Shown here: positions 1 to 64,000 of the stretch, one piece after another | Layout of the letters: the number at the start of each line of letters is the position of its first letter | How positions within the stretch are numbered: position 1 is the stretch's first letter | From: an uncultured delta proteobacterium | GTDB taxonomy: Bacteria; Desulfobacterota; BSN033; UBA1163 | Length of the DNA stretch: 64,000 nucleotides | Direction: 5' to 3' | NCBI GenBank assembly: GCA_963708295.1 | Contig: CAVPSJ010000004.1 | Coordinates: 384,001 to 448,000 of the forward strand | Notes under the pieces: model-generated | What the model was told of the DNA's origin: nothing | The model's database searches: none | Seen by the model: only the letters and a program-made list of their open reading frames with translations | Made by a program: the position numbers and the translations under genes

Positions 1-711
1 CTTAATGTAGCCGATGCCACGGACCATATATTCCAGCCCGGAAAACTCAACCAACCTTCCACCGACATCATTGTTTCCTGCCCGTACCGCTTCGATCACT
101 CGATCGATGGAAATGTTGTAAGCCACCAGTTTATTGGGGTCCACGTTCACCTGATACTGCTTGACAAACCCGCCGACGGGTGCAACCTCGGCCACTCCCG
201 GCACCGCCTGCAACGCATACCGAAGATGCCAATCTTGAAAAGAGCGCAACTGGGAGAGATCGTTCTTACCTGTCTTGTCGACGAGGGCATACTGGAACAC
301 CCATCCAATGGCTGTCTCGTCGCGAGCCAGCTCGACGTTGACCCCCTGGGGAAGGCGAGGCAGGATGTTACTCAAATATTCGAGGGTTCGTGAGCGGGCC
401 CAGTAGATATCCGTTCCATCCTCAAAGATGATATAGACGTAAGAGTAGCCGAAATCGGAAAATCCCCGGATGTCCTTAACCTTCGGTACGCCCAGGAGGG
501 CCGAGACGATCGGATAAGTGACCTGATCTTCCATGATATCAGGGCTGCGGTCCCATCGAGAGTAAATGATGACCTGGGTATCTGAAAGATCAGGGATTGC
601 ATCGAGCCTGATATTCTTGATGGAGTACAATCCCCATAACACGGCCATTCCAATAAAGAGGAAAACGATGAATTTATTATGGGCACACCACTCAATCAGC
701 TTGTTGATCAT
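1..711 (-). CDS. cusA: CusA/CzcA-family heavy-metal efflux RND transporter, N-terminal part (runs off window edge)
   Basis: Manual translation from ATG at 711: MINKLIEWCAHNKFIV...LDAIPDLSDTQVIIYSRW...EDQVTYPIVSALL...DGTDIYWARSRTLEYL, typical CusA N-terminus; follows cusB. Absent from ORF track. Confidence 0.92.
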   Translation of the reverse strand, partial: MINKLIEWCAHNKFIVFLFIGMAVLWGLYSIKNIRLDAIPDLSDTQVIIYSRWDRSPDIMEDQVTYPIVSALLGVPKVKDIRGFSDFGYSYVYIIFEDGTDIYWARSRTLEYLSNILPRLPQGVNVELARDETAIGWVFQYALVDKTGKNDLSQLRSFQDWHLRYALQAVPGVAEVAPVGGFVKQYQVNVDPNKLVAYNISIDRVIEAVRAGNNDVGGRLVEFSGLEYMVRGIGYIK

Positions 712-867
712 TAAAGCCTCCAAAGAAGAGAAACAGTTCGGAGTGATTCGTCCGCCTGCCTGCAACAGGGAGGGAGTTCGGAGTGTTTAGTTTCAAAGAT
801 CCGAACTCTGACAGAATTTCAAATTCCAAAATCCGCAATTGTTCATCTATTTTCCGTATCCCGCATG

Positions 868-2106
868 CTACATGCCCGGCATACCAGCCATCCCTCCCAC
901 TGCCTCTTTTAACTTTGATTCGGAGTCGATGAGGAAATTGGCGCTCGTCACCACCCGCTCTCCAGCCTTGAGCCCTTTGATCACCTCATAGTAATTATCC
1001 ACCTTGGAACCAACCTTTACCTCTCTCGGTTCAAAATATCCATTGCCTTTGTCGATGATGGCTAACTGTCGAAGACCGGTATCGATGATTGCTCCCTCTG
1101 GAACAGTCAGCTTTTGTCCCAGGTGAACTTTGATTTCCACATTGGCATACATTTCCGGTTTCAATTTTCCATGAGGATTCGGAATTTCAAACCTTACCTT
1201 TGCGGTTCGAGTTTCCGGATTGAGGGAAGGATAGATGTAGATCGCTCTCCCGGTAAACGTCTCCCCGGGCATAGAAGCGAGTTGAACCGAGGCCTGCTGT
1301 CCCAAACGCACAAAAGGCAGTTCATATTCGTAGACATCCGCATAGAGCCAGACGACCGAGAGATCAGCAAGTTTGAACAAAGCCACTCCTGGCATCACAT
1401 TCATCCCTTTGTTGGCGGCTTTTTCCAAAACAAATCCGCTGAAAGGAGAGTATAAGGTAAGTGTCTTCTTAGCCTGGCCACTCTCCTCTAAAGCCTTGAT
1501 TTGATCATCGCTGATATCCCAGAGTTTTAGACGCCGCTTGGCAGATTCTGCCAAAGAGTCTCCACTCCTGGCCACTTCGGGAAATGGACTTTTGGACAAG
1601 TCCCTTTTGGCTCGAAGAGCAATGAGATACTCCTCCTGTGTGGAGACCAGTTCGGGGCTATAAATCGTGAGAAGAGGTTCGCCTTGTTTGACAAATCTGC
1701 CTGTGAAATCGACATAGAGGTCTTCAATCCAGCCCCCAATTTTGGGTGAGACCGTAACGATCCTCTTTTCGTCATAGTCGATCCTCCCTACGGTCCGGAT
1801 CACCTTCTGAAGAGGTCTCATTTCTACGGTTCCGAACTTTACTCCGATCAGTTGTTGTTTCTGTGGAGAAATTTGAACCGTTCCAGGAGCCACCTCTTGA
1901 ACCTTTCCTTCTTTCTGGATCGACTCCATGGTCAATCCCTTCATCTCCATATCCATTTCACTGGGCTTTTTTGCGGCTTCGGTCGTGGAGGCCTTTGCTC
2001 CGGATCTCATGCCTTCTTTAGGGGCAGCCGTCTCCTTCCCTTTTCCGCACCCGGAGATCAACCAGAAAAGAACCAGCGATAAGATGAGCCACGTCAATCT
2101 TCTCAT
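868..2106 (-). CDS. cusB: CusB-like RND periplasmic adaptor (membrane fusion protein)
   Basis: Lipoprotein-like signal (LISGC), Met-rich segments, GEPLLTIYSPEL, LKPEMYANVEI, FLIDSES motifs. Confidence 0.9.
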   Translation of the reverse strand: MRRLTWLILSLVLFWLISGCGKGKETAAPKEGMRSGAKASTTEAAKKPSEMDMEMKGLTMESIQKEGKVQEVAPGTVQISPQKQQLIGVKFGTVEMRPLQKVIRTVGRIDYDEKRIVTVSPKIGGWIEDLYVDFTGRFVKQGEPLLTIYSPELVSTQEEYLIALRAKRDLSKSPFPEVARSGDSLAESAKRRLKLWDISDDQIKALEESGQAKKTLTLYSPFSGFVLEKAANKGMNVMPGVALFKLADLSVVWLYADVYEYELPFVRLGQQASVQLASMPGETFTGRAIYIYPSLNPETRTAKVRFEIPNPHGKLKPEMYANVEIKVHLGQKLTVPEGAIIDTGLRQLAIIDKGNGYFEPREVKVGSKVDNYYEVIKGLKAGERVVTSANFLIDSESKLKEAVGGMAGMPGM

Positions 2107-3353
2107 TTCCCTTCCCCCCCTTCGAGGATTTGTTTTCCAATCGCCGCTCCTAAACTCGCCACGTTCTTCTCATATTCAGTCAAGGCCTGGTGATACTCCA
2201 ATTCATATTTGTAGAGCGTCATCTGACTATCCAACAGGGTCATAAAATCGGCCTTATTCACTCGATAGGAACTCATGGCTGAATTGATTTGAAGACTCGT
2301 CTGCGGGAGTATTCCTGTTTTATAGAGCTCGATTTGTCTTTCCCCCCGCTGGATCATGGAAGCCATATCGGTAATCATGAAAAGGACCTCATTCTTCATG
2401 GCTCGATATTGGGCTTCTGTGGCAAGAATCTCAGCTTTTGTCTCCGCCACTTTTCGATCCTGCTTCGACTTAAAGTATATCGGAATATTGAGTTCCATCA
2501 TCCCTGTAAGCATGTCACGGCGTTTCATGTCGGGACCATTATCTCTCTGACCATAGGCAAACCTAAAATTGATGTCAGGGTAGTATTCTCTCTTGGCAAG
2601 GGCGTAGGCCTTTTCCTTTGCTTCAATCATTTTCCTCATTCCCTTTAGAGTCGGGTTCATCTCTAGGGCCATTTTCTGGAGTTCTTCAATGGTGAAGGGA
2701 AATTCTCTAAGAACAACTTCTTCAGGTTCCCCCAAGGGCATTTCCGGAGGCCGATTGAGCAAGGCATTCAACTTTGCTTCCAGGGCCCTTTTCCGTTGCC
2801 CCAGCATAATCAGGTCATCCACCATTTTGGAGACTTCTACATGAGCCTTGAACACATCCTGCTGTATTCCCTCTCCGACGGCATAGCGTGTTTCGGCAAT
2901 CTTTGCAAAATCTTCCAGAATCCTTTTGTTCCTTTGGGTGACTTCTGTTGTCCGGTAGTTGTGAGAGAGCTCATAATAGGCCGTCTTCACGTCCTTAATA
3001 ATTTGATGGACTTTTCCTTGAATCTCGGCGGAAACTGCCTCTGCCTCCTTGGATGCCATCTCCTTCATCAATGGTCTCTTACCAGGAAATGGAAACTTCT
3101 GGGAGATGGAAAATTCCTTCATCGTCATATCTTCATCTTTAAAACTAAAGTTGGTAGGGAGGTTGACGATTCCAAAACCGAACATCGGGTCTTCCAACGC
3201 ATAGGACTGGGGGATTTTTTCCTTATAAATCTCCCACTTTATCTTTACCGCTGAAATTTCCGGATTGTTCTGAAGAGCCTCATCCACCAATCGATCTACA
3301 TTCAACCTCGGTTTTTCCGACTGAGCTGATGAGGAATAAGGCAATAACACCAA
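2103..3353 (-). CDS. TolC/CusC-family outer-membrane efflux protein
   Basis: OEP-type features (ALQNNPEI, ISQKFPFPGK); first gene of CBA operon. True ATG probably near 3409, out of frame by one base in a T/C run. Confidence 0.85.
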   Translation of the reverse strand: MVLLPYSSSAQSEKPRLNVDRLVDEALQNNPEISAVKIKWEIYKEKIPQSYALEDPMFGFGIVNLPTNFSFKDEDMTMKEFSISQKFPFPGKRPLMKEMASKEAEAVSAEIQGKVHQIIKDVKTAYYELSHNYRTTEVTQRNKRILEDFAKIAETRYAVGEGIQQDVFKAHVEVSKMVDDLIMLGQRKRALEAKLNALLNRPPEMPLGEPEEVVLREFPFTIEELQKMALEMNPTLKGMRKMIEAKEKAYALAKREYYPDINFRFAYGQRDNGPDMKRRDMLTGMMELNIPIYFKSKQDRKVAETKAEILATEAQYRAMKNEVLFMITDMASMIQRGERQIELYKTGILPQTSLQINSAMSSYRVNKADFMTLLDSQMTLYKYELEYHQALTEYEKNVASLGAAIGKQILEGGEGK

Positions 3354-3670
3354 AGATGAAAGAAAAGAAGAAAATCCCCTTTACCAACCCAAATAACCTT
3401 AACCCCATTTAATCACCTTCCTTCTGTAAAATTGTCCAGTTTTCAATGAGACTATTTAGATAATCTCTTTTACGGTAATAAGAATGTGTTGACAAGTAAA
3501 TACTCACAACTTGTTATTTTAACTGGAAAAAGACAGTACATTCTCCCATTTTCAACTCATTCAAGAGCTAAGACTAGCGATGCCGGAGCGTGCCCTATAA
3601 ACTCTTTTGATTTTAAAGAATTGAATCCATGAATATTTTAGAACCCATTCGTGCTCAAAATTAAGACAAA

Positions 3671-3763
3671 AAAGCTCTTGACCTTTCCGGTTAAACCTTT
3701 AGGGGGGTAAAGGTTTAACGATTCGGGGACCTAACTTCAATCAGGTCCTTGGCCAAGAGCTTT
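3671..3763. other. Multi-stem inverted-repeat structure upstream of cusC
   Basis: Outer arms AAAGCTCTTGACC/GGCCAAGAGCTTT, inner perfect 12-bp dyad GTTAAACCTTTA-G6-TAAAGGTTTAAC (3690-3719), short GGACCT/AGGTCC stem; T-run follows on minus strand. Confidence 0.6.
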
Positions 3764-3880
3764 TTCTTATTAATTGAAATTATAAACTTATAAGCTTTTC
3801 TTTTAGACTAAACTGACGGTGAATCCCAATTCAAGAAACTTGCATTCCTTATAAAAATAATAAGTTCTTTAACTTTAATC

Positions 3881-3896
3881 AGCAATCCTTGTGCCA
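3881..3896 (-). promoter_or_regulatory. Sigma-54 (-24/-12) promoter facing cusCBA
   Basis: Minus strand TGGCAC-AAGGA-TTGCT matches TGGCAC-N5-TTGCW consensus. Confidence 0.7.
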
Positions 3897-3925
3897 AGGT
3901 CCCGCACCTAATGATTCGTCCCCCT

Positions 3926-4219
3926 TCATCCCCGGGGAATAAAGTTTGGACTTAAATATTCAGGAGGATGAAAGATCGAATTTACCAACCCATCGCTTAA
4001 CAGCAGCATTTTGGCTGGAATGAGAAGGCCGTTAAATGGAAGGCTTGAAATTTCTGAGACAACGATATCCACAATCATCGGACAGTGAAATGGAACTCCG
4101 CAATCCATCTTCATATTCCCCGAGTGATTTTCCTCCGGGCATCCATCCATGTGAAACACGGGGGCATAGGACAAAAGGATTCCGATAACAAGGAGGCATC
4201 CTATGGTTTTCATATCCAT
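3926..4219 (-). CDS. Small exported Cys/His/Met-rich protein with C-terminal IFHPP motif (DUF2946-like)
   Basis: N-terminal hydrophobic stretch, HMDGC...H...MKMDC...HCPM, SIFHPP; RBS GGGAG; directly upstream of metal efflux operon. Confidence 0.6.
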   Translation of the reverse strand: MDMKTIGCLLVIGILLSYAPVFHMDGCPEENHSGNMKMDCGVPFHCPMIVDIVVSEISSLPFNGLLIPAKMLLLSDGLVNSIFHPPEYLSPNFIPRG

Positions 4220-4259
4220 TTTCTCCCATCCAAAAGGAGATAGCCTTTGACCGACCTGC

Positions 4260-4282
4260 TAAACCTTTAGGGGGGTGAAGGT
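4260..4282. promoter_or_regulatory. Second copy of TAAACCTTTA-G6-TRAAGGT dyad
   Basis: Near-identical to 3692-3714. Confidence 0.55.
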
Positions 4283-5313
4283 GTTAACTTCGGGTGTTCA
4301 ACGGAGAACCGTATTTTCTGTCTTTCACAACCAGGGCAGTACTCAGGATATCGCTCCCCTCCATCCGGAAAAATTGTTACAATCACACCCCGGTCAATCG
4401 ACTCTGCCAACTTCAATGAGGCCCAGAAAGCAGCACCCGAAGAAGGCCCTACCCAGAGACCTTCCTCCTTTGTCAGACGGATCATCATCTCGTAAGCATC
4501 TTCTGTTTTAACAAAGAATGTCCCATCCAGGATGGATTCGTCATAAATCCCCGGACGGATGGCGGTTTCAATATGCTTCAACCCTTCTATCCCATGGAAA
4601 CCGCTGTCCGGTTGAACCCCGAAGACTCTCATTTTGGAGTTATACTCCTTCAACCTTCTCCCTGTGCCCATCACTGTACCCCCTGTCCCAACACCTGCGA
4701 TGAAATGGGTCACTCGCCTCTTGCTCTGATGCAGAATCTCCAATCCTGTGCTTTCATAGTGGGCCCGCCAGTTGGATGGGTTATTATACTGGTCTGCCTT
4801 AAAGTACTGATTGGGATTTGATTCATAGATTTCTCTGGCTTTCAGAAGAGCTCCATCTGAACCCATCAAAGGATCTGTGAAGATCAGTCTCACACCATAG
4901 GCTTCCAGAGCTTTCTTTCTCTCCTCGCTCACATTGGCAGGAACGACCAGTTCCACGCGATACCCTTTGATCGCCCCAATCATCGCATAAGCGATCCCTG
5001 TGTTCCCCGAAGTGGAATCAAGGATGATCTTTCCCCGGGTCAGCTCGCCAGATCGTTCTCCATCTTCGATAATCCTCAGGCCGGCCCGATCCTTGACAGA
5101 CCCTCCAGGATTGAGCCATTCCGCTTTTGCAAAAATCTGAACTCCTCTCAGGTGCTTGGTCACGCGGCAGATCTGTATCAGAGGTGTATTTCCAATGAAG
5201 GTAAGCAGGGAATCTGGATTTGCACTCCTTATATCTTTTCGGTCCTGCAAGACATCCCTGATTTGAAGGGCTTCCATCAATCCATCCTTTGTCTGCAATC
5301 CGGCGTTAGCCAA
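4267..5313 (-). CDS. cysM: PLP-dependent cysteine synthase (CysM/CysK family)
   Basis: IGNTPL, NPGGSVKDR (PLP Lys), TSGNTG, GVGTGGT, GPSSGA. Last ~25 aa probably frameshifted; corrected stop at about 4284. Confidence 0.9.
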   Translation of the reverse strand: MANAGLQTKDGLMEALQIRDVLQDRKDIRSANPDSLLTFIGNTPLIQICRVTKHLRGVQIFAKAEWLNPGGSVKDRAGLRIIEDGERSGELTRGKIILDSTSGNTGIAYAMIGAIKGYRVELVVPANVSEERKKALEAYGVRLIFTDPLMGSDGALLKAREIYESNPNQYFKADQYNNPSNWRAHYESTGLEILHQSKRRVTHFIAGVGTGGTVMGTGRRLKEYNSKMRVFGVQPDSGFHGIEGLKHIETAIRPGIYDESILDGTFFVKTEDAYEMMIRLTKEEGLWVGPSSGAAFWASLKLAESIDRGVIVTIFPDGGERYPEYCPGCERQKIRFSVEHPKLTPSPP

Positions 5314-5707
5314 TCACGTCGATCTCCTCAAGGTAGATGGCTTCTTTCTCAATCTGGAAAGCTTTCACCACTGGATTTTTCTCCTCTTTTAAAGAGATGA
5401 TGATGGAGGAGACATCCGGATAGAAAGTCAATTTCACATCGGTCTCAGACGGGAATGGAATCGTATGAGGATGGGAATGATAGATGGCAACCATTCTCAT
5501 CGATTCCTTTTCCATTTCCTCAAAGACCTTCATTTGCTCTTGTGGAGACATGGAATAGAGAACCGGACTTTCCTCCGTATTCCGAAGTTCGAAAGACTTT
5601 TGGACGGTTTTATCCTTCCCGCTTAAAATCCCGCAGCACTCTAAGGGCCACTCCCTTTTCGCATGGTCCACCATTTCTTGAAAAATCGTTTTGGGAATGC
5701 GAATCAT
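5306..5707 (-). CDS. JAB/Mov34 (M67, Mec-like) metallopeptidase
   Basis: PLECCGIL and YHSHP...PSETD JAMM motif. Confidence 0.9.
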   Translation of the reverse strand: MIRIPKTIFQEMVDHAKREWPLECCGILSGKDKTVQKSFELRNTEESPVLYSMSPQEQMKVFEEMEKESMRMVAIYHSHPHTIPFPSETDVKLTFYPDVSSIIISLKEEKNPVVKAFQIEKEAIYLEEIDVIG

Positions 5708-5721
5708 TGAAAAACCCTTTT

Positions 5722-6705
5722 CTAATGGCCGGGCGGCGGACCTGTTTCAATACTCTCGCTTGCCCTGCTCCACTCGATCCATGAACCATCATAGTTATGG
5801 AGCTTCTCCAAGGGATAACCGACCAAATAGAGGCTCACCAAACTGTGAGCCGAGCGCACCCCGGAGTGTCAGTAGAGGTAAATGTCTTTTTCCGGTGTGA
5901 CTCCTCTGGCGGAAAAGGTTTTCTTAATCTCTTCTGCCGATTTCCAGTAGCCCTTATAAGGCCCTTCCTCCAAAATCGCCTCTTTCCATTCAATCCAGGT
6001 AACCCCGGGAATGCGGCCACCTTGGGTAGCACCTTTCTTTATCTCTTCGCCCACATATTCCTTCTTGGTGCGGACATCTAAGACAATTCTACCGGGTCTT
6101 TTCAATGCCGACTTGACCTCCGGCAAGGTGCAAAACAACGGTTTTCGTCCTTCCGTCTCCCCCTGGAGCTTGAATCTCGTCTTCTCCAGTTGGGCGGGTA
6201 TTACCTCAAGGGGATGGCCCTTTGCTTTCCAACCATCAATGCCCCCATCAAGAAGTTTCATCTGTTTCAGGGGAAATCCATAGTAGGCAAGAATCCACCA
6301 AAGCCTCGCATGGTCATACAGATCCGAATAGATGATCAGGGTATTCTTCTCACGGATCCCCAGGTTTCCCAAAAGCGCTTCCATCTGGGGTTGGGGAGCC
6401 ATCATCCCGGGGATGGGATGATTTTTATCCTCCATATCCGGACGCCACACCTGGACGGCTCCTGGAATATGGCCGCTGAGATACTGAAGTTTCTCGCGTA
6501 CGTCGATGATTCGAATTTTGGGGTCTTTTTTCTGAACAAGGGCATTAAGTTCATCGGGCTGGATAATCATTTCTGGATGAGCATATCCTCCGTTGGGAAC
6601 GGCATGGGAGGCTTGGGTTAAGGAGATAAGAAACAAGGCTAGGGCGAATATCAAAGCAAATGTCCTGGTCCGTTTTATAGGCGTCTTAGATTCCTCGCCA
6701 ATCAT
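5722..6705 (-). CDS. Two-domain rhodanese/sulfurtransferase, probable selenoprotein (UGA at 5869-5871), with N-terminal signal peptide
   Basis: GHIPGA, LLDGG, GRIPG motifs. Reading through TGA gives YLY-U-HSGVRSAH...LHNYDGSWIEWS, the active-site loop plus C-terminal rhodanese signature, ending TAG at 5722. Hairpin 17 nt after UGA. Confidence 0.88.
5832..5851 (-). promoter_or_regulatory. Putative bacterial SECIS hairpin (rhodanese)
   Basis: GGCUCAC-AGUUUG-GUGAGCC, perfect 7-bp stem with G/U-containing loop just 3' of the UGA. Confidence 0.7.
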
Positions 6706-6724
6706 TGAACCCGTCCCGATTTCC

Positions 6725-7936
6725 TTAAACGGCCGCCTGGCTTGTCGTCTCCAAGCTGCATGTATGCTGATAATCGGCCAGTCCCGTTATTTTCGGTTTC
6801 CCATTACAAAGGGGGCATGATGGATTTTTTCTGATCTGAAACGTTTTGAATTCCATTTCCAGGGATTGGTACATCAAGAATTGGCCGATCAGGGGTTTCC
6901 CTTTTTTCAAAATCAACTTGATCGCTTCGGTAGCCTGAATCAATCCGACTTGCCCGGGCACAACTCCCAGGACACCTGCTTCGTCTCAGCTGGGGACCAG
7001 ACCCGGCGGGGGAGGTTCAGGAAAGAGACAGCGCAAACACGGCCCTCCCTCTTTTGGAAAAAAGACACTGGCCTGGCCTTCAAATTGAAAGACGCCTCCA
7101 TAAATATAAGGCTTCCCGGTAAAGAAAGAAGCGTCGTTGACGAGATATTTCGTTGGGAAATTATCAGATCCATCAATGATGATATCGTACCCTTGAAAAA
7201 TCTCGAGAGCATTCTCCGGAGTCAATCGCTTTTGATAAGTCTCAACTTTTACATCGGGATTAATTCGATGAATGGCCTCTTTGGCTGATTCAGTCTTTGG
7301 CCTTCCCACATCAGACAAGCCGTGCAATATCTGCCGCTGGAGGTTGGTCAAATCCACTTTGTCCGAATCAATAATCCCAAGGGTTCCTACTCCCGCAGCA
7401 GCCAGATAAAGAGCGGCCGGACACCCCAGCCCTCCCGCACCGACCAGAAGGACTTTTGCATTTAACAGTCGAATCTGTCCTTCCATCCCGACGTCTTTAA
7501 GCAGAAGGTGCCGGCTATACCGGCTGAGTTGATCGGGCGTTAATTCGGAATCGCTCACCACTTCATAGCCAGCCGCCTTCCAACCATCGATCCCTTTGGC
7601 CATGGACAAGACATGGGTATACCCTTTTTCCTTCATCAACTTGGCAGCGGCGAGTGAACGGATACCTCCTGCGCAGTAAACGACCACGGAGGCATTCTTA
7701 TCAGGCAGCAGGGTCTCCACCTTTTCGCCTAAGAGGGCTTGAGCAAGGAAAGTTGCTCCCTGAATATATCCAAGCGCTATCTCCTCCTTCTCCCGGATAT
7801 CGAGGAGGACAACGGGCCCCTTTTTTTGAAGGAGTTGACGGGCCTCCTCAACAGAGACTTCGGAACCTTGTCTCTTGGCCTTGATGATAAACCAATCTTT
7901 GAAGGCAGTGATTGTCTTCAACGTTCCTATTTTCAT
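6725..7936 (-). CDS. moeB: Rhodanese-MoeB/ThiF (MoeZ-like) adenylyltransferase, probable selenoprotein (UGA at 6986-6988)
   Basis: N-terminal rhodanese (VVYCAGGIRS), RYSRHLLL, GAGGLG, NLQRQ, CLRC. Readthrough PPPPGLVPS-U-DEAGVLGVVPG matches family PSC(A)EAGVLG; same frame continues to CPLC and stop at 6725. Confidence 0.9.
6951..6974 (-). promoter_or_regulatory. Putative bacterial SECIS hairpin (MoeB)
   Basis: UGUCCUGGG-AGUUGUG-CCCGGGCA with one bulged U, starting about 11 nt after UGA. Confidence 0.65.
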
Positions 7937-7972
7937 TTGATACCCTCGTTTCTCTCCGTATGATGCGGAGAG

Positions 7973-8263
7973 TCACCTTTCCACCGAAGAACCACCGGCA
8001 ATGGCCGGGATGATAGAAATCTGATCCCCTTCTTTCAAAGGGGTCTCCAAGTTCCGGATGAATCGGATATCTTCGTCATTGACATAGATGTTGATGAATC
8101 GCCTCACCTCGCCCTTTTCATCCCTGAGTCTTTCTTCAAGCCCAGGATAAGTGTCCGTCAACGATCGAAGCACTTCTCCAACTGTATTCCCTTGCGACCT
8201 AATCACATCCTGTTCCCCGGCCAATTTCTTCAACGGGGCAGGGATTCGAACATGGACTTGCAT
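7973..8263 (-). CDS. MoaD/ThiS/CysO-family ubiquitin-like sulfur carrier with C-terminal extension after GG
   Basis: RRFINIYVNDEDIRF...LKEGDQISIIPAIAGG-SSVER; ATG 8263 preceded by GGAGG. Confidence 0.9.
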   Translation of the reverse strand: MQVHVRIPAPLKKLAGEQDVIRSQGNTVGEVLRSLTDTYPGLEERLRDEKGEVRRFINIYVNDEDIRFIRNLETPLKEGDQISIIPAIAGGSSVER

Positions 8264-8386
8264 GCTTTCCTCCATCATAGACTTGGTTTCAGTCAATTTT
8301 CTTAGAGTTTTGCTTTCTTGATTTCTCATTCAAAGCACGCTGTGACTTCATATTGTTTCATTTTTTATTTCGAATTCTAAAAAAAG

Positions 8387-8409
8387 TACTTTATAAAAAT
8401 TATCAAGAA
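8387..8409 (-). promoter_or_regulatory. Putative Rrf2 operator in sulfur-carrier operon leader
   Basis: TTCTTGATAATTTTTATAAAGTA, similar to sites at 8527-8549 and 9053-9075. Confidence 0.45.
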
Positions 8410-8517
8410 ATAGCTTACAAAAAATGGGAAATTACAAATTTCCCCCTTTAATTTACACAAAAGTAACCGCAACTATTTAGAATATAAGAAGTTATAAATA
8501 ATTCATATCTTTTTTTT

Positions 8518-8549
8518 ATGCTACCATTGTTTATAAAATATGTCAAGAA
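8518..8549 (-). promoter_or_regulatory. Sigma-70 promoter for sulfur-carrier operon overlapping an Rrf2-like site
   Basis: TTGACA-N17-TAGCAT on minus strand. Confidence 0.6.
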
Positions 8550-8554
8550 GAAAA

Positions 8555-9019
8555 CTAAATATAATACATAAACCTCTTATCAAAATCCTTCTTAATTCCC
8601 ATTTCTTTAGCCAGGTTGCAAAGGTCCCTAACCGTTACAGAATCAAAATATTCTCTTAATCTTTTTCCTGCTTCATTCCAAACAATTTGAGTCACGCATT
8701 CACCTGATCTTTCACATGGTTGGGATGAGCCCCCTTCGTCAACGCAACGAACCGGGTTTATACTACCCTCTGTGATTTGGACGATTTCGCGAATGGTAAT
8801 ATCTTCGGGTTTTTTCCCCAAAAAATAGCCACCCGAAGGGCCCCTTTTGCTCCGAACTACTCCCGCTCTTTTTAGTTTCTGGAAGATCTGTTCCAAATAG
8901 CGCTGAGATATTCCCTGTCTTCGAGAGATGTCCTTGACCTGCGTTTCTAATCCTTCGGAATGATAGGCAATATCGAAAATAGCTCTTACCCCATATCGGC
9001 TTTGCGTGGATAGTCTCAT
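8555..9019 (-). CDS. Rrf2-family transcriptional regulator (IscR/CymR-like, three Cys)
   Basis: MRLSTQSRYGVRA, YLEQIF, SKRGPSGGY, C-x9-C-x5-C. Confidence 0.92.
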   Translation of the reverse strand: MRLSTQSRYGVRAIFDIAYHSEGLETQVKDISRRQGISQRYLEQIFQKLKRAGVVRSKRGPSGGYFLGKKPEDITIREIVQITEGSINPVRCVDEGGSSQPCERSGECVTQIVWNEAGKRLREYFDSVTVRDLCNLAKEMGIKKDFDKRFMYYI

Positions 9020-9044
9020 TCTACGTAAAACCTTTCAGATTTCC

Positions 9045-9075
9045 TTATAATATTCCTGATGAAAATTGTCAAGAA
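9045..9075 (-). promoter_or_regulatory. Sigma-70 promoter of rrf2 with overlapping imperfect palindrome
   Basis: TTGACA-N17-TATAAG; dyad TTCTTGAC-N7-ATCAGGAA resembles an IscR type-1-like motif. Confidence 0.6.
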
Positions 9076-9162
9076 AAATCTTTTCTGGGAAAGGTGAGCA
9101 CATTTTTCAAAAGGGAGTAAAAAAGGGTTGTTTACAGGGCCATCCTTTTTTATAATGATTGT

Positions 9163-9366
9163 ATGCGGAAACCTGATTTCGAACAGTTCGAAGCAACCTC
9201 TCTTTACTGTCCTCGGTGCAAAGCAGCGGTCCCCGTGAGGAAGAGGTTGCTTCTGGTCTTACCCGAAGGGGACGAATACGAGTATCTGTGTGCCTATTGC
9301 TCCTCGTCGGTAGGGACCAAAACTGACAAGAATGCCCCCCAGATCGATATGATTATAAAACCCTGA
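9163..9366 (+). CDS. Small zinc-ribbon-like protein
   Basis: CPRC...CAYC pairs, 67 aa. Confidence 0.65.
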   Translation: MRKPDFEQFEATSLYCPRCKAAVPVRKRLLLVLPEGDEYEYLCAYCSSSVGTKTDKNAPQIDMIIKP

Positions 9367-9572
9367 CCTTTTGAATAACGTTCTTACGAGAATCAATTCA
9401 CCGGTGACCCATCTCTCCCGGGACAGGATTCGCATGGAGCGGTTAATCAAACCACCCTCCGCCGTGCACGGAGTGGGGTCGCGAGTTAAGGGCAGAGTGA
9501 GAAAAGGGCCGGTGAGCCGCCGTACAAAGCCTCGGAGAGTAATGGGAAGGGTCGTCCTTCGTCCGACCCTCT

Positions 9573-10709
9573 TTATTCCATCAACGCAGAGAGGGAAACG
9601 ACTTCAATTCCCTTCTCCTTCAGCTCAGGAATCATTTCTTTTATTGCCTTGAGCGTGGAGGGGTGCGGGTGGCCAATCCCGATCGCCTTCCCTTTGGAGA
9701 GGGAGATCTGAATCAGCTGCTCCAGCTGCCGCTTGATGTCTTCTTCAGTCGATGAATTGTCGATAAACACGCTCCTCTCCATAGCTTTCAAACCGACAGA
9801 CTGAGCAACTTGAAGACCGACGGTTTGGGGAGTGGTCCGGCTGTCTAAAAAGAAAAGCCCTCTTCTTTTCAATTCCGAAAAGATGACCTTTATCTTTTGC
9901 GGCTCTTCCATCAATCGAGACCCCATATGATTGCTTACCCCCGTGATGTAAGGAACCCCTTCAATATCTCTCGCGAGCTGGCGAAGTAATTTTGTCTCAT
10001 TCATCTCTTCGAGAAGAACCCCTTCCCCCGGCCGGATCTGAGGATAGCCCCGAGGCTCCATCGGAAGATGAAGAATGATCTCTTTTCCAAGTCGGTGGGC
10101 CTCTTCGGCAAGGGTCTTCGCGAAGGGAGTGAAGGGAAGAATGGCAAAAGTGACGGGGAGATCCCACCGAAGAAGTTCTTGAGAGATTTTGTCTTTGCTC
10201 CCAAGGTCATCAATCACAATAGCAATCCTGGGGTGGAAAACGGTTTTCGGAGTCGAGGGGGTAGAGAAGACAAAGGTGAGTTGATGGGTTACTCGATTCA
10301 GAACCCTGATTTCCAGTTGCAAGGAATCCTTGGATTTGGAGGACTGAATCGAAACGGTTTTCCCTAGGGGTGCGAGACTCCGTCTAAAATCTCTTTCGAT
10401 CGAAGAGAAAGTACGGGGTGAGAAAACCCGGACCTTCAGGGAGGATTTTTCCCAGGTCAGACCTCCGGCTTTTCTGGATGAGGACTGCTGAAGCAGGATA
10501 TTTTTCTTCTGGATCCCCATCTCATAAAGTTGGCCTTGGATGATTTGATCGGTCAGGGAAACTTTTTTGGAAAAATCCTCTTGGGAGGGAGGTTTTTCTC
10601 GCGTCAGATAGACATATCCGCCAAATATCAGAAGGACAGCGAGAAGGAAAAGGAAAAAATAACGCATCCATTTTCTTGACCTTCCTCGCCTCTTTGGCTG
10701 TTTGGCCAT
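9573..10709 (-). CDS. Divergent polysaccharide deacetylase (YibQ-like)
   Basis: IAIVIDDLG, LHLPMEP, NHMGS, FLDSRT, IGIGHP; follows ctpA. Confidence 0.9.
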   Translation of the reverse strand: MAKQPKRRGRSRKWMRYFFLFLLAVLLIFGGYVYLTREKPPSQEDFSKKVSLTDQIIQGQLYEMGIQKKNILLQQSSSRKAGGLTWEKSSLKVRVFSPRTFSSIERDFRRSLAPLGKTVSIQSSKSKDSLQLEIRVLNRVTHQLTFVFSTPSTPKTVFHPRIAIVIDDLGSKDKISQELLRWDLPVTFAILPFTPFAKTLAEEAHRLGKEIILHLPMEPRGYPQIRPGEGVLLEEMNETKLLRQLARDIEGVPYITGVSNHMGSRLMEEPQKIKVIFSELKRRGLFFLDSRTTPQTVGLQVAQSVGLKAMERSVFIDNSSTEEDIKRQLEQLIQISLSKGKAIGIGHPHPSTLKAIKEMIPELKEKGIEVVSLSALME

Positions 10710-10799
10710 TCAACCCCGTAAAACCCATGCTTGATGTCTTCTAGGGAACGGTTTCAAGCCCTGCCTACCGCGGACAGGCAGGCGTTCCGTTCTGACTGA

Positions 10800-12134
10800 C
10801 TATTTGTTCTCTCCGCTGATGCTTTTGAAAATGTCCCAACTCTTGAGGAGCTCAAGCGCTCGTTCCAGTTGATTATCCACTGGCTTTTTCTCTTTGACCT
10901 CTTCTTTCTTGGGCTTCTCTTTCTCTTTGGTTCCCCCCTTTTCTACGTCCATCAGATGTCTCTCCAGATCCTTTTCCGCGGGGAGCTTGGGGGGAATGAT
11001 TTCCTTCTCCTCCTCGGGTTTTGAAAGTTTAACGATGATATCAGGGACAATCCCTTTGGCTTGGATGGAGCGGCCGCTGGGAGTATAGTATCTTGCGGTC
11101 GTCAGCCTCAACCCTGATCCGTCCTTCAATGGGATGATGGTTTGGACCGACCCCTTTCCAAAGGTCTGAGTTCCGACGAGGATGCCACGGCCATGGTCTT
11201 GAAGGGCTCCTGCCACGATCTCCGCACCACTCGCGCTTCCGCCGTTGATCAAGACGACCAGAGGATAGTGAGAAACGTTCCCATCCGCGCGGGCATTGAA
11301 TTTCATTTTCTGATCCTCTTTTCTGCCCTCCACTGAAACAATCAGTCCAGATTCGATGAACCGATCTGATATTTTGACGGCCTGGTCCAAGAGGCCTCCA
11401 GGGTTATTTCGAAGATCGAGAATCAGACCCTTCAGGGCTCCCTTGCCCTCTTCCTCCAAGCCCTTCATCGCCTTCTCGAATTCAGCGTCTGTTTTCTCCT
11501 GAAACTGTGAGAGGCGAATATAGCCATATTTTTTTTCTAGTAATTCATAGCGGACACTTCGGACGGGGATGACATCCCGGACTAACGTGAAGTCTTTAGG
11601 TTTCGCCAGGCCCTCACGCATGATGGTGATCGTGACTTTGGTTCCTCTCGGGCCTCGCAATCGTTTTACACTATCCATGAGGGTGAAATTTTTTGTCATC
11701 TCTCCATCGATCTTAATAATTTGATCCCCCGCCAGGACCCCGGCCCGATACGCCGGAGTACCTTCAATGGGAGAGACCACGGTGAGAACGCCTTCCTTTG
11801 CGGTGATCTCGATTCCCAATCCTTCAAACCGGCCTCTCGTTTCCTCCTGCATTTCTTTATACGTATTAGGCGGCATGAAACCGGAATGAGGGTCTAAGGT
11901 TTCCAGCATCCCTTTGATCGCTCCGTAAACCAGGTCCTTTGATTTCGTCTCTTCGACATAATCCTTCTGGATGAGACCGATGACATCCGTAAAAACTTTC
12001 AGGTCTTCATACATATCGTTAGAAAGGGCTGAAACCTTTTGAGATTGACCCGATCCGATGAGGACCCCGATGAGGAAGACCGCAAAGACTACCGAAACGA
12101 TTTTTAAATTTCCCACTCTTTTCCACTGAGACAT
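10800..12134 (-). CDS. ctpA: S41 carboxyl-terminal processing protease
   Basis: LDPHS, PDZ GLGIEI, LDLRNNPGG, TFGKGSVQ; start moved to ATG 12134 (GGAGG upstream). Confidence 0.92.
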   Translation of the reverse strand: MSQWKRVGNLKIVSVVFAVFLIGVLIGSGQSQKVSALSNDMYEDLKVFTDVIGLIQKDYVEETKSKDLVYGAIKGMLETLDPHSGFMPPNTYKEMQEETRGRFEGLGIEITAKEGVLTVVSPIEGTPAYRAGVLAGDQIIKIDGEMTKNFTLMDSVKRLRGPRGTKVTITIMREGLAKPKDFTLVRDVIPVRSVRYELLEKKYGYIRLSQFQEKTDAEFEKAMKGLEEEGKGALKGLILDLRNNPGGLLDQAVKISDRFIESGLIVSVEGRKEDQKMKFNARADGNVSHYPLVVLINGGSASGAEIVAGALQDHGRGILVGTQTFGKGSVQTIIPLKDGSGLRLTTARYYTPSGRSIQAKGIVPDIIVKLSKPEEEKEIIPPKLPAEKDLERHLMDVEKGGTKEKEKPKKEEVKEKKPVDNQLERALELLKSWDIFKSISGENK

Positions 12135-12145
12135 ATAACCCTCCT

Positions 12146-13354
12146 TTAGTGTCCTTTCTTCCCCTCCTCTGGGAGGGAAACGACTCGATCGGACTGACCG
12201 AGCCATTCCATCGGATCTTGAGGTTTCCCGTGACGCCGAATCTCGAAGTAGAGACACGGACCTTTCAACGATCCCGAGCTTCCGACTAACGCGATCGTTT
12301 CCCCCTGGGAGACAGCGTCCCCCGACTTCTTCAAGAGTTCGGAACAGTAACCCGAGACGGTGAAGGTGTGATCCCCATGGTCGATGATCACAATGTTTCC
12401 AAACCCCTTGAACCAGTCCGCATAGAGAACTTTTCCGGAGAGGACCGCCCGAATCTTGGCTCCTATCGCAGCCTTGATTTCAACTCCATTCTGCCCTTTC
12501 TCCTTGAACGAACTGATCACTTTTCCCTGGACGGGCGGCGTCAATTTTCCCCTGAGGATCTCGTGTTTTTGCTTCCCGTAAGCCAGGAGGCTTTTCTCCT
12601 GTTCGAGTTTATCGACAAAAGTTTGAAGCTCTTTCGCTCTCTCCTCTAATTCCAATATCACCTTCTGGTAAACCACCTTCTGGTTCTGAATAGACTTAAG
12701 CAATACCCTTTTCTCCCCGCTGACCTCGGTCATCTCCTTCTTCTTTTTCTCTATTTCAGAAATACTGCGTTGCCATTGCAACTGATCCTGAATCAACTCC
12801 TCCTGATATCGTTCTTTCAAAACCACTTGATAACGATAGGTCTCCACCAGGCGGGCGTCGTAATCAATAATCACCCTTAAATATTTATCAAGCCTCAATA
12901 GATCGGGGTAAGACTGTGAAGTGAGAAGGAGTCCCTCTTTCCGAACCCTTCCCATCTTATAAAGCGCAATCAGCCTCGAAAAAAGTTCCTCTTTGGTTCG
13001 TTCCATTCCCGCGCCAAGGAGGACGATCTGGCGTTTTGTCTGATGAAGTCTCTCACGGGTTCGGGACAAAGGCGTCTCCATCTGTTTTAATTCCTTTTCC
13101 TTCTGGTAGAGCTCTGCTTCCAGGAGATGGAGATTCTCAAGGATGGAGGATTCTTTTCCCCGAACCTCTTTTTCCTTCTTCTTGGTCAAGGTGATTTCTT
13201 TCTTAATGTCCTTAAGGTCCTTCTTCTTTTGAGTGATGTCCTTTTCCATCTGATCAGCCTGGACGGCCCAGGCGTCAGGCGTCCCGAAGAAAAGCATCCC
13301 TCCGATCAGGAAGCATCCAATCGCCATCCATCTCCAACTCAACCACTCTTTCAT
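12146..13354 (-). CDS. envC: EnvC-like murein hydrolase activator (coiled coil + M23 domain)
   Basis: Long coiled coil, GFGNIVIIDHG, LYFEIR; ATG overlaps ftsX stop. Confidence 0.85.
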   Translation of the reverse strand: MKEWLSWRWMAIGCFLIGGMLFFGTPDAWAVQADQMEKDITQKKKDLKDIKKEITLTKKKEKEVRGKESSILENLHLLEAELYQKEKELKQMETPLSRTRERLHQTKRQIVLLGAGMERTKEELFSRLIALYKMGRVRKEGLLLTSQSYPDLLRLDKYLRVIIDYDARLVETYRYQVVLKERYQEELIQDQLQWQRSISEIEKKKKEMTEVSGEKRVLLKSIQNQKVVYQKVILELEERAKELQTFVDKLEQEKSLLAYGKQKHEILRGKLTPPVQGKVISSFKEKGQNGVEIKAAIGAKIRAVLSGKVLYADWFKGFGNIVIIDHGDHTFTVSGYCSELLKKSGDAVSQGETIALVGSSGSLKGPCLYFEIRRHGKPQDPMEWLGQSDRVVSLPEEGKKGH

Positions 13355-14250
13355 TTGTATCTCAGAACCCTCATCGAAGCGACGAAACTGCCGAAAAAAC
13401 CGAGGACCATTCCCCCCGATAATATCCAGGCAATCGTCTCCGGTGGTAGAAAAAGGACCGGGATCTTTTCCAACCACGCTTGCATCGACGGAGGGATGTA
13501 AAGGAAAAGCCCTCGATGTAATAAAAAGAGAAAAAGAATCGCGAATCCTCCTCCGAGGAGGCCTTGAAGAAGTCCTTCCACGTAAAAAGGGACCCGGATA
13601 AATCCGGAACTCGCTCCCACCCAGTGCATGACTTCGATCTCTTCCCGACGGGAGGAGATGGATAATTGCAGCGCGTTGGAAATGATGAATACAATCCCGA
13701 TGAGGAGAAGCCCTCCGAGTATCCATTGGGTGAGACGAAGGATGTGGACGAGCACGGAAAATGTCTCTACCCACTCTTGGCCGTACTGAATCTCCTCGAA
13801 CTGGGGAATTTTTTCTAAATCCCTGACCACCTCTTTGATCTTTGTAGAATTCCGATAATCCTTCTTCAACTGAATTTCGAAAGAAGGGGGAAGGACCGTG
13901 GGTTGAATCCCCTGGAGCAGGCTCTTTTGTCTGCCCAATTTCGTTCCCATAAAATCCATCGCATCATAGGGGGAGACATATCTTACGACCTCTATCCCTT
14001 CAAGAAGACGAGTTTTATTTAGCAGAGGTTCCACCTCGCGTGAGGACGTCCCTTGCTTCAGGTAGGCAAGGATCTCGATCTTGTCTTCCCAGATTTTGAG
14101 GACGTTGGTCAGATTGAAGGCGATCAACGTAAATGCCGAGAAGATGAGCATGGAGACGACGATGATGCTGATGGTGATGAAATTTGGGAATAAGTTCTCC
14201 CTCATGTTTTGAAAAGTCCGTCTGATCGCATACAGGAAAGAAAACCTCAT
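13351..14250 (-). CDS. ftsX: Cell division permease FtsX
   Basis: 4-TM topology, RREEIEVM, FIRVPFYVEG. Confidence 0.9.
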   Translation of the reverse strand: MRFSFLYAIRRTFQNMRENLFPNFITISIIVVSMLIFSAFTLIAFNLTNVLKIWEDKIEILAYLKQGTSSREVEPLLNKTRLLEGIEVVRYVSPYDAMDFMGTKLGRQKSLLQGIQPTVLPPSFEIQLKKDYRNSTKIKEVVRDLEKIPQFEEIQYGQEWVETFSVLVHILRLTQWILGGLLLIGIVFIISNALQLSISSRREEIEVMHWVGASSGFIRVPFYVEGLLQGLLGGGFAILFLFLLHRGLFLYIPPSMQAWLEKIPVLFLPPETIAWILSGGMVLGFFGSFVASMRVLRYK

Positions 14251-14960
14251 TCCCCTGGTTTCACCTCTGCAGTTGGAGTGATCTCCACCTTTCTCCCGTT
14301 CAGGATTTGCCCGTTGACAATTCGAATGATACGATAAGTATAACGTTTCACCAGCCCTGTAAATTGAGTTGCAAACACGATCGTGGTTCCCTTTTGTTGC
14401 AGACCGGTGAAGATCTCCATCATGTCAAGGGTCATCTTGGCGTCTAAATTCCCGGTGGGCTCATCGGCGAGAATGAGGGGCGGGGAATTGACCAGTGCCC
14501 TTGCGATCGCCACTCGCTGCTGCTCACCGGCGGAGAGCGCGAGAATCGGGGCCTCCTCCCTCTCTCCCAGCCCGACTCGGCTCAACATTTCCGAGGCTCG
14601 AAGTTTCGATTCCTTCCGGGTATGACCCGTAACTTCGAGAGCGAAGGCGACATTTTCATTTACGGTCCGGTCCCTGAGCAGTTTGAAATCTTGGGAAATG
14701 ATTCCCATCGTCCTCCTCAATTGATAGATTTTCTTGAAATTGGGCCCGGTAAGATGCATTCCACAAACGATTACCTCGCCACTCGTCGGCTTTTCCGCGT
14801 AGGAGAGGAGTCGAAGAAGCGTACTTTTCCCGGAACCGCTGGGACCGGCAATGAACGTGAATTCTCCTGGTGGGATTTCCAGGGTAATCTCCGAAAGCGC
14901 ACAGATCTGGCTTGGATAGATCTTAGAAACATGATCCATCACAATGATCGCTTCACTCAT
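14247..14960 (-). CDS. ftsE: Cell division ATP-binding protein FtsE
   Basis: GPSGSGKST, LSAGEQQRVAIARA, ADEPTGNLD; upstream of ftsX. Confidence 0.9.
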   Translation of the reverse strand: MSEAIIVMDHVSKIYPSQICALSEITLEIPPGEFTFIAGPSGSGKSTLLRLLSYAEKPTSGEVIVCGMHLTGPNFKKIYQLRRTMGIISQDFKLLRDRTVNENVAFALEVTGHTRKESKLRASEMLSRVGLGEREEAPILALSAGEQQRVAIARALVNSPPLILADEPTGNLDAKMTLDMMEIFTGLQQKGTTIVFATQFTGLVKRYTYRIIRIVNGQILNGRKVEITPTAEVKPGE

Positions 14961-15112
14961 GATTTAAACAAAACTAACACGACTCCTCATTTTTTTCAAG
15001 AAAATTAGGGGGTTAATAATTTAGAGTTGAAGTTTCTTAACAAGTTCATGGCCTTGACAAGAAAGGTTTTCACGATTAATTATATAAGTAGAGATACCGA
15101 ATTGGATTTGCA

Positions 15113-15181
15113 GGCAACCCTTTGCGGGGAAGCTGAGTGAAAGAGAGAGCGCTTTGGGTTGCCGGGGCGCTTTTCGTTTTT
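15113..15181 (+). promoter_or_regulatory. Putative attenuator (terminator/antiterminator pair) in 5' leader
   Basis: Hairpin 15145-15175 plus T-run; upstream GGCAACCC (15113-15120) is complementary to GGGTTGCC (15156-15163) inside it. Confidence 0.45.
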
Positions 15182-15197
15182 GAGGAGGTGAATTCAT

Positions 15198-15431
15198 ATG
15201 AAAAGCCTATTCTACTCATGGATGGTTTTTCAATTGCTCATAGGCATCTGGTTATTCATTTCGCCCTTTGTTTTTGGTTTCGGAGACACTGATTTTGCGA
15301 CGAGTAATATGATCTTCGGGGCGATTGTAGTCATCCTTGGAGTCGGAACTTTCTTTTATGAGCTGTACCACAAGGAGAGGTTTGAGAGGGAAACAGTGGC
15401 CGGGATGGAACATGCCAAGGAGAAGGCTTGA
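15198..15431 (+). CDS. SPW-repeat-like small membrane protein
   Basis: LLIGIWLFISPFVFGF...SNMIFGAIV; strong RBS GAGGAGGT. Confidence 0.7.
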   Translation: MKSLFYSWMVFQLLIGIWLFISPFVFGFGDTDFATSNMIFGAIVVILGVGTFFYELYHKERFERETVAGMEHAKEKA

Positions 15432-15473
15432 CCCTCGGATAAAGAGGGGATGCTCCCCCGAAACCCAAGATTA

Positions 15474-15503
15474 AAACCTTCGAGCTAAAGCTCGAAGGTT
15501 TTT
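15474..15503. terminator. Inverted repeat between convergent genes
   Basis: AAAACCTTCGAGCT-AA-AGCTCGAAGGTTTT. Confidence 0.6.
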
Positions 15504-15577
15504 TATTCCAATGTCCTAAAACCATCAGGCGGCCAAATATTTCACTTCGCAATGGCCTGAAAACCATCCTGTCTTCT

Positions 15578-16270
15578 CTATTTCTTATTTTCCTGTTTAT
15601 TCTCTTGCTTATTCTCCTGGACAGAGATCAGCTCGATTTCAAAAATCAGGGTAGCATTGGGTCCGATGAGGCCGCCCGCTCCGCGCTCGCCATACGCAAG
15701 ATTCGGTGGGATGAACAGCTCCCATTTCGCGCCCTCGGCCATAAGTTGCATCGCTTCCGTCCAGCCGGGAATCACTCCCGAAACAGGAAAGTTCGCGGGT
15801 TGCCCGCGGCGGAAAGAGCTATCAAATTCGGTGCCATCAATCAGAGTTCCTCGATAATTCACCGTTACAGCATCGTTCAACTTGGGCTTCTTGCCGGTTC
15901 CTGCTTTGATGACCTTATACTGCAGGCCGCTTGGCAGGGTTTTGACGCCTTCCTTCTTTTTGTTTTCAGAAAGGAAAGTTTCTCCCCGTTGCTTCTGCTT
16001 TTCCGCTATTTCTTTCTGAAAGGCAGCCATGGTTCCCTGAATTTCCTCTTTGCTCAATAGGGGTTTCTCCCCGGAAAGGGCATCCTGAATCCCCCTTGCA
16101 AGACTATTCGGATCGACATCGACCGATTGTCTCTTGAGATTACTCCCGATGTCCATGCCGATGATGTAGCTCACTTTTTCCTTCTGGTTCTTCAACGCCG
16201 GCTTCTCCTGTGCATTCACCTGGGTTGCCAAAAACAGAATCCCTAGGATCACGACCATTCTTAATTTCAT
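15578..16270 (-). CDS. FKBP-type peptidyl-prolyl isomerase (Mip/FklB-like)
   Basis: Signal peptide, SYIIGMDIG, SGLQYKVI, YRGTLIDGTEFDSS, VIPGWTEA. Confidence 0.92.
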   Translation of the reverse strand: MKLRMVVILGILFLATQVNAQEKPALKNQKEKVSYIIGMDIGSNLKRQSVDVDPNSLARGIQDALSGEKPLLSKEEIQGTMAAFQKEIAEKQKQRGETFLSENKKKEGVKTLPSGLQYKVIKAGTGKKPKLNDAVTVNYRGTLIDGTEFDSSFRRGQPANFPVSGVIPGWTEAMQLMAEGAKWELFIPPNLAYGERGAGGLIGPNATLIFEIELISVQENKQENKQENKK

Positions 16271-16417
16271 TCAAATTCCTTCCCTTTCATTTATTTCTTC
16301 TTTAGAAAACCAATCCACTTCATCATAACCCACCCCATCCCCTTCGTGTCAAACTGATACGGACGCAACTAAATCCTTCATATTTGCGCCCCCCACTCTT
16401 CCCTTCCTCCCCACCTA

Positions 16418-16652
16418 GATTGTGTCATGATGGGGAGAAGAGGCGGAAATTCTAAGAAACGGTACAAACAGGCGGGTGAAAAAGCTTTAGAGCGCAACCT
16501 TTGAAGCATGAGACTCAGGTCTTCAAGTCCATGAAAAGAGTGACTTTCTTGTGGCAACGATAATGTCCTCTGACCTTAAACGTGGGCATTCTAAAGCTTT
16601 GGAATCCGGTTGTTTGTACCGTTTCTCCCTTCCGCCGATGACAACACAGTCT
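16418..16652. repeat. Nested long inverted repeat (MITE/REP-like nest)
   Basis: Perfect 16-bp arms 16455-16470/16611-16626, 11-bp arms 16481-16491/16590-16600, outer GGCGGAA/TTCCGCC and AGATTGTGT/ACACAGTCT. Confidence 0.65.
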
Positions 16653-16710
16653 CCTAGGGAGAGGGCGGGGTAAGCCAAATGTCAAGGTTGTTTCTACGCT
16701 TGTATTAAGT

Positions 16711-17187
16711 TTATCTCGATTTGGTGATCGTGCAGACCGTCATATCGAGGGCTTTAATCAAATTCCCCGGGGAGATAAAAATTTGGGAGCCCCGAACCCC
16801 GGCACTGATCGAAACAAAGGGAAACCTCATCGCACTCTCATCCAAGAAAATGGGATAGCGTTTCTTGGCCCCAATCGGCGAGACACCTCCCCGGATATAG
16901 CCTGTTAATGGCTGGATCTCTCCGAGATGAACCATTTCTACGTTTTTATTACCGCTCACCGTCGCCATCGCTTTCAAATCGAGCTCTGCATTCCCCGGAA
17001 TGCAGGCCATGAACACTCCTGTCCTGTCTCCGCGGGCGACCAAAGTTTTAAATACTTGCTCTAAAGGGAGATTCACCTTTCTCGCAACGCTTTCAGCGCT
17101 GAGATCAGACTCATCGACGTCATATTCCATAAGCTTGTAATCGATCCTAAGACTATCCAGATATCTTGCTGCATTCGTTTTTTTCAT
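16711..17187 (-). CDS. ybaK: Cys-tRNA(Pro) deacylase
   Basis: KTNAARYL, VFKTLV, TGYIRGGVSPIG, SAGVRG. Confidence 0.92.
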   Translation of the reverse strand: MKKTNAARYLDSLRIDYKLMEYDVDESDLSAESVARKVNLPLEQVFKTLVARGDRTGVFMACIPGNAELDLKAMATVSGNKNVEMVHLGEIQPLTGYIRGGVSPIGAKKRYPIFLDESAMRFPFVSISAGVRGSQIFISPGNLIKALDMTVCTITKSR

Positions 17188-17294
17188 GGTCTGAAACCGT
17201 GGTATTCTGAATCAGAAATACCCTCGCCTAAAACCTTTCCTATTCCTATGATATCCATCGTTGGAGTTTTTAACATCATTTCTGAGATCAGCTA

Positions 17295-18110
17295 CTAGCG
17301 AAAGAGTTGTCTGATCTCCTCAACATATTCGGGGAAGGGAGCAGGGGTGAAGGAAAGAAAAAATGCCAGGAACGCGACACCCCCCATTATTTTTCTTTTC
17401 CAATCCAGAGGCGTAATGTCATCGATTGGGGGTGGATGCCGAAAGCCGAACAGGATAATCAGAATGAGGAGGAGGAACCAGCCCGGATTGTAAAATACGG
17501 TGATAAAGGCCATCACAACAATTGCGATCAGGAAGATGACCCGGCTCTTTCTTCCAAAGAGACCATAAGCGATGTGGCCTCCGTCTAACTGTCCGATTGG
17601 AAGGAGGTTCAGTGAAGTGACAAAGAGGCCAACCCACCCGGCAAAACCAATTGGGTGAAGAAAAATCTCATAATTCTCTGAGACCTCTCCTAAGACGAAA
17701 CGCTGGATGAAGGAGAAGAGGAGAGGATCTGCCAGGCGGAGCGCTCCTTCCTTTATGTGAGAGACAGGAACCGCGTTGGAAAGCTTCAATCCGACTATAA
17801 TTGCAGGGATGCTGAGGATAAAACTGGCGAGAGGTCCTGCGACACCGGTGTCGAAAAGGGCCTTTCGAGAAGACACCGTGCTTTCCATGCGAATGACTGC
17901 ACCCAGTGTCCCGAAAGGGGGAAGGGGAAAAGGCAAAAAAAAGGGTAAGGTGGCCCTTACCCCATACCTTCGCGAGATCAAATAATGGCCCATTTCGTGT
18001 CCAAGGAGGATGAGAATAATGGTCAAAGAATAGGCAGGGCCTCCAACGATCCACGTGGAGGCCACTGTCAGGATGAAAAGTATGATGTGGATGGTATATC
18101 TTCGCATCAA
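17295..18110 (-). CDS. Site-2 protease (M50) family protein
   Basis: HEMGH and NLLPIGQLDGGH. Confidence 0.9.
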   Translation of the reverse strand: MMRRYTIHIILFILTVASTWIVGGPAYSLTIILILLGHEMGHYLISRRYGVRATLPFFLPFPLPPFGTLGAVIRMESTVSSRKALFDTGVAGPLASFILSIPAIIVGLKLSNAVPVSHIKEGALRLADPLLFSFIQRFVLGEVSENYEIFLHPIGFAGWVGLFVTSLNLLPIGQLDGGHIAYGLFGRKSRVIFLIAIVVMAFITVFYNPGWFLLLILIILFGFRHPPPIDDITPLDWKRKIMGGVAFLAFFLSFTPAPFPEYVEEIRQLFR

Positions 18111-18116
18111 AAACGA

Positions 18117-18206
18117 TTATTTCTTCTTATGGCGATCCCGGTCGAGCTGTTTTTTGTGTTTGTGCTTTCGCATCTTCTTTCGGCGTTTCTTGACCACGCT
18201 TCCCAT
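18117..18206 (-). CDS. Small ribosomal protein bS22 (AURKAIP1/COX24-domain)
   Basis: MGSVVKKRRKKMRKHKHKKQLDRDRHKKK, 29 aa, RBS GGGAGGG; below ORF-track cutoff. Confidence 0.85.
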   Translation of the reverse strand: MGSVVKKRRKKMRKHKHKKQLDRDRHKKK

Positions 18207-18264
18207 GATCTTCCCTCCCTTCTATTCTCCAAACGATCTTTGAAATCATTCCAAACGCATACGA

Positions 18265-18498
18265 TTAATCCACGATCACATTGGTCTGAGTTCTGATCAC
18301 GCCGGAGAGCCCTTGAATCTTGGTGACGATGAAATCCCCAAGAATATTGATATCCGGAGCCTCCACCAGAACGATGACATCATAGGGGCCCGTCGTCGCA
18401 TTGGCTCGCTTCACCCCTTGTATCTTTGACGCTTCCTTCGCCACATCCCTGGCCGCTCCCGCCGTACACTCAATAAAGACATATGCTGAAATCGGCAT
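18265..18498 (-). CDS. Stand-alone Lrp/AsnC ligand-binding domain protein
   Basis: TTGPYDVIVLVE, IQGLSGVIRTQT. Confidence 0.85.
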   Translation of the reverse strand: MPISAYVFIECTAGAARDVAKEASKIQGVKRANATTGPYDVIVLVEAPDINILGDFIVTKIQGLSGVIRTQTNVIVD

Positions 18499-18584
18499 GC
18501 CCCACCTCCTCCCTGAAGAAGATTATATCAAACCTCATCCGATTTCAAGTCTAAAATGTCTAAAATGTTGTGAAAACGAAAAGA

Positions 18585-18869
18585 CTATTTGAAGAGCAAG
18601 TTCGGTATCCACATCGTTAACCCGGGCCAGTAAGTAATTAAGAGGACGGCGGCAAAATTCACTCCCAAATAAGGAAGGAGGGGTTTGGCGACCTCAGACA
18701 CGTCAACCTTCCCAATGCTGCAGCCGATAAAGACTCCGAGACCGATGGGAGGCAAGAAAAGGCCGATCCCCATATTGGCAATCAGGATGATACCGAAATG
18801 GATCGGATTAATTCCAAACTGGGTCGCGATGGGAAGAAGTATGGGGACGGTCATGATGAGGGCAGGCAC
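18585..18869 (-). pseudogene. C-terminal fragment of TRAP transporter large permease (DctM)
   Basis: PILLPIA..FGINPIHFGII...IGLFLPPIG; only 94 aa, abuts panB stop. Confidence 0.7.
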
Positions 18870-18885
18870 TCCTTCCTCCCTCTTT

Positions 18886-19722
18886 CTATTTTACCTTGCT
18901 GAGTTCCTCCTCATCCATGTGGAAACTATGTTGGTCCGTCGGAAAGGTCCCTTTCGACACTTCCTCTCTGTATGAGTCGAAGGCCTTGAGCATCAGTTCA
19001 CTCAGATTGACATAGCGTTTGGCGAATTTAGGGGTAAAACGGTCGAAGAGCCCCAGCATATCATGGACAACCAATACCTGGCCGCCACAATGGACGCCCG
19101 CACCGATGCCAATGGTTGGAACGTTCAGGCGCTCTGTCACCCTCTTTGCAATCGGCGCCGGAACGGCTTCGAGGAGAACCGAGAAAGCCCCGGCATCTTC
19201 CAGCGACAGGGCGTCATCGATGATCTTCTGCGCCGCCCGGGCATCTTTGCCTTGAACCTTAAACCCCCCAAGCATGGAAATCGTCTGAGGTGTCAGCCCG
19301 ATATGGCCCATCACCGGAATGCCCGCTTTGACGATGGCTCTCACGGTTTCCTTGACGCTGGCGCCTCCCTCCAACTTCACCGCATCGGCGCCTCCCTCTT
19401 TCATAAACCGGCCAGCATTGAGAATGGCCTCCCTCTCAGAAGCGTTATAGGACATAAACGGCATATCGCCGATGATCAGAGCAATCTTGGCCCCCCGGGA
19501 GACAGCTTTGGTATGGTGAATCATCTCCTCCATGGTGACCGGAACGGTATTCTCGTAACCCAGCACGGTCATCCCCAAGGAGTCTCCTACCAGAATGATC
19601 TCAATTCCCGCCCGGTCTTCGAGAAGGGCCGTGGGATAGTCGTAAGCCGTCAGCATGGCGATTCTCTTTCCCTCTCTTTTCATGGCCTGAACATCTACCG
19701 GGGTGATCTTTTTACGGTCCAT
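18886..19722 (-). CDS. panB: 3-methyl-2-oxobutanoate hydroxymethyltransferase
   Basis: MLTAYD, LVGDSLGM, DMPFMSY, VKLEGG, GHIGLTPQ. Confidence 0.95.
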   Translation of the reverse strand: MDRKKITPVDVQAMKREGKRIAMLTAYDYPTALLEDRAGIEIILVGDSLGMTVLGYENTVPVTMEEMIHHTKAVSRGAKIALIIGDMPFMSYNASEREAILNAGRFMKEGGADAVKLEGGASVKETVRAIVKAGIPVMGHIGLTPQTISMLGGFKVQGKDARAAQKIIDDALSLEDAGAFSVLLEAVPAPIAKRVTERLNVPTIGIGAGVHCGGQVLVVHDMLGLFDRFTPKFAKRYVNLSELMLKAFDSYREEVSKGTFPTDQHSFHMDEEELSKVK

Positions 19723-19741
19723 CTTGTCCTCCCTTTTTTTC

Positions 19742-20041
19742 AAATCCGAAATTCGAAGCACGAAATCCGAAACAAATCTGAATTTTCAAACGAATGCAAG
19801 CGCGTTAAATAATTTGTCATTGCGAGGAAGGAATTGCGAGGCGAAGCCGTGGCAAACCCGGAGATTCTTCACTTTGTTCGGAACAGGCTCTCAATCCCAA
19901 GAAAATCGAGATTGCCACGCCCTTTGGCTCGCAATGACATGTCAATAGTTCAAATGCGTTTGTATCAGCAACAATTTAAACAAACAGAAACGTTTATTAC
20001 TTTGATATTTGAATTTGTTTCGAGCTTCGAATTTCGAATTT
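19742..20041. repeat. Inverted ~7-nt-period repeat arms enclosing a TGTCATTGCGAG...CTCGCAATGACA REP-like element
   Basis: AAATCCG/AAATTCG/AAGCACG units at left, complements at right; 12-bp terminal IR at 19815-19826 and 19928-19939. Confidence 0.7.
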
Positions 20042-20951
20042 AAAAGCTCTTCTCTATGGCCTTTACCAACTCGGTCACTGCTTGGTTAAAAGGGGCAGGG
20101 ATCCCCAAGCGTTGAGCTTCTCTCACCACGGCTCCGTTGATGGCGTCGATCTCCGTTTTCTGCCTGTGGTCAAAATCCTGACCCATGGAAGAACGGTTTG
20201 CCTGGGTCGCTTCTATCACTTTTCGGACTTTCTCAATGGGATCTCCTTCAAGAGGAACCCCTTTTCTTCTGGCGACCTCCGACGCTTCCATCACCAGCTT
20301 CTCCATCAGTCTAACGGTTTCGGGATAATCCAGGAGCTGACCGTTCTTGAACCCAGTTAATGCCGTTAAAGCGTTGATACCTACGTTGGCCAGCAGTTTC
20401 CTCCACACATGATCGTGGATATTCAAGGAAACCTCTGTTTCGATCCCTGCCTCACAAAACGTCTGAGCGATTCGACTCGTCCGATCGGTGATTCGATGAT
20501 CCAGCTCTCCGATCAACGTCTTCCCCCATCCCGCATGGCGAATATGACCCAGCCCTGCTAAGGTCGCCCCATGGCCTGTGACCCCCAGCATCACCTTCGT
20601 TCGATCAATCTTCCGGCAGAGGGCCTCCTCATTGCCCAGGCCATTCTGAAGGGTGAGAAATATCGTATCCTCCTTCTCAAGAACCAGGGCATCTGAAACC
20701 GCCACCTCGATATCGTAGGTTTTGACAAAGAAAATCACCAAGTCAGCTTTTCCAACGGAGGTAACATCGGAGGTGGCGTTCATCCGAATGATCCGGAGCT
20801 CTCCTTTTTCCTCAAGCGTGAGACCGGCTGAGCAGATCGCATCGATCTGGTCCTTTCGGTTACCGACCAGCCAGACCTCCCCTCCCGATAGGGTGAGGAG
20901 GCCTCCGAAAAGACTTCCCATGGCTCCCGCGCCTATGATCACCGTTTTCAC
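20040..20951 (-). CDS. panE: 2-dehydropantoate 2-reductase
   Basis: GAGAMG, LQNGLG, SSMGQD, TEIDAINGAVV. Confidence 0.93.
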   Translation of the reverse strand: MKTVIIGAGAMGSLFGGLLTLSGGEVWLVGNRKDQIDAICSAGLTLEEKGELRIIRMNATSDVTSVGKADLVIFFVKTYDIEVAVSDALVLEKEDTIFLTLQNGLGNEEALCRKIDRTKVMLGVTGHGATLAGLGHIRHAGWGKTLIGELDHRITDRTSRIAQTFCEAGIETEVSLNIHDHVWRKLLANVGINALTALTGFKNGQLLDYPETVRLMEKLVMEASEVARRKGVPLEGDPIEKVRKVIEATQANRSSMGQDFDHRQKTEIDAINGAVVREAQRLGIPAPFNQAVTELVKAIEKSF

Positions 20952-21032
20952 GATCTTTCCTCAATTCGTAGCCAATGAAAGTTAATCAAGATCGGTTCGA
21001 AAATCAAGATTCGGCGTTCCCCTCCGCAGCGT

Positions 21033-22289
21033 TCAAAACATTTGAACGATCAGAAGAAGCGTGAGGCCGATCATCACGATCGATGTGACCCAGGCGATGA
21101 CATTGAAGACAGGGCCGTTGGTATAATTCATCATCAGCTTCTTATCGTTGATGAGGAGAAGCATGAAAATGAGTACAAAAGGAAGAACCATTCCATTCAG
21201 GACCTGTGAAAAGTACATGATCGGGATGAGAGGGAAGTTCGGGAAAAGGATGATCCCCGCCCCCAAGAAGATGATCAAGGAGTAAAATCCATAGAACTGA
21301 GGGGCCTCGACGAATTTTTTGTCAATTCCAGCCTCCCAGCCTAACCCCTCACAGATGAGATAGGTCGTCGAAAGGGGAAGAATGGATGCCGCAAAGAGAG
21401 AGGCATTGATTAGCCCGGCGGCGAAAAGATAGGTACAGTATTTACCCGCTAAGGGAGAAAGGGAAAGGGCTGCATCCTTGGCTGTCTCAATCTTGACGCC
21501 GTGTTTAAAAAGAGTCTCCGCACAGACGAGGATAATAAAGAAGGCGACGATATGGACGCCGATGGCTCCGAAGACGACATCAAAACGGGCAAACTTATAA
21601 TCTTCAGTTTTTATCCCTTTCTCGATAATCGAAGCCTGGAGGTAGAATTGCATCCAGGGAGCAATCGTCGTCCCCACAATACCGATCAGCATCGTCATCT
21701 CCGAAGGCTGAAGGCTCAAACGGGGATGCAGAAATTGTTCAAAGACATTTCCCCAGTCCGGCTTCACAATGACACCCGTAACGACATAGGAGATATAAAA
21801 CACACAGGCAATCAGAAATACCTTCTCCACGGACTTGTAGGATCCCTTGACCACCATGAGCCACACCAGAAAGGCGCTGATCGGGACAGAGATGAATTTA
21901 TTGACTCCAAAGACCTCCCATCCCGCCGCCACTCCTGCAAATTCGGAAAGGACGTTGCCCATATTGGTTAGAAACACACCGATGACCAGATAAAAAGTAA
22001 TCTTGGCGCCAAATTTTTCACGGATGAGGTCTGAAAGACCTTTTCCGGTCACCACGCCCATGCGAGCACACATCTCTTGGATGACGATCAGGGCGATCAT
22101 GATCGGAATCAGGGACCAGATCAGCTTGAGTCCATATTGCGCCCCGGCCAAAGAATAGGTGGTAATCCCGCCGGCATCGTTATCCACATTGGAAGTGATG
22201 ATGCCGGGCCCCATCAGAATGAAGAAGAGCCCCGCGGTTCTCCATAACGACTGCTTCGAACTCGAAACCCATTTTACATAATCTGCCAT
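21033..22289 (-). CDS. Nramp-family divalent metal transporter (NrmT-like, probably Mg2+)
   Basis: GPGII..NVDNDAGGITTYS, GTTIAPWM; paired with MgtE-N/CBS protein. Confidence 0.88.
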   Translation of the reverse strand: MADYVKWVSSSKQSLWRTAGLFFILMGPGIITSNVDNDAGGITTYSLAGAQYGLKLIWSLIPIMIALIVIQEMCARMGVVTGKGLSDLIREKFGAKITFYLVIGVFLTNMGNVLSEFAGVAAGWEVFGVNKFISVPISAFLVWLMVVKGSYKSVEKVFLIACVFYISYVVTGVIVKPDWGNVFEQFLHPRLSLQPSEMTMLIGIVGTTIAPWMQFYLQASIIEKGIKTEDYKFARFDVVFGAIGVHIVAFFIILVCAETLFKHGVKIETAKDAALSLSPLAGKYCTYLFAAGLINASLFAASILPLSTTYLICEGLGWEAGIDKKFVEAPQFYGFYSLIIFLGAGIILFPNFPLIPIMYFSQVLNGMVLPFVLIFMLLLINDKKLMMNYTNGPVFNVIAWVTSIVMIGLTLLLIVQMF

Positions 22290-22534
22290 GATGCCTTCAT
22301 CACCGCACGGATGGAATGATAGAATAACCTGATTTCATGCTGAAAATAAATCCCATATTCAACGACCTCATGACGGGAGGGTGTTTGACTTTTGCAGGTT
22401 GGTAATCGGTTATTGTTTGGATATTGGAGCTTGGCTATGCTGCTCTGGAACCATCCCCACGGATTTCTTGAAAACGAAATTCAGTTGTCCCTGCCAAGAA
22501 GCGGGCAGAAAACGGGCGGGGAAAAGGCCCACCG

Positions 22535-23770
22535 TCAGGTTCCGATGCCCAGGACGCTCCGGAAGCTGATCACTCCTCTGAGATGACCTTCTTCGTCCAC
22601 AACGGGCAGGGCCCGGAATCCGTATTTCGCAAAGGCCTCCACCACCTCATTCTGGTCTTCATCCACCTTGACGCTCACCACCCTTGAGGGCTGAATTTCA
22701 GCAAGCGTTTGATGGGGGTGGGCTGTGAGAAGATCTCGAATGCTGACCACCCCTTGAAGGATCTCCGCTTCATCCAGTAAAAAAATATAGTCCATGATGT
22801 CTAAATGAGAAGCCCCCGCCTTCAAACGTGCGACGGCCGTCTCTACGGTCACGCTAGGAGAGAGGCTAAGGTAGGCGGTCGTCATCAAACCACCTGCCGT
22901 CTCATCGGGGTGGACGAGAAGTTCTCTCAAATCCTCTGCTTTTTCCTGTTCCATCCCTTCCAGGATCTCTTCAGCTCTCTCCTCAGGAAGATCACCGAGA
23001 AGGTCGGCGGCATCACTGGGAGACATCTCCTCGACGATATCCGAGGCCTTCTCCACGGGAATGGTCTCCATGATGGCCTTCTGGATCTTTGGATCGATCT
23101 CCTCCAGGGTTTCCGCAGCGGTCTCGGTATCCAGGACATGGAAGACGGCAGATCGGTCACGACCACTGAGGTCCTCGATGATATCCGCCAAATCGGCGGG
23201 GTGAAGATGGGAAAGTTTCTTCTGCGAGACACTGAGGTGGAGGAGATCCGAACCCGAAAGGAGTTGAACGTATTTCCACGAGATGAATTGATTGGGAAGG
23301 ACATAGGAGAAGAACCATCGGAGGGCCTGATCCACCAACTTCTCCCATCCGACCCTCCGCATCAAACCACGAAATCCCACATCGACATGAACCAACCTGA
23401 GACGGGAATCTACTCGAAGAAAGTGAAGGTCATTCACCCTCACCACCTTTGCTCCAAAGGTATCCACGATCTGCTTATCCATGACCTCTTCCCTCAAGAG
23501 AATGATATCCTTTTCAGGAAGGGTCGATTTGAGGTCAATGAGTTCCCTCTCGGAAAGGGCGAACCGGGGCTCGATTTGAATAATCTTCTCCCAGGGAATG
23601 AGCATCTTTTTTCCCCTGGTCCGGACCACGATCCCTGTAATCATGGGATAGGGTTCCGCCCTCTCGGCTACCAAATCCGATATTTTGCCGACCCTCAGTC
23701 CGGCGGGATTGTAGACCCTCCGGTTCAAAAATTCACTGAAGAAGTAAAATTCTTTGAGTCCTTGATCCAT
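22535..23770 (-). CDS. PRC-barrel + MgtE intracellular + CBS domain protein (no TM part)
   Basis: DKQIVD..G.KVVRVND, LHPADLADIIE, ETAGGLMT, ALPVVD. Confidence 0.85.
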   Translation of the reverse strand: MDQGLKEFYFFSEFLNRRVYNPAGLRVGKISDLVAERAEPYPMITGIVVRTRGKKMLIPWEKIIQIEPRFALSERELIDLKSTLPEKDIILLREEVMDKQIVDTFGAKVVRVNDLHFLRVDSRLRLVHVDVGFRGLMRRVGWEKLVDQALRWFFSYVLPNQFISWKYVQLLSGSDLLHLSVSQKKLSHLHPADLADIIEDLSGRDRSAVFHVLDTETAAETLEEIDPKIQKAIMETIPVEKASDIVEEMSPSDAADLLGDLPEERAEEILEGMEQEKAEDLRELLVHPDETAGGLMTTAYLSLSPSVTVETAVARLKAGASHLDIMDYIFLLDEAEILQGVVSIRDLLTAHPHQTLAEIQPSRVVSVKVDEDQNEVVEAFAKYGFRALPVVDEEGHLRGVISFRSVLGIGT

Positions 23771-23983
23771 ACTTCTTTCCGATGATTCCTGTTCACCGCT
23801 AGCCTCCTCTTCATCAAAGCGGGAGGGCGGGATTCAAGGTTCCCGTTCTTTATAACGATTTCAGGAGAAGCTGTCAAACCTAAAAGGATCGGTCGCTCTG
23901 CCCTTCTCTGGATCCCTGTCTTGCCGGAAAGAGCAGGGGCACCTTGCTCTCTGCGCCATGCAGGTCTGAATTTAGAAAAGCGG

Positions 23984-24829
23984 TCAAATCGAAAGTGTTC
24001 TCGTTTTTCCTTCAGCCATCTCGTGCAAAGCTGCCTTGATTGAACTCAACAGATGTCCTTCAAGATCTTTTGAAGACTGAATCGGTAGGAGGAGGCATTT
24101 GAGCTTGGATAACCCTTTGCTCTCCAGGAATTGTTGAAACTTCTTTTCCAGGTCGGATACGTCAACCTTTCTCAAATGAGCCAAGACCCCACGGATTTCC
24201 TCGGGGCTATATCGCTCGATGATATCGTGTTCTCGAAATTGGATCTGGGATTGAAGCTGGTCGAGAGAAGCAGAATCCCCGCCGAATAAGAAAAGGGTTA
24301 GGGTTCGATTCCCAACGAGATCGCGTCTCTCCTCTCCGATTTTTTCGGGGGGAAGCTCATAATCCAACTCCGCAAGTACCCTCAAATTCTTCGTAAAGGC
24401 GACCTGGTTCTCTTTGGAGCGAAACCATGGGAGAGGGGCATCCGGAGGATTCGCTTTCGCAGGGTGTTCTTTCAGCCGTTTTATCGTCTCGATCTGCACC
24501 ATCGTATATTCGAATTTAGAGTAACAATTCTTTACGACGAATCCGAATTCCATAATTTCCTTGTCCCGTACGCTGTCCCGGCGATAGTGCTGTCGATATT
24601 TCCCCTGAAGCAGTTGTTCAACGGCTTTGATCTCTGTCAGACGATTCCGGATCTCCTTATACATCTCCCGGATATCGACGGCAATCCCCGGTGGAACATG
24701 CTTCTCGGGACTGACCACGCGACACATCTCCTGAAAGTCCTTTACGGATTCCTTCAGGTAATGATAGTTGTTTTGGATGGTCCTTTCTAAACTTTTGACA
24801 TACCTTTGATCGCGGTCTTGTGGTTCCAT
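23984..24829 (-). CDS. Hypothetical protein
   Basis: 281-aa open frame with ATG start; no motif recognised. Confidence 0.65.
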   Translation of the reverse strand: MEPQDRDQRYVKSLERTIQNNYHYLKESVKDFQEMCRVVSPEKHVPPGIAVDIREMYKEIRNRLTEIKAVEQLLQGKYRQHYRRDSVRDKEIMEFGFVVKNCYSKFEYTMVQIETIKRLKEHPAKANPPDAPLPWFRSKENQVAFTKNLRVLAELDYELPPEKIGEERRDLVGNRTLTLFLFGGDSASLDQLQSQIQFREHDIIERYSPEEIRGVLAHLRKVDVSDLEKKFQQFLESKGLSKLKCLLLPIQSSKDLEGHLLSSIKAALHEMAEGKTRTLSI

Positions 24830-24991
24830 TGTTTTATCCCAGCCCTATTCTACTCCAACTTGTCCCATTCTCCAATATGAATAAAAGATTGATTCATCAT
24901 TTTGAGGTTCATTGCCATAACGAAACGGGCATCCCTTCCAGCGCCTTCCTGCCCCGCCCTCAGTCGGAACCGGGGCCGGCAGGCGGGGCAC

Positions 24992-25411
24992 CTATTCCGC
25001 TTTGGCGGGGCGAGGCACGTCTCGGTCAAAAGAGTCTAACTGTTTACGGATGGGATCATCCGCGGGAGGCATGGCCAATTTTCCCAGCTCCCCGGGGGTC
25101 ACCCATCGAAGGGCGTGACATCCGATCGGTTTGAGAGAACCTTTTTCAACCCGACAGCGATAGATCAGAAGAAGGATGGGATAGGCTGGATAGAAATGGA
25201 AGACTGCATCGAACAGCCCCCCCACTTCCACTTCAACATCTAATTCTTCCCTGAGCTCTCTTCGCAACGCTTCCCTCGGATCCTCGCCCTCCTCCACCTT
25301 TCCTCCCGGAAATTCCCAGAGGAGTCCGTAGGAGGAATCCTTCTTTCGCTGGGTAACGAGAAGCTTCCCCTGTTCGATGGTCAAGGCCGCGACGACGATC
25401 ATGGTCTTCAT
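24992..25411 (-). CDS. MutT-like NUDIX hydrolase
   Basis: WEFPGGKVEEGEDPREALRRELREEL Nudix box. Confidence 0.88.
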   Translation of the reverse strand: MKTMIVVAALTIEQGKLLVTQRKKDSSYGLLWEFPGGKVEEGEDPREALRRELREELDVEVEVGGLFDAVFHFYPAYPILLLIYRCRVEKGSLKPIGCHALRWVTPGELGKLAMPPADDPIRKQLDSFDRDVPRPAKAE

Positions 25412-25412
25412 C

Positions 25413-26446
25413 TCATCCCTCAATGCAATTCCGTCCAGCCTTCTTGGCCCGATAGAGGGCATGATCTGCTTCACGGATCAAATCCGTCAGTGTGGAGATA
25501 GACGAGGAGAAGGTGGCCACTCCGATACTCACGGTTAAATTCTTATTCGGCTGGGCGCCCTCGTTGGGCATACGGGTATCGGCAACATTTCTTCTCACCC
25601 TTTCCGCAATCTCAAAGGCCTTTTCCCTTCCCGCATTGATTAAGATGGCGGAGAACTCCTCCCCTCCGTACCGGGCCACGATATCGGTCTGCCGGACTCC
25701 TCGCTGAATGAGGAAGGCAATCGCCTTTAACACCTGGTCTCCGGCGAGATGGCCGTTCGCGTCGTTGTAATGTTTGAAATAGTCAATATCGATCATGAGA
25801 AGGGCGAGGGGGGAAGCGTAGCGCTTTTGGCGTTCCACTTCCAAGGTGAGTTGTTGAATAAAAAAACGGTGGTTATAGATGCCCGTGAGGTCGTCGGTAT
25901 AAGAGAGAAGCAACGCCTCCTCTTTCATCACCTCGATCTCCTTCATCCTTTCCTTGTAGAGGTCCCGGATCACCTGAAGTTCCCGGGCGTATAGATCTCT
26001 TTCTCGAATCTTCTCCGTGAACTCTTTCTTCATCCTTTCAAATTCCCCTTCGATCTCGGCCCTCTCTCTCAAGTCTCTCAGCACGACGAAAAAGGCATCC
26101 TCCCTGTGGACCCCGAAAAGCTCGACAGGAATCCGTTCTCCCAACCGACTGATCATCTGTGTCCTGAATCGAACCTTCTTCCCTCGTCCCATCTCCTCAA
26201 ACCCCTCCCGGATTCTGCTGAGGTCTTCGAGGGGAACGACGTCCATCAAGACCCTCTTCCGCAACTCTTCCGGAGGATATCCCAATAGTTCCATCCCCTT
26301 TGGGTTGACCTTTAGAAAGTTCTCCCTCTCGGTCAAGGATAAGGAAAGGTTCTGGGATGGCTTCGAGGATGGATCTCTGGAGCACGGATCTCCTTCTCCA
26401 GCGCCTCCACCTTTGTCCGTATTTCTTTAAGAGAGACGGTTCCCAT
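25413..26446 (-). CDS. PAS + GGDEF diguanylate cyclase (two apparent frameshifts near 5' end)
   Basis: DIDYFKHYND, ARYGGEEF; N-terminus MGTVSLKEI / LQRSILEAIPEPFLILDREG / NFLKVN spread over three frames. Confidence 0.85.
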
Positions 26447-26842
26447 GCCTCGCCCTGCAAATCACAAAGACCGCATAGAGAAGAGGTTTTGACGCGCATG
26501 CGCCAATCGCCTGCTGCATCGCTATACGGCTTCTCAAATACGGGCGATCCGACACTTGTCGATGTATACCAAATTTCCGGGACTGTCAGTGCCGGCAGAT
26601 CGCAGTGGCAATGGATCTATCGAAAGCAATAGAACAAGATCATCCGCCTTCCGCAGGCAAGAGGATTCAAGTATCGTCGGGCAGATCGATATTGTTTGAG
26701 ATTTGACAAGGCATTCATGACGTGCGAGCCATTAGGAAAGCACGATCTGTCAAGATTCGGGCTGCAGAGTCTCGATTGTTGTTCATCAACAAGAGGGATG
26801 AAAGAAGCGGCTGTCGAAAATACACCATGAAGAAGATGTTCA

Positions 26843-29146
26843 TTATCCACAGTCTGAGTAGCCGCAGGGGCACTTGGCACAGCCTTCTTCGAAATGAAGG
26901 GGACCTCCGCACTCAGGGCATGCCCCCCTGAAAAAGGGCGAACCCGATTCATTCTCACCTGCTGGTTTGGCAGCAAGAGAGGGGCCAAATGCTTCTTTTT
27001 CAAGCCAGGTTAGGGTTTTACCGGTGGGCGTGTTGGACGGTGCCCCAATTCTTTTGCTCTCTATATGCCATTCTATTGATTTGGCAATGGCATCGGCACA
27101 AGAGAGCACCTTTCCCGCTTGATGCCAGACAGGTATATGGCAACTTATTCCTTTCAATTGTTTAATCACGTCCTCCGGCTCAACTCCTGATCGAAAAGCC
27201 AGGGAAACCAGGCGACCGATCGCCTCGGATTGTGAGGCGACACAGCCACCCGCCTTTCCGATTTGATTGAAGATTTCGAAAAGTTTTCCCTCGCCATCTT
27301 CATTCACCGTTACATAGAGGTTTCCACACCCAGTCCGAATCTTCCGCGTAGAACCATGGATCGCGTCCTCTCGGGCCTTTGGCTTCTTTTCGATGGTTTG
27401 CGACTCTTCTTCTTTTTCCTTTCGATCTGTATGGAGTGGGACGACGCCTTTATAGAGAACCTGTTCTGTCCGACTCCCATCACGATAGATGGTTACTCCC
27501 TTACAGCCCAATTCATAAGCCAATAGATAAACCTTGGCCACATCCTCTATTGTAGCATCATGGGGAAAATTAACTGTTTTTGAGACCGCGTTATCTGTAT
27601 ATTTTTGAAATGCCGCCTGCATGCGGATATGATCCTCGGGAGAAATATCATGAGCTATGACAAAGAGTTTTCTGACTTTTTCTGGGACCTCCTGAAGATC
27701 TTGGGTACTGCCTTTTTGAGCAATTTTTTTCATGAGGTCTTCAGAATAGAAACCCTCCTGCTTGGCTGCTGTTTCGAAAAAAGGATTAACCTCCATGAGT
27801 TGCTTGCCATCCAGGACATGCCGTGTATAGGCCAATGCAAAGATGGGTTCAATCCCTGATGAAGCCCCTGCGATGATTGAGATGGTTCCTGTTGGGGCAA
27901 TCGTAGTGACAGTGGCATTTCGCATTGCATCCCAATGCTTTCTCAAAATGCTACCGCTGAAATTGGGAAAAGATCCTCTTTTCAAAGCCAATTCTCTCGA
28001 GGCCTTTCTTCCAATTTCTTGGATAAGTGCCATTATCTTCTCCCCGATGTTCAAGGCCTCGGGGGAGTTATATGGAATTCCCAATTGGATAAGGAGGTCG
28101 GCAAAACCCATAACTCCCAGGCCGATCTTCCTGTTCGCTTTGGTCATGGCATCAATCTGGGGAAGGGTGTAACAATTCATATCGATTACATTGTCCATAA
28201 AATGGACTGCTTTTGCTGTTACAGAGGCTAGCCTTTCCCAATGGATGCCCCCATCCTTTTTCATATTGGAGAGGTTGATTGAACCGAGGTTGCAAGACTC
28301 ATAAGGCAGCAGTGGCTGCTCACCACAAGGGTTGGTGCTTTCAATTTCTCCATGTTGCGGTGTGGGGTTATCTCGATTGATCCGGTCGATGAAGATAATG
28401 CCAGGATCCCCATTCTTCCATGCGTAATGGATAATCTTATCAAAGACCTCACGGGCATTAAGCCTGCGAACAATCTCCTTTGTCCTCGGATTCCGGAGAG
28501 GATACTCATTGTTCTTGGTCACTGCTTCCATAAATTCGTCAGTCGCGGCTACAGAAATATTAAAATTATTGAAAAGTTTGTCTCCCTCTTTGCATTGCAC
28601 GAAATCAAGGATATCGGGATGGTCCACTCGAAGAATACCCATATTCGCCCCTCTTCGAGTTCCTCCTTGTTTCACAGTCTCTGTTGCTGCATTGAAAACT
28701 CCCATGAATGAGACAGGTCCGCTGGAGACTCCCTTGGTAGAGCCAACCACGTCATTTTTTGGACGGAGCCTTGAAAAGGAAAAACCTGTTCCCCCACCGC
28801 TTTTCTGGATCAGAGCCATCTGTTTAACGGCATCGAAGATCTCCTCCATTGAATCCCCAACAGGAAGAACAAAACAAGCTGAGAGTTGTTGGAGTTCTCT
28901 TCCCGCATTCATTAATGTAGGTGAATTGGGCACGAAGTCTAACGATGCCATCAGGGAGTAGAATGCCTCCTCTGTCTCAATGATATTGGATTGGGGATCA
29001 TAATTAAGATCGGCCTGAGCGATGTTTCGTGCCACCCGGCGAAAAAGCTCCTTGGGCGTCTCGGTCACCTTTCCTTGGGTATCCTTTTTGAGGTACCGTT
29101 TTTCAAGCACGGTCATAGCATTCTGAGTGATGTGAGCCAATTCCAT
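26843..29146 (-). CDS. nrdJ: Class II (B12-dependent) ribonucleotide reductase with TSCPD-like C-terminus
   Basis: PNSPTLMNAG, QLSACFV, TNPCGEQPL, CNLGSINL, APTGTIS, C-terminal Cys cluster. Confidence 0.93.
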   Translation of the reverse strand: MELAHITQNAMTVLEKRYLKKDTQGKVTETPKELFRRVARNIAQADLNYDPQSNIIETEEAFYSLMASLDFVPNSPTLMNAGRELQQLSACFVLPVGDSMEEIFDAVKQMALIQKSGGGTGFSFSRLRPKNDVVGSTKGVSSGPVSFMGVFNAATETVKQGGTRRGANMGILRVDHPDILDFVQCKEGDKLFNNFNISVAATDEFMEAVTKNNEYPLRNPRTKEIVRRLNAREVFDKIIHYAWKNGDPGIIFIDRINRDNPTPQHGEIESTNPCGEQPLLPYESCNLGSINLSNMKKDGGIHWERLASVTAKAVHFMDNVIDMNCYTLPQIDAMTKANRKIGLGVMGFADLLIQLGIPYNSPEALNIGEKIMALIQEIGRKASRELALKRGSFPNFSGSILRKHWDAMRNATVTTIAPTGTISIIAGASSGIEPIFALAYTRHVLDGKQLMEVNPFFETAAKQEGFYSEDLMKKIAQKGSTQDLQEVPEKVRKLFVIAHDISPEDHIRMQAAFQKYTDNAVSKTVNFPHDATIEDVAKVYLLAYELGCKGVTIYRDGSRTEQVLYKGVVPLHTDRKEKEEESQTIEKKPKAREDAIHGSTRKIRTGCGNLYVTVNEDGEGKLFEIFNQIGKAGGCVASQSEAIGRLVSLAFRSGVEPEDVIKQLKGISCHIPVWHQAGKVLSCADAIAKSIEWHIESKRIGAPSNTPTGKTLTWLEKEAFGPSLAAKPAGENESGSPFFRGACPECGGPLHFEEGCAKCPCGYSDCG

Positions 29147-29245
29147 TTTCCGCTCCTTTATTAACTTTGAAAAGAGAGAGATAACACCGTCTACAATCCT
29201 GACGGAGAACTCAAAACCTTCAGGAAATTTCTTCAAAGATACATA

Positions 29246-31389
29246 TCAACATTTACATGATTCACCTATTTCCAAGGCTACTCCATCTTCGTTTTCTTTC
29301 ATGAAGTCATGGTTCCGGTACCGATTCTGTAACTCCCCGATCTTCCCTTTATTCCAGCTGGAGAGTTTAGTGAAATAGCCGGTGATCCGTGTAATGCCAT
29401 CGACATCCTCCGATCCACAGTAAGCACAAGAGGAGCGAAGCCCCCGGTTCGTCCGATTGCAGTCGTTGCAGGTGGTGAACTCCGGAGAGAAAGCGATCTG
29501 GTCGTTTTGAGTCAATCGAAAAGTTTTGACCACAAAATTAGCCAGAGACGCCTTCGAAGGCCTTGCCTCGCCCAGCCAAATGTGCGTCAAGGCGCCCGCC
29601 TCGATCAGAGGATGAAAGAGACCCTCCTGCCTCACTCGTTCAATGGGATTGAGGACCGCAGAATTGTTCAAGTAGGTGGAGTTCGTATAGTAGATTTCTC
29701 CCTTGGAGATATCCCCTTTAACAATGTGTCCCGATTTCGGCGAGTGATATTTAAGGTCTAATTTCGCAAATCGGTAGGCCGTGGATTCGGCGGGTGTCTG
29801 TTCCAGAACAAAACGCATCCCATAGCGCTGGCTGAATTTGTCTACCAGTAATTTCATATGGGCAATCACCTTGAGGCCGAATTTAAAGGCCTGCTTCGAT
29901 TGATGCATTTCCTGCCCGGTATGAATTTGGACCAGTTCATTGAGTCCCACCATACCGACTAAAAAACTGGCACGGTGCATTCTCAAATAAGGAGAGCCAT
30001 CCCGATCCATGGCCAGCAACGCCAGGGGCCCTTTCTCCCCTAAAGAAAGAAGTTTTTCAATGAAGCGTTTCTTTTCCAGATGGGCCTTCACCGCCATCTC
30101 AACAAACTCAGCGATTTTAGAAAAGAGCGTCGCGTCTTCCCCCTTGGCCAGGTAAGCGATTCTTGGAAGATTGAGTGTCACGTTCTGGAGGGCACAGTAT
30201 CGCATCTTCCAGGGCTGTTTGGCGTCTTCGAGGTCTGTTTGATCCAGTTTAAAACTGAGGCGGCAGCACTCGGAGATTTTGGCCGTCTCGCCACGATCGA
30301 AGACGAAGTAGGTATTCCCTTTCTCAGAGGCGACCTCACAGATGTGGTCAAGAAAATCTGCATGACCGGGGGTTTGAAAGAATTTCTCCGTGATATGGAC
30401 CAGCGGTTTTGGAAAGAAGAAGGGCCTTCCAGACCCGTCTCCTTCTTGGTAGACATCGAAGAGCGCTTTGGCAAATCGTTGGGATTCGTTCAAATAGTCG
30501 CTGATAGGTCTTTCCTGTAAATTCCCCGCCCGGACCGATGGCAGGGACATTTTCAAAATGTTTGGGGATCTCCCAATAAAGGTTGAGGTCGGTGAAGATC
30601 GCCTGTCCCCCTCGGGCGACCGCTTGTTGGGAGAATTCGAAGATCATCATCTGGGCCAATTGTTCCAGTTCTTGATCCGACATCCCCACCAGATAGGGTG
30701 CAAAAAAGAGATTGATGGAATCCCAGCCAATCGCCCCGGCAATATGGTTCTTAAGGGCCGCAGTAAATCTAACCATGTGGGCGAGCAACACCTCCGGATG
30801 TTTGGCAGGCTTGGCCATCGCGATTAAGTTAGGAAGGCTCAGGCCAAAGCGTTTGACGTATTCGAGGGATTGATGGCAACAGTAAGGCCGGTCAACAGAG
30901 CCGAGACTATGAAGATGGATATCCCCACGCATATGGGCATCGGCGATGTCCTGCGAGAAGACACTGAGCAGGGCGTATTCCTTCTTGATTCTCTCGGCTA
31001 AGGTGAGGTTGGTGGCTTCAGGGCCATGAGGAACATTGGCATTCTCTTTATTGGGATGGAGGATGAGCTGATCGACATCGTAAAGAGGCATTCCTAAGCG
31101 GGCATGCATCTTGCGGGCTTGTTCCAGTCCCCTTTCAACCAGCTTGGTGTCCACGAGTTCGCGGATGAGAGGGGTAGTGATCAATTTGATCTTGGAGGTG
31201 GCAATTAAATCTTCTACCTCCCGGGCGATCTCCTTCGCTGTTTCAAAATCCACATACGTCTCGCGCATGAGGGCATCGACGATTCGCTGCCGATCCCAGC
31301 CCAACATCGCTTCATCCGAAGTGCGGACGAAGAGAGCCATATCCGTGGTTTCGACTTCTTTTTTGAAGTTCTTGAGGATTCTCTTTCAT
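29246..31389 (-). CDS. nrdD: Class III anaerobic ribonucleoside-triphosphate reductase (frameshifts near 30505 and 31360)
   Basis: ATP cone, H..GDIHLH, RPYCC, ISECCRL, EQTPAESTAYRFA, YYTNS, CxxC pairs, glycyl-radical RITGYF; split across ORFs 30348-31340 and 29246-30556. Confidence 0.88.
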
Positions 31390-31457
31390 CTCGATTACGG
31401 TTGCCATTTAATCTCGCCTTTTATCTTACGGTAGAAGGGTAAAAAGATGTTCAGAAG

Positions 31458-31503
31458 GGCTATATTTAGTGCGACCAAAGATGTTTACAACAAGATATTG
31501 TGA
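31458..31503 (-). promoter_or_regulatory. Tandem NrdR boxes
   Basis: CACAATATCTTGT and CACTAAATATAGC about 31 bp apart, just downstream of TTGACA (31506-31511), upstream of nrdD. Confidence 0.8.
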
Positions 31504-31554
31504 CTTGTCAAGAGAAAACCCTGCTTGTGAAAAAAAATATTTGTCCCGATTTCT

Positions 31555-34500
31555 TCATGGGCTTTGCTCCGAACTCCGAGTTCCTGACCCTTTGCTATTT
31601 TTTTCCTTATGATTGGAGGAAGGGGCCTTTTGGAATGGTCTCAGAGGCGTTCCGAGGAGGCGTTTGATGATCCCCCAGGTACTCTCTTCCACAATTTTAA
31701 AAGGGATGGCTTCAATCTTTGGATCATCCAGGTTTCCTTTCACCCGATAGAAATAAGAGATGAAACCCTTGTCTTCCCCCGTGATAATGTAGCCGGCAAT
31801 GGGAACGCTGCTTAGTATCGTATCAATCGTTACCAGAGGATGAACTCCTATCCTCAGATCAATTAAGTTTTTCCCCAGGTCGATTTTCCCGAGAAGCGTG
31901 ATTCTCATGGCGTCACTATCAACCAGAAAATCGTCTGTGGTGGCCACCCCGTCCATCACATGAAAATTTCCCAGGATCTGACGATAGGGAAGCCCCTTCG
32001 TTCTCAAATCCGGGAGCCTTCCCTTGAGCAACTGGGAGACGTTCAGGATGGAGAAGATTTTGGAAAGGATGTTAAATCTTTCGATCACACCGTTCTCAAA
32101 TTCGAGCCTGAGCCCTCCGTTGAGGGATTCTTTCATCTTTTGATAATCCTTCCCTTCTCCTCTCAACTCCACTTTATCGATGTGAACTCTTCCGGTGATC
32201 ATCACCCTTTCCTCCGCCTCTTTTTGGAAAAGGGTTCGGATAAAGGCCTTGGCCTCCATATTAGAAAAACGGGGTTTGATCTCAATGCTTACCCCCTTTT
32301 CCGTCGGCTTTATCCACCCCTCCCCCCAGAGGTCCCCTTCATTGGCTTTGAATTGGAGAGAAGTGATAAACAGCGTTCCATCGATTGTCTTCATTTCTCC
32401 GTTCAGATCTTGACAATGAAGGCTGCGGTATTTCGCCTGATCGATCTTTATCTTACCATCGATCGACCAATCTAAAAGCCCGTCCCTTATCCTCTCAAGA
32501 GAAATGGGGGAGGTTCCCTCTCTTTTCGGAAAGAGCGAATCAAGGTCCAGTTGCGGAGAAGAAATCTGAAAGGAGAGCCTACCCGATTCCGGAAAACCCG
32601 AACCTTTTCCAACCTTTTGGGAGGAGACAGATGAAGAAGGCGACCTCTGGAAGAGGGTGCCGGAAGCGGTGACGGGGGAATCTCCCACCCTTCCTTTCAA
32701 CTCATCGAATCGAATCTGCCCAGGGACCACAGAAATGAAACCATCGAAATGGGAGAGAGGAACAGGTATCTCCCGGTGGCGAAGGTCGATGGCCTTTAAT
32801 CGTATCTCACCCTCCTTTAAGGCACCGATCCAGTCTTCCATCTTTCCCTGCCATTTCAGCCGAACCTCTGCTGCTCCGTTGAGCTCTTGAATCCCTTCCA
32901 CTTGCGATCGGATCGGGTCCGGGAAGAGCGGTGACTTGATGAGGGAAAACATGTGTTTCAGATCAATCGAACCCCATGTCGACAAACTCACATCTCCCCC
33001 TCTGATCCATCCGTCCAATGTCAGGGAGGAACTACCCGATTGGATCTTGGTCTTTGAAAAACCCATTCCCGAGTTCGAAAACGAAACCTCTCCCTCTTTC
33101 AAGACGAGGGGGATAGGATTCCCTTTTTGAAGGAGTGAAACTTCTCTTGGAATAAATTCCCCTTCATAAGAAAAAAGGGCAGTCCCTGAGGGAGATTTCC
33201 CTCTGAATGAGAATTGACTTATTCCTGAAAGGGCTTCGAAGCCATCTGTTTTAGAACGCACCTCTCCGGGGAGGAGAGACGATTGAAAAAGGGAAAAAAG
33301 ATTTTTTATATCCATTCTTCCCTCGGCCTTGATCTCGACGGAAGGATCCTTCGCTCCGTGTTTCCAAAGGCCATTTGTCACCAGAGACGAATTACCAAAC
33401 TCCGCCCTCGCCCCTGACCATTTGAGATCATCGTCTGAAAGTTCTAATCGTCCTTCTCCGATTTGGATCGGGAATGGGATTTGGGGCTGAGTGAATCGGG
33501 CCTTTGAAAGATTGTAGATCCCATGGTGCTCAAGACGGATGGGGGGGATAAGGATCCCTTTGGCAGAGAGGGAATATCGTGCCTCTCCCGAAAGGATGTG
33601 GATGGAGGAAAGGGCACGGCTGAATTCTACAGGGATCCCTTCGGACTTTGAGAGACCGGGAAGATCCCTTAAGTCAAGTTTCCCCTGACAATCGAGTTGA
33701 AGTGTCGGGCCGTGAAGAAGCTCTGAAAAGGTGGCGTTGACTTTCTCCAGGGTCGAATGAAAGGTTCTTCCATGGACCTCTTTCAGATAAAGGTGACCTT
33801 TTTGAAAGAGAACCTGGCCTTGGAGATCCTCAAGGGGCGGAAAGTCCCAGGGAAGTTTCAAGTGAGCTCCGTCGAGCTTCGCCTCAACGGAGAGGACATG
33901 GGCATTGGCAGGCTGATCGCAGTGATCAATCTCCTCCATCTTCCCCGAAAGCTTGACAGAGACCGCTTGGAACGAGCCCTTTCCTTCCGACCGGAAGAGC
34001 CGGTCCGAGACGTCCGGAGTGATGATCCGGAAGGGGATGAATTTCTTGCCCTCTGCAATATCGAAGGGGCTGGTGGATGCTTCGGCTTCCATTCCCATCT
34101 CTTGGGAACCGATATCATAAACCCTCCCCTTGGCCTTGATCCGTACCTCCGGCAATTCAATCAAGAACCGGGGAATCTTGAAATCTTTTGCATCATACGC
34201 CGCTTCAAAGTTGAGGTTTAGCCATTTGGGCTTCAGAATGAATGAAAACACCCGGGGGTAGTCAAAAACGACTTCCGTCATCGTGATCTTTGCGGAAGCC
34301 TTAAAGGGGCCATGCAACTCTCCTCGATACTGCGCATGGAGGTCCAGGATTCCTGATATCCTTTTCATGGGAAGAACCGCCTCGAGGTAGGGCCAGAAAT
34401 GAAGCGTTTCAATCCCCTTCATCTTCACCTCCGCATCTATTCTCCCTTTTGAAAAATCCATATCTTCAGGAATATTTTGGAGGGTTCCATGGGCGGAAAA

Positions 34501-35136
34501 CTGGCCGTCCTTCTTGGAATGAAGAATCTTTCCGCTGATATGAAACGGAAAGGCTTCACGAGAGGAAATGTTGGGGAGTTCAAAATTGAAAGACCGTATT
34601 TCTGTTTTCAACGGGAGATCGCCGAGGCTGTCATCTGAGAAAAAAACCTCTCCACTTCTGATGGTCAAGGAGCATCCGGAGAGAGACGAAACCGCCTCCA
34701 GAATCGTCTGACGCGTTTCCTTCCGTTTTTCACCGGCCGGAGGAGGGTCGGAGAAAAGGTTGAGCTGACCGTTTTTATCTCTGATGACCCGCAGCGTGGG
34801 TCGGTCAACGACAATTCGCTTCCATTTGATTTCTCTTTTGAGGAGAGGAAAGAGCTTCACTTTTAAGAGAAGCCTCTTGGCCTGAAGAAGATCGAAGGTC
34901 AGAGAGCGATCCCTGATTCGGAAGTCCTCAAACGCTATTCCCACACCGTCCCATAAATTTATTTTGGCCTTCCCGATGGAGACTTCCCTGTCTAGAGCGG
35001 TCGTCAAGGACTTCTCAAGGGCGTTTCGGTAAAGAACTGGGTCGAGGAGATAGCGGGTCAATAAAAGGATGAAGGCTCCGACGACGATGATCGGAATCAA
35101 GATCCAGAGAATATACCACTTTCTGCGACGACTCAT
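31555..35136 (-). CDS. AsmA/YhdP-like large periplasmic bridge protein
   Basis: N-terminal TM anchor, long beta-rich body, AsmA-like C-terminus (V.GNLDDPKI). Confidence 0.8.
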   Translation of the reverse strand: MSRRRKWYILWILIPIIVVGAFILLLTRYLLDPVLYRNALEKSLTTALDREVSIGKAKINLWDGVGIAFEDFRIRDRSLTFDLLQAKRLLLKVKLFPLLKREIKWKRIVVDRPTLRVIRDKNGQLNLFSDPPPAGEKRKETRQTILEAVSSLSGCSLTIRSGEVFFSDDSLGDLPLKTEIRSFNFELPNISSREAFPFHISGKILHSKKDGQFSAHGTLQNIPEDMDFSKGRIDAEVKMKGIETLHFWPYLEAVLPMKRISGILDLHAQYRGELHGPFKASAKITMTEVVFDYPRVFSFILKPKWLNLNFEAAYDAKDFKIPRFLIELPEVRIKAKGRVYDIGSQEMGMEAEASTSPFDIAEGKKFIPFRIITPDVSDRLFRSEGKGSFQAVSVKLSGKMEEIDHCDQPANAHVLSVEAKLDGAHLKLPWDFPPLEDLQGQVLFQKGHLYLKEVHGRTFHSTLEKVNATFSELLHGPTLQLDCQGKLDLRDLPGLSKSEGIPVEFSRALSSIHILSGEARYSLSAKGILIPPIRLEHHGIYNLSKARFTQPQIPFPIQIGEGRLELSDDDLKWSGARAEFGNSSLVTNGLWKHGAKDPSVEIKAEGRMDIKNLFSLFQSSLLPGEVRSKTDGFEALSGISQFSFRGKSPSGTALFSYEGEFIPREVSLLQKGNPIPLVLKEGEVSFSNSGMGFSKTKIQSGSSSLTLDGWIRGGDVSLSTWGSIDLKHMFSLIKSPLFPDPIRSQVEGIQELNGAAEVRLKWQGKMEDWIGALKEGEIRLKAIDLRHREIPVPLSHFDGFISVVPGQIRFDELKGRVGDSPVTASGTLFQRSPSSSVSSQKVGKGSGFPESGRLSFQISSPQLDLDSLFPKREGTSPISLERIRDGLLDWSIDGKIKIDQAKYRSLHCQDLNGEMKTIDGTLFITSLQFKANEGDLWGEGWIKPTEKGVSIEIKPRFSNMEAKAFIRTLFQKEAEERVMITGRVHIDKVELRGEGKDYQKMKESLNGGLRLEFENGVIERFNILSKIFSILNVSQLLKGRLPDLRTKGLPYRQILGNFHVMDGVATTDDFLVDSDAMRITLLGKIDLGKNLIDLRIGVHPLVTIDTILSSVPIAGYIITGEDKGFISYFYRVKGNLDDPKIEAIPFKIVEESTWGIIKRLLGTPLRPFQKAPSSNHKEKNSKGSGTRSSEQSP

Positions 35137-35156
35137 CTTTGCGCATCCAAGGGTAA

Positions 35157-35320
35157 AAATCCGAAGCACGAAATCCGAAATTTTAAACAACTCCGAATGA
35201 CAGAAATACAAAATTCAAAACCTACCCGATTAGGCCACTGGGTCATTTTGATTTAGGATTTGTTTCGGATTGGTCCGGGGCGGACGCTTCACCCGATATT
35301 CGGATTTCGAATTTTGAATT
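35157..35320. repeat. Inverted ~7-nt-period intergenic repeat with nested 35-bp module
   Basis: AAATCCG AAGCACG AAATCCG... and complementary right arm; module 35267-35301 recurs inverted at 39101-39135. Confidence 0.65.
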
Positions 35321-35338
35321 TCCTTCATTCCCTGAATT

Positions 35339-36064
35339 CTAATTTGTCTTGATCGCGTGGGCCAACGTGAGGACGTCTACCCTTTCCGCTCCCCCTTTTA
35401 GCAACCCCTTCGAGCACTCGTTCACCGTAGCTCCCGTGGTATAAACATCATCAATGAGAAGAACCGACTTGCCCGATAATTTTTCTTTCTCGGTCACATA
35501 GAAAACCCCTTTTAACCCCTTTTCCCTTTCCATCCCGCTCAGATTCACCTGAGGAAGAGTGGGCTTCTTTTTTTTGAGGATTGTTTTGAGGACCGGAATG
35601 CCTGTCCGGCGACTCAACTCTTCAGCGAGGAGGAGTGCTTGATTGAATCCTCTTTCCCTTAATCGCTGGGGATGAAGCGGGACGGGAATCAGAAGATCGA
35701 GAAAGTGAAGATCCCAATAACGGTTCAAGCCTTCTGCCATCCATTCCGCAAAAAAAGAGGTGAGATGGGTTTTCCCTCCATATTTCCATCGATGGACTGC
35801 ACCCTGGAGAGACCCTTCAAAGGCTGCCGAAGCCCTTGCCATTCTAAAATATTTTCTATGGATCAAACAACTACCGCAAGGATGGTTTTCGCTTTCCCCG
35901 GAGACAAAAGGAGTCCCGCAAATGGAACAAAAGGGAGGTTCGATCCAGCGGACCTCCGAGAGACAGCTTTCGCAGAACCCCTGCTGACCTTCCTCCAGAA
36001 ATTTCCCGCAGCACGGGCATTGCGGGGGGAGAAAAAACTGAAACGCCGCTGACTGAAATTTCAT
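35339..36064 (-). CDS. comF: ComF-family protein (double zinc ribbon + PRTase)
   Basis: Four CxxC, PVPLH..RLRERGFNQA, LIDDVYTTGAT. Confidence 0.9.
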   Translation of the reverse strand: MKFQSAAFQFFLPPQCPCCGKFLEEGQQGFCESCLSEVRWIEPPFCSICGTPFVSGESENHPCGSCLIHRKYFRMARASAAFEGSLQGAVHRWKYGGKTHLTSFFAEWMAEGLNRYWDLHFLDLLIPVPLHPQRLRERGFNQALLLAEELSRRTGIPVLKTILKKKKPTLPQVNLSGMEREKGLKGVFYVTEKEKLSGKSVLLIDDVYTTGATVNECSKGLLKGGAERVDVLTLAHAIKTN

Positions 36065-36144
36065 GACTGACTCCAGTGGATGCCTGCCGCAGCCTGGCCA
36101 GCCAGCGCAGGGGACAGGCTCGTGGCTGGATGGAAGATCGAAAA

Positions 36145-37515
36145 TTAAAACGAGGGGGTTAGCCTTTCAGGAAAAGAAAGGGGAGAAACGGAGGGGATCG
36201 CTTTTTCGCCTTCCTTAATCATATAGGTGCTCCACTGATGGCATTGAGGGCAGTAGGCAATCCATTCTTTGGATTCTCTTTCACAAGTGGTGCAATAGAA
36301 AGAAAGGTAGGAAGTTCCGCTCAATTCAAAAGTCTTCTCAAATTCTTGGGCAGCGCGGCTAAAGTCTTTCTTGTGAAGGTAGATTTCCGCGAGAAGCCTG
36401 TGAAGGGCCGGGAAATCCTTTACCCTTAAACTAATGTCGTTGATCTCCTCAAGAGCTTCATCCAACATTTCCAACCTCAAGCAGAGCTTTGCGTAAAAGA
36501 ATGCAAGCACCCAATTTTCGGGATCGTACCGAAGCGCCCTTTGGTAGATGCGGAAGAGCGTGCTCGGGTCCTCCCTGCTAAGATAAAGTTCTTCCAAGCG
36601 AAGAATGAAGACAATGGATTTGAACCGGGTGAAACTCTTTCCCCAGACATTCCCAGCGGTGGTCCATCTTCCCATTTGAAGGTAGATATCTCCGAGCAGT
36701 ACAAATCCGGGCTGAAAGGTCTTCCGTTCTCGAATAATCTCTTTGGCATCTTTCAGAGCATTTTCCAGATTTCGCTCCCCCCCCCGGCTTAAAAGATCTC
36801 TGGCACGCTCATATTTCAGCCCCAAATAGAAAAGGGTCTCCTCTTCCTCTGCCTGTTTTCCCTTGATGGATTTGAGTAGGGACCTCTGGATCTGGATTGC
36901 TTCCTCCCATCGTTTGCTGCCCAGATAGATTTGCCTCAGACTTTTCTGCGCGTTGAGATTTGTCTCGTCCAAACCGACGGCGCGGTTCAAGGTCCGGATG
37001 GCTTCATCGAATCGCTTCATGCGTTGGTACACTTCGGCCTGGCGGAGGAGAATTTCTATGTTCCTCATATCGATCAACTCCGCTCTTCCCAGCCAATGAA
37101 GCGCATCTTGTTCGTTACCCTCCTGGACGGCGATCTCTGAAAGCCGGAGATAGAGATCGATTTGGGTGGGATCTCTTTTTAATACCTCAACAAAGTGCGC
37201 TTTCGCCTTGGCCAGATCCCCTCGAAGGAAAACATCCATCCCCTTACTCAGTTCCTCCTTGAGAGATTCTTCCTTCTTTTTTTGGCGAGATTTCTGAAAA
37301 CCCTCGATGGCCCGTTTGGCATCCCGCGCCAAAAAGCCCATGAAGATCAACATGGCTCCCAATACAAAAGAGGAGATCATCAACGTAGAGAGATTCGTAG
37401 AAATGGTTTTCCCGAAAAAGTGGAACTCCTCCACTCCCATGGGGTTATCGAATGAAAGCCAGAGGAAAAAACCCATCACGACGAAAAGAAAGCTCAACAA
37501 AATTTTCGCTAGCAT
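36145..37515 (-). CDS. TPR protein, LapA/LapB-like with C-terminal CxxC pairs
   Basis: Two N-terminal TMs, TPRs, CTTC...W..YCPQC.QW. Confidence 0.75.
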   Translation of the reverse strand: MLAKILLSFLFVVMGFFLWLSFDNPMGVEEFHFFGKTISTNLSTLMISSFVLGAMLIFMGFLARDAKRAIEGFQKSRQKKKEESLKEELSKGMDVFLRGDLAKAKAHFVEVLKRDPTQIDLYLRLSEIAVQEGNEQDALHWLGRAELIDMRNIEILLRQAEVYQRMKRFDEAIRTLNRAVGLDETNLNAQKSLRQIYLGSKRWEEAIQIQRSLLKSIKGKQAEEEETLFYLGLKYERARDLLSRGGERNLENALKDAKEIIRERKTFQPGFVLLGDIYLQMGRWTTAGNVWGKSFTRFKSIVFILRLEELYLSREDPSTLFRIYQRALRYDPENWVLAFFYAKLCLRLEMLDEALEEINDISLRVKDFPALHRLLAEIYLHKKDFSRAAQEFEKTFELSGTSYLSFYCTTCERESKEWIAYCPQCHQWSTYMIKEGEKAIPSVSPLSFPERLTPSF

Positions 37516-37519
37516 TTTT

Positions 37520-37948
37520 CTAAAACTTTCCTTTTTCCAGTTTGGTTAAACAAGGGACACAATATTTCGCCACCGGTCGAACCTCGAGCCGCTTTAAGCT
37601 AATCGGTCCCCCACACTCCTCGCAAACGCCGTAGGTCCCGCTCTCAATCCGGTCGAGAGATTCATCCACTTCTTTGAGCCTCGCTCGCTCATTCTCGTTT
37701 AAGCTGAGCAGGACTTGCTTGTTATAAATATTGGCCGCCTCATCCCCGATGTCCTGAGTCCCATCTTGCCCCATTTCCTTTGAAGATTCAACAATCTGTT
37801 TCACATCACCGACGATCTGCTCCCGCTCTTTGAAAAGAATTTTCCTAAATTTCGCGATCGTCTTCTTATCCAGCTTATCTGCTTCCCTTTTCTGATCCAC
37901 CGATTCCTTTTTCTGAACCGCTCGGGGTTTGACTTTTTCTTTAACCAA
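37520..37948 (-). CDS. dksA: DksA/TraR C4 zinc-finger protein
   Basis: DIGDEA, YGVCEECG.PI...RL..RP.A.YCV.C. Confidence 0.85.
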   Translation of the reverse strand: MVKEKVKPRAVQKKESVDQKREADKLDKKTIAKFRKILFKEREQIVGDVKQIVESSKEMGQDGTQDIGDEAANIYNKQVLLSLNENERARLKEVDESLDRIESGTYGVCEECGGPISLKRLEVRPVAKYCVPCLTKLEKGKF

Positions 37949-38306
37949 TATTCCCTCCTTCTTCGATCTCTATTCGGGGGGCATCGATCCAGAGCCCCTC
38001 CAAATCGTAAAAATTTCTAACAGGTTCCAGGAAGATATGGACAATCACATCCGCATAATCCATCAAAATCCATCTTCCTCCGGCCATCCCCTCCTGACCA
38101 AGAGGCCGAACCCCTTTTTTCTTGAGAGCCTCTTCAATCCCCTGGGCAATCGCCTGGACCTGACGATCGGACTTCCCGCTACAGAGGAGAAAATAATCCG
38201 TAAACGAGGTCATCCCTTTCAGCTCAAGAAGAACCGGGTGTAAGGCCTTCTTTTCAAGCGCCGCCTTCAGGCAGAGCAAGGATTTTGTTTTCGAATCGGT
38301 GACCAT
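37941..38306 (-). CDS. rsfS: Ribosome silencing factor
   Basis: WILMDYADVIVHIF, R.FYDLEGLW. Confidence 0.93.
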   Translation of the reverse strand: MVTDSKTKSLLCLKAALEKKALHPVLLELKGMTSFTDYFLLCSGKSDRQVQAIAQGIEEALKKKGVRPLGQEGMAGGRWILMDYADVIVHIFLEPVRNFYDLEGLWIDAPRIEIEEGGNIG

Positions 38307-38390
38307 ATCCTCCTAAAGGATATTTTTAAGTTTCACATTATACCAGAAAAAATTGAGATGACAAATAAAAAAGATAAAAAAATCCATTTT

Positions 38391-39068
38391 CTAAACGAAG
38401 GGCTTTTTTCGATAAAGCCCATACGTTCGGATATACGCCTCCACTTCGGCGGGAATCAGGTACCTTACCGTCTCCCCTTTTGCGATTAACTCTCTGACCC
38501 TCGTTGAGGAGATGTCGAGAAACCGGATTTCTTTAAAATAGACCCGATGGCCGGTACGGTGGACCCAGGCTCTCTCCCGCGTGTCATATCGAAAATCCGG
38601 AATCACGCTCTCGGGGAAGGGGGAGGACGAAATGTTTTCTTGAGATCCAGGTCGGACCATCACCGTAAAGTGACAAAGAGAAAAGAGACTTTGAAAGTCT
38701 CTCCATGTCTCAATCTCTTGAAAAGCGTCCCCGCCCAGAATGAAGAAAAAAACATCTTTGTATCTCTCTCGAAAGGTTCGGAGGGTGTCGATGGAGAAAG
38801 ATCTCCCCGGCCTTGAGAGTTCAAGATCACTGGCAGAAAAATGAGGATTGCTTGAAGTAGCCAACTTCACCATTTCCAGCCGGTGCTTCGCCTCCGTAAC
38901 TTTTTCTGTCGCCTTATGGGGCGGAACGGAGGAAGGGATGAAAATGACCTCATCGAGTCGCAATGCCTGCCAGATCTCCTCCGCTCCCCTGAGATGACCG
39001 AGATGGATGGGGTTAAAGGTCCCTCCGAATAACCCAATCCTCCTACCACTGGACTCCTTCTTGATTTC
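38391..39068 (-). CDS. nadD: Nicotinate-nucleotide adenylyltransferase (start codon unclear)
   Basis: Frame extends upstream to RIGLFGGTFNPIHLGH; PPHK, ISST.VR. Confidence 0.9.
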   Translation of the reverse strand, partial: EIKKESSGRRIGLFGGTFNPIHLGHLRGAEEIWQALRLDEVIFIPSSVPPHKATEKVTEAKHRLEMVKLATSSNPHFSASDLELSRPGRSFSIDTLRTFRERYKDVFFFILGGDAFQEIETWRDFQSLFSLCHFTVMVRPGSQENISSSPFPESVIPDFRYDTRERAWVHRTGHRVYFKEIRFLDISSTRVRELIAKGETVRYLIPAEVEAYIRTYGLYRKKPFV

Positions 39069-39086
39069 TCAACCCTCCTGCACAAA

Positions 39087-39222
39087 AAATCCTGAAATTC
39101 GAATATCGGCCGAAGCGTCCGTCTCGGACCAATCCAACAAATCCAAACATCGAAAGCTCCGAAAGTCTGGGCTTTGGGGCATTTGAATTTGAAATTTGGC
39201 TTGTTTCGAAATTTGGAATTCG
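39087..39222. repeat. Inverted ~7-nt-period intergenic repeat
   Basis: AAATCCT GAAATTC GAATATC... and TTTCGAAATTTGGAATTCGTGCTT. Confidence 0.6.
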
Positions 39223-39234
39223 TGCTTAATTAGG

Positions 39235-40503
39235 TCATTCTCTCACTTGTCCTTCTCCATAGACGATGAATTTCGTGGTCGTCAATTCCTCCAAACCCAT
39301 GGGGCCAAAGGCATGAAGCTTGGAGGTACTGATTCCGATCTCCGCGCCCAGACCCAACTCGAAACCATCGTTGAATCTCGTTGAGGCATTGACCAGGACA
39401 CAGGAGGAATGGACTTCTCTCAAAAACCTCTGGGCATTCTGATAATCTGAGGTCAGGATGGCTTCTGTGTGAAGCGAGCCGTATCGCGTAATGTGTCCGG
39501 TCGCTTCTTCGATCCCTTTCACCACTTTGACGGAGAGAATGAGGTCCAAATATTCTCGAGACCAATCTTCTTCCGAAGCCTTCTTGATATGAGATAGAAT
39601 CTTTTGGGTTTGAGGGCACCCCCTGAGTTCCACCCCTTCTTTCTCCAGAACTTTCGCCACCTTTGGAAGGAATCGGCGCGCCACTTTTTCATGAACGAGC
39701 AGGGTCTCCATCGCATTGCACACCCCTGGTTTCTGGACTTTTGCATTGAGGCAAACCCGGGTGGCCATCTCCAGATCAGCCGTCTCATCGACGAAAATAT
39801 GGCAGATTCCCTTATAATGTTTGATGACTGGAATCTTTGAATGATGGGTGACGAATCGGATGAGCTCTTCTCCTCCCCTGGGGATGATCAGATCGATTTG
39901 ATCCTCCAACTGGAGCATCTCCCGGATGGCCTCCCTCTCCGTGCGAGGGAAGATCTGGATCCCGTCTGGAGAAAGTCCCATTTTGAGCAGAACCTGCCGA
40001 AGGATCTTCCCAATCGCTTGATTCGAATGGAAGGCTTCTGACCCTCCCCTGAGAATGACACTGTTGCCCGACTTAAGACAGAGACCTGAGGCATCGGCGG
40101 TGACATTGGGTCTCGACTCGTAAATGATCCCAATGACGCCGATGGGAATCCTCATCTTTCCCACCGTCAAACCATTGGGCCTTTTCCACATCTTGACGAC
40201 TTCGCCCACCGGGTCCGGAAGACGAGCGACTTCCCGAAGCCCCCCGGCCATTCCTTGGATCACCGGAGGAGTCAATCTCAAGCGGTCGATCAGTGGCAAC
40301 GTCAGTTGGCCCTTTTCAGCCAAAGCGAGATCTTTCCGATTTTCTCGAATCAGCTGCTCTTGATGCCGCTCCAGGCTCTCTGCCATTTCGAGGAGGGCCT
40401 TGTCTTTGACGGCGGCGGAAAGTTGGGCGAGTTGACAAGAGGCCTCCTTGGCCCTTCCGGCCATCTCCCTCGCCTCCGCCCTGAAGTCCACTTTCTCTTT
40501 CAT
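39235..40503 (-). CDS. proA: Glutamate-5-semialdehyde dehydrogenase
   Basis: [37 protein letters not shown]. Confidence 0.95.
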
Positions 40504-41613
40504 AAAACAACCAAGTCGTCCCGGTGAATCACTTCATCCGAATATTTGTAGCCCAGGGTCGATTCAATCTGGTTGCTTCGAAGGCCTTTGATTCTTTCAA
40601 TCTCCGACGCGCTGTAGTTGACCAACCCTCTGGCGAATTCCTTTCCGCGGGGTCCCAGGCAGGTCACCAAATCGCCTCGATCGAAACTCCCCTTGATTTT
40701 GACCACACCCGATGGGAGCAGACTCTTTCCCCTCTGGACAACGGCCTTCTTCGCCCCATCGTCCACGAAGACGTCGCCCTTCGGTTTTGGGTTAAAGGCA
40801 ATCCAATGTTTCCGGCTGCTCAGGGCCTCCCCTTTCGGAAGAATCAGCGTCCCGATTTCCTTTCCCTTTAAGATCTGATGGAGGACGCCCTCCCTGGTTC
40901 CCCTTGCGACGACGGTGGGAATCCCGAAACGGGATGCCTTCTTGGCAGCCTGGATCTTGCTGATCATCCCTCCCACGCTCATCTCGCTCTTTGTCTCTCC
41001 GACGATCTCCTCCAAATCCGCATTGATTTCTTCTACCAGGGGGATACATCGGGCATGAGGGTTTACCCTCGGGTCGGAATCGCAAAGACCATCGATGTCC
41101 GTCAGGATAATGAGTAGATCCGCCCCGATCAGGTTGGTGATCAGAGCGGAAAGGTTGTCATTGTCGCCGAACTTGATCTCGTCCACCACGACCGTATCGT
41201 TCTCGTTGATAATCGGGATGATTCCGAGTTCAAGCAGCGTGAGGAGGGTATTGCGGGCGTTCAGGAATCTCCGCCGGTGGCTCAAATCATCGCGGGTCAA
41301 AAGAACCTGTGCTACCATTTGTTGAAAGCGCGAGAAATAGTTTTCATAGATATTCATCAATCGAGTCTGTCCCACGGCTGCGGTGGCCTGTTTCTGCGTG
41401 ATCGCCTGAGGACGAGTCTGATAGCCCAGCTTTTCCATCCCTGCCGCAATGGCACCGGAGGAGACCAAGACGATTTCATACCCTTGGCGTTTCAGATCCG
41501 ATATTTCCTTGGACAAACGGGAGAAAACCTCGTAATGGAGCCCCTTCGCAACAGAGGCCAGAATACTGGAGCCCACCTTCACAACGATGCGTCTTCGCTT
41601 TCCCAGTAGCTTT

Positions 41614-41636
<23 letters not shown>
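40500..41636 (-). CDS. proB: Glutamate 5-kinase with PUA domain
   Basis: [29 protein letters not shown]. Confidence 0.95.
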
Positions 41637-42957
<1,321 letters not shown>

Positions 42958-42983
42958 AACTGCCTCCGACTCTTTGCCGTGCT

Positions 42984-43040
42984 GTAGCGCCCCCGTTTAT
43001 CGGGGGCGCAATTTTCGTCGGCAATAAATGCCGACGCTAC
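42984..43040. repeat. GTAG-type REP doublet
   Basis: GTAGCGCCCCCG-TTTAT-CGGGGGCGC ... CGTCGGCA-ATAAA-TGCCGACG-CTAC. Confidence 0.65.
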
Positions 43041-43099
43041 GTTTTTAACCTCACGTTTAACCCATTACTCCACTACTCCAATATCCCATTTGTTGTCAA

Positions 43100-43414
43100 T
43101 CAGCTGAATGCGATGTCATTGATTTTCAAATAGGTATACGTCTGTCGATGTCCTTTGAATCGCCGATAGTTCTTTCTCCTTTTCATCTTGTAGGTCAGGA
43201 CTTTCTCTCCCTTGCTCTCCCGGACGATCTCGCCTTTGATGACGACATTCGTCAGGCGGGGAGTTCCAATCTGTGCCTCTCCCTCTTTGGAGACCATCAG
43301 GACCTCTTTCAGCTCCACCTGATCTCCCACGTTCCCTTCCAATTTCTCGACCTGGATCAGGTCTCCTTTGGAAACCCGATACTCCCTTCCGCCCGTTTTC
43401 ACCACCGCATACAT
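43100..43414 (-). CDS. rplU: 50S ribosomal protein L21
   Basis: MYAVVKTGG, RRKNYRR.KGHRQ. Confidence 0.96.
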   Translation of the reverse strand: MYAVVKTGGREYRVSKGDLIQVEKLEGNVGDQVELKEVLMVSKEGEAQIGTPRLTNVVIKGEIVRESKGEKVLTYKMKRRKNYRRFKGHRQTYTYLKINDIAFS

Positions 43415-43511
43415 CAGACGCCTCCACATTAAAGTAATCGTTGAATATTAATTGATTCCTAACCCATTGTCAAATTTCATTTTCAATACGAAACTGCCTT
43501 GCCCGCCAGCC

Positions 43512-43913
43512 CTACCCGGCCGGGCCGGTTTCGTCGAATCCGGGCCGAATAAACGACCTTGCGTTGGGGAATGTCTGCTCGACAACCTGCCTCACACCGT
43601 CTATCGCCCATTCCTTCGCACCCTCCCTCAGCAACTCCAGAGCATCCCCCAGGATTCCCGATAATTTTTTCCAGAATGCCTCATTCCTAATATCCCGCGT
43701 TTCGGGATCCGAAAATTCCTCCTCCGAAACGGAGAAATTTAAGCGGCGTGAGGTCTGCGGACAACGTTCACACCATCGATCACAATAATTATAAATTCCT
43801 GCGATGAATCGCTCGTCCGAAGCAAGTTTTTTGAGCCGATCCCGATTCATAATATATTCCTCTGACTCGAAACGGCTCTGTTGAATGTTCAGATCTGAGT
43901 CTTCAACGGTCAT
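43512..43913 (-). CDS. Cys-motif hypothetical protein, possibly internally deleted
   Basis: IYNYCDRWCERC near N-terminus, FPNARSFIRPGFD at C-terminus. Confidence 0.5.
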   Translation of the reverse strand: MTVEDSDLNIQQSRFESEEYIMNRDRLKKLASDERFIAGIYNYCDRWCERCPQTSRRLNFSVSEEEFSDPETRDIRNEAFWKKLSGILGDALELLREGAKEWAIDGVRQVVEQTFPNARSFIRPGFDETGPAG

Positions 43914-44013
43914 AAAATTTTAACCTAAGGATCCGGTCGGGTAACACTAACCGGTATATTATACATCATTATTTGGCAGAAAATGCTATAAAATTCGTAC
44001 TATTAAGAACTAC

Positions 44014-44069
44014 TTGACAAATGGCAATTGCTGTTGTAATATTTTTACAACGTTGTAATAATTTTACAA
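44014..44069 (+). promoter_or_regulatory. Sigma-70 promoter with tandem palindromic operator
   Basis: TTGACA(44014)-N17-TAATAT; TTGTAA-N5-TTACAA at 44034-44050 and 44053-44069. Confidence 0.75.
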
Positions 44070-44089
44070 TGCCCAGAGGGGGTGCTGAA

Positions 44090-44470
44090 ATGGGTGTCTT
44101 ATTTGGCGATTATTTTAAAAAGAAACGTTTGGAAATGCAAAAGACTTTAAGGCAATTCTGTCTCGAAAACGGATTGGACCCCGGAAATATCAGCAAGCTG
44201 GAGAGGGGGATTTTACCGCCGCCTGCTTCGAGCGCAAAGTTGGCACATTATGCAAAGTGTCTCAATATCAAGGAAGGGACCGATGATTGGTTAGAGTTTT
44301 TTGATATAGCCAGGGCTGAGGCAGGGCGTATTCCTGATGAAATCCTCGCAAACAAAGAACTCGTTTCCAGGCTGCCGCTGGTTTTCAGAACCCTCAAGGG
44401 GCAAAAACTGAATGAAGAACAATTAGAGAAATTAGCCCGCGAACTGGAAAAGCTCGATGCAGCAGAATAA
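44090..44470 (+). CDS. XRE-family HTH regulator
   Basis: FGDYFKKKR...TLRQFC...DPGNISKLERG. Confidence 0.88.
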   Translation: MGVLFGDYFKKKRLEMQKTLRQFCLENGLDPGNISKLERGILPPPASSAKLAHYAKCLNIKEGTDDWLEFFDIARAEAGRIPDEILANKELVSRLPLVFRTLKGQKLNEEQLEKLARELEKLDAAE

Positions 44471-45104
44471 TATCATTGCCCCAGTTCTATCCTATGAGGA
44501 TATCAACAATCGTGCTGAAGAGTTCTTACGAGAACATAAACGAAACGATACCCTCCCTGTAGACATAGAAACAATAGTGGAATTTGATCTCGGGCTGAAT
44601 ATCTTCCCTTTTCCCAATCTTCAAGAGACTTTTGATATCGAAGGGTTTATCTCCGGCGACCTGACTGTGATTTACGTGGATGAGTTTATATATAATCATC
44701 GGTTATCAAGGTATCGTTTTACTCTGGCTCACGAGGTGGGTCATGTCGTGTTTCATTCAGATTTAATTTCGTCCATCCACCCCCAAAGCGTTTCGGAGTG
44801 GAATAAATTTATTCTGAGCATTGATGAAGATGCTTATGGTTGGCTCGAATGGCAGGCTTATATTTTCGCGGCAGCTGTCCTTGTCCCCCGTTCTACCTTG
44901 AAACAACACTTCTCTCATGAAATCAAATTACTTCAGCCCAAAATAAATTATACCCTTTCACAAGGGCTCTCTATCGAATCTTCGCAAGACTATATTGTAA
45001 ACGCAATTGCAGCAAAACTTATCGGAATATATGACGTATCAGCGGATGTGCTTACCAGGAGAATTTCAAAGGAGATTGAAAAAGGTCATCTTTCCTTTAA
45101 GTAA
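44457..45104 (+). CDS. ImmA/IrrE-family metallo-endopeptidase
   Basis: RFTLAHEVGH, EWQA..FAAAVLVP; overlaps XRE gene. Confidence 0.9.
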   Translation: MQQNNIIAPVLSYEDINNRAEEFLREHKRNDTLPVDIETIVEFDLGLNIFPFPNLQETFDIEGFISGDLTVIYVDEFIYNHRLSRYRFTLAHEVGHVVFHSDLISSIHPQSVSEWNKFILSIDEDAYGWLEWQAYIFAAAVLVPRSTLKQHFSHEIKLLQPKINYTLSQGLSIESSQDYIVNAIAAKLIGIYDVSADVLTRRISKEIEKGHLSFK

Positions 45105-45125
45105 GAAATTAAGGAAGTTTTGGGT

Positions 45126-45221
45126 ATGTCAAAAGATGCGCGTGGGATGCGCGGCTATCGCAGCCGTAATGAGGACGGTCAACTCCGTCAGAAGCGTGGA
45201 GAATCAAAGCCTATTTTCTAG
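45126..45221 (+). pseudogene. Short basic ORF apparently truncated by an IR-bounded insertion
   Basis: MSKDARGMRGYRSRNEDGQLRQKRG, then runs into IR at 45204 and stops. Confidence 0.4.
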
Positions 45222-45560
45222 CGGCTAATTGGCCGGCAAAATCGAAGATATCAAAAAAATAGCTGATTGTCAATGAAAAATTATACGAAAATATATAAAA
45301 TCGCTAAGACTAAGAATAGATGTAAATCACGATAACATTAAGGAATTAAAGGGAAAGGAGTGGGATCAATCTATTATTCTTTACCAACGAAATCATTGAA
45401 CGCCTCAACCAGCCTCACCTATCAATTGCTCTACAGCCACTTACCAACATCCCGCAGAACGTATCCTCCCACGCCATGGCTTCCGGGACTACCGAGGACG
45501 GGTAGCGCAAGACCTCAGGCGAAAGACAAAAAGCCCATTCCTTTTGAGAATAGGCTTTGA
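45204..45560. mobile_element. MITE/IS remnant bounded by terminal inverted repeats
   Basis: TCAAAGCCTATTTTC at left vs reverse complement TCAAAGCCTATTCTC at right (14/15); no transposase. Confidence 0.5.
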
Positions 45561-45817
45561 CTTAAACGAATTTTTCCTGAGGGACCATCCCTCATCCCGC
45601 CCTCTCCCCGCGAATGGGATCTTCGACCCACAAGGGAGACGGATAAATAAGGAATTCAAGGATGTTCTAATCTATCAAAAATAGAATAAAGCATCAATTA
45701 TCTTTTGGTTTTCGGGGTGGGGAATACGGATTTATTCTCTGTGATTACACAAACACCTTCCATCGTTCTACATCTTCATCTCGAAAGAGACTCTTGATTC
45801 GCCTTACGAGGGCTTCT

Positions 45818-46012
45818 CTACCGGGATCGCGAAGATGGACTGCCTGACTGCTTCGCGGAGGGTCTGGTTCGGATCAAACGTCCGTGCTCATAAATGACTA
45901 AGGGAGTATGTGTCCTCTCTGCAATTTTCCTGGCCCGTCTCGCAGCTCGCCGCAGGGCAGTACCAACCTTGGATAAGTCTTCGTCAAGTACTATTTTCTT
46001 GGTTGCTTTCAT
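45818..46012 (-). CDS. Small basic hypothetical protein (resembles partners of zeta-toxin-like ATPases)
   Basis: ALRRAARRARKIA..T.TPLVIYE.G; ATG overlaps the stop of an upstream remnant LVLLEAGEK*. Confidence 0.5.
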   Translation of the reverse strand: MKATKKIVLDEDLSKVGTALRRAARRARKIAERTHTPLVIYEHGRLIRTRPSAKQSGSPSSRSR

Positions 46013-46249
46013 TTTTCTCCCGCTTCCAGCAGTACCAAATATTACATTCTAAGGAGCCCATATTAAAGAAAACATAGCCCTTTGAAAATCTCCCCTAACC
46101 CCTCTTTGCCTGCCTGAAGACAGGAAACGGATACCAAAGAGGGGAATTCCTCCCCTCTGAAAGGGAGCACAGGTAGGATCTATCTTCGACTGTCTAGACA
46201 ATTATGGCCGACTCGTTATTTTACTCCAGGATCGATCGTTGTTTTATCT

Positions 46250-47746
46250 TCAAATTTCGATGATGTTGAATTGGTCCTGGTGGAATCCGGCTTTGCCCTT
46301 GATGACGATCTTTTTCCTCAGTTTTCTCTCCAGCTCCTCCACGCCGGCTCTCTCCTCCTCATAAAGAAGGTCGGCGATCTCCGGATTGGCTTCGACCATG
46401 ATGTTATGGCCTCCCAATTCCGTAGAAGTTCTTTCGATCTCCCGGAAGATGTCGTAGCAGACCGTCGTCTTCGACTTCACCAGCCCCGCTCCCTCACAAT
46501 AGGGACAGGGCTCGCCGAGGATCCTGGAGATGTTTTCCCGCGTTCGTTTCCGGGTCATCTCCACCAGACCCAGTTCTGAGATTTTGAAGATATTCGTCTT
46601 CTGACGATCTTTCTTCAGATGGCTTCTTCGAAGGCCTGATAAACCTTTTCCCGATCCCCTTCCCTCTCCATATCGATAAAGTCGATGATGATAATCCCTC
46701 CGATATTCCGAACCTCAACTGGTAGGCAATCTCCTTGGCTGCCTCCAGGTTGGTTTTGAGGATCGTATCCGCTAAATTCCTCTTTCCCACGTATCTTCCT
46801 GTATTCACGTCGATGGCAACCAGGGCTTCGCTCATATCGATGACGATATACCCACCGGATTTCAGCCAGACCTTGCTGCCCAGGATTTTATCAATCTCCA
46901 TCTCGATCCCGTAGGCATCGAAGATGGGCTCCTTTTTCTCGTAGAGGACCATCTCATATTTTTGCTTCGGCATATAGGTGTTGATGAAGGAGAGGATGTT
47001 GTCATATTCTTCTTTAGAATCGATGACGATTCGGTTGACCTGGGGGGAGAGGATATCACGGATGACCCGGAGGACCATGGTCAGGTCGCTGTGGATCAGC
47101 GAAGGGGCTGCGGAATTTTCTTTTTTCTTCTGAATATTGTTCCAGAGATGAAGGAGAAATTCCATATCCGTTCGAATCTCATCCGCCTCCGCCCCTTCAC
47201 TGGCTGTCCGGACGATGAAACCCGCCGGAGGGAGGTTTGACCGATTGGACGATCTCCCTCAACCTCTTTCGCTCCTTTTCATCCTTGATCCTTCTCGAAA
47301 CCCCGATATGATCCACCAGGGGCATATAGACAAGATATCTGCCGGGCAACGTCGATGTGAGAGGTGATTCGGGTCCCCTTGGTGCCGAGGGGTTCCTTGG
47401 AGACCTGAACCAATATCTCCTGGCCTTCGGAGAGGAGGTCTTCAATCTGTGAGGAAGGGCTGTTGAAATAGGTGGGCATCTCTTCCCCGTGAATGCCCAT
47501 CTCCTCATAATCTTCGATCCCCCCGTGAACATCCGCGACATAGAGGAAAGCGGCTTTTTCCAGCCCGATGTCAACAAAGGCGGCCTGCATCCCGGGCAAG
47601 ACCTTGACGACTTTCCCCTTGTAGATGTTCCCCATGATCCCTCGATCCTTCGTGCGCTCAATATAAAGTTCGGCAAGGACCCGATCCTCCAACAGGGCAA
47701 CCCTTGTCTCCTGCTGCGTCACGTTAATGATGAGCTCATTCGCCAT
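46250..47746 (-). CDS. rng: Rne/Rng-family ribonuclease (RNase G), several apparent frameshifts
   Basis: GNIYKGKV..VLPGMQAAFVDIG, IDVNTG, TNLEAA.EIA.QLR, EMTRKR, CPYC.G.G across 3-4 ORF pieces. Confidence 0.88.
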
Positions 47747-47769
47747 AACCTGCTCCTCAGAAGAGTACC

Positions 47770-47919
47770 GGAGTATTGGAGTACTGGAATAATGGAGTAA
47801 TGGAACGATGCATCAACTAAGTGCTTCAATGAGCAATAACCAATTTCCAATTCTCAATGATCATTGACTACTGACCATTGCGAATTGATCATTGAATAGC
47901 CCAATACTCCAGTGCTCCA
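47770..47919. repeat. Inverted 7-8-nt-period repeat (GGAGTA(A/T)T ... ATACTCC)
   Basis: GGAGTATT GGAGTACT GGAATAAT GGAGTAAT and complement CCAATACTCCAGTGCTCC; half-copy at 43062-43088. Confidence 0.55.
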
Positions 47920-50423
47920 TCATTCCAATTTGATGACTTTACATTGAGCCAGAGGCTCCCGGTCCAGCCCGAGTACGGCCCCAACAATCTCAGTGGGTTT
48001 TGCTGTTCTTCCCGTTGCCTTTCGAAGAACCAGTTCGACCCCCCATTGAGAGGCGTCGCCCGGGCACCCTTTTTTCTCCTTCACTTCCATCTTTTCGATC
48101 AAGGGGCGAATGTCCACACTCCTCTTCTTTCCGTCCCTTTCCTGATGGATGAAGAACTCTTTCTCATCCAACGCCTTTTTGATCTTGGGGAGAGCCTCCT
48201 CTTTTGAAAGGAAATGATCCAAAGGTATCCAGTAGACGGACGGATGGGATAACGAGGACAGATGGAAAAAGCGCGGGACCTCCTCGGCGTCCAGGATCTC
48301 AACCCCCGGCGGCAAAGTTTCATTCAGCCTTTCAAGGACGTCACGAGGCGTGACTTTCCCATCACACTCGATATCGACGATCTCGGTCAGGCTCTCCATT
48401 CCAACCGGAAGGGCCGTCGCAAAGATGATCCTGGGCATCGGATGAAATCCCTCGGAATAACAGAGAGGAAGATCGGCCCTCTTGGAGGCGCGGTAGAAGA
48501 GATGGGCAAGTTCCAGATGGCTCAGAAACCGCATGTCTCCGACTTTTTTGAATTTCAGCCGGATCTTCTTTTTCATCCCTTTTTTTTGGCTCTCTTTCTT
48601 GACGATTCTCCCCGGGATCTTCACTTCTGCCGGGTCGCCTTCCTTTACTCGTGATGGTCTTTCCATTACAGACTCCGCATCGACGACAATTCTCTTTCAC
48701 AGGCAAGGAGGGCTGATTTCTCTCTTGAAGGCCTCTCTGGTACTCCTCCCAGAGAAATTGAGCATTCATCCCTGTGTCGATAAAGGACCATGGAGAGGAT
48801 CTGCTCGAACTCTTTTCCTCTGGGTATGGAGGTCCATCTTCAGTCCTGCCGTCTCAAAGGCCTCTTTCCACACGGGGAAACGGAATTGATCACTCCACCC
48901 ATCGAAGCGACATCCCAGCCGATGGGCTTCGACCAAAACCCGGGAAAGACTTCGATCGCCCGTTGAAAAGATTCCCTCAAGAAACTGAGATGGGGATCCT
49001 GCCATTTAAGGCGAAGACGGTTCCTTTTAACCTCCATCCTTCAGGAAACGGAGTTTCTCCTTCATCTCCTCCAAAGGGATTTGGGATTCCCACTGGAAAG
49101 GGGTATGGGGTTTGGGAACAAAGGTGGAGACACTGACATTGATATTGGGATGGACCTTCTGCCTCTCTCCGAGGGAAGCAATCTTTCTCGGACAGATCGA
49201 TGATCCCTCTTAAGTCTTCCTCTTTTTCCGTTGGAAGTCCCATCATGAAATAGAGTTTGATGTTCTTCCAGCCTTTTGAAAAGAGATCCGACAGACCCTG
49301 GAAAAGGACCCCTTCATCCAGCTCCTTATTGATCACCTTTCGAAGCCGTTCGGTTCCAGCCTCCGGGGCAATGGTGAATCCGGTTTTTCTGACCCGCTTC
49401 ACCTCCTCCGCCAGACGTCCCACCACACTCTCAATCCTCAAAGAGGGAAAAGAGACAGCCACCCTCTTCGATTCAAATCGATCCATGAGACCGGAGAGGA
49501 GAGGCCCGATGGAGGAGTAATCCCCCGCGCTGAGAGAGAGGAGGGAGATCTCTTCGTAGCCCGTTCCTTCGAGCGAAGCATCGAGAATCTCATGAATCAC
49601 CCCTGGGTCTCTCTCCCGGTACGGCCGGTGGATGAATCCTGCCTCACAGAAACGGCATCCTCTTTTGCAGCCCCTTGCAATCTCAACATTGAGACGGTCA
49701 TGAACCACCTTCATGTAAGGGACAATCGGACAGGTGGGGAAAGAAGGCTTGGCTCAGGTCAGAAACGATTCTTTTCCGAACTTTTTGCCCCTCTGTGTGT
49801 AAACTGGGGACATAGACCCCTTCCAGTTGGAGAAAGGGATTTCAAAAGATCCTCTTTCTTTCGCCCCGGCCTCTTTCCATTGAAGCGCCGAGATCGCAGA
49901 TCTCCAAGAACCACCTCTTCGCCGTCTCCGATGACGATGGCATCGAAAAAATCGGCCACCGGCGCCGGATTGAAGGCTGAAGGGCCTCCGGCGATGATCA
50001 GAGGAAACCGATCATCCCTGTCCTTTGAGAAGAGCGGAATACGGGAGAGATCGAGCATATTGAGGACATTGGTGAAGCAGAGTTCGTACTGAAGAGGAGA
50101 AACCCACGATATCGAATTGATTAAGAGGTGTGGAGGATTCGAGAGAGGAGAGAGGAATCCTTTTCTCCCTTAAGACCTTCTCCATATCGACCCAGGGAGC
50201 AAAGGCCCTTTCGCAGGCAACCCCCTTTTTTCCGTTCAGGATGATGATAGAGAATCTGAATTCCGAGGTGGGACATTCCCACTTCATAGACATCCGGAAA
50301 AGCAAGACAGAATTTCAGCTTGACCTCGGCAGGATCTTTTCTGATCGAATGGATCTCTTGACCAAGATACCTGACAGGTTTTGAAACAAGGGAAAGAAAC
50401 TCTTTCAATCCGTCACCATCCAT
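47920..50423 (-). CDS. TIGR03960-like radical SAM protein fused to TIGR03936-like domain, many apparent frameshifts
   Basis: LAFPDVYEVGMSHLG, GCKRGCRFC (CxxxCxxC), TIAPEAG, KLYFMMGLP, RFLSHLEL, YSEGFHP; conserved position upstream of rng. Confidence 0.85.
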
Positions 50424-50426
50424 TCA

Positions 50427-50468
50427 AATCCCCCCATCCCCCCTTTTCCAGGGGGGTGGGGGGGATTC
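50427..50468. repeat. C/G-rich palindrome (REP-like)
   Basis: AATCCCCCCATCCCCC-TTTTCCA-GGGGGGTGGGGGGGATT. Confidence 0.5.
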
Positions 50469-50727
50469 ATTTAGTCAAAGGAGTGGAATGAGTTAAAGTA
50501 GGAAATGAGGGAAACCCCCTACATCATAGCCCATTTATCTTATTAAAAATACTATAATATCCTCCACCTGTCAATTTTGTATCAGCCCGGCGTCAGCGGA
50601 GATGAGAAGCCGTGGCAGGAATGGGCAAATAGGAATGACAACGTCGGCAGATAGGAATTTATCATTGACAGAGAAAAATCAGCTTGCTACATTTTTTAAG
50701 TCACCTCTTCTATGAAGACGAGTCTAA

Positions 50728-51633
50728 ATGAACCTGGTGAATCGGCTTATACTATCGTTCATCCAGCTTCTTCCGAAACTTCTGGTGAAGCGGTTTGCCA
50801 TGCGCTACATCGCGGGAGAAGGACTCGATGACGCCGTCCGTGTTGTAAAAAGCATCCATTCGAAACAGATGATGGCAACGATGGATGTCTTGGGCGAAAA
50901 TGTCTCGACACGGGAAGAATCCCTGGGGGCCGTCAGGGAGTGTGAAGTAGTTCTCCATTCGATCAATAGTTATCATCTCGACGCAAATCTCTCGATTAAG
51001 TTGACTCAATTCGGGCTCAAGATCGACCAGGAATTCTGCCATTCAAATGTCAAGCGTTTGCTCGAGATCGCCTCGGGGTACGGTAACTTTGTAAGGATCG
51101 ATATGGAAGACTCAACGACGACAAACCAAACCTTGGAATTGTACGGAAGGCTGCGCTCCGAGGGGTTTCAAAACGTAGGACTGGTCATCCAGGCAAACAT
51201 GCGGCGAAGTGAGGAGGATGTCCGGAGACTTGTCTCAATGAAGGCAAATATTAGGCTTTGCAAAGGGGCTTACGTCGAGCCGGAAGCGATCGCTTTGAAA
51301 GGAAAAGAGGAAATCCGTCTGAATTATCTAAAGCTCTTGAAAATCCTTCTCCGAGCAAAGTGCTATGTCGGCATCGCAACCCATGACGATTTCCTGATCA
51401 GCGAGGCCTATCAAGCAATTCAGGAGTTGAATCTCGAAAAATCCGCCTATGAATTTCAGATGCTGCACGGCGTGAGGATGAAACTCCGAAACAAGATCGT
51501 CGCGGACGGGCACCGGCTACGTGTCTACGTTCCCTTTGGGCGATGCTGGTATGCCTACTCCATTCGGCGATTCAAGGAAAATCCTCAGATGGTTCGCTAT
51601 ATCATCCAGGCCTTCTTTTTTCCGGGAGAGTAA
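50728..51633 (+). CDS. Monofunctional proline dehydrogenase
   Basis: RYIAGE, SIKLTQFG, VRIDMED, IRLCKGAY, IATHD, EFQMLHG, RVYVPFG. Confidence 0.93.
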   Translation: MNLVNRLILSFIQLLPKLLVKRFAMRYIAGEGLDDAVRVVKSIHSKQMMATMDVLGENVSTREESLGAVRECEVVLHSINSYHLDANLSIKLTQFGLKIDQEFCHSNVKRLLEIASGYGNFVRIDMEDSTTTNQTLELYGRLRSEGFQNVGLVIQANMRRSEEDVRRLVSMKANIRLCKGAYVEPEAIALKGKEEIRLNYLKLLKILLRAKCYVGIATHDDFLISEAYQAIQELNLEKSAYEFQMLHGVRMKLRNKIVADGHRLRVYVPFGRCWYAYSIRRFKENPQMVRYIIQAFFFPGE

Positions 51634-51720
51634 GTTGTGAAGTTTCCCGTCGATACGGCGCCTGCTTCATGAATATCGTTTCAGGAAGACCTGAGACCAG
51701 CATCCCGCGGAAAGGAGATT

Positions 51721-52932
51721 GTGGAGATGAAGCTTTGGCAAGAAATTGAGGCCGCACAGAATCAGATTCAAAAGATCATCCTCCGGACCCCGATGATCTA
51801 TTCAGATACCTTCTCAAAGCTGACCGGGAAAGAAGTCTTTCTGAAACTGGAAAATCTCCAGAAGACGGGCTCTTTCAAAATCAGAGGGGCTTACTATAAA
51901 TTGTCCCAGCTCACCCCTTCGATGAAAAAAAGGGGAGTGGTGGCTGCGTCCGCAGGCAACCACGCTCAAGGGGTTGCACTGGCTTCTTCCATCTTAGGAA
52001 TTCATTCGACCATCGTCATGCCCGAAGGAGTTCCTCTTGCCAAACAGATGGCCACGCAGGCCTATGGCGGAGAGATTATCCTTTTTGGTCAAAATACAGA
52101 TGAGGCGCTCCGTTATGCCAAGAAGCTAACGGGGAGGGGTAAATTCCTTATCCACCCATTTGACGATGAGCAGGTGATCGCCGGCCAGGGGACCATCGGG
52201 CTCGAAATTCTGGAGGAAGTCCCCGGAGTGGAGGCGATCGTCGTTCCCGTCGGAGGCGGAGGGTTGATTTCAGGAATTGCCGCAATTGTAAGAAAAAGAA
52301 AACCCGATGTGAAAATGATCGGCGTTCAGTCGACTCATGCCCCTTCTGCTTATTATTCCCTGAAGAGAAAAAAGATAGTGGAGGTGAAGGCAAAGCCCAC
52401 CCTGGCCGATGGAATTGCTATTCAAAGGGTCGGAGAAATCACCTTCCCGATGATCCAAAAGGGGGTGGATGAAATCGTCACCGTTGAGGAGGATAAGATC
52501 GCCTCAGCGATCCTCTTATTGATGGAGCGAAAACGCATCGTGGCAGAGGGAGCAGGGGCCGCTCCGCTGGCTGCGCTACTGTCGAACCGTTGGAAGACCC
52601 GGTTGAAAAAGATCGTCCTGGTCATCAGCGGAGGCAATATTGATTTTCACCTTCTCGACCGAATCATCGAGAAAGGCCTCGCACAAACAGGAAGGCTCGT
52701 CCGGATGAGTATCCTTCTAAGAGATGTTCCGGGGGCTTTGTCCACGCTCACGGATTTGGTCGCCCAGCATCGTGCCAACATTCTTCATATCATCCACGAG
52801 AGAGCAGCCAAGGAGATCCCCATCGGCTTCTCAAAAGTGATCCTGGTTTTGGAAACGCGCGGGTCAGGCCACATCCGGGAGATTAAGAAAGGGGTCAAAG
52901 CGAAGGGATACTTTGTCCAGATATTAAGCTGA
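51721..52932 (+). CDS. ilvA: Threonine ammonia-lyase with C-terminal ACT domain
   Basis: KLENLQKTGSFKIRGA, SAGNHAQG, VGGGGL, SGGNID. Confidence 0.92.
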   Translation: MEMKLWQEIEAAQNQIQKIILRTPMIYSDTFSKLTGKEVFLKLENLQKTGSFKIRGAYYKLSQLTPSMKKRGVVAASAGNHAQGVALASSILGIHSTIVMPEGVPLAKQMATQAYGGEIILFGQNTDEALRYAKKLTGRGKFLIHPFDDEQVIAGQGTIGLEILEEVPGVEAIVVPVGGGGLISGIAAIVRKRKPDVKMIGVQSTHAPSAYYSLKRKKIVEVKAKPTLADGIAIQRVGEITFPMIQKGVDEIVTVEEDKIASAILLLMERKRIVAEGAGAAPLAALLSNRWKTRLKKIVLVISGGNIDFHLLDRIIEKGLAQTGRLVRMSILLRDVPGALSTLTDLVAQHRANILHIIHERAAKEIPIGFSKVILVLETRGSGHIREIKKGVKAKGYFVQILS

Positions 52933-53029
52933 GAAGGATGAGCAGATGGGTTGGAGCCGTTTCTCTCCTGTTTACAAATGATCTTTTTAAGTGTAGGATG
53001 ATGGTAGATCGAGAATAGAGGAGTGATGC

Positions 53030-53956
53030 ATGCCTGAAGGAGAACATACCCTAGCGGTCTTCATCGATTTTGAGAATCTTGCCCTTGGTTTCAAAGGTAA
53101 GAGGGATAGGCGATTTGAGATTCAGAAGGTTTTAGAGCGCCTGGTGGAGAAAGGGAAGCTGATTGTGAAGAAGGCCTATGCCGACTGGACCGATTATGCC
53201 GAGTATAAAAAGGGTCTTCATGAGGCGGCCATTGAACTGATTGAGATCCCGAAACGCGCGATGACCGGAAAGAATTCGGCAGACATCCGGCTCTGTGTCG
53301 ACGCGATCGATCTCTGTTATTCAAAAGAACATATCGACACCTTTGTCGTTGTTTCGGGCGACAGCGACTTCTCCCCCCTCGTCTCTAAGTTGAAGGAGAA
53401 CGGCAAGCGGGTGATCGGGCTCGGGATGAAAGAATCGAGTTCCAACCTTTTGGTCAATAACTGCGACGAGTTTATCTACTATGAAGACCTGGAACGGCCC
53501 CTGGGCATTCCCCCAAAGATCGAGCAAGATCTTCCTGAGAAGAAGAAAGAGGCCTTTCAACTCCTGGTGGATTCGGTCGTGGCCCTCGTCCGCGAGAATA
53601 AGGAAGTGCTCTGGTCCTCCATGGTAAAAGAGACGATGAAGCGAAAGAAGCCCTCATTCAATGAATCCTATCATGGCTACCGCACCTTCAGTGACCTCCT
53701 GGAAGATGCTGAAAAAGCAGGTATCATTCAGCTCAGAACCGATACCCGGAGCGGGACCTATGTGATCGTCGGCTTCGGGAAGGATCAGAAAAAGGAGGCG
53801 GCAGAAGAAACGAAGGAGCCAAAAGAGCAGAAGGAGCGGAAAGCCTCCAAGCCTCGCTGGCGCTCACGCCCAAGGAAGCCAAGACCGAAGATGCCTTCAC
53901 CTCCCGCTGAGCCTGTTGAGGTTCCTCATGTCTCGGAAACAGAACCGATCGTTTAA
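53030..53956 (+). CDS. NYN domain + OST-HTH/LOTUS protein
   Basis: VFIDFEN, KNSADIRLCVDA, SGDSDFSPL, CDEFIYY, FNESYHGYRTFSDLL. Confidence 0.9.
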   Translation: MPEGEHTLAVFIDFENLALGFKGKRDRRFEIQKVLERLVEKGKLIVKKAYADWTDYAEYKKGLHEAAIELIEIPKRAMTGKNSADIRLCVDAIDLCYSKEHIDTFVVVSGDSDFSPLVSKLKENGKRVIGLGMKESSSNLLVNNCDEFIYYEDLERPLGIPPKIEQDLPEKKKEAFQLLVDSVVALVRENKEVLWSSMVKETMKRKKPSFNESYHGYRTFSDLLEDAEKAGIIQLRTDTRSGTYVIVGFGKDQKKEAAEETKEPKEQKERKASKPRWRSRPRKPRPKMPSPPAEPVEVPHVSETEPIV

Positions 53957-53959
53957 TGT

Positions 53960-55834
53960 ATGAAGTTTTCGCCTAAGCTTCTTTTTTTCGCCCGTCTCCT
54001 TACATTTTTCATATTGACCCCTATCCCCGGTATTTCTTTCTCCCAACAAAACCTCGGCGTTCCCGTGAGAGAGCCCACCGTCTGGGGGGCCTATGTCGGT
54101 CCGGGGAAAACAGGGGCCTTCGATACGATCTACCTCTCCTTCAGTCAGTACAATGCCCCCCTTTTCCTCCTGGCGGTCAATCCGGATACAGGCCAGATGC
54201 GACAATTCAACGGCCCTTTGTCGTCCGAAATGGGTTCCTGGGGATTTACTACCGATCATGAGAACAGGATCTATCTCGGAAGTTACTATAATGCGCACCT
54301 CCTCCGCTTCGATCCAAAAACGGAAAAATGGGAAGATCTTGGGCGCCCCACAGGCGGAAAGGAGTCTTTTATTTGTGCTTTGACCACTGCACCCGATGGA
54401 AAGATCTGGGGGGGGACCTTTCCCTCAGCGATGCTTTTCTCCTATGATCCGAAGACTGGAGTGACTGAAAATTTCGATCGAATGGATCCGGATCAGTTTT
54501 ACTGTTACCCGACTGCAGGCGAAGACGGCTTGATCTACTGTGCCATTCAGTTTGAGAAGATGGACATTGTCGTCTTCGACCCGGAAACGAGGGTCAGGAC
54601 CTCGTTGATTCCGCCAGAAAGCCGAAAACCCGGACGGGTGACGTTGGTCAAGGGAAAAGACGGAAGGGTTTACTCGAAGTTCTCGACTTCTGACGGGTGG
54701 TTTCTGATCGAAGAGGGAAAAAGGCTTGCCGAGACCTCTCCTTCCGGCGTTCCATTCGTCCCCAAAGCCCTCCCCAACGGTCGAGTTTTTTCCCCCGTTG
54801 AAAACAATATTCTCAGAATCGAGAATCCTGTGACCAAGGAGGCAAAGGAGATTTTTCTCCACTATGACGCCGCAGGTTCCTATATCTTTGTGGTCGGAAC
54901 AGGGCCGGACGGCAAAATCTATGGGAGCAGCATGCTTCCTCTTCGCTTATTTGTTTATGATCCAGAGAAAGGCAATTTGACGAATCTCGGGAGAGCATCT
55001 CTTTGGTCCGGGGAGGTCTATTCGTTAGGATCGCTCGATGGAAAGCTCTATCTCTGTTCCTATCCAGGGGCCCGACTATCTGTTTACAATCCAAAAAACC
55101 CTTTACGATTTGGCGAGGGAGAGGATGCCAATCCGAGGGACCTGGGGCCCATGGGAGAAGGACTCTATCGACCCAGAGCGATGATTGCCGGGCCTCATGG
55201 AAAGGTATATATCGGGGGTTACCCCGATTATGGCCTCCTGGGTGGTGCGATCGGAGTTTATGATCCGAAGAAAAATGAAAGAAGAGTCTATCGTCATGTC
55301 ATCCAGAATCAAAGCATTGCCTCTCTCGCCTACATTGAGAAACTCGACCTGATCGCAGGAGGGGGGTCTGTCTTGGGAGGAACCGGGACGCACGCCGTTG
55401 AAAAAGAGGCGAAGCTCATGCTTTGGGATCCAAGGGAGGAAAAAAAGATCTTTGAAATCGCTCCGGTTCCCGGAGCGAAAATAATCCTCTCTCTTGCGGT
55501 GACGGTCGACGGTTTGCTTTATGGAATCACGAACAATGAGAAGGTCTTCGTTCTTGATCCAGAGAAGAAAGAGATCCGTAAGATTTTCGATCTTGGATTC
55601 AAGGAGCCGAGAGAAATCTCTCTCCAGCTTGGACCGGACCTTAGACTTTATGGGCTTGCAGAGGAGGCAGTCTTTTCTATCGATCCCAGAAGCGATCGGG
55701 TATCCCTTGTAACGAAACCTCCTGTCCCCATCCATTCTGGCATGGCGATGCTGGGTCGAAAAATCTATTTTGGGTCGGATGCAAATCTCTGGGAGTTTGA
55801 GATACCCATCGAACCCAGTAACCCGGCGGAGTGA
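53960..55834 (+). CDS. Exported beta-propeller repeat protein
   Basis: Signal peptide; repeated DGKI(W/Y)G..., LF.YDP.(T/K)G units. Confidence 0.75.
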   Translation: MKFSPKLLFFARLLTFFILTPIPGISFSQQNLGVPVREPTVWGAYVGPGKTGAFDTIYLSFSQYNAPLFLLAVNPDTGQMRQFNGPLSSEMGSWGFTTDHENRIYLGSYYNAHLLRFDPKTEKWEDLGRPTGGKESFICALTTAPDGKIWGGTFPSAMLFSYDPKTGVTENFDRMDPDQFYCYPTAGEDGLIYCAIQFEKMDIVVFDPETRVRTSLIPPESRKPGRVTLVKGKDGRVYSKFSTSDGWFLIEEGKRLAETSPSGVPFVPKALPNGRVFSPVENNILRIENPVTKEAKEIFLHYDAAGSYIFVVGTGPDGKIYGSSMLPLRLFVYDPEKGNLTNLGRASLWSGEVYSLGSLDGKLYLCSYPGARLSVYNPKNPLRFGEGEDANPRDLGPMGEGLYRPRAMIAGPHGKVYIGGYPDYGLLGGAIGVYDPKKNERRVYRHVIQNQSIASLAYIEKLDLIAGGGSVLGGTGTHAVEKEAKLMLWDPREEKKIFEIAPVPGAKIILSLAVTVDGLLYGITNNEKVFVLDPEKKEIRKIFDLGFKEPREISLQLGPDLRLYGLAEEAVFSIDPRSDRVSLVTKPPVPIHSGMAMLGRKIYFGSDANLWEFEIPIEPSNPAE

Positions 55835-55879
55835 TCCCTTCCACCGTCCAACCCTCTCCCCCGCGGTTGCCCTGATTTT

Positions 55880-57328
55880 TCAGAAGCGGGGACCGCCGCG
55901 GCCACCATGGCTAAGACCGCTCCCACCGCCCCGCCCTTGCTGGGACCCGCTAAACTCTTCTCCCCCCGTAGAAGATGAACCGGAACGTCCTGCTCCGGCC
56001 TGAGGAGAAGGGCTGAAAGACCGTTGGCTTCCCTGTGAATGAGAACTGAAGGACCGGGTTTGGCCTGCAAAGGGTCTTTGAATATTCATCCCGTTTTGTC
56101 TGCTCGTGCCTTCCAGAGAGCCGAAATTTCTGTTCATCCCTCGAGAGCCATATCCACCGGGGATTCTGCTGATCCCGCGGTCCGTGGCCGGGGGCCTTCT
56201 ATCATTGCCATATCGACCCGTGAAGCCCGAGGGTCTACTTTCTTTATTATGAACCTGCCTCCCTTCATTGCCACGGCCAACGCTCGAGTAGGCAGGGTTT
56301 ATAGGATGAGATCCTCTGCCGGTCATAGGCATGGAAGTGTGGCTCGAACCCGACCGACCATGGCTACGCTCGAAGATTGACCGAGCCCCGCTCCTGGCCT
56401 CTGTAGAGTTAAATCCCCTTACGCGAGGTGCATCCGTGCCTCCGAAATTTCTTTGGGAGTGCCTCCTCGCAGGGTCAACCGCGAAGATCCTTCCGGTTCC
56501 GGGGTCTCTCCTGTGATTGGTGACGACATAGGCATGCCCATTTCTATGAAAGCCTCTATGGAAATCATGGAGAATAAAGAACCCCGGGAAATAAAACCCG
56601 GAGCACCAGAATGGGGTGGGGATCCAGGCGTACATGTAGTAATAATCCCAGGGCGGGGGATAATAGGTAACGACAGGAGGGCCTTCGGCATAGTAATAAT
56701 TATCGATTTCGGAGGGCGTCGTGTATTCAGGGGTTGTCGGGGGTGGGCTTTCACCGTATTCATCCGACCCCTCGGCCCCCTCAGCAACGATCGGTAGTTC
56801 CTGCTCTACCGCGGCCGTCCGCAATGCCCTCAAGGCTTCATTCTTTCCAAGGGCCAATTTTTGGGCGTCCGCTGCTTCGCCGACGGCTTTCTCCAATTCT
56901 CGAATAATGTCAGGCGTCACGGGATAATCGGCAATCCATCCGTTTTGGGGTGTGATACCGACCGAAGCCAGCTTGCTCTCAGCCTCCGCTTCGTTCCCGG
57001 CCTTTCCTATTTTAAGCGCCTCGGCCAACTTGATGGCAAAATCTCCCTCACGGACCAGGGTCTGCGCAACGGGAGGAGCTTGCTTTATGGTCTTCGGTGA
57101 AGGAGTACCAACGATAGCCTTTTCAGGAGGAGCTTGGGAGGGAACGGAGGATCCCGGTCTGGCCGTATTCAGTTCTTCAGCCTGATGGCGATAATCACGA
57201 GGGATTTTGCTATCGTCATCTGCGAAGTTTACCACACCGTTCCTATCAACCCATTTGTAAACCGTCGCCGACGCAGAAGTAACGAAAAAAAGTATGAATA
57301 CGAACAAAACAAAAGGGAGCCTTTTCAT
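55880..57328 (-). CDS. DUF4124-domain exported protein with Gly/Ser/Arg-rich disordered tail
   Basis: Signal peptide, VYKWVDRNGVVNFAD, PPVVTYYPPP, low-complexity C-terminus. Confidence 0.75.
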   Translation of the reverse strand: MKRLPFVLFVFILFFVTSASATVYKWVDRNGVVNFADDDSKIPRDYRHQAEELNTARPGSSVPSQAPPEKAIVGTPSPKTIKQAPPVAQTLVREGDFAIKLAEALKIGKAGNEAEAESKLASVGITPQNGWIADYPVTPDIIRELEKAVGEAADAQKLALGKNEALRALRTAAVEQELPIVAEGAEGSDEYGESPPPTTPEYTTPSEIDNYYYAEGPPVVTYYPPPWDYYYMYAWIPTPFWCSGFYFPGFFILHDFHRGFHRNGHAYVVTNHRRDPGTGRIFAVDPARRHSQRNFGGTDAPRVRGFNSTEARSGARSIFERSHGRSGSSHTSMPMTGRGSHPINPAYSSVGRGNEGRQVHNKESRPSGFTGRYGNDRRPPATDRGISRIPGGYGSRGMNRNFGSLEGTSRQNGMNIQRPFAGQTRSFSSHSQGSQRSFSPSPQAGAGRSGSSSTGGEEFSGSQQGRGGGSGLSHGGRGGPRF

Positions 57329-57509
57329 TTTTTTCTCTCCATTTTGGGCTAAGCATTGATTTCCCAAAACATCCCTTCTACTCATCGATGAACCCATTTG
57401 ATAGGTTCTTATAGATCTTAGACGTACTGACTGGGTCTTTTATTCAAAATTCTTCATCTCTCTCCAAGAAATGGCTGGCTGACAGGGTGTCTTCTACGAA
57501 AGGGGTTGA

Positions 57510-58469
57510 TTACAGGATCATTTTCTTGAATCTTTTCAGTCTTTCTTCCTGTTCTCTGAGCAGATGGTGAGCCTCCTCAAGAGAGATGGGCATAAACCGG
57601 ACTCGATCGCCGGGCTTGAGCTGTGCCACCCTGGGCAAGTCCGTAGAAATAATCGTGGCAATCTTCGTATAACCTCCCGTAACGAGCTCGGTCAAAATAA
57701 TCATGGGTTTTCCATCGCCAGGAACCTGAATCGCACCTGCAATCATGCCCTCTGAGATGATCGATTCCTCCACGTCGGATCGTCTCTCGACCTTGGGTCC
57801 TTCCAATCGAACCCCCATTCGATCGCATTGGGGAGTAACTTGATAGAGTGAGGAACAAAATGTTTGGAATCCCTCCTTGGTGAAGTGGTGATCTTGAGGT
57901 CCTGGAATGACCCGGAGAGCCCGCTCCTTCTCCAAAAAGGAAATCCAATCGATTGGAAACTGAAGACCCAGCTTATTTAGAGAAGAAGAGAGATCAAGCG
58001 AATAAAGAATGTCTCCTTCTTTCAATTTCCTTCCCTCCAGGCCGCCGAATTTCCCTGAAAGATAGGTGGAAGAGCTTTCCATGATTCTCGGGACAACGAA
58101 TCCTCCACTCACAGCCAGATAGGCACGACAGCCCGCCCTTACCTTCTTAAAATGGACCACGTCGCCCTCCACGAGAAGATGGGTTCTCCACATCGCCAAG
58201 GGTTCGCCGTTTAATGTGGGGCAGAGATCTCCGCCTGTGATGGAAATGACGACTTCCTTCAGAGTCATCAATTTCAAACCCATGAGGGTGACCTCGAGGC
58301 CACTCTCTCCTTCCCGGTTCCCCACCAGCAGGTTGCCCGTCCTGAAGGAAAAGGTATCCAGGGCTCCAGAGGGAGGAACTCCAAACTGGCTGAAACCATA
58401 GCGGCCGAGATCCTGAATCGTTGTCAGAACGCCAGGCTCAATAACTTCGAAGGCAGGTATTTGGGCCAT
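57510..58469 (-). CDS. pxpC: 5-oxoprolinase subunit C
   Basis: TTIQDLGR.G, GCRAYLAV.GG, DRMGVRL, GAIQVPGDG, TGGY.KI. Confidence 0.9.
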   Translation of the reverse strand: MAQIPAFEVIEPGVLTTIQDLGRYGFSQFGVPPSGALDTFSFRTGNLLVGNREGESGLEVTLMGLKLMTLKEVVISITGGDLCPTLNGEPLAMWRTHLLVEGDVVHFKKVRAGCRAYLAVSGGFVVPRIMESSSTYLSGKFGGLEGRKLKEGDILYSLDLSSSLNKLGLQFPIDWISFLEKERALRVIPGPQDHHFTKEGFQTFCSSLYQVTPQCDRMGVRLEGPKVERRSDVEESIISEGMIAGAIQVPGDGKPMIILTELVTGGYTKIATIISTDLPRVAQLKPGDRVRFMPISLEEAHHLLREQEERLKRFKKMIL

Positions 58470-58517
58470 TTATCCCAATCTTCCTAGGAGATATCTGGGT
58501 ATCGATTTTCGTAATTG

Positions 58518-58663
58518 GAAATGCCAAATGTCAAAGCTCGCACGAAGTGATGAACCTAAGGTGAATCAATTTCAAATCAAATCCAAAGCTCAAACAACCG
58601 AGAAATCCTAATTGAATTTAGTATTTGACATTTATTTGACATTTGAACTTTGGTCTTTGGAAT
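58518..58663. repeat. Inverted ~7-nt-period intergenic repeat
   Basis: AAATGCC AAATGTC AAAGCTC ... TTTGACA TTTATTTGACA TTTGAAC TTTG. Confidence 0.6.
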
Positions 58664-59363
58664 TAAGGGCCATGCGTAAAGGCCATTCCTTAAATTCTTT
58701 TTCATCGATCGGATAGAATTCAACGAAGTCTCCCATTTGAAGGAGGGCCGGAGGATCTTTCCCGGGATCGAACAGTTCTACCGGGGTTCTGCCGAGAATC
58801 TGCCACCCCCCGGGGCTCTCCATCGAATAAATCCCTGTTTGTCTCTGTGCAATGGCGACGGAGCCCTTAGGAACCCGTAGCCTGGGCGTTTTGAGTCGCG
58901 GGGTCGCCAATGCCTGAGGGAGTTCTCCCATGTAAGGATATCCGGGCATAAAACCAATCATATAGATCAGATAAGAATTGCTGCAATGGAGTTGGATCAC
59001 CTCTTCAGGAGAGATCCGGTGAACCCCTGCCACCCCCTCAAGGTCAGGGCCGTAGACCCCGCCATAGACCACCGGGATACGCGTTAACCTGGGCTCAGGA
59101 AGAGAAATCTGTTGAAGCTTTTCCTCTATTTGGGTCAATCTTCTCCCTAAGCCCTCGAAGGAAAGGATCTCTAGATTGTAAATGATGAGTAAGGACCGGT
59201 AGGTTGGAACTGTTTCGACGATCCCTTCAATGGCCTCCGCCTGGATGGCCAAAGCCATCCTTCTTACCTTCTCATTGATTTCGCGACTGATTCCGTCTCC
59301 GAACTCAAGGAGAAGACCTCGATCGCCCATCAGATAAGAAATCGGCTTAGGATAGAGGCCCAT
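58632..59363 (-). CDS. pxpB: 5-oxoprolinase subunit B
   Basis: IPVVYGG.YGPDL, IGFMPGYPY, GSVAIA, SPGGWQILGRTP. Confidence 0.9.
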   Translation of the reverse strand: MGLYPKPISYLMGDRGLLLEFGDGISREINEKVRRMALAIQAEAIEGIVETVPTYRSLLIIYNLEILSFEGLGRRLTQIEEKLQQISLPEPRLTRIPVVYGGVYGPDLEGVAGVHRISPEEVIQLHCSNSYLIYMIGFMPGYPYMGELPQALATPRLKTPRLRVPKGSVAIAQRQTGIYSMESPGGWQILGRTPVELFDPGKDPPALLQMGDFVEFYPIDEKEFKEWPLRMALNSKDQSSNVK

Positions 59364-59405
59364 AGGATACTTAACGCAGTCACTACCAATAGATTCCGTA
59401 TGGCT

Positions 59406-59560
59406 AAATTCCAAATTACAAATCCCAAATCCCAAAGAAATTCCAAATACCAATTTCAAATGAACGAATCATTTGTTAGGTATTGATTGTATTTCAGATA
59501 AATATTTTCTTGAATTTTGATCATTGGAATTTATTTGTTATTTGGTGCTTGGGATTTGGT
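59406..59560. repeat. Inverted ~7-nt-period intergenic repeat
   Basis: AAATTCC AAATTAC AAATCCC AAATCCC ... TTTGGTGCTTGGGATTTGGT. Confidence 0.65.
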
Positions 59561-59623
59561 GCTGGTCACACCTCGACAAAAAGACCCAATGGCAATATTG
59601 ATGTTCTAAATAACCCTTGTGGC

Positions 59624-60409
59624 TCAAATGAAATTCTTCATCGGTGTGACGGCCACACCCGCGTTCTTCAATTCCTGTCGAATCCTCTTCACCATCTCGA
59701 CGGCAGCAGGATTGTCGCCGTGGACACAGAGCGTATCCGCCTTGAGTTCGATCTCGGCCCCATCCCTTGCGATCACCTTGCCCTCCAGGGCCATTTTCAG
59801 CCCCCTCTTGGCGACGATCTCATGATCGTGGATCACGGCTCCCTTCTCCTTTCGGGAGACCAAGGAGCCATCTTTGTGATAGGCTCGATCTGGAAAGGCT
59901 TCAAAGGCAATACGGATACCATGACGTTTTCCAATATCGAGGAGGGATTCCTGTATTGAAGAGGCGAGGACGACCAGGATGAGATCTCGATCCACGCTCG
60001 CCACGGCTTCTGCCATAGCCTCCCATATCCTGGGATTTACAACCGCCATATTATAGAGGCTTCCGTGAGCCTTCACATGCTGAAGCTTCAGCCCCTGGGA
60101 TTGGGCAAAGGCCATCAGGGCTCCTGTTTGATAGACGACGTAGTCCTGAATCTCCTCAGAGGTGGCATCGACGTTTCTCCGTCCGAATCCCAAGAGATCG
60201 GGAAATCCAGGGTGGGCTCCGACCTCTACGCCATGTTGCTTGGCTAGGGCCACAGTCTTTCGCATCACACCGGGATCGCCAGCGTGGAATCCACAGGCAA
60301 TGTTGGCTGAGGTGATATGCGGGATGACTCCTTCATCGAGCCCCAGCTTGTAGACGCCAAAACTCTCTCCAACATCAGAGTTCATGTCTATCTGGATTTT
60401 TTTTGCCAT
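59624..60409 (-). CDS. pxpA: 5-oxoprolinase subunit A (LamB/YcsF)
   Basis: D.GESFG, SANIACGFHAGDP, GAHPGFPDL.GFGRR, TLCVHGD. Confidence 0.93.
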   Translation of the reverse strand: MAKKIQIDMNSDVGESFGVYKLGLDEGVIPHITSANIACGFHAGDPGVMRKTVALAKQHGVEVGAHPGFPDLLGFGRRNVDATSEEIQDYVVYQTGALMAFAQSQGLKLQHVKAHGSLYNMAVVNPRIWEAMAEAVASVDRDLILVVLASSIQESLLDIGKRHGIRIAFEAFPDRAYHKDGSLVSRKEKGAVIHDHEIVAKRGLKMALEGKVIARDGAEIELKADTLCVHGDNPAAVEMVKRIRQELKNAGVAVTPMKNFI

Positions 60410-60526
60410 TTTCCCCTCCGATGGCTTCAAACGGTGATATCCACAAGAAAAGTCTTGACAAATATTAATTTAAAAGAGATAACTAAATCAATAGTTGAAT
60501 AAGAAAGGAATGGAGGTGGTAAATCG

Positions 60527-60610
60527 ATGGCGTGCGGTACGAAATCGTGCGGAATGAAAAATCCTAAAGCCAAGAAGGCGACGAAGAAGGCAAAACCGAA
60601 GAAGAAGTAA
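60527..60610 (+). CDS. 27-aa Lys-rich peptide with two Cys
   Basis: MACGTKSCGMKNPKAKKATKKAKPKKK; RBS GGAGGT, TTGACA at 60455. Confidence 0.6.
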   Translation: MACGTKSCGMKNPKAKKATKKAKPKKK

Positions 60611-60654
60611 GTGGCGGAATATCCAAAGAGAAGAAAGAAATTTATATTTTTTGC

Positions 60655-60686
60655 TTGACATAGAAACGGATTTTTGGTATCCGTTT
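60655..60686 (+). promoter_or_regulatory. Promoter with overlapping palindrome
   Basis: TTGACA at 60655; AAACGGAT-N7-ATCCGTTT at 60664-60686. Confidence 0.5.
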
Positions 60687-60746
60687 TCGGTATACGAAAT
60701 TTTTACCTGCAATTCCTTGAAGGATGACGAAAGGAGGTGAACGGTA

Positions 60747-60908
60747 ATGAGGAAATGGGTGAGCATCTTTATGTTGTTGGCGGTGTTAGCGGTGTTTTCT
60801 TTCGGGTGTGCGAGCGTTGCAAAAGACGCGAAGATTAAATGCCCCAAGTGCGGTGCTGTCTTCACAGTCGATGAGGGCTTAAAAGAATTTGAGATGAAAG
60901 GCTACTAA
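60747..60908 (+). CDS. 53-aa lipoprotein with CPKC motif
   Basis: MRKWVSIFMLLAVLAVFSFG-CASVAKDAKIKCPKCGAVFTVDEG...; RBS AAGGAGGT. Confidence 0.7.
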   Translation: MRKWVSIFMLLAVLAVFSFGCASVAKDAKIKCPKCGAVFTVDEGLKEFEMKGY

Positions 60909-60956
60909 TCACACCCCGTTCAGGAAGATTAACTGTCCTCTGGAGGAAAGAAAAAG

Positions 60957-60994
60957 AAATAAAAAGGGAAGAGTCGACTCTTCCCTTTTTATTT
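60957..60994. terminator. Bidirectional intrinsic terminator
   Basis: AAATAAAAAGGGAAGAG-TCGA-CTCTTCCCTTTTTATTT between convergent genes. Confidence 0.75.
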
Positions 60995-61128
60995 TGGAAT
61001 CACGCGTTCCCGCTCCTCACTTTCAGGTCGCCAAATCAACCTGCCTTCATGATGTGTCTCGGTTAAGCCACCTTCCGTATATGGAACCGCCTGAGATTTT
61101 TCCTCGGCCTCCATTCCCCGTAGAAGAG

Positions 61129-61866
61129 CTACTTCGAAGGAATGGGCTTGGGCAAGAGGGGGAAAGAGAATTCAACGGAAGGGTTTGCCCTGCTGAGGAC
61201 GGAGGAGATGACGGTTCCCCCCAAATAATTCGGGATCAGCCGAGACAGTTCGAGGATGATTTCATCGGCCCTCTCTCTTCCCACTTCACCCAACACATCA
61301 ATGGGGATGAAGATATTTTTAGTTTTTTCCGTCGCTTTGTCTTTTTCGCACTGACGCCATACCCAATTCCGGGTCAGCACCTCTCGATCATCACAATAGA
61401 CCAGCTCTCCCTTTGGCACAACGCTTGTGTCCCCACCCCCCATGGGAGTGAAAGGCTCCCATCCTTCCGTAAACCGCAGGTGAATATTCCCCTCAAGAGT
61501 GTCCAGATCATGGCCTCCCATCGGGACCAAAAACCTTAACGAGACACTGTTATAGAGATCCACAAGGGGGTTAATCTTCGGAAAAGGATCTCCTTTCAAA
61601 ACCCTTCTCGCCATGGATTCAATGGAACTTGGGAATTTACTTCCTGAAATGCCCAGCTTGGAGAAGGCAGATCTCCACGGTTTGATCCTCGGATGGTCCT
61701 GGGCTTTTCCACCGATAAAGTTTTTTCTCATCTCCTCGACAGCCCGGGTGAGAAGGTCTTCAATCTCTTTGGACGGACGGGTATTGTCCAAATCCATTGC
61801 CACTGCCATCCCAATGGTGAGATCAGGCAGGATATCGAACAGCTCCTTCTGAATAGAGAACAACAT
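61129..61866 (-). CDS. Stand-alone B3/B4 (PheRS-beta editing-like) domain protein
   Basis: HPRI.PWR.AF, SSIESM.RR, INPLVDLYNSVSL, GG.DLD, W.WRQ. Confidence 0.85.
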   Translation of the reverse strand: MLFSIQKELFDILPDLTIGMAVAMDLDNTRPSKEIEDLLTRAVEEMRKNFIGGKAQDHPRIKPWRSAFSKLGISGSKFPSSIESMARRVLKGDPFPKINPLVDLYNSVSLRFLVPMGGHDLDTLEGNIHLRFTEGWEPFTPMGGGDTSVVPKGELVYCDDREVLTRNWVWRQCEKDKATEKTKNIFIPIDVLGEVGRERADEIILELSRLIPNYLGGTVISSVLSRANPSVEFSFPLLPKPIPSK

Positions 61867-62131
61867 CTTCTCCTCCTTGCCCCTCGCAGCTCGCAAAAAT
61901 AGATTGTCGTTTTAATCCCCCGTAACATTCCCGCCAATAAAAGTCAACTCACTCAGCGAGGGGCAAGCGGCTGACGTTCCTTGACCATGAATCCTATTTT
62001 CTATATAGTGATTTCATTGGGGTTGAGCCCAACAGGGAGCTTCCGCTAACAACCTATGTTCGTCCGGTTCCACATTCATCGGTAGCCTGGGAGGAACAAG
62101 GGATAGCTTCAGAATAAGAGGAGGAATCTAA

Positions 62132-63226
62132 ACGAATCGCCGTCAGTTTCTTCGTTACTCTGCTTTCTGTGGCTTATCGGTCAGCCTTGGGAGTTTTTCC
62201 CCTTTCGCACAGGGCTTTTCAGCATCTAAGAATGACCAGCCTCTTCTAAAAGGGCTACAAATAATCGATGCCCATGCGCATCCCGATCGTTATGTCTACA
62301 ATTCACGCCCAACCGATAACACTTCAACGCTCAAGACCATCAAGAAATTGGGAATGGTTGCCAGTTGTTTCGCCGCAGTGGGTGATTCGGTATTTCTGAA
62401 TCAAGGCCGTGTCCCCGGGACTGAATATCACAGCACAAAGACCCAGCTGGAGTGGTGGCTCAAAGGCATCGTCAAGTCTGAAAAGGTCAGGTTAGTACTG
62501 AAAGCCTCCGATATACCGGCTGTTTTAGATGGCGAAAGTCCTCCAGGTGCCATTTTGGCCGTCGAGGGAGGAGACGCCCTGAAAGGTAACCCTGACACAA
62601 TAAATGAATTCTATCGTATGGGAGTCAGAATCATGACCCTGATCCATTATCGAAACAATGAGATCGGGGACACGATGAGAATGTGGAGAAATCTCAGTCC
62701 GGGCCCTTCCTCCAATGGTTTGACTCCCGCTGGGCGCAAGGTTGTAGAGCGGATGCAGGATTTGGGCATCGTGGTCGATGTCGCTCACGCCCATACTGCC
62801 ACTCTAAGACAGATTGCGGAAATAAGTTCAAGGCCGTTGATTGATTCGCATACAAACCCTTGCTCCATCGAAGACCCGTTGCAGTGCGGTCGATCTCGCA
62901 CTTGGAGAGAACTGGAATGGATTGCCAAAACAGAAGGGGTGGTTTGTACCTGGCCTTTGGCCTATACACGGGGGGCGACGACCCGAATCACTTTCTTAGA
63001 TTGGGCCAAAGAAATTTCTGAGATGAAGAACCGATTAGGAATAGAGCACGTGGGTTTGGGAACAGATGGGGGAGGAGGCCTCCCGGGCCTCATTGAGGGC
63101 TATCGAGACATTGATGATTTATCAAAACTAATCAAGGTCATGCAGGAGATTGGCTTTTCGCATCATGACATTGCAGCCTATATGGGCGGCAACTTCTATC
63201 GGGTGCTTCGAAGCTGCATCGGCTGA
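62132..63226 (+). CDS. Membrane dipeptidase (M19 amidohydrolase) with Tat signal; start codon reads ACG
   Basis: (T/M)NRRQFLR Tat motif, IIDAHAHP, LAVEG, VDVAH, DSHT, HVGLGTD, YMGGNF.RV. Confidence 0.85.
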   Translation, partial: TNRRQFLRYSAFCGLSVSLGSFSPFAQGFSASKNDQPLLKGLQIIDAHAHPDRYVYNSRPTDNTSTLKTIKKLGMVASCFAAVGDSVFLNQGRVPGTEYHSTKTQLEWWLKGIVKSEKVRLVLKASDIPAVLDGESPPGAILAVEGGDALKGNPDTINEFYRMGVRIMTLIHYRNNEIGDTMRMWRNLSPGPSSNGLTPAGRKVVERMQDLGIVVDVAHAHTATLRQIAEISSRPLIDSHTNPCSIEDPLQCGRSRTWRELEWIAKTEGVVCTWPLAYTRGATTRITFLDWAKEISEMKNRLGIEHVGLGTDGGGGLPGLIEGYRDIDDLSKLIKVMQEIGFSHHDIAAYMGGNFYRVLRSCIG

Positions 63227-63416
63227 CAGCATCGCTTATGCTGGGGGTTTTCGGGCCATTCAATTGAAAGTGATGATGAGATGAGGGGGTAGGTGTTTGG
63301 GTGTTGGGGAGGGAGACTCTCCTTTGGAAAAGAGGTTTTTTGTATTAGAATTTTGTCGCATGGATATTCAAAACCGTGGCGAGCGTTCATTCATCTGGAT
63401 AAGGGGGGATCCTAAA

Positions 63417-63854
63417 ATGCTGTCTTCCGACTTGAAAGAGACGATCCTCAGAAGAATCATGCAGATTCCTATTGTGGATACCCTTCAAATAAAGATCATT
63501 TCACTATCTGACGGATGCTGCGAGGCCATGGCGCCCAGAAAATTAGGCTATGACGGGGTTTTTGAGTCATTTCATGGCGGCCTCTTGATGACTCTTGCGG
63601 ACAGCACCGCTTGCTTTGCCATATTCACAAAGACGGGGCCGGATGTACGCCTGACGACTACGGACATGAGCATTCGATTCCTGGCGCCCTGCCTGAGCGA
63701 TGCCTTCGCCAGAGCAGAGGTAATCAAAGTGGGCCGAACCCTTTGCCCCGTCACCGTAAACCTCTTTGATTCCCACAACAAACGGGTGGCCCTTGCCCAG
63801 GTCACCTATATGCTCCTCAACAACGGCAAGGAGAGGCCAGAGGCTCGAAAATAA
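63417..63854 (+). CDS. PaaI-family thioesterase
   Basis: FHGGLLMTLADS, T.DMSIRFLAP, GRT. Confidence 0.88.
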   Translation: MLSSDLKETILRRIMQIPIVDTLQIKIISLSDGCCEAMAPRKLGYDGVFESFHGGLLMTLADSTACFAIFTKTGPDVRLTTTDMSIRFLAPCLSDAFARAEVIKVGRTLCPVTVNLFDSHNKRVALAQVTYMLLNNGKERPEARK

Positions 63855-63943
63855 CTCTCAGATAGGGCCCGGCCTGCCACCCGTTAGCATAGCGCAAAGA
63901 GCGTAGAGGGAAATTGGGAATAGGACTGGAGGGTATCTTCGTT

Positions 63944-64000
63944 ATGATCAGAGAACTGGGTTTGAAGAAGCCGAAGATTGATGAGTCGGCGTTTGTGAGT
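63944..64000 (+). CDS. Probable gamma-carbonic-anhydrase/hexapeptide-repeat protein (partial)
   Basis: MIRELGLKKPKIDESAFVS, RBS GGAGG; only 19 codons visible. Confidence 0.5.
   Translation, partial: MIRELGLKKPKIDESAFVS

Follow-up and report, generated by a model that had tools for sequence, protein, structure and literature searches.

What pathway is encoded by a bacterial gene cluster in which two enzyme genes each contain an in-frame TGA codon, and how are these codons read? The cluster occupies the minus strand at 4267-9019 of the window (the whole 64,000-nucleotide stretch of DNA that was analyzed) and consists of genes for an Rrf2 regulator, a ThiS-like carrier, a rhodanese-ThiF/MoeB E1 enzyme, a double rhodanese, a JAB/JAMM peptidase, and a CysM-like synthase, with one in-frame TGA apiece in the E1 and double-rhodanese genes. 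The host is a wetland/sediment-type Syntrophaceae-like bacterium. A preliminary description of this DNA had proposed the same six-gene cluster, and open reading frames and domain searches recovered all six genes in place:

8555-9019, minus strand: Rrf2-family regulator with C92-x9-C-x5-C (PF02082, 134 bits)
7973-8329, minus strand: ThiS/MoaD/SAMP1-like ubiquitin-fold carrier (PF02597, 68 bits), with Gly-Gly (GG) at 7991-7996, then SSVER and a TGA stop
6725-7936, minus strand: rhodanese-first E1 enzyme (ThiF/MoeB/MoeZ-like), very probably a selenoprotein (PF00581 at residues 28-122, PF00899 at residues 140-375)
6986-6988, minus strand: in-frame TGA, E1 codon 317 (..LVPS-U-DEAGV.., probable selenocysteine), aligned with Cys of homologues
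5722-6705, minus strand: double-rhodanese sulfurtransferase (COG2897 type, UxxG; PF00581 in two stretches), very probably a selenoprotein
5869-5871, minus strand: in-frame TGA, rhodanese codon 279 (..IYLY-U-HSGVRS.., probable selenocysteine), aligned with the catalytic Cys of 1UAR and 3P3A
5306-5707, minus strand: JAB/JAMM metallopeptidase, Mec-like (PF14464, 83.7 bits)
4267-5313, minus strand: CysM-like PLP (PALP) enzyme, start perhaps the ATG at 5277 (PF00291, 225 bits)

Both TGAs are very probably selenocysteine (Sec) codons at cysteine positions, judging from sequence comparison. At E1 codon 317, TGA is found in 14 of 14 family orthologues (68-88% identity) and TGC or TGT in 7 more distant homologues (51-58% identity); among the matches listed, TGA stands in this column in 74 of 80 pattern loci, from several phyla. 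Of 12 rhodanese orthologues, the window's among them, 10 have TGA and 2 have TGT at codon 279. Apart from these two Cys-form rhodaneses, every orthologue with a readable codon keeps both TGAs. The genome encodes tRNA-Sec, SelA, SelB, and two SelD proteins, whose genes themselves contain TGA. TGA also serves as an ordinary stop, closing 468 of the genome's 1109 long open frames and 4 of the 16 window genes that were checked.

Each of the 120 top-ranked database entries listed has its E1 ended at this codon by gene callers, leaving products of 308-328 aa, a truncation that the preliminary description had predicted for standard annotation. As a result, the E1 may be overlooked or wrongly labeled when cysteine and methionine pathways are reconstructed for these uncultured anaerobes. 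Taken at face value, such calls would favor real stops, either in split or decaying genes or from sequencing errors. That reading is contradicted by conservation and we regard it as extremely improbable: past both TGAs the reading frame encodes conserved protein in every orthologue, from independent assemblies, hairpins are kept downstream of both, and the Sec machinery is complete.

Bacterial SECIS elements have an expected spacing from the UGA to the loop and carry G or U in the loop. The hairpins with an AGUU-starting loop that had been noted after each UGA are present, their loops beginning 21 and 25 nt past the UGA:

6951-6973 (stem 6971-6953), minus strand: SECIS-like hairpin of the E1 gene, core CCUGGG-AGUUGUG-CCCGGG, loop AGUUGUG
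5832-5851, minus strand: SECIS-like hairpin of the rhodanese gene, GGCUCAC-AGUUUG-GUGAGCC, loop AGUUUG

Because the folding energies of both hairpins are no better than those of shuffled sequences (z -0.39 and +0.28), their significance rests on comparative data, in which invariant synonymous sites and compensatory pairs indicate conservation beyond coding need. All 5 third-codon positions in the E1 stem are invariant and all 13 flanking ones variable (20 distinct family sequences), and pair 18-36 is CG in 22 sequences, GC in 13, and AU in 1 across phyla; pairing of the E1 stem in one fixed register was no better than in column shuffles (78.3% versus 77.1%). The second stem pair of the rhodanese hairpin reads G-C in 4 of the 10 Sec forms, A-U in 4, and G-U in 2, with no mismatches. 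The hairpin of one Cys form (L097) has its loop altered to AGCUUG and one pair weakened.

The preliminary description had each UGA exactly at the catalytic Cys. Both do stand at Cys positions, but the E1 position is that of the crossover-loop Cys and not that of the rhodanese domain, whose active-site residue is kept as Cys (C88, in YCAGGIRS). The features expected of an adenylating E1 are present, namely a ThiF domain (PF00899, 288 bits), the nucleotide-binding Gly motif (GAGGLG at 166), and structural CxxC pairs (at 300 and 374), and the rhodanese active-site Cys lies on the same chain, in an N-terminal domain as in NF006444. The E1 exceeds the cut-off of that family (514 bits, cut-off 449) and falls under those for MoeZ NF005902 (414 bits, cut-off 647) and UbaA (345 bits, cut-off 450). 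Its best solved relative is Uba4 of the eukaryotic Uba4/MOCS3-Urm1 system (6YUB, E 1.9e-59): Sec317 aligns with Cys202 of Chaetomium Uba4, a position occupied by Lys in the C202K entry 6yuc. In the available portions of the Uba4 literature, Cys202 is the crossover-loop cysteine that forms a thioester and the rhodanese domain is the persulfide source. Unlike the window E1, Uba4 has its rhodanese domain C-terminal, uses Cys, and functions in tRNA thiolation and urmylation rather than in amino-acid synthesis.

The remaining genes resemble the thiocarboxylate route to cysteine of Mycobacterium tuberculosis, formed by CysO, MoeZ(R), Mec, and CysM according to the accessible text of PMC3227635. Four parts are common to both: a ubiquitin-fold carrier (GG-ending or processed), a rhodanese E1, a JAMM peptidase, and a CysM-type PLP enzyme. 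The window differs in the reversed domain order of its E1 (rhodanese first, of NF006444 type, compared with MoeZ), in Sec replacing the crossover-loop Cys, in a tail after the carrier GG, and in the added Rrf2 and Sec double-rhodanese genes. The carrier, whose true start is likely the ATG at 8263 (preceded by GGAGGA), has the beta-grasp ThiS/MoaD fold and the Gly-Gly of CysO/MetO-type carriers, but SSVER comes after the GG; the earlier claim of a carrier ending in GG is corrected to a GG-SSVER tail, and the carrier therefore needs processing. In the JAB peptidase, which is the single good Prok-JAB match in the genome, HSHPHTIPFPSETD fits the Mec-type JAMM pattern H-x-H-x7-S-x2-D and, together with Glu23, forms a predicted metal site. 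The CysM-like enzyme has the PLP lysine motif SVKDR at 72 and reaches 365 bits against TIGR01138 cysM (cut-off 394); its best solved relatives are the E. coli/Salmonella CysM (221 bits), and M. tuberculosis CysM, at 194 bits, is not closer. Four further CysK/M-type genes in the genome exceed the cut-off, so the cell need not rely on the operon route for cysteine itself.

Comparison of related loci bore out the expected operon conservation. The CysO/MoeZ/Mec/CysM-type gene order is kept across the Syntrophaceae-like group, with carrier-E1-(rhodanese)-JAB-CysM retained wherever a locus is readable throughout, and wherever a related locus includes sufficient upstream DNA, the E1 gene or operon is preceded by an Rrf2 gene. 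We consider it probable, from the combined analysis, that the operon encodes a sulfur-handling, protein-thiocarboxylate-type cysteine biosynthesis of the CysO/MoeZ/Mec/CysM kind in which two catalytic Cys have become Sec. In this pathway, the JAB peptidase would trim the five-residue tail to expose the carrier Gly-Gly, and the ThiF domain of the E1 would adenylate the carrier. The carrier would then pass to crossover-loop Sec317, forming an acyl-selenoester that corresponds to the thioester on Uba4 Cys202, and the Cys88 persulfide of the E1's own rhodanese domain would attack. The Sec may help resolve the resulting acyl-disulfide, releasing carrier-COSH, which the CysM-like enzyme would join with activated serine (O-phosphoserine or O-acetylserine as candidates) before the JAB peptidase releases cysteine.

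The same parts could instead serve a sampylation-like protein modification, with the carrier conjugated to targets, the Sec-E1 selenoester used for transfer, the JAB protein acting as a deconjugase, and CysM a target or mere neighbor. The carrier exceeds the SAMP1 equivalog cut-off (NF041918, 72 versus 60 bits), which makes a protein-modifier role possible; the best NCBIfam match of the JAB protein is a desampylase (77.8 bits, under the cut-off of 130), the E1 matches the SAMP-activating UbaA, again under its cut-off, and the Sec lies at the thioester Cys position of E1 enzymes. We nevertheless judge this quite unlikely, as the carrier is tightly and repeatedly linked to CysM, and in relatives to a ThrC-like PLP enzyme placed as in MetM/MetO, and the window region showed no gene resembling an E2 or E3. 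In archaeal SAMPs, sulfur-carrier and modifier roles are not exclusive.

A different product or client of the E1 is another alternative: the thiol made may be a thio-cofactor, a siderophore-type thioacid, or homocysteine from a promiscuous CysM-like enzyme, or the E1 may serve mainly molybdopterin, thiamin, or tRNA thiolation, with the carrier and CysM as passengers. The CysM-like enzyme's score under its equivalog cut-off leaves room for this, the family name of NF006444 is molybdopterin-synthase adenylyltransferase, and a 2005 paper, in its accessible part, files the MoeB selenoprotein under molybdopterin biosynthesis. Three loci of the same genus (L027, L031, L032) have only Rrf2 and the Sec-E1, and the Sec-E1 is solitary in other phyla. 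Against this stand the best matches of the PLP enzyme, which are all cysteine synthases, the gene order kept in the fully readable loci, and a separate ThiF/MoeB gene with its own ThiS-like neighbor on contig C7 of the genome. On balance we hold the alternative to be unlikely as an account of the operon. The Rrf2-plus-E1 loci and the solitary E1 genes do imply that the E1 has clients besides the operon carrier, and its part in the operon may be just one of the roles it fills.

The second Sec enzyme appears to work elsewhere. The preliminary description had called the cluster a relay operon, but the two Sec enzymes probably do not pass sulfur between them: the double rhodanese has a conserved export signal, 4 of the 18 informative related loci lack it, and it has Cys in 2. 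The signal was judged by eye:

6601-6705, minus strand: signal-peptide-like N-terminus of the double rhodanese, residues 1-35 (..TQASHA/VPNGGY), read by eye

A basic stretch, a hydrophobic stretch, a small-x-small site, and an invariant [VI]P[NS]GGY occur in the window protein and in 11 of 11 orthologues, and alignment to cytosolic rhodaneses begins at residue 40 (best solved relative, Thermus rhodanese 1UAR, E 3.8e-37). The double rhodanese is probably a periplasmic accessory and not a link in a cytoplasmic relay; it would act as an optional periplasmic sulfane-sulfur transferase, using thiosulfate or polysulfide.

The preliminary description had offered a Sec-catalyzed carrier-bound cysteine pathway or a selenium relay; the operon type and the Sec at Cys positions agree with the first, and the second found no positive support. 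In a relay, the rhodanese domains would carry selenium, the E1 would form a carrier selenocarboxylate, and CysM and JAB would release selenocysteine or deliver or detoxify selenide. What could suggest this is the presence of two Sec enzymes in one operon, a SelD gene about 16 kb away (G000:C4:371872-372792), and a ThiS-like gene directly behind the genome's other SelD, a gene that would fit a selenium-side carrier if the selenium-moving form were true. A Sec residue, however, is uninformative about substrate, the Sec-E1 has no carrier, CysM, or JAB neighbor in 52 of 53 loci from lineages outside the group, Cys-E1 versions of carrier/CysM/JAB clusters exist in the same class or phylum (L040, L044, L045), and of the 20 loci of that ThiS-like gene only 8 have it next to SelD. 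Within the window, neither the operon nor its immediate surroundings contain a selD, selenium transporter, or YedE/YedF-type gene. We consider such a relay highly unlikely. A broader proposal is that this natural E1 would load its ubiquitin-like carrier by way of two intermediates, an acyl-selenoester and a Se-S species, and, at its boldest, that the module might also make selenocysteine or a safe selenide donor, independently of SelA, via carrier-selenocarboxylate, CysM, and JAB; as a whole we find this very doubtful.

The cysteine pathway that we favor appears here in a shortened operon. All 14 relatives whose upstream DNA could be read carry a ThrC-like (MetM-like) gene, which is absent from the window and has no close copy elsewhere in the 91%-complete genome (best match 32% identical). 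Homology to two relatives (L026 and L029) ends at 8347-8349, the first codons of their ThrC-like gene, and picks up again at 8270-8279, inside the carrier gene:

8349-8351, minus strand: orphan ATG, apparent remnant of the start of a ThrC-like (MetM-like) gene, located by the homology break relative to relatives

The carrier extends past the GG in both relatives inspected for this feature, and in L029 the added stretch is a NIL domain. By these comparisons, the window operon is a reduced derivative of a larger one, from which the ThrC-like gene and the carrier extension past the GG have been deleted. In Streptomyces, MetM, MetO, MoeZ, and Mec make homocysteine from O-phospho-L-homoserine (Hasebe et al. 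2024, as cited in the available part of PMC13759103). The window's relatives correspond to this route in that a ThrC-like gene, MetM-like by placement, immediately precedes their carrier gene and the E1 and JAB genes come after; the window operon, having lost this gene, has no ThrC-like homocysteine synthase beside its carrier.

The claim of a new system does not hold in that form, since both selenoprotein families and both carrier pathways were already known and the window holds a reduced derivative. In the accessible text of PMC3227635 and PMC13759103, the CysO and MetO routes are described as sulfur pathways. As far as their accessible portions go, the Zhang/Gladyshev catalogues of 2005-2026 (PMC1088965, PMC2398784, PMC1976440, PMC9312934, PMC13188914) include MoeB and rhodanese-related sulfurtransferase (COG2897) selenoproteins in the 2005 tables, given as predicted, with the MoeB one under molybdopterin biosynthesis, and rhodanese-like selenoproteins with a UxxG motif in a 2026 review. 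The window proteins belong to these same families and have the same kind of Sec site. We found no mention of a carrier/JAB/CysM operon for either family in those portions, and no published description of the union of both with a CysO/MetO-type operon. Selenoproteins of the MoeB and COG2897 types have been catalogued since 2005 as predicted, without a tested role, and the place of the Sec-E1 within a conserved carrier/JAB/CysM (and ThrC-like) operon ties it to a specific biochemical context. It raises the question of whether Sec at the E1 crossover loop forms a selenoester, speeding or protecting thiocarboxylate formation.

The regulator gene and blocks of the leader that follows it are also conserved. 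The Rrf2 protein scores 128 bits against IscR and 94 bits against CymR, each under its cut-off; with three Cys it may bind an Fe-S cluster, and it probably controls the operon via a conserved inverted repeat in the leader:

8518-8546, minus strand: candidate promoter, TTGACA-17-TAGCAT with TG extension, directly past the Rrf2 stop (10 of 12 consensus matches)
8426-8444, minus strand: terminator-like hairpin GGGAAATTTGTAATTTCCC, then a T-run, from a scan of the leader
8389-8407, minus strand: inverted repeat CTTGAT-N7-ATAAAG, putative Rrf2 operator, read from the sequence

The promoter is proposed from its consensus match, and its TTGACA box is kept across 14 aligned intergenic regions. At the putative operator, the block CTT.AT..T.ATAA is kept in 14 aligned loci. 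The terminator-like hairpin keeps its position among relatives with both arms altered (GGTGGAG/CTCCACC and CAGGGGAG/CTCCCC).

The six-gene minus-strand cluster with in-frame TGA codons in two enzymes, as claimed in the preliminary description, is present at 4267-9019. ORF and domain searches place its genes as follows:

8555-9019 (-), Rrf2 regulator
7973-8329 (-), ThiS-family carrier
6725-7936 (-), E1, composed of an N-terminal rhodanese and a ThiF domain
5722-6705 (-), two-domain rhodanese
5306-5707 (-), Prok-JAB peptidase
4267-5313 (-), CysM-like PLP enzyme

Under the standard code the open reading frame of E1 ends at 316 codons and that of the rhodanese at 278, while reading TGA through yields proteins of 403 and 327 residues that match their domains over the full length. 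The peptides around the two selenocysteine (Sec) sites would be ..LVPS-U-DEAGVLGVVPGQ.. at Sec317 of E1 (TGA 6986-6988) and ..IYLY-U-HSGVR.. at Sec279 of the rhodanese (TGA 5869-5871). The anticipated truncation by standard annotation was borne out for E1, for which the best 120 database entries listed are all cut at the TGA. The operon is a real, conserved, doubly selenocysteine-containing version of a known pathway type.

Several lines of evidence concern the reading of these TGAs as selenocysteine. The preliminary description had proposed looking for the selenocysteine machinery in the genome and for UGA/Cys pairing in homologues, and both were found. The genome encodes tRNA-Sec, SelA, SelB and two SelD proteins, each SelD gene with one TGA. 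At E1 codon 317, TGA occurs in all 14 orthologues from related genomes (68-88% identity) versus TGC or TGT in seven homologues at 51-58% identity; at rhodanese codon 279, 10 of 12 orthologues (window included) have TGA versus TGT in the other two. A broader search with a degenerate pattern spanning the E1 TGA covered 185,579 species genomes and gave 114 stretches, of which 80 were listed. Among these listed matches, 74 of 80 loci have a homologous E1 with a stop at the same column, and the Sec-E1 loci come from Latescibacterota, Rokubacteria/Methylomirabilota, Poribacteria, Nitrospinota, Verrucomicrobia, an Actinomycetota MAG and a Syntrophaceae-like group.

Otherwise TGA is an ordinary stop codon in this genome; it terminates 468 of 1109 long open frames across the genome and four of the 16 window genes examined, the carrier gene among them. 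The carrier stop (7973-7975, -) shares its frame with the E1 gene, which begins 36 bases further on, and read-through would give a 537-aa ORF; this relation is probably incidental. In a search of sequencing runs, no run shared more than 0.33 of the sampled words. Contigs from two DNA runs (X1, X2) and two RNA libraries (X19, X20) that could be placed on the window at 85% likeness or above were fragmentary and from relatives. One X1 contig (5487-5913) covers the rhodanese TGA, and none of the RNA contigs bridges either TGA by 31 letters.

The proposal that UGA stands exactly at the catalytic cysteine of both enzymes holds for the rhodanese, where Sec279 is the active-site residue of a UxxG loop and falls at the catalytic Cys position in alignments with solved rhodaneses. 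For E1 it needs a different cysteine: the enzyme's own rhodanese Cys (C88) is intact, as are its GAGGLG motif and two CxxC pairs, and Sec317 instead aligns with Cys202 of Chaetomium Uba4 (Lys at this column in the C202K entry 6YUC). According to the account in Pabis et al., 2020, Cys202 is the crossover-loop cysteine, whose thioester with Urm1 precedes attack by the rhodanese persulfide. The same column is Ala or Ser in two rhodanese-first E1 paralogues (42% identity) from class-level relatives (L044 3916-5046 and L045 4983-6104), which adjoin JAB, carrier and a second, Cys-containing ThiF gene, with CysM in L044 only.

Hairpins follow both TGAs as previously described, with loops AGUUUG and AGUUGUG. 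Their folding energies are no better than those of shuffled sequences, so support for them is comparative. A scan of the whole window at Rfam gathering thresholds gave no matches, and hence no catalogued SECIS or riboswitch model over the hairpins or the leader. Across 20 distinct E1 family sequences, all five third-codon positions in the stem are invariant and all 13 flanking ones variable. The position of the E1 hairpin is constant across phyla while its letters differ, with pair 18-36 being CG in 22 sequences, GC in 13 and AU in one. A single fixed stem register was rejected as a description of this hairpin: in 71 sequences, 78.3% of cells were paired versus 77.1% in shuffles, 14 of 500 shuffles scored as high, and double changes occurred at pair 18-36 only. 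Two registers coexist between phyla, and the shift of one in some phyla makes whole-stem statistics weak. In the rhodanese hairpin, the second pair among 10 Sec forms is G-C in four, A-U in four and G-U in two. In the Cys-form rhodanese gene of one relative (L097), the former SECIS hairpin persists, but its loop has changed and one pair is weakened, as would be expected for a relaxed SECIS; this form looks like a recent Sec-to-Cys reversion. We also considered an AGUU loop motif shared across the genome, but the post-TGA hairpins of the two SelD genes have other loops, leaving no common motif.

Conservation of the operon, another proposed check, was found in Syntrophaceae-like relatives, with a ThrC-like gene extra and the rhodanese variable. 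This group (E1 at least 67% identical) accounts for 21 of the 80 loci among the matches listed, and counts refer to loci with enough DNA on each side. Downstream of E1, the 18 informative loci among the matches listed have the rhodanese (12), JAB directly (4) or no partner gene (2, consisting of Rrf2 and E1 only). Upstream of the carrier, 14 loci among the matches listed are informative, and in all of them a 410-aa ThrC-like gene (TIGR00260, 293 bits) separates Rrf2 from the carrier. L026 and L029, the two relatives inspected for the extent of the carrier, have approximately 260-300 bases of additional carrier-gene sequence past GG, a stretch missing from the window; the L029 extension is a NIL domain (PF09383, 56 bits). 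Homology between the window and its relatives is interrupted twice, once from exactly the first codons of the ThrC-like gene to a point within the carrier, and once from just after GGSS to the start of E1. These breaks indicate that the ThrC-like gene and the NIL-coding stretch were both deleted in the window, leaving an orphan ATG (8349-8351) and the carrier tail SSVER. With the queries used, the rest of the 91%-complete genome yielded no close ThrC-like copy (32% identity at best) and no NIL match.

The relatives' ThrC-like gene, carrier, E1 and JAB correspond as a set to the MetM/MetO/MoeZ/Mec homocysteine route as tabulated in GapMind 2026 (Table 2), and carrier, E1, JAB and CysM correspond to the mycobacterial CysO route in its published outline. 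Given these matches, the ancestral operon appears to have been a module for both cysteine and homocysteine, of which the window retains the cysteine half.

The preliminary description had drawn a relay running through both Sec enzymes, which the rhodanese probably does not fit. Its alignment to cytosolic rhodaneses begins at residue 40; residues 1-35 run from a basic through a hydrophobic stretch to ASHA|VP, and the same pattern, read by eye, precedes an invariant [VI]P[NS]GGY in all 11 orthologues examined. The gene is missing from four related operons and has a Cys form in two. Together these features suggest that the double rhodanese is an optional and probably periplasmic sulfane-sulfur transferase, probably outside the cytoplasmic relay.

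We read the operon as sulfur chemistry with Cys-to-Sec replacement. The alternative that it is a selenium relay, also raised earlier, has a low probability: nothing in or beside the operon is selenium-specific, and carrier/CysM/JAB clusters in the same class or phylum also occur with a Cys-E1 (L040, L044, L045). Moreover, of the 53 Sec-E1 loci among the matches listed that lie outside the Syntrophaceae-like group, some of them cut by contig ends, 52 have no neighbouring gene for carrier, JAB, CysM, rhodanese or Rrf2; the exception (L102) reads CysM-JAB-Sec-E1-carrier. In three same-genus genomes (L027, L031, L032) the locus is Rrf2 and Sec-E1 only, which argues that Sec-E1 must have other clients; in L027, the small exported protein and efflux genes that flank the operon in the window come next. 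At five loci with stand-alone Sec-E1 genes, four from Latescibacterota, Rokubacteria, Poribacteria and Nitrospinota and one from Actinomycetota, the neighbours were unrelated genes, among them Ldh_2, aldo-keto reductase, glycosyltransferase and PDZ.

MoeB and COG2897 rhodanese selenoproteins were predicted in papers of 2005, 2007, 2008, 2022 and 2026 (PMC1088965, PMC2398784, PMC1976440, PMC9312934, PMC13188914), and selenoproteome catalogues, in the portions available, place the MoeB selenoprotein under molybdopterin biosynthesis. In searches of the main text of the literature, we found no paper putting Sec-E1 or Sec-MoeB in a carrier/JAB/CysM operon. The operon context offers two long-orphan selenoproteins a testable role.

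The spacer between Rrf2 and the operon (8389-8546, -) is conserved in 14 aligned loci. A promoter-like TTGACA-17-TAGCAT lies directly after the Rrf2 stop; next come approximately 60 bases of variable sequence, then a hairpin that has a T-run and shows co-variation between its arms among relatives, and lastly an inverted repeat, CTTGAT-N7-ATAAAG. Such an order, with a terminator placed between promoter and first gene, might reflect attenuation or the production of a small transcript. The Rrf2 protein has a C-x9-C-x5-C arrangement, and we infer that the inverted repeat is a candidate Rrf2 operator.

The flanks are unrelated to the operon, with an RND/Cus-like efflux set on one side and a polysaccharide-deacetylase-like gene, proteases and FtsEX on the other. 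Between CysM and the efflux genes lies a 97-aa ORF (3926-4219, -), hydrophobic at its N-terminus and containing a segment rich in Cys, His and Met, which had no match in a Pfam search and probably belongs to the efflux set; a homologue lies directly after Sec-E1 in L027 (4597-4914), a locus that lacks the other operon genes downstream of E1. Divergent from Rrf2 is a 67-aa zinc-ribbon-like ORF (9163-9366, +) with two CxxC pairs and likewise no Pfam match.

Elsewhere in the genome, contig C17 has three consecutive genes at approximately 65.8-68.0 kb (L177 3867-6010), for a TusA+DsrE fusion, a SelD containing a single in-frame TGA and a ThiS-family protein of 77 aa with GG at its end. The 77-aa protein is 66-94% identical across three families. 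SelD-ThiS adjacency was rejected as a clue to a selenium carrier, as SelD adjoins the ThiS-like gene at just 8 of its 20 loci, and these eight all come from the family to which the window belongs. The second SelD with an in-frame TGA lies in the region 371872-375924 of contig C4 (L178 5831-9955), 8-12 kb before the window start and 2.2 kb from a CysK/M-type cysteine synthase gene (426 bits); a trypsin/PDZ protease gene occupies the interval. Besides the operon's CysM, the genome has four CysK/M-type genes above the cut-off.
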